14,431 bases of DNA, taken from positions 1 to 14,431 of the forward strand of contig JBDKSP010000006.1 in the NCBI GenBank assembly GCA_039680575.1. Direction: 5' to 3'. The translations under genes and the position numbers were made by a program. Shown here piece after piece: positions 1-14,431 of this stretch (its first letter is position 1; each line of letters starts with the position of its first letter). The stretch is from Armatimonadota bacterium. Its GTDB lineage: Bacteria; Armatimonadota; UBA5829; DTLH01. The notes under the pieces are model-generated. The model saw nothing but the letters and a program-made list of their open reading frames with translations, searched no databases and was not told the origin of the DNA.

Positions 1-68
1 AAATCACCGCATTCCGCCATCTTTACTGCTTCGGTTTTGAACTCATTGCTATACTGTTTTCGTTTCAA
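1..68 (-). CDS. IS3-family transposase OrfA (HTH_Tnp_1), N-terminal fragment truncated by window edge
   Basis: Manual translation from TTG at 68 gives MKRKQYSNEFKTEAVKMAECGD..., matching the R/K-x-Y-S-x-E-F-K-x-E-A-V start of IS3 OrfA. GGAGG lies 6 nt upstream. Not in the ORF track. Confidence 0.8.
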   Translation of the reverse strand, partial: MKRKQYSNEFKTEAVKMAECGD

Positions 69-127
69 CTGACACCTCCACTAGATTATACTGCTAACTT
101 GGTGTCCGTTTAACAAAGTACAGTCCA
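1..127 (-). mobile_element. Left end of an IS3-family insertion sequence (continues beyond window start)
   Basis: Minus strand reads 5'-TGGACTGTACTTTGTTAAACGGACACC... from 127, resembling an IS3-family terminal IR (TG start, GGACA core). It is followed by TATAAT (90-85), a GGAGG RBS (79-75) and an OrfA-like reading frame. Confidence 0.8.
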
Positions 128-238
128 ATAGTTTACAGAATGCTCGCTTACTACAATATATCATGTATTTTTAGTTCTGCAATAGGCAAGTAAGAGTTCA
201 CTGTTGATGAGTATAACATCATGCTGAACTACCGCAAC

Positions 239-365
239 GTCATGCTGAGCTTGACTCAGCATCCAGGAAGAAAATGGACCCTGAATCTATGGATTTTCGG
301 CCATAGCCGAAAATCTTCCGGGGAGAGTTTCAGGTAATACCTGAAACTCCTTAGTTCAGGGTGAC
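239..365. repeat. Inverted REP-like doublet (REPIN/BIME-like), second unit interrupted by an insertion
   Basis: Unit 1 (239-265) is GTCA-TGCTGAG-CTTGA-CTCAGCA-TCCA. Unit 2, reconstructed from 275-289 + 354-365 and reverse-complemented, is GTCA-CCCTGAA-CTAGA-TTCAGGG-TCCA: same layout, inverted, 9-nt spacer. A partial extra copy (ATCATGCTGAACT) lies at 218-230. Confidence 0.75.
290..351 (-). mobile_element. Two-hairpin MITE-like element, copy 1 (short loops), flanked by TA/TA
   Basis: GATTTTCGGC(292-301)-cata-GCCGAAAATC(306-315), 9-nt linker, GAGTTTCAGG(325-334)-taata-CCTGAAACTC(340-349). TA at 288-289 and 352-353. Removing the element plus one TA restores the host hairpin ACCCTGAA-tctag-TTCAGGGT. 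Confidence 0.75.
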
Positions 366-471
366 GTGTTGGTTATTCAGGGTGACGTGCTTCCATCCAT
401 GATGACGTGCTGGTTGTTCAAGGGTGATGTCCTTCCATCTGTGGTGATGTGTTGGTTGTGCAATTTGATGT
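355..471. repeat. Degenerate ~21-bp tandem repeat (alternating A/B units) derived from the REP end
   Basis: ttcagggtgacgtgttggtta / ttcagggtgacgtgcttcca / tccatgatgacgtgctggttg / ttcaagggtgatgtccttcca / tctgtggtgatgtgttggttg / partial. Identity decays with distance from the REP. Confidence 0.75.
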
Positions 472-599
472 AAGATCTCTCATTAAGAGTGAACTGTTAC
501 CTTCTTCGCGTTTTTTCACCCTTCTGTGATAAAATCCAGATAGATCACCGTTACTTCAGCGCATGCGCCGGAGAAAATAATGCGCCGTTTTTCCCACAA

Positions 600-630
600 G
601 TTAACAGACATCGACCCTGATGCGTCTAAT
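600..630 (+). promoter_or_regulatory. Putative ECF-type (autoregulatory) promoter
   Basis: GTTAAC-N17-CGTCTAAT directly before ATGATG at 631/634. AAC and CGTC are the typical ECF -35 and -10 cores. Confidence 0.5.
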
Positions 631-1236
631 ATGATGAAAGAGATGTTACCGGGCAGCTTAGTAAGTGCTGAGGCAAGCGCGATTGTCTCGGACCAAAACA
701 AATTGTTAGCGGCGGCGCAGCTTGGCGATTCTGATGCGTTCGGAGTACTGTTCGAACAGACAAAAAACGCAGTATATTCGTTCGTACTGAGATCGGTCGG
801 ATCAAAAGAGGATGCCGAAGATATCGTCCAAGAGGTCTATTGCCGGGCTTGGAGGTCGATCAACCGGTTCAGAGGCGATTCGAAACTCCTGACATGGCTC
901 TGCCGGATAGCTGCCAACCTGTGCATAGACCATTCGAGGTCGAAGCACAGAAGATCTTATACGGAAACTGAGACCGAAATCGATCTTGAGCAGATGGAAT
1001 TGACTCCACACCCAGACCAGAACATCGAGACCGGAAGTATCAACAGGTATATGATCAACGAGGCGCTGCAGAAAATCACTCCGGCCTGCAGGATGCTCGT
1101 TGTTTTATGCGATGTTCAGGGGTTCACCTGCAGCGAAGCTGCGGAGATAATCGGGTGCTCTCCAGTGAGCGCAAGAGTCAGACTGAGCCGGACCAGAAGA
1201 AAGCTGCGAAACCTGTTGCAGGATGAGGCGCTGTAA
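631..1236 (+). CDS. ECF (group 4) RNA polymerase sigma factor; start uncertain (ORF open from 580; 631, 634 or 643 more likely)
   Basis: Region 2 motifs GDSDAFGVLF, DAEDIVQEVYCRAW, FRGDSKLLTWLCRIAANLCID and region 4 HTH EAAEIIGCSPVSARVRLSRTRRKLR. No region 3. Confidence 0.95.
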   Translation: MMKEMLPGSLVSAEASAIVSDQNKLLAAAQLGDSDAFGVLFEQTKNAVYSFVLRSVGSKEDAEDIVQEVYCRAWRSINRFRGDSKLLTWLCRIAANLCIDHSRSKHRRSYTETETEIDLEQMELTPHPDQNIETGSINRYMINEALQKITPACRMLVVLCDVQGFTCSEAAEIIGCSPVSARVRLSRTRRKLRNLLQDEAL

Positions 1237-1237
1237 G

Positions 1238-1978
1238 ATGAGTATAAAATGCTATCTCGTGGCGTTGTGGCTGTCGGCGGCATCGGACGGCGCAGCGCTT
1301 CCACGGCTGATCGGAAAACATATTGACGGCTGCGAGCGGTGCCGGAAAGAAGCGGCAGCGTATAAACGCCTTAATACTGCACTGCTGGACGGCATCGCAA
1401 GCGATGAAAAGTGCGAACTCACCTGGGCGGAGATAAAGGCAAGCGCAGCTTTCAATAAGAACGAAGCCGTCAGACCGCGCCTGCCGCTCATTCTTAGCGC
1501 TTCGGCAGCATGCGTCCTGCTGGTCGCGATTATCGGGACCTGGATGCTGTGTCAGCCGAAGAATGAGGCTAAAATCGCCTGGATTCCCCTGGTCACTACA
1601 CCTGAAGTCAACGCGGACCAGGACAAACCTCAACAGATCGCATTACCTCAGCAGGAAAAACCGCGTCCGGCAAGCAAGCCTGCAGTTCAACCTGCCCACA
1701 AGCCAGAACGGGCTGCAGTTAAGCAGATTATCAAGCCCAGGCGCACCGTTGTGGCTGAGATCAAGAAAGAAAAACCTGTTAAGAACATAGTTCCACAAAA
1801 AGAAGAAGTCGCGGAAGCTCCGAATGATACGCAACCCGCGACTGCCAATGTAATTACCAGTAACGATGAAGAGCATGTGATCGGCGTTATGCGCACGACT
1901 TCGGAAGTTACTAATAATGATGACTTATACACTCCCGGTCAGGGAGACCAGCCGCGGTTCGTACTGGTAGATCTGTAA
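1238..1978 (+). CDS. Membrane-anchored zinc-binding anti-sigma factor (ZAS/zf-HC2) with Pro/Lys-rich extracytoplasmic tail
   Basis: C-x22-HIDGCERC (HxxxCxxC), one hydrophobic segment LILSASAACVLLVAIIGTWML, then a low-complexity P/K/E tail. Starts 1 nt after the sigma stop with GAGG upstream (alternative start 1223). Confidence 0.85.
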   Translation: MSIKCYLVALWLSAASDGAALPRLIGKHIDGCERCRKEAAAYKRLNTALLDGIASDEKCELTWAEIKASAAFNKNEAVRPRLPLILSASAACVLLVAIIGTWMLCQPKNEAKIAWIPLVTTPEVNADQDKPQQIALPQQEKPRPASKPAVQPAHKPERAAVKQIIKPRRTVVAEIKKEKPVKNIVPQKEEVAEAPNDTQPATANVITSNDEEHVIGVMRTTSEVTNNDDLYTPGQGDQPRFVLVDL

Positions 1979-2001
1979 TAACAAGGGGTGCTGCAGATAA
2001 A

Positions 2002-3495
2002 ATGAAGCTCAGATTTTTCATTCTGGCGTTGATCTCTATATGGCTTGCCGCGCCGCTCGGAGCGACGACCATGCAGGATCTGAGCAACGACATAACGGCA
2101 CTCATAAGGCATGCCGGATCCGCAGTAGTCGAAATACATTCCGTCCAAAAGGTATACGCCTCCAGTACAGACACATCGAATGCTGCCAAGGAACCGGTCG
2201 GACTCAAAAAACGGATCGGCTCCGGCTTCGTTATCAGCGCAGACGGCTCTGTCATGACCACAGGAAGCGTCGTAAACGGCGCGGATGCCATCAGCGTCAG
2301 ATTCACGGACGGCACGGCAATAGACGGGAAGTTAATGGGGATCGATCCGCTGACTGATATAGCAGTCGTTAAGGTCAAAGGGTCCGGTCTCAAGTTCCTG
2401 GAACTGGGAGACTCGAACGCACTGGCTCCCGGTATGCTTGTCCTCAGCATCAATAACCAGTCAGGGATGATCAACTCCGCCTCACTTGGGATGATATCCG
2501 GCGTCAGCAGGCGAATGGGGCTCAGCGCATCCGGCCTGCTCCAGATATCCGGAACGGTGGGCCCCGGTGCAAGCGGCGGCCCGGTGCTCGACTGCAAAGG
2601 AAAAGTAGTCGGCGTAACAGTGGCGATGATGGCTCCTTCCGCGACATTTCTTTGGTCCAAACTTCCGGACGACATTAAGACTGAGCTGGTGGAGCACGAA
2701 TGGGCAATGCTCGACCTGATGAACCGGCTGGGCTTCAAGATGCGGACGAGCAGTGATACGGTAGTCGATATAGAAAACCTGCTAAACGACCTGACAAATG
2801 TCTCCGGGAGCAGCGGGTTTGCTATCCCGATAGACAAGGTCAAACCGGTTATCGAGGATATGAAAGCCGGAAGACCAGTCAAAAGGAGCCGCCTGGGAGT
2901 ATCGGTTGCCGATAGAGACGGAGAGCTTGTTCTGGTTCCTCTAAAAGACGGTCCTGCGGCTACGGCGGGGATACAACCCGGCGATGTGTTCGTGAATGCC
3001 GATGGGAAGACCTTCAGGACCGCTGGTGAGTTTTCGGATTATATTTTGAACCTTGCGCCCGGAGATGTGGTAACCCTCGCAGTCAAACGGGGGAAAGAAA
3101 CAAAACTCATCAAAGTCAAGCTGGGCGAACGCGCGCTGGACACCCCTCAGCCAACTGTAAGCAAAAACAATAGAATTACCATCAGCTCATCCGGTTCCGG
3201 GACGGTCGGTGTGACCGCCCTTACGCTGGAGACTGCAACCGGGGCTGTAGCTGTCGCCAGGTCAGGCAATAGGATTGCACTCGATATCAAAAAATCGACC
3301 TTCAAAGACGTCGCACTGGCTCTTACGAAAGCGACCGACAGGAAAATTACGATTACGAACCCGAATAAGTTGAACAGAGTGCTCACCCTCAAAATCGAGC
3401 AGACAACCTTTGAACAGGCGCTTGAGGCCACCTGCAAAGCTGCGGGATGCACTTACCGTGTTGCTAAAGGAGCGTATGTCATTATCTCTAAATAG
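2002..3495 (+). CDS. Secreted HtrA/DegP-like trypsin domain + PDZ + C-terminal STN/secretin-N0-like domain; catalytic His apparently absent
   Basis: Signal peptide; GSGFVIS, TDIAVVKV, PGASGGP, GFAIP; PDZ (SRLGVSV...GPAATAGIQPGDV); C-terminal IALDIKKSTFKDVALAL...LTLKIEQTTFEQALEATCKAAGCTYRV. Confidence 0.9.
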   Translation: MKLRFFILALISIWLAAPLGATTMQDLSNDITALIRHAGSAVVEIHSVQKVYASSTDTSNAAKEPVGLKKRIGSGFVISADGSVMTTGSVVNGADAISVRFTDGTAIDGKLMGIDPLTDIAVVKVKGSGLKFLELGDSNALAPGMLVLSINNQSGMINSASLGMISGVSRRMGLSASGLLQISGTVGPGASGGPVLDCKGKVVGVTVAMMAPSATFLWSKLPDDIKTELVEHEWAMLDLMNRLGFKMRTSSDTVVDIENLLNDLTNVSGSSGFAIPIDKVKPVIEDMKAGRPVKRSRLGVSVADRDGELVLVPLKDGPAATAGIQPGDVFVNADGKTFRTAGEFSDYILNLAPGDVVTLAVKRGKETKLIKVKLGERALDTPQPTVSKNNRITISSSGSGTVGVTALTLETATGAVAVARSGNRIALDIKKSTFKDVALALTKATDRKITITNPNKLNRVLTLKIEQTTFEQALEATCKAAGCTYRVAKGAYVIISK

Positions 3496-3552
3496 CACCT
3501 CCTTTCATTTTTTGTGCTCTCCGGCTGCCCGTTTTCGACCTACCTCACAAAT

Positions 3553-4983
3553 CTACTGCATTACATACTCAACGGTTACAACTTCGCTGTTTGTCCATCC
3601 TGTCTTGAATGCTTTGGCCTTTATTGTCATACTCTGACTTACAGTGATAGGTCCTGTATGCTCAGTACTACTTTCTGTAGGGTCTGTTCCATCTGTGGTA
3701 TAGCGGATAGTTGTACCATCCCCAATCACACATGAGATTATAATCAATTGGCTCCCTGTATAATTACCACCCGCCGGGTTCATTGTCGGGGACGGTAGTT
3801 TCAAGGTATATGTTGCCGACTTTACCAGGCTTGATTTATGATCCGGAGAATATGCTCTGGCTTTTAATGTCATAGAGCTATCTACAGTTATCGGGCCTGC
3901 GTACTCAGTGCTGGTTGTAGTAGGATTGGTTCCGTCGGTGGTATAGCGAATTGTTGATCCACTGGTCACACAAGTGATCGTTACGGCCTGATTGCTGGTA
4001 TATGTGCCTTCAGCGAGGCTGAATGCAGGAGTAGAGGTAGTAGGCGGATATACATTGTAATTTTCTCCTGTTATGTCGAATACATCTCCTGTATTGGCAT
4101 CAACATATACTGTTGCGTAGCCTGCTTCATCTCCGTCAAGTCCTGCATTCACTGCTTGTTCATACATCTGAATAGTGTAGTTTGGTAATACGCTTGCGAT
4201 TAGCTCAATTCTATAAGCAAGTTTATATTCACCTTGTTCGGTTTTGGTGATCCACACGCCTCTATTTTTGTAAAGGATCACTGTCTGAATATTCAATGGA
4301 TCATCAGGATCATCAACTAATTCATTTCTGGCATAGCTAATTGCTGCTTGTTCTGCTATTGATGGTGTAACCGAATAACTTGTAGATAAGCTTGGAATGC
4401 CCATAAACTCAGCCTCACAGCTTACCACAATGCCTCTCCAGGCATCTACACTACAGCGGATATTGTTTTGATCGTTCCAAACACCGTTCGAAAGCCTTTG
4501 AAAGTAATACATTCCCGGAATTTCCGGGTAAGCATTCTGCATATTCAAGGCATCACATTCAGGATATTTCGAGCTAATGAACGAACGTACTATGCCGTTT
4601 AATTCTTCTGCTGGTAGCATTGTTTGGATGTTGCTCGGATTACTTTCGTCTTTCCGAGACGCCCGGGACTTGGCAAAATCAATCCACCAAAGGATTTTGC
4701 CGGTGTTGCAATCTACATCAAATTGCTGGTTGTTATCTGGTGTTTTAAATGCGTACTTCTTAATCCCCTTATCTTCCTTGATAATGTTTATGCCTCTTAA
4801 ATCCAATTGAAGATTCGGATCTCCCGCCCAATCTCTGGCTTTTTGCACTGCTTGCTCTAAAGTCACAGTAAATGACATTGTATTAGGATCATATGGAATT
4901 ATCCAACTTGGTGTTTCTGCAATCACCTTGATGCTGAGCATAAGAAATAACAATGCCAAGCATACTGTAGTATCTCTTTTCAA
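3553..4983 (-). CDS. Secreted protein with PepSY-like repeats and two C-terminal chitobiase-C/Fn3-associated domains
   Basis: TTG start at 4983 after GAGGAG; signal peptide; PepSY-like motifs (TLEQAVQKA, VDCNTGKI, VDAWRGIV, VDANTGDV); two repeats with GTY/GNY...IRYTTDGT(N/D)PT...GPITV...T(L/I)KA(R/K)A. Visibly AT-richer than its neighbours. Confidence 0.8.
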   Translation of the reverse strand: MKRDTTVCLALLFLMLSIKVIAETPSWIIPYDPNTMSFTVTLEQAVQKARDWAGDPNLQLDLRGINIIKEDKGIKKYAFKTPDNNQQFDVDCNTGKILWWIDFAKSRASRKDESNPSNIQTMLPAEELNGIVRSFISSKYPECDALNMQNAYPEIPGMYYFQRLSNGVWNDQNNIRCSVDAWRGIVVSCEAEFMGIPSLSTSYSVTPSIAEQAAISYARNELVDDPDDPLNIQTVILYKNRGVWITKTEQGEYKLAYRIELIASVLPNYTIQMYEQAVNAGLDGDEAGYATVYVDANTGDVFDITGENYNVYPPTTSTPAFSLAEGTYTSNQAVTITCVTSGSTIRYTTDGTNPTTTSTEYAGPITVDSSMTLKARAYSPDHKSSLVKSATYTLKLPSPTMNPAGGNYTGSQLIIISCVIGDGTTIRYTTDGTDPTESSTEHTGPITVSQSMTIKAKAFKTGWTNSEVVTVEYVMQ

Positions 4984-5222
4984 CTTATACACTCCTCTTC
5001 TCTTAGCTCGGATAATTTGTGATAAGAGTAACAGGAGCACACTCTGTCGAAGTAGTTGGTGATTAAACAGACTACAAAATGAAGGATGCTCCTGATGAAT
5101 AATACTGCACTTGACCTGGTTTTTCCTGCTGTTGGCGGCAGAAGCAAGCAGGGGAACCGAATCAAGGAGATAAAGCTGGACTTATCGAGTGTCAGGACGA
5201 GTTGCCACACCTTTCTTGCCAA

Positions 5223-5252
5223 TTGACATCCCTCCTTCATAGAACCTATAAT
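5223..5252 (+). promoter_or_regulatory. Consensus sigma70 promoter for the dehydrogenase operon
   Basis: TTGACA (5223-5228) - 18 nt - TATAAT (5247-5252), about 60 nt upstream of the ATG at 5314. Confidence 0.8.
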
Positions 5253-5313
5253 GCAGCTGTTAACGCAGGCTCGGCAGCCTTGGATTCAGCGTCGAAACGG
5301 AGGAATTAAGGTT

Positions 5314-6237
5314 ATGAAAGTAAGTATAATCGGCGGAGGTGGCCGGGTCGGATCAAACGCGGCGTTCACGCTCCAGCTTGGCGGACTGGTCCGCGAGATG
5401 GCGCTCGTGGATGTGGCGCTTGACCAAGCGAAGGGTGAAGCTCTCGATCTCAGACATGGGACATCGCTCGTCGCAGCGCAAAAGATTTACGCAGGCGGCT
5501 CCGAAGCCATAGACGGCTCGGATATCGTAGTTATTACCGCCGGCCTCAGAAGAAAGCCGGATGAGAGCCGGTTGGAACTGATGAACCGCAATGCCGGTCT
5601 CTTCCGTTCGATATTATCTGACGTTAAGAGCGCAAAGCTCCCTGACGGCGCGATAATCGTGGTCGTATCTAACCCTGTAGATATAATGACGCAGCTTGCC
5701 GTCGATACCGGAATCGTCCCGGCGAACAGGGTAATCGGCCTTGGGACGCTGCTCGATACCACACGCTTCAGATCGCTTCTGGCTGAGTATTTCAATGTTG
5801 CCCCGAAAGACGTAAATGCATTGATCCTTGGAGAACATGGGGATACTATGGTGCCGGTCTGGAGTTCCGCTGCGATAGGAAGTGTGCCGATTTCCGCGTT
5901 TCCCGGTTATGACGAGGAAAAGGTAAAAGCCGTGTTCGACTTTACGAACAAGAGCGGCGCGGAAGTCATCAGGCTGAAAGGCGGAGCAGGCTATGCGGTC
6001 GGGCTCGCGATACGCGAGCTGGTACATGCCATAATCCGTGATGAGCAGGCAGTGCTTCCGGTATCGACTCATCAGACCGGTGCGCTAGGCATAGAGGGCG
6101 TCTGCCTGTCGCTGCCTACGGTCATAGGACGAACAGGTGTTAAGGAAGTCGTAAGTATCGCGGTCAATGATACGGAACTGAAGGGTATAAAGAACTGCGC
6201 GGCTACACTTAAGGAAAGGCTGTCGCAGCTCGCGTAA
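5314..6237 (+). CDS. Lactate/malate dehydrogenase family protein (Arg at the specificity position, malate-type)
   Basis: GGGGRVG nucleotide-binding loop, ITAGLRRKPDESRLEL, VVSNPVD, GTLLDTTRFR, LGEHGD. GGAGG RBS at 5299-5303 supports the 5314 start rather than 5251. Confidence 0.93.
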   Translation: MKVSIIGGGGRVGSNAAFTLQLGGLVREMALVDVALDQAKGEALDLRHGTSLVAAQKIYAGGSEAIDGSDIVVITAGLRRKPDESRLELMNRNAGLFRSILSDVKSAKLPDGAIIVVVSNPVDIMTQLAVDTGIVPANRVIGLGTLLDTTRFRSLLAEYFNVAPKDVNALILGEHGDTMVPVWSSAAIGSVPISAFPGYDEEKVKAVFDFTNKSGAEVIRLKGGAGYAVGLAIRELVHAIIRDEQAVLPVSTHQTGALGIEGVCLSLPTVIGRTGVKEVVSIAVNDTELKGIKNCAATLKERLSQLA

Positions 6238-6259
6238 CTTCATATCCGGGAGGGATCAT

Positions 6260-6916
6260 ATGAAGATTCAGTGGCTTGGTCACAGCGCATTTCTTATTAC
6301 ATCCGATGCGGGTGTTCGAATTGTCACGGACCCTTACCAGCCGGGCAGTTTCAACGGCGGGTTAAGGTATGCACCGCTCAATAAGCCGGTAGATGTGGTT
6401 ACTATCTCACACGATCATGCCGACCACAACTACGTTCATATGGTGGCAGGCAAGCCGATTGTCATCAAAGTCGCAGGTATGTACATGGCGTCCGGCATAG
6501 AGTTCAACGGCGTGCAGACGATGCACGATACTTCATCCGGATCCGAGCGCGGCAGGAACACAGTCTTCACCTTTACCGTAGATGATATAAAGATATGCCA
6601 TATGGGCGATCTTGGGCATGTGCTGAGTTCCGATCAAGCCGCAGAGATCGGAGCCGTGGATGTGCTGCTTGTGCCGGTCGGCGGATATTATACTATCGGT
6701 CCGAAAGAAGCCCATCAGGTAGCAAACCAACTCGCCGCCAAGATCGTAATTCCGATGCATTACAAGACGGAAAAGGTGGATTTCCCGATAGTCGGGGTTG
6801 ATGAGTTTGTTAAAGGTATGCCGAACGTGACCCGGCTGGATTCCAGCATACTTGAGATCAGAAAGGAAGACGTGCCCGAGGAGAGACGGATCATCGTCCT
6901 GAAGCACGCACTGTAA
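6260..6916 (+). CDS. MBL-fold metallo-hydrolase (Lactamase_B_3/UlaG-like)
   Basis: WLGHSAF, TDPY, SHDHADHN, HMGDLGH, PVGG, IPMHY motifs; GGGAGG RBS. Confidence 0.92.
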   Translation: MKIQWLGHSAFLITSDAGVRIVTDPYQPGSFNGGLRYAPLNKPVDVVTISHDHADHNYVHMVAGKPIVIKVAGMYMASGIEFNGVQTMHDTSSGSERGRNTVFTFTVDDIKICHMGDLGHVLSSDQAAEIGAVDVLLVPVGGYYTIGPKEAHQVANQLAAKIVIPMHYKTEKVDFPIVGVDEFVKGMPNVTRLDSSILEIRKEDVPEERRIIVLKHAL

Positions 6917-6920
6917 GAAA

Positions 6921-7049
6921 TTGGCGGACCAAGCGGCGCGGATACTTGAGCAGGTCAGAATCAAGGCCGTGGAATTCAAGCGTCCACTGTTCGACAAAGA
7001 AATTATGTGCATCTATTTCAAGACCAGCGGGACAGTCGGAAAAAGTTGA
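6921..7049 (+). pseudogene. Possible relic of a homocitrate synthase (NifV-like) C-terminus
   Basis: Manual translation (L)ADQAARILEQVRIKAVEFKRPLFDKEIMCIYFKTSGTVGKS*. The VR..AV..KRPLFDKE.M..Y segment resembles NifV C-termini as recalled. No RBS and no upstream catalytic domain. Confidence 0.45.
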
Positions 7050-7070
7050 TTTTCCAGAAAGGTTAACCAA

Positions 7071-7577
7071 ATGAGACTGAGAAACGAAGAGCAGAGCGAG
7101 CTCGTATTCAACAGAATTCTTGCCGAGGTGAAGGGCTTCGGGCTGGATGTAGTCGATCAGGACTTCAAACGCCCGTGGGGAGGGTTCCTCCGGTTCGATG
7201 AAGAGTCACTGGGCGCATTTTTCCAGGCTTACTGGCAAGGAGTCGATACAGGCGCGGAAGTAGGGCGGCGGGACCCAAAAGTCCTCGTGGTCGCGCCAGC
7301 TCAGAGGCTATCCCTTCAATCGCATCATCGCCGCTCCGAGCTTTGGCGGATACTCGATGGCCCCGTGCTCGTCCAGCACGGCCCGGACAGGGACCACCTG
7401 ACATCGGATGTCCTGCTCCCGGGTGATGTGATCCATCTCCCCTGCGGACATCTCCATAGATTGGCTGCATCCCTCACGACCTGGGGCAGAGTTGCCGAGA
7501 TATGGATGCATGAGGACGCCGATAACCCCTCGGACGAAAGTGATATAGTTCGCATTCAGGACGATTATTCCAGATAG
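7071..7577 (+). CDS. Cupin, mannose-6-phosphate isomerase type II C-terminal-like
   Basis: RPWGGF, KVLVVAPAQRLSLQSHHRRSELW, HRL, DESDIVRIQDDYSR. Confidence 0.85.
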   Translation: MRLRNEEQSELVFNRILAEVKGFGLDVVDQDFKRPWGGFLRFDEESLGAFFQAYWQGVDTGAEVGRRDPKVLVVAPAQRLSLQSHHRRSELWRILDGPVLVQHGPDRDHLTSDVLLPGDVIHLPCGHLHRLAASLTTWGRVAEIWMHEDADNPSDESDIVRIQDDYSR

Positions 7578-7598
7578 AAAGCAGTAACAGGAAGCAGT

Positions 7599-8516
7599 AT
7601 GGCGGCTCTGACGGATAATGAGCTTATAGCACGGATAAATGAACTAAGGCAAAAGCGAAACGCCGTAATATTAGTCCATAACTATCAACTCGGAGATGTG
7701 CAGGACATAGCGGACTTCGCAGGAGACTCTCTTGAGCTTTCACGCAAGGCCGCGGCGACGAATGCGGACGTGATAGTCTTCTGCGGCGTCCACTTTATGG
7801 CGGAAACGGCAAAGATACTCTCTCCGGAGAAGACTGTGCTCCTGCCGGACGCCGGCGCCGGTTGTCCGATGGCGAGTATGATCGATGCGGACAGGCTGAG
7901 AGAGTTCAAATCCCAGCATCCGGGGCTGCCTGTAGTGGCATACGTCAACACTACGGCTGAGGTCAAGGCAGAGAGCGATATCTGCTGCACCTCAGCCAAT
8001 GCGCTCAAGGTCGTCGAATCACTCGATGCCGATGAGTTCATATTTGTGCCCGATAAGTCTCTCGGAGCGTATGTCGCGGCCAAAACAAACAAAAAAGTCG
8101 TGCTTTATCCCGGCTATTGCCCCACGCATCACAGGATACTCTCCAGCGATGTGCTGAACGCAAAGCGGGAGCACCCGAACGCGGTCGTTCTGGCGCATCC
8201 CGAGTGCGCCGGTGATGTGGTTCAACTGGCCGATGTCGTTGCGAGCACATCCCAGATGATACGGTGGGTGGCCGAGCACGATGCCGAAGAGGTTATCCTC
8301 TGCACAGAGCGAGGGATCATCCACAAGATGCAGAAGGACAACCCCGGCAAACGGTTCTACAACCCCTGCAGCTTGAACATCTGCCCGAATATGAAAAAGA
8401 TTACGCTCGAAAAGGTACTCTGGTCACTCGAGGACATGGTCCACGAGATCACGGTACCGGATGAGGTAATCGCCCGCGCGAAAAAGGCCATCGACGGAAT
8501 GCTGGCGATTGGGTAG
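7599..8516 (+). CDS. nadA: Quinolinate synthase A
   Basis: HNYQ, GDSLELS, FCGVHFMAETAKIL, AGCPMA, YVNT, CTSANA, GYCPTH, AHPEC, CPNMKKITL; three Fe-S cysteines present. Confidence 0.98.
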   Translation: MAALTDNELIARINELRQKRNAVILVHNYQLGDVQDIADFAGDSLELSRKAAATNADVIVFCGVHFMAETAKILSPEKTVLLPDAGAGCPMASMIDADRLREFKSQHPGLPVVAYVNTTAEVKAESDICCTSANALKVVESLDADEFIFVPDKSLGAYVAAKTNKKVVLYPGYCPTHHRILSSDVLNAKREHPNAVVLAHPECAGDVVQLADVVASTSQMIRWVAEHDAEEVILCTERGIIHKMQKDNPGKRFYNPCSLNICPNMKKITLEKVLWSLEDMVHEITVPDEVIARAKKAIDGMLAIG

Positions 8517-8605
8517 CTGACAGCAGAAAAGGACTGAAGGATGAGGTATGAGTGGTGGAAATCTTCACCATCCATCCTCTATCCCTTGATCCCCATCCCT
8601 TAGTT

Positions 8606-9934
8606 TCATGCCAACACCCTGAATGCCTCTTCAGGAGTGGTAATTCCTGCCAATATCTTCTCTTTCGCATCGTCACGAAGCGTCTTGAAGCCTTTCTGTC
8701 GTGCTTCGCCCAATATCTCAGCCAATGTCGCACCGTTGCCGATAATCTCCCGCATATCGCGGTCGATCTCCATGATTTCGTAGATACCTGTCCTTCCACG
8801 ATATCCAGTGTTCCTGCAATTAAGGCATCCCTGTCCTTTGTAGATTATGGATTTAGCAAGATCGTCTTGCGTAATGCCGAAGAATCTTATGATAGGATCA
8901 TTGAGATCGGCCTCCACCGGCCTTGCACATTTCCTGCATACTTTTCGCACAAGTCTCTGTGATTCCACCCCTAAAAGCGAAGCGCTGATAAGAAAATTAT
9001 CCAGCCCCATATCCCGCAGTCTTTGAATAACTCCTACAGCATCATCTGTATGTAGCTGCGATAACACCATGTGCCCCGTGATAGCGGTTTCCACTGCAAG
9101 CCGTGCGGTTTCCAGATCCGGAATCTCACCGACAGCGATTATATCCGGGTCGTGGCGCATAAATGATCTCAGCGCGGTAGTAAATGTATATCCTAATTTC
9201 TTATTAACCTGGGTCTGGTTAACTCCCAGCAGGGGATATTCCACCGGGTTTTCTATAGTCATAACCTTTGTTGCCGGAGACACTGATCGCATCAGTATAG
9301 AATATAGTACGGTAGTCTTCCCGGAACCGCTAGGCCCACTGGTGAAAAACAGCCCCATAGGTTGATGGATAATTCTGTCTAGTACGGCAAGATGCTCCTC
9401 ACTGAGACCTACCTTGTTCAGGTCGATGCACACATCTGTAGCATCAAGTATGCGTAGCACAACACCTTCTCCGTACACATAAGGTATGCAGGATGCCCTA
9501 AGGTCATAGTCTTTGCCATCCAGCTTCCATAGCAGTCTACCATCTTGGGATACGCGGCTCTCTTCGACACTCATATCCGACATCATCTTCAAGCGTGCAA
9601 GAATCCCTTGCCGCTGTACGGGTTCGATACGAGCTGCCTCTTGCATTACTCCATCTATACGATAGCGAACGAGCAATGTGTTATCCCGTTGGGACTCCAG
9701 GTGGATATCCGATGCGGATGCCTTAATAGCCTCGTTAATGATTTCTTCGACCTTTTTCACTACGGCATCTGTAGATGCCGCTTCCGTCCAGTCAAGCAAT
9801 CTACGAGCGTTTTCCAATTCCTGTCTGCACGCTGGGCACATTGCCAGATGTTTCTCCAAGCGTTCCCTTTTGTGTACAGTGAGTTCATCTTTCAGGTATG
9901 CTATAATCTCGGTTCTGGCCTGATCGCAATTCAT
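8606..9934 (-). CDS. Fusion of zf-HC2 (ZAS) anti-sigma domain and GspE/PilB-family secretion ATPase
   Basis: N-terminus MNC...AYLKDEL...HLAMCPAC, then ASDIHLE, RYRIDG, QDGR, Walker A GPSGSGKTT, TIENPVE, DPDIIAVGE, TGHMVLSQLHT, CRKC/CLNC zinc motif, GYRGRTGIYE, GITTPEE. Confidence 0.93.
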   Translation of the reverse strand: MNCDQARTEIIAYLKDELTVHKRERLEKHLAMCPACRQELENARRLLDWTEAASTDAVVKKVEEIINEAIKASASDIHLESQRDNTLLVRYRIDGVMQEAARIEPVQRQGILARLKMMSDMSVEESRVSQDGRLLWKLDGKDYDLRASCIPYVYGEGVVLRILDATDVCIDLNKVGLSEEHLAVLDRIIHQPMGLFFTSGPSGSGKTTVLYSILMRSVSPATKVMTIENPVEYPLLGVNQTQVNKKLGYTFTTALRSFMRHDPDIIAVGEIPDLETARLAVETAITGHMVLSQLHTDDAVGVIQRLRDMGLDNFLISASLLGVESQRLVRKVCRKCARPVEADLNDPIIRFFGITQDDLAKSIIYKGQGCLNCRNTGYRGRTGIYEIMEIDRDMREIIGNGATLAEILGEARQKGFKTLRDDAKEKILAGITTPEEAFRVLA

Positions 9935-10509
9935 TTGAGTATCTCCTTCAGCAAAGATTGCAGCCTTTTTACAGCCGTGAACATCCGTGATTTTACGATT
10001 CCTTCCGATATTTGCAGTATTTCGGCTATCTCAGCATATTTCATATCCCGTATATGGGACATCACAAATACCAGCTTCTGCCCCTCAGGCAGCATTTCTA
10101 TAGCCCGCAGGATACTGAGCCGCCGGTATTCCTCCATCAGCCGCATCTCCGGTTCCACGCGCTCATTTGCTTTGATATTCTCGAATACGCAAAATCCGCT
10201 CTGGTCCTCGTGCGAAAGCGACAGATCTTTCGCGCGTACTTTTCGCCCACGCCTTTGGTAAAGATAATAATTCTTGGCGATCTGGAACAGGTATGTAGAG
10301 AATTTCCCTGCCGGTATATACCTGTCACGAGCCATATAAAGCCGAATGAATACCTCCTGGACATAGTCTTCCGCTGTGTCCTGATCCCATGTCAGAGAAT
10401 AAAGAAACTTGTAGATATCCTCCCGATACCTGGTATAGAGCTTATCGAAGGCCGCGAAGTCGCCTTTTTTGACAAGTTCCATCAACTCAGTATCCGAAAG
10501 CTGTTCCAT
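9931..10509 (-). CDS. ECF RNA polymerase sigma factor
   Basis: SDTELM..VKKGDFAAFDKLY, AEDYVQEVFIRLY, FSTYLFQIAKN, MKYAEIAEILQISEGIVKSRMFTA. ATGA 4-nt overlap with the downstream gene; GAGGA RBS. Confidence 0.96.
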   Translation of the reverse strand: MEQLSDTELMELVKKGDFAAFDKLYTRYREDIYKFLYSLTWDQDTAEDYVQEVFIRLYMARDRYIPAGKFSTYLFQIAKNYYLYQRRGRKVRAKDLSLSHEDQSGFCVFENIKANERVEPEMRLMEEYRRLSILRAIEMLPEGQKLVFVMSHIRDMKYAEIAEILQISEGIVKSRMFTAVKRLQSLLKEILK

Positions 10510-10548
10510 ACATATCCTCTTCGAAAGGTATCTGTGCTGCTTCTTATA

Positions 10549-10577
10549 TATAGAATGCGTTCAGGTGAAAAAGGTTC
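10549..10577 (-). promoter_or_regulatory. Putative ECF-type promoter of the sigma/ZAS-ATPase operon
   Basis: Minus strand GAAC-ctttttcacctgaa-CGCATTCTATA, about 40 nt upstream of the sigma ATG and downstream of a terminator. Confidence 0.55.
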
Positions 10578-10613
10578 GCATTTCGGAGACATAATTCATA
10601 TGCGGAGTGATGT

Positions 10614-10651
10614 TGAAGAAAAGGCCGGCGGATGATTAATCTACCGGCCTT
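10614..10651 (-). terminator. Rho-independent terminator after the small secreted protein gene
   Basis: Minus strand AAGGCCGGTAGAT-taatc-ATCCGCCGGCC followed by TTTTCTTC; 7 nt after the stop at 10658. Confidence 0.75.
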
Positions 10652-10657
10652 CCTGGT

Positions 10658-10987
10658 TTAGCGTCTTGCGCGATGGTTTTTCGCGTAATATCTCTCTACG
10701 TGGTGCTTACCGTTGTAATAACCCCGGCGATAACCGCTTTGGTAAGATTTCCACCTTACTTCCTGCTGGCGCGCTTTGCTATACTGACGCCACGCGTAAT
10801 ACGATCCGGCTCCAAGGGCAAGTCCCTGTGTTCCTTTGCCCTTCGCCAGACTGTATATTGCCGCAGCCGTCACTGCAATCGCTGTGTTCCTGCGGCCGGT
10901 ACTGCCGGCCATGGCTATCGTAGGCGACAACACAGTCAATACGAAAAGTGATAATATTACGAAAATTCCAGCCTTCCTGGCTCTCAT
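10658..10987 (-). CDS. Small secreted/membrane basic hypothetical protein (Gly/Ala-rich helices, Tyr/Arg-rich tail)
   Basis: ATG at 10987 after GAGGAG; signal peptide ending AMA; GRRNTAIAVTAAAIYSLAKGKGTQGLALGAGSYYAW. The track's 11017 start falls inside the repeat element. Confidence 0.8.
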   Translation of the reverse strand: MRARKAGIFVILSLFVLTVLSPTIAMAGSTGRRNTAIAVTAAAIYSLAKGKGTQGLALGAGSYYAWRQYSKARQQEVRWKSYQSGYRRGYYNGKHHVERYYAKNHRARR

Positions 10988-11006
10988 TGTACTGCTCCTC
11001 TTTCTA

Positions 11007-11075
11007 AGGAGTTTCAAGATAACACCTGAAACTCCGCCAGATGATTTTCGGCTAATTACAGCCGAAAATCATCTG
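11007..11075 (+). mobile_element. Two-hairpin element, copy 2
   Basis: cTAAG-GAGTTTCAAG-ataaca-CCTGAAACTC-cgccagat-GATTTTCGGC-taattaca-GCCGAAAATC. The second stem extends to a perfect 16 bp (11038-11053 / 11060-11075) and overlaps the stop codon at 11069-11071. Confidence 0.75.
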
Positions 11076-12082
11076 TGTAGCAACTGCTCTATCTTCTGCA
11101 GTTTTTTGTCACTGTCGTTATCTTTATCTTTGTCTTTGTTTTTCTTGTCCCAGCCTTTGTGTTTACCGATCTCCCAGCCCTTGTGCAGGCCGTTGTCATT
11201 TTTGTCTGTCTGCTTGCTGGTAGAACGATAAGTCCGGCTGCTCTTGCTGGTCTTGCTGTTGTCTTTTTGGTCCGCGATACTTGTATCTATGACCGCTGTG
11301 ACGCCTGCACCGTCTACGCGCTTCATCTTGAGCGGGTTCGATGAATTGGTCGGAACGAGGACCTTAACACGGAACTTGCCGTGGGAGAACAGGTTCTCAT
11401 ACTGCCATACCGCAGCGACTTTATCCACTATGCGGCCCGTGCTTGCCACCTGCGCGCCGCCGATATAGGCTTTTTCGCCGAAACTCGCCATTGGGACGAC
11501 CGCCGTCACCGCGTTTTTGTTGAATGTGATCGTATTGATGAACTTATCGATCGACTTCGATGCCGCCTTGACCCCGACAGCTACCGCAGCGGCTCTCAGG
11601 ACCTCTCCGCCTTTGATGCTGCCGCTGTAGTACTCATTGCTCAACCCACCAGCCAGAGCAACATCGATGACAGCCGATACACCGACTTTTTCCACTCTCT
11701 TCAACTGAAGCGGGTTCAGGCTGGAGCTGGGAACAAGCGCTTTTATCCTGTAACGCCCGTTATCGAAGTTCTGCTCATACTGAAATACCGCTTTGACATC
11801 CTTAATCAACTTTGCAGGGCCTGTAACCTGCGCGCCGCCGACATAGCCCTTGTTACCGACTGAAAGGATCGGCACTACCTTGGTATCCAGCTTACTGGAT
11901 AAGCCCTTCTGGAACGTTATCGTATTGATAAACTTGTCCAGCGCGCCTGCCGATTGCTTGACCGCATAACCGACCGCCGCGCCCCTAAGAGCCTTCGTCC
12001 CAAGCGATACCGCTCCCACCGGTGCAGCAACCGCTGCGAACATCGCGGCAATCACAACCAAAACTATCAACTTTCGTATCAT
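11069..12082 (-). CDS. Secreted hypothetical protein with two tandem ~110-aa domains and a Lys/Asp-rich tail
   Basis: Signal peptide; repeated DKFINTITF...VVP..S.G.K.Y.GGAQV...V.AV.QYE..F..G...R.K.LVP..S.NPL..KRV...GV.AVID; tail GLHKGWEIGKHKGWDKKNKDKDKD; GGAGG RBS. Confidence 0.88.
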   Translation of the reverse strand: MIRKLIVLVVIAAMFAAVAAPVGAVSLGTKALRGAAVGYAVKQSAGALDKFINTITFQKGLSSKLDTKVVPILSVGNKGYVGGAQVTGPAKLIKDVKAVFQYEQNFDNGRYRIKALVPSSSLNPLQLKRVEKVGVSAVIDVALAGGLSNEYYSGSIKGGEVLRAAAVAVGVKAASKSIDKFINTITFNKNAVTAVVPMASFGEKAYIGGAQVASTGRIVDKVAAVWQYENLFSHGKFRVKVLVPTNSSNPLKMKRVDGAGVTAVIDTSIADQKDNSKTSKSSRTYRSTSKQTDKNDNGLHKGWEIGKHKGWDKKNKDKDKDNDSDKKLQKIEQLLHR

Positions 12083-12157
12083 CGAATACCTCCTGCATAG
12101 GCTGTTTTTACTTTATTTATAATTTTTCGACTGTACTACAGCCAAAACTCTCCAGGT

Positions 12158-12188
12158 TATAAGACGCGGCTGCTCGAGAGTCGTTCCC
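12158..12188 (-). promoter_or_regulatory. Putative ECF-type promoter for the two secreted-protein genes
   Basis: Minus strand GGGAAC-gactctcgagcagc-CGCGTCTTATA (GGAAC-N16-CGTC). Confidence 0.6.
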
Positions 12189-12293
12189 TTGCTACAATTG
12201 TTTTTTGTTGATGTCGGTGGACCGCAATTTCTCATGCATAAAGCGTCATATAACAATGGGTGTAATGCTCATTATGTTACAGAGGCAATTACA

Positions 12294-13019
12294 ATGAAGA
12301 AAATACCCATGCACATCCTGTTGATTATAATGCTGCTCTTTTTCGCGCGAGCGGCAACTGCCGAAACAACACCGGAATCAGACCAGAAAATCAAATACGC
12401 TTCTTTCTCCGAACTGAGCCGCGAGGAAAAGCCTGATGTCGATTTCAGGGTAGCCTACCGCCCCGGAAGAAAATCTTTTCTCTTAACCGCTCCTCACGGA
12501 GGTGCTATAGAACCCGGATCGACGGAAATAGCCGCTGCGCTGGCAGGTGATCAATTCGGACTATACACTTTTAACGGGCTGAAGCGTGATTCTTCTGTCC
12601 TGTATCTGCCCTCCACAAATTTTGACGAACCTGAGTTGGTACGGGTTACAAATATCTACAGTACGACTATTTCCGTTCATGTTATTAGCGGGACCGACCG
12701 CCTGGTATACATCGGCGGACGATACAGGCAGCTTACCTCTCTGATAAGCCAGTCGCTCAAGGAAAAAGGATACGATGTCAAACCGCTTCCCGAAACATCA
12801 CCGGCGTTCAGTATGTCTAACTTCATCAACAAGACTGCTGCCGGTGGGGTGCAGTTGGAAATATCGAGCGCACTCGCAGAGAAGATGTTCCGTGGACCGA
12901 TTACCAGCGAGCGCGTACGTCAGGACATGACAAGGCGCACAGTCGATTTCACCAGGTTTGCAGAGGCAGTCCGCCTCGTCCTGCAGCGCGCCGCGCCGAA
13001 GGGGCAGGAAAGGAAATAG
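12294..13019 (+). CDS. Poly-gamma-glutamate hydrolase family protein (DUF867/PghP-like) with signal peptide
   Basis: APHGGAIEPGSTEIA, YTFNGLK, STNFDEP, ISVH, NFINK...GVQLEIS. ATG at 12294 follows AGAGG; N-terminus MKKIPMHILLIIMLLFFARAATA. Confidence 0.88.
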   Translation: MKKIPMHILLIIMLLFFARAATAETTPESDQKIKYASFSELSREEKPDVDFRVAYRPGRKSFLLTAPHGGAIEPGSTEIAAALAGDQFGLYTFNGLKRDSSVLYLPSTNFDEPELVRVTNIYSTTISVHVISGTDRLVYIGGRYRQLTSLISQSLKEKGYDVKPLPETSPAFSMSNFINKTAAGGVQLEISSALAEKMFRGPITSERVRQDMTRRTVDFTRFAEAVRLVLQRAAPKGQERK

Positions 13020-13040
13020 CTGTTTTTTACCTCCGAAAAC

Positions 13041-13069
13041 TTGCCGATGTTTGCTCGCTGTGCTATATT
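13041..13069 (+). promoter_or_regulatory. Putative sigma70 promoter of dnaN
   Basis: TTGCCG-17 nt-TATATT with extended -10 TG at 13061-13062; GGGAGG RBS before the ATG at 13112. Confidence 0.6.
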
Positions 13070-13111
13070 ATAGCGGCAGTTGTTCTGCATGAAGCTGGGA
13101 GGCCAAAAGGT

Positions 13112-14212
13112 ATGAAGATAGTATGCTCGCGGAAGGATCTTTTTGAGGGAGTTCAGACTACAGTCAGGGCTGTAAGCTCCAGGTCATCATTGCCTATTCT
13201 ATCGCATCTGCTCATAAGCGCACAGGATGGAATAGTCAAACTTGCAGCTACAGACCTCGAAATTGGAGTCGAATGCAAGATCAATGCGAGCATAGAGGAG
13301 CCAGGCTCTCTTACTGTACCTGCCAGAATAGTCTCCGAGATGCTCTCGACCCTGCCGGAGAGCGATGTAACGATCTCAGTGGACGAGAACAACCGGGTCA
13401 GCCTCAAATGCGGAACATCGGACTACCAGATATTGGGGCTCCCCGCAGAGGAGTTCCCGATGCTCCCCGAAGTCAAGGACGAAGTTTCCTTTACCATAGA
13501 AAAGTCCGCCTTAAGAAGCACTATCGAGAAGACTATCTTTGCCGTCTCCCAGGATGAGTCCAGAGCATCGCTGACAGGGGTCCTTATCATGCTCGAGGAA
13601 GGTGAACTGAGATTGGTCTCCACGGACACCCACAGGCTCTGCATGATGGAATGCCCTATCACTGAAGGCAAGGGGCAGACCGCAGCTATAGTGCCCGGAA
13701 GAGCTATGGGAGAGCTGCACAGGATAGTCCAGGATGAGGACGGAGTCGTTACGGTAAATGTCTCGCAGAGCCAGGTGCTCTTCTCCGTAGACGGCACTGT
13801 GCTTATTTCCAGGTTGATCGAAGGGCAGTTCCCCAACTTCGAGAAGGTCATCCCCCAGGAGTTCAACAAGCAGTTGATAGTCCCGACCGACCAGTTACTT
13901 CAGAGTGTACGCCGCGCGGCTATCGTCGCCAGAGAGAACGCAAACCGGATAGTTTTACGCACACAGGACGCAAAGCTGACTGTTACCGCTGAAAGCAGCT
14001 CGGTCGGAACAGCCTACGAGGAAGTCGACATCGTTATCGACGGCGAAGACATCGAGATGGCCTTCAGTGCGAAGTATCTGATGGATTTTCTCGGCGTAAT
14101 CGGCACTGAAGCAATCGAAATGCAGCTTACCGGCAACCTGAGCCCGGCGCTTTTGAAACCCCAGGACGATGATACCTACAATTACGTGCTGATGCCGATG
14201 CAGCTCAGGTAA
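13112..14212 (+). CDS. dnaN: DNA polymerase III beta sliding clamp
   Basis: 366 aa; LPILS, AATDLEIG, EEFP, STDTHRL, SRLIEGQFPNFEKVIP, AFSAKYLMD, YVLMPMQL. Confidence 0.98.
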   Translation: MKIVCSRKDLFEGVQTTVRAVSSRSSLPILSHLLISAQDGIVKLAATDLEIGVECKINASIEEPGSLTVPARIVSEMLSTLPESDVTISVDENNRVSLKCGTSDYQILGLPAEEFPMLPEVKDEVSFTIEKSALRSTIEKTIFAVSQDESRASLTGVLIMLEEGELRLVSTDTHRLCMMECPITEGKGQTAAIVPGRAMGELHRIVQDEDGVVTVNVSQSQVLFSVDGTVLISRLIEGQFPNFEKVIPQEFNKQLIVPTDQLLQSVRRAAIVARENANRIVLRTQDAKLTVTAESSSVGTAYEEVDIVIDGEDIEMAFSAKYLMDFLGVIGTEAIEMQLTGNLSPALLKPQDDDTYNYVLMPMQLR

Positions 14213-14266
14213 AAGCGGCTGCTTTACTCTGGATTTGATCTCGATCTCGTCCAATTCGTCTATTTA

Positions 14267-14425
14267 TAGAGTTTCAGGAGATAAAGTAACAGCTTTACAG
14301 CTATATAAACAGTTCTCTGATATAGCTTTATCTGTTGATTTTACACTTACACCTGAAACTCTTCCGGAGGATTTTCGGCAACAGCCAACATATGATTGGC
14401 CGTTAATTAATCAGCCGAAAATCTA
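14267..14425 (+). mobile_element. Two-hairpin element, copy 3 (long structured loops), flanked by TA/TA
   Basis: GAGTTTCAGG(14269-78)-73 nt-CCTGAAACTC(14352-61)-ttccggag-GATTTTCGGC(14370-79)-34 nt-GCCGAAAATC(14414-23). TA at 14265-66 and 14426-27. Confidence 0.75.
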
Positions 14426-14431
14426 TAGGAG

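Follow-up and report, generated by a model that had tools for sequence, protein, structure and literature searches.

We found that an Armatimonadota bacterium carries a two-gene operon in which an ECF sigma factor is paired with a protein that joins a zinc-type anti-sigma domain directly to the core of a PilB/GspE-type ATPase. In our reading, this is an autoregulated cassette that encodes an ECF sigma factor together with its cognate, cytoplasmic anti-sigma-ATPase, and the motor's ATP/ADP state, or a ligand bound by it, would determine when the sigma factor is released; we put the probability of this reading at roughly 55%. The window, that is, the whole stretch of DNA that was analysed, is 14,431 nucleotides long, and by ORF reading the sigma gene (9931-10509) and the fusion gene (8606-9934) are both on its minus strand. 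The following features were assigned.

10615..10653, minus strand: hairpin and U-run 3' of the upstream 119-aa ORF, a probable terminator (RNA fold)
10551..10577, minus strand: predicted ECF-type promoter of the sigma operon (-35 GAACC(TTTTT), -10 region GCATTCTA, 42 nt before the sigma ATG)
9931..10509, minus strand: gene of the ECF (group 4) sigma factor P0002, 192 aa (Pfam, TIGR02937, orthologues beside the fusion gene at each locus examined)
9770..9934, minus strand: class I anti-sigma domain of the zinc type, residues 1-55 of the fusion protein P0001 (zf-HC2; helices at residues 3-14, 20-32 and 34-53; C3, H29, C33 and C36)
9425..9769, minus strand: N2 domain, spanning roughly residues 56-170, of the PilB/GspE-type ATPase (matched by T2SSE from profile position 2; PilB fold matches)
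8606..9424, minus strand: RecA-like C-terminal ATPase domain, about residues 171-442 and the stop codon (motifs, invariant columns, Foldseek)

Judged by its sequence, P0002 is an ECF (group 4) sigma-70 factor. Sigma70_r2 (residues 24-90, E 3.2e-14) and Sigma70_r4_2 (residues 131-183, E 2.4e-15) are both over their Pfam cut-offs, and the NCBIfam model TIGR02937 (sigma70-ECF) gives 103.7 bits, where the cut-off is 42.9. All NCBIfam equivalog models stay below their cut-offs for P0002; the best, PRK12513, scores 139.8 against 206. A previous sequence-only reading of this DNA had described a fusion gene that overlaps the ECF stop codon and encodes a soluble protein beginning with a classic ZAS motif, C-x25-HLAMCPAC. 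ORF reading bears out the coordinates and strand of the overlap: the ATGA at 9931-9934 is common to the sigma stop and the start of the fusion gene, whose product P0001 has 442 aa. The zinc motif reads as claimed, C3-x25-H29LAMC33PAC36, zf-HC2 (PF13490) matches residues 3-37 with 33.7 bits (cut-off 22.2), and all 37 aligned family members have C3, H29, C33 and C36. Since no 19-residue window of P0001 exceeds a Kyte-Doolittle mean of 1.04, the protein shows no sign of a transmembrane segment. The zinc-type head, the constant adjacency to ECF genes and a supportive complex model, both described below, agree with the expectation that the gene after an ECF gene encodes its anti-sigma factor; it is thus well supported that P0001 is the soluble class I (ZAS) anti-sigma factor of the adjacent ECF sigma factor.

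When residues 1-60 of P0001 were modelled in complex with the sigma factor, the ipSAE values were 0.74, 0.74 and 0.73 and the best of three controls was 0.00, a score that may reflect likeness, not binding by this copy, because ECF/ZAS complexes have already been solved. The ipSAE mark is reached by 116 of 157 solved complexes and by 2 of 215 mismatched pairs, a calibration that is rough since own alignments were used. The complex runs share at least 89% of their contacts, with partner pLDDT of at least 85, and the model favours binding of the head to its sigma factor, as the earlier reading would have it. The predicted interface consists of P0001 residues 8-17 and 42-57 on sigma region 4, and coincides with invariant or nearly invariant positions (A12, E17, A43, L47, T50 and A53 of P0001; K173, M176 and L183 of the sigma factor). 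Class I anti-sigma factors, as described in a part of PMC7406223, place a three-helix bundle on sigma-4 and, after a flexible linker, helix 4 on sigma-2. The P0001 head, in its AlphaFold2 model (pLDDT 83-90 in that part), also has three helices, predicted on sigma-4. It has no flexible linker; the next helix (56-71) comes two residues after anti-sigma helix 3 and is the first N2 helix of the ATPase body.

T2SSE (PF00437) covers P0001 residues 52-439 with profile positions 2-370 of 370 (E 2.7e-111). In the alignment with Geobacter metallireducens PilB (6olj_C, E 7e-102), P0001 residues 51-440 correspond to residues 195-583, so that the anti-sigma domain occupies the place of the PilB N1 region, residues 1-50 of P0001 replacing PilB residues 1-194. 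The AlphaFold2 model of P0001 (pLDDT 91.9) has a PilB-like fold, and Foldseek matched it to 5tsh_E (TM 0.91) and 5oiu_B (TM 0.94), both normalised to the target. The Pfam and PDB alignments are thus in accord with the earlier description of a ZAS domain that sits at the N1 position and runs straight into the N2 and RecA-like core. PF05157 (T2SSE_N, the MshEN-type N1), which is present in all nearest ordinary relatives, had no match in P0001, and P0001 is under the NCBIfam equivalog cut-offs for GspE (TIGR02533, 448 versus 630) and PilB (TIGR02538, 423.3 versus 675.65).

In a motif table of 64 family sequences, all catalytic motifs of the P0001 ATPase core are intact: Walker A GPSGSGKTT (200-208), Asp box TIENPVEY, Walker B DPDIIAVGE (with E270) and His box TGHMVLSQLHT. 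The tetracysteine is C333/C336/C370/C373. Nearly all zinc-type members have kept Walker A, the Asp box, Walker B and the first His-box histidine (TGH); the second is more variable among them. Columns 1-84 of the fusion-family alignment are gapless in 37 sequences, and the junction WTEAAS (49-54), of constant length and inside the predicted sigma interface, is among the best-conserved N-terminal parts. From the intact catalytic motifs and the gapless, conserved junction we infer that nucleotide state or hexamerisation may control release of the sigma factor.

The window is the whole of a short contig of a metagenome-assembled genome, a circumstance that would fit an assembly chimera or a decaying one-off fusion. 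Contigs of other studies, however, cross the junction: a 2579-nt contig of another study spans 8500-10700, differing by 52 substitutions but not by any gap, and another piece runs across 9535-9943, so that the junction near 9750-9800, flagged earlier for confirmation, is genuine. In a search for the zf-HC2 plus T2SSE architecture, PF13490 and PF00437 occurred together in 57 other 90%-identity clusters of the 120 best hits; they are 42-79% identical to P0001 and 439-449 aa long except for one of 410 aa. When the best 150 representatives at 50% identity were considered, 20 had a match that begins at profile position 1-6, and the fusion is present in at least 40 of 401 sampled genomes of Armatimonadota. 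The frames are open and the motifs conserved, which argues against decay. With the spanning contigs, the 57 clusters and the genomes carrying this architecture, a chimera or one-off is ruled out for practical purposes.

The spread of the cassette is patchy, and it was not found in a same-genus genome (98% complete) or in four same-family genomes. A narrow pattern search of genome contigs, made with five closer rows of the N-terminal alignment, gave six full matches, all in Armatimonadota or MAGs; outside the phylum it gave four partial, generic ZAS matches, the patterns being too narrow to exclude the fusion elsewhere. The weaker N-terminal matches L079-L085 and L087 were other ZAS proteins without the ATPase body and were left out of the counts. 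In the tree, 23 ordinary PilB/GspE proteins and the genome's own three paralogues are on one side (SH-aLRT 99) and all fused forms on the other; the fused forms appear to share one origin and to make up an old clade separate from the PilB/GspE of their hosts.

A sister branch without zinc ligands, represented by nine loci and one locus read in two frames, has retained both the ATPase body and the pairing with the sigma factor. Walker A is degenerate in several of its members (e.g. TGAAASGKTT and AATTGSGRNM), and the tetracysteine is missing from two; hydrolysis may therefore be dispensable there, with the body possibly serving as a scaffold or binding module only. This branch also bears on a thiol/redox zinc switch like that of RsrA, in which oxidants or electrophiles would hit the ZAS cysteines, zinc would be lost and the sigma factor freed, the ATPase being a passive oligomerisation scaffold or having a separate job. 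The invariance of the four zinc ligands is in favour of such a switch, as is a match of the RsrA model TIGR03988 to residues 2-44 (E 4e-6), a weak one that, at 26.8 bits, lies below the cut-off of 62.5. Soluble anti-sigma factors of class I show an enrichment in the zinc motif and are often redox-linked according to a part of PMC7406223, in which it is also said, however, that the motif may be structural in groups that mix zinc and non-zinc members. Because the zinc-free branch keeps its sigma partner and ATPase body, it argues against a purely redox switch, and such a switch gives no account of the strong conservation of the ATPase motifs and the gapless junction. We regard it as unlikely.

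Among 29 other genomes with a full N-terminal match, the ECF gene is directly upstream on the same strand in 28; in the 29th it lies about 350 nt downstream of the fusion gene. Eleven further loci with weaker N-terminal matches have the same sigma/fusion pair. A sigma gene of one family thus adjoins the fusion in 40 of 40 other loci examined, and the adjacency to ECF genes, anticipated by the sequence-only reading, is conserved. The two genes overlap or are at most 3 nt apart in 21 of 28 measurable loci (a tally by reading). As a sign of co-inheritance, distances among the sigma factors and among the anti-sigma-ATPases correlate with r 0.87, a value reached by none of 2000 permutations. In the window and 20 wider loci, the sigma and fusion genes are the only shared genes.

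This context bears on the proposal that the fusion ties transcription to pilus or secretion status, which the sequence-only reading had put forward. According to it, the core would dock on PilC/GspF or mix into true PilB rings, and the assembly state would hold or free the sigma factor. The PilB fold and motifs of the ATPase body are consistent with this, the genome encodes three full-length PilB/GspE proteins as well as PilT-like ones, and in the relative L051 a headless ATPase paralogue of the fusion family follows directly. However, pilin, PilC/GspF and secretin families are, as that reading had already seen, absent from the 14 window ORFs scanned with Pfam (3 of the 14 have no Pfam family at all), and no pilus or secretion gene is conserved near the pair in the 20 wider loci. 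Nor are the homologues examined unlinked from ECF genes, one of which adjoins the fusion in all 40 loci. The N1 domain docks PilB/GspE on PilM/GspL, and P0001 has no N1 region. The fused family is also an old clade apart from the PilB/GspE of its hosts, and the cassette was not found in the same-genus genome G198 or in the same-family genomes mentioned above. The tie to pilus or secretion status is thus unsupported by gene context, and we consider it improbable. As to other surroundings, PADLOC gave no defence-system matches. No RNA data set is listed as containing the stretch, and two metatranscriptome runs of the source study contain nearly none of its words, observations that have no bearing on expression.

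The predicted promoter of the operon reads GAACCTTTTT-N9-GCATTCTA (that is, GAACC-N14-GCATTCTA), with an AAC-type -35 and a CGT-type -10. The conserved ECF-type motif 5' of the sigma gene is GAACCTTTT-N10-G-GTT, and all 25 loci with a placeable start have it there. Its information beyond the anchor is 14.8 bits, compared with 3.9 +/- 0.6 (maximum 6.1) at random GAAC[CA] sites from those loci, a comparison that is biased by the picking of sites partly by -10 likeness. The strict pattern has one match in the 2.97-Mb genome, namely the operon's own, and looser patterns have 6-20 genome sites, none with convincing promoter geometry. In five relatives the pattern found each genome's own operon and only two sites of other spacing, and the reversed-pattern control found none. 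From the promoter pattern in this genome and the five relatives, no sigma target beyond its own operon could be named. No sigma-70-like promoter was found in 8300-11100, where 3.7 were expected. The hairpin at 10615..10653 has a folding energy of -19.9 kcal/mol (z -4.85; none of 200 shuffles as stable) and is followed by UUUUCUUC; as a terminator, it probably makes the sigma operon a transcription unit of its own. We propose, from these sequence signals, that the operon is autoregulated through its own ECF-type promoter.

The same promoter results are compatible with a reversed logic, in which the head would be an adaptor through which the sigma factor, or else RNA polymerase, regulates the ATPase or sets its location; the ATPase would then be the operon's main output and act on some substrate. 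The operon is the only recognisable target of the promoter motif in this genome and the five relatives, and the ATPase has preserved the motifs of a working motor. However, ECF operons usually combine autoregulation with a co-transcribed anti-sigma factor, the head has an anti-sigma motif and a predicted sigma-4 interface of the kind typical of inhibitors, and no substrate or partner gene is conserved nearby. We find this reversal very doubtful.

In the anti-sigma-ATPase cassette that we favour, the three-helix zinc-type head would bind sigma region 4 and keep the sigma factor from RNA polymerase, and it would be joined rigidly to a catalytically complete N2 and ATPase core standing in for a sensor domain. 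The ATPase bodies would assemble into the usual ring. Nucleotide-dependent movement of the N2 and C-terminal domains, or ring assembly, would then alter the grip of the head and the first N2 helix on the sigma factor, this helix taking the usual position of anti-sigma helix 4, which binds sigma-2. Release or capture of the sigma factor would follow from the motor's nucleotide state (ATP or ADP) or a motor ligand, and the conserved GAACC...GCATTCTA promoter would let free sigma factor transcribe its own operon at the least. Like nucleotide control, we infer sequestration of the sigma factor in the cell and ring formation. A bolder version, which we offer tentatively, is a domesticated secretion motor: a six-subunit ring would cage up to six ECF sigma factors and release them, driven by ATP, via the rigid junction, with the first N2 helix doubling as anti-sigma helix 4. 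This would be a mode of ECF control, driven by nucleotide or energy state, without described precedent. The terms "T2SSE" and "PF00437" are absent from the main text and the part of the supplement of PMC7826278 that was available to us, and from the main text and supplementary table of PMC7406223. A full-text literature search found no description of an anti-sigma/PilB-GspE fusion, in line with the earlier statement that no described ECF sigma factor is known to be regulated in this way.

ECF sigma factors are among the commonest bacterial signal-transduction devices, and their known modes of release are proteolysis, redox or ligand sensing, partner switching, phosphorylation and C-terminal extensions. 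If our reading is true, a nucleotide-driven, ring-forming sensor joins these modes, and a secretion ATPase has been reused in gene regulation. Because the module is small, self-contained and has its own promoter, it is directly testable in a heterologous host, and if working it may be a possible orthogonal switch. The reading also proposes a function for proteins with the misleading annotations "GspE/PulE family" and "TadA" in Armatimonadota.

Several known systems resemble the cassette in part. FlgM ties sigma-28 to a secretion-type machine as an exported substrate; FlgM is exported and is not a part of the motor, whereas the P0001 locus has no linked machine genes. SpoIIAB and RsbW are anti-sigma kinases of the GHKL fold that hold group 3 sigma factors in an ATP/ADP-dependent manner and are opposed by a partner-switching antagonist. 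P0001 as proposed would be analogous to them, in that its hold on the sigma factor would depend on bound ATP or ADP; the fold, however, is unrelated and no sequence relation was seen. The PilB/GspE proteins (PulE, EpsE), for example Geobacter metallireducens PilB (5tsh, 6olj) and Thermus PilF (5oiu), have a core that is 42-43% identical (TM 0.91-0.94), and P0001 shares their Walker A, Asp box, Walker B, His box and tetracysteine. P0001 differs from them in that it lacks N1/T2SSE_N, scores below the equivalog cut-offs, is encoded outside a pilus or secretion operon and belongs to a separate clade. RsrA, the redox-sensing ZAS partner of sigma-R in Streptomyces coelicolor, is likewise a soluble zinc anti-sigma factor with HxxxCxxC; however, RsrA is the anti-sigma domain alone, and the P0001 family has a zinc-free branch that keeps the sigma partnership. 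ChrR of Rhodobacter sphaeroides is a soluble ZAS anti-sigma factor with a C-terminal cupin sensor, encoded directly after the ECF factor sigma-E in an autoregulated operon. It shares with P0001 the N-terminal zinc class I domain with the same ligand spacing, a cytoplasmic C-terminal domain, solubility and the position of its gene directly after the ECF gene. The cupin of ChrR is replaced in P0001 by a PilB/GspE N2 and ATPase core of about 390 residues. Unlike in ChrR, helix 3 of P0001 enters this body without a flexible linker, and the body would be expected to form rings and bind nucleotide.

Two adjoining genes form the module:

9931-10509, minus strand: ECF sigma factor gene (protein P0002, 192 aa) with Sigma70_r2 and Sigma70_r4_2 and no further Pfam domain
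8606-9934, minus strand: fusion gene (protein P0001, 442 aa) with zf-HC2 and T2SSE

The TGA of the sigma gene and the ATG of the fusion gene overlap as ATGA (9931-9934). P0002 scores above the cut-off of the general ECF model TIGR02937. Residues 3-37 of P0001 are a zinc-type class I anti-sigma domain (ZAS; zf-HC2, above the Pfam cut-off) with the motif C3-x25-H29LAMC33PAC36, and residues 52-439 cover the full T2SSE profile (positions 2-370 of 370, E 2.7e-111). No hydrophobic stretch was found in P0001, the top 19-residue Kyte-Doolittle mean being 1.04. Since residues 51-440 align to residues 195-583 of Geobacter metallireducens PilB and the AlphaFold2 model (pLDDT 91.9) fits chains of PilB and PilF at a target-normalised TM of 0.91-0.94, the anti-sigma domain occupies the place of the PilB N1 region. 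In the model, helices 3-14, 20-32 and 34-53 are followed, two residues on, by helix 56-71, with which the PilB N2 domain begins. Thus Pfam, the hydropathy profile, the PilB alignment and the model agree throughout with the sequence-only reading, which had described a ZAS domain running into a PilB/GspE-type ATPase with no transmembrane segment.

An assembly chimera could produce such a junction. However, a contig of 2579 nt assembled in another study spans 8500-10700 free of indels and with 52 substitutions, and a second run supplies a piece bridging 9535-9943, so the fusion is real. It is also recurrent: PF13490 and PF00437 occur together in 57 other clusters among the best 120 matches in the protein collection. 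These are 439-449 aa long except one of 410 aa, are 42-79% identical to P0001 and, where named, come without exception from Armatimonadota or an unnamed "bacterium"; ranked behind them are ordinary PilB/GspE proteins with PF05157, about 48% identical. Of the best 150 matches among representatives clustered at 50% identity, 20 align from profile position 1-6 (436-494 aa). The top family-profile matches among all representatives, P0122-P0135, are tandem double T2SSE ATPases of about 980-1050 aa in which the core is matched twice. In an alignment of 37 members, columns 1-84 are gap-free, and C3, H29, C33 and C36, the Walker A glycines and threonines, E228/E232, D262/P263, G287 and four C-terminal cysteines are invariant. 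When motifs were tabulated for 64 family sequences, almost every zinc-type member proved to keep Walker A, the Asp box, Walker B and, in the His box, the first histidine (TGH); the second histidine is more variable.

A 78-position N-terminal profile was run against 401 Armatimonadota genomes. In 29 of them, the window's included, positions 1-78 or 2-78 are matched at 67.8 bits or more; the remaining genomes have generic ZAS matches or weaker at best. Pfam scans of 29 other loci placed an ECF gene immediately upstream of the fusion gene, on the same strand, in 28 (27 of the zinc-type loci, and L040, which is zinc-free); the 29th has a sigma of the same family about 350 nt downstream of the fusion gene. 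The two genes overlap or are at most 3 nt apart in 21 of 28 measurable loci (tallied by hand). Twenty weaker N-terminal matches were also fetched. Eleven (L068-L078) carry the same pair, in which the sigma (family-profile E 1e-34 to 1e-67) is immediately followed by an ATPase matched from profile position 1-8 through the end; one, L086, covers L040 more widely and repeats its pair; the remaining eight encode different ZAS proteins. The adjacency to ECF genes is thus conserved, and the cassette is present in at least 40 of the 401 genomes across many family-level groups, with two copies in one genome. It was not found in a same-genus genome (G198, 98% complete) or in four same-family genomes, and the nearest relative (79%) belongs to another family-level group, so the distribution is patchy. 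Sigma and fusion-protein distances across 22 loci correlate with r 0.87, reached in none of 2000 permutations; this shows co-inheritance only.

Clustering of the genes of the window and 20 wider loci (8-18 kb) left only the sigma and fusion genes common to three or more loci. A simple ORF picker dropped the sigma in several GC-rich loci, favouring longer antisense frames; when eight loci were re-scanned with the family profile, each yielded its sigma, three of them being picker losses. No pilin, platform or secretin gene is conserved with the pair across these 21 stretches, and the proposed tie to pilus status is therefore unsupported. In L051, a second same-family ATPase without an anti-sigma head (5438-6604, minus strand; profile positions 60-443, 470 bits) lies directly downstream of the ZAS-ATPase, with which it might form mixed rings. 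Loci L081, L082 and L084, from three same-family genomes, encode proteins of 373-433 aa that lack the ATPase body and show two tandem matches to the N-terminal anti-sigma profile (e.g. at residues 6-66 and 84-131).

A complex of the sigma and P0001 residues 1-60 was modelled with alignments of 22 rows each from the same loci. The ipSAE values of 0.74, 0.74 and 0.73 (best of three controls, 0.00) support binding in the model, although ECF/ZAS complexes have already been solved and the pass may reflect likeness to those rather than binding by this copy. Of 157 solved complexes, 116 attain this ipSAE mark, as do 2 of 215 mismatched pairs; with custom alignments these counts are approximate. At least 89% of contacts are common to the runs, with partner pLDDT of at least 85. 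The predicted interface places helix 1 (8-17) and the helix 3 end and junction (42-57) on sigma region 4 (129-191), includes a single sigma-2 residue (38), and has many invariant or nearly invariant positions. The sigma/anti-sigma reading of the pair is well supported.

According to PMC7406223, class I anti-sigma domains place three helices on sigma-4, and a fourth helix, past a flexible linker, binds sigma-2 and blocks its RNA polymerase contact. In the fusion family, the spacing from helix 34-53 to helix 56-71 shows no length variation in 37 sequences. Helix 56-71 of N2 might double as anti-sigma helix 4; alternatively, the ATPase body itself might occlude sigma-2. With either option, the hold on sigma would be mechanically coupled to the N2 domain. 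In PilB-type motors, nucleotide state makes N2 swing against the C-domain. Since the catalytic motifs are intact and the junction is rigid, an anti-sigma controlled by nucleotide or assembly is the best reading; motor control of sigma is plausible, if unproven.

A sister branch (nine loci, L068-L075 and L078, plus L086; consensus ALAYLRGEMN..ER.AFE..L) lacks all four zinc ligands in its anti-sigma head. It retains the sigma partner and the ATPase body, which argues against zinc or thiol chemistry as a universal input. Walker A is degenerate in several of its members, so hydrolysis may be dispensable in part of the family; the tetracysteine is lost in two. In L086 the gene is split between two frames (270 + 644 aa) and may be frameshifted.

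The operon is preceded by a 119-aa ORF ending in a strong hairpin and U-run (-19.9 kcal/mol, z -4.85), and nadA is the convergent downstream neighbour. No sigma-70-like promoter was found in 8300-11100, against 3.7 expected. An ECF-type -35/-10 pair, GAACCTTTTTCACCTGAACGCATTCT, lies 42 nt 5' of the sigma ATG. All 25 loci with a placeable sigma start have a (G/C/A)AAC(C/A) site followed by a T-run and a G-GTT---A block at fixed spacing (consensus cGAACCTTTT-N10-G-GTT--A). Beyond the anchor, these sites hold 14.8 bits of information, a figure somewhat inflated because sites were chosen partly by a -10-like word; random GAAC[CA] sites in the same loci hold 3.9 +/- 0.6 (maximum 6.1, 1000 draws). 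The strict form occurs once in the window's genome; in five relatives it marks the own operon in each and, besides these, two sites whose spacing differs, and no site matches the reversed pattern. This near-unique conserved motif suggests that the operon is likely autoregulated. No further target could be named in these six genomes with the strict pattern.

Other features of the window are:

580-3495, plus strand: second ECF module, with a 218-aa ECF sigma (580-1236) overlapping a 251-aa ORF (no Pfam family; weak anti-sigma match NF052375, E 2.5e-4), and ending with a 497-aa trypsin-like protease (PDZ domain, faint FecR_C-like tail)
3553-5040, minus strand: 495-aa protein with two CHB_HEX_C_1/Fn3_assoc repeats and a faint PepSY match; G+C 0.41-0.43 versus about 0.52 around, so the stretch may be acquired
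10658-12082, minus strand, upstream of the operon: the 119-aa ORF (hydrophobic N-terminus) and a 337-aa ORF, both without Pfam or NCBIfam family
13112-14212, plus strand: dnaN, at the end of the 14.4-kb contig; cumulative GC skew turns near 12.5-13 kb and the window may be near the replication origin, though skew here also tracks gene strand

A tree was built from 92 ATPase cores: 55 zinc-type, 9 zinc-free, 25 ordinary (every third of P0062-P0121 and five chosen) and 3 paralogues of the window's genome. One branch (SH-aLRT 99) separates 23 ordinary cores and the paralogues from all fused forms. The remaining "ordinary" rows, P0043 (384 aa) and P0053 (433 aa), fall within the fused forms and are probably N-terminally truncated gene calls. 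The tree is unrooted and fits one old fusion event.

The fusion protein is a member of the T2SSE superfamily and neither PilB nor GspE, because the N1 region is missing, the scores are below both equivalog cut-offs (GspE, 448 vs 630; PilB, 423 vs 676) and the gene is outside a machine operon. To our knowledge, nucleotide-responsive anti-sigmas are known only in the SpoIIAB/RsbW kinases, which are unrelated to it, and our literature searches found no paper on a ZAS and PilB/GspE-ATPase fusion architecture. The module is of high interest to researchers of ECF signalling and of secretion ATPases. The fusion protein would work like the soluble ZAS anti-sigmas with a C-terminal sensor domain, among which ChrR has the closest layout.
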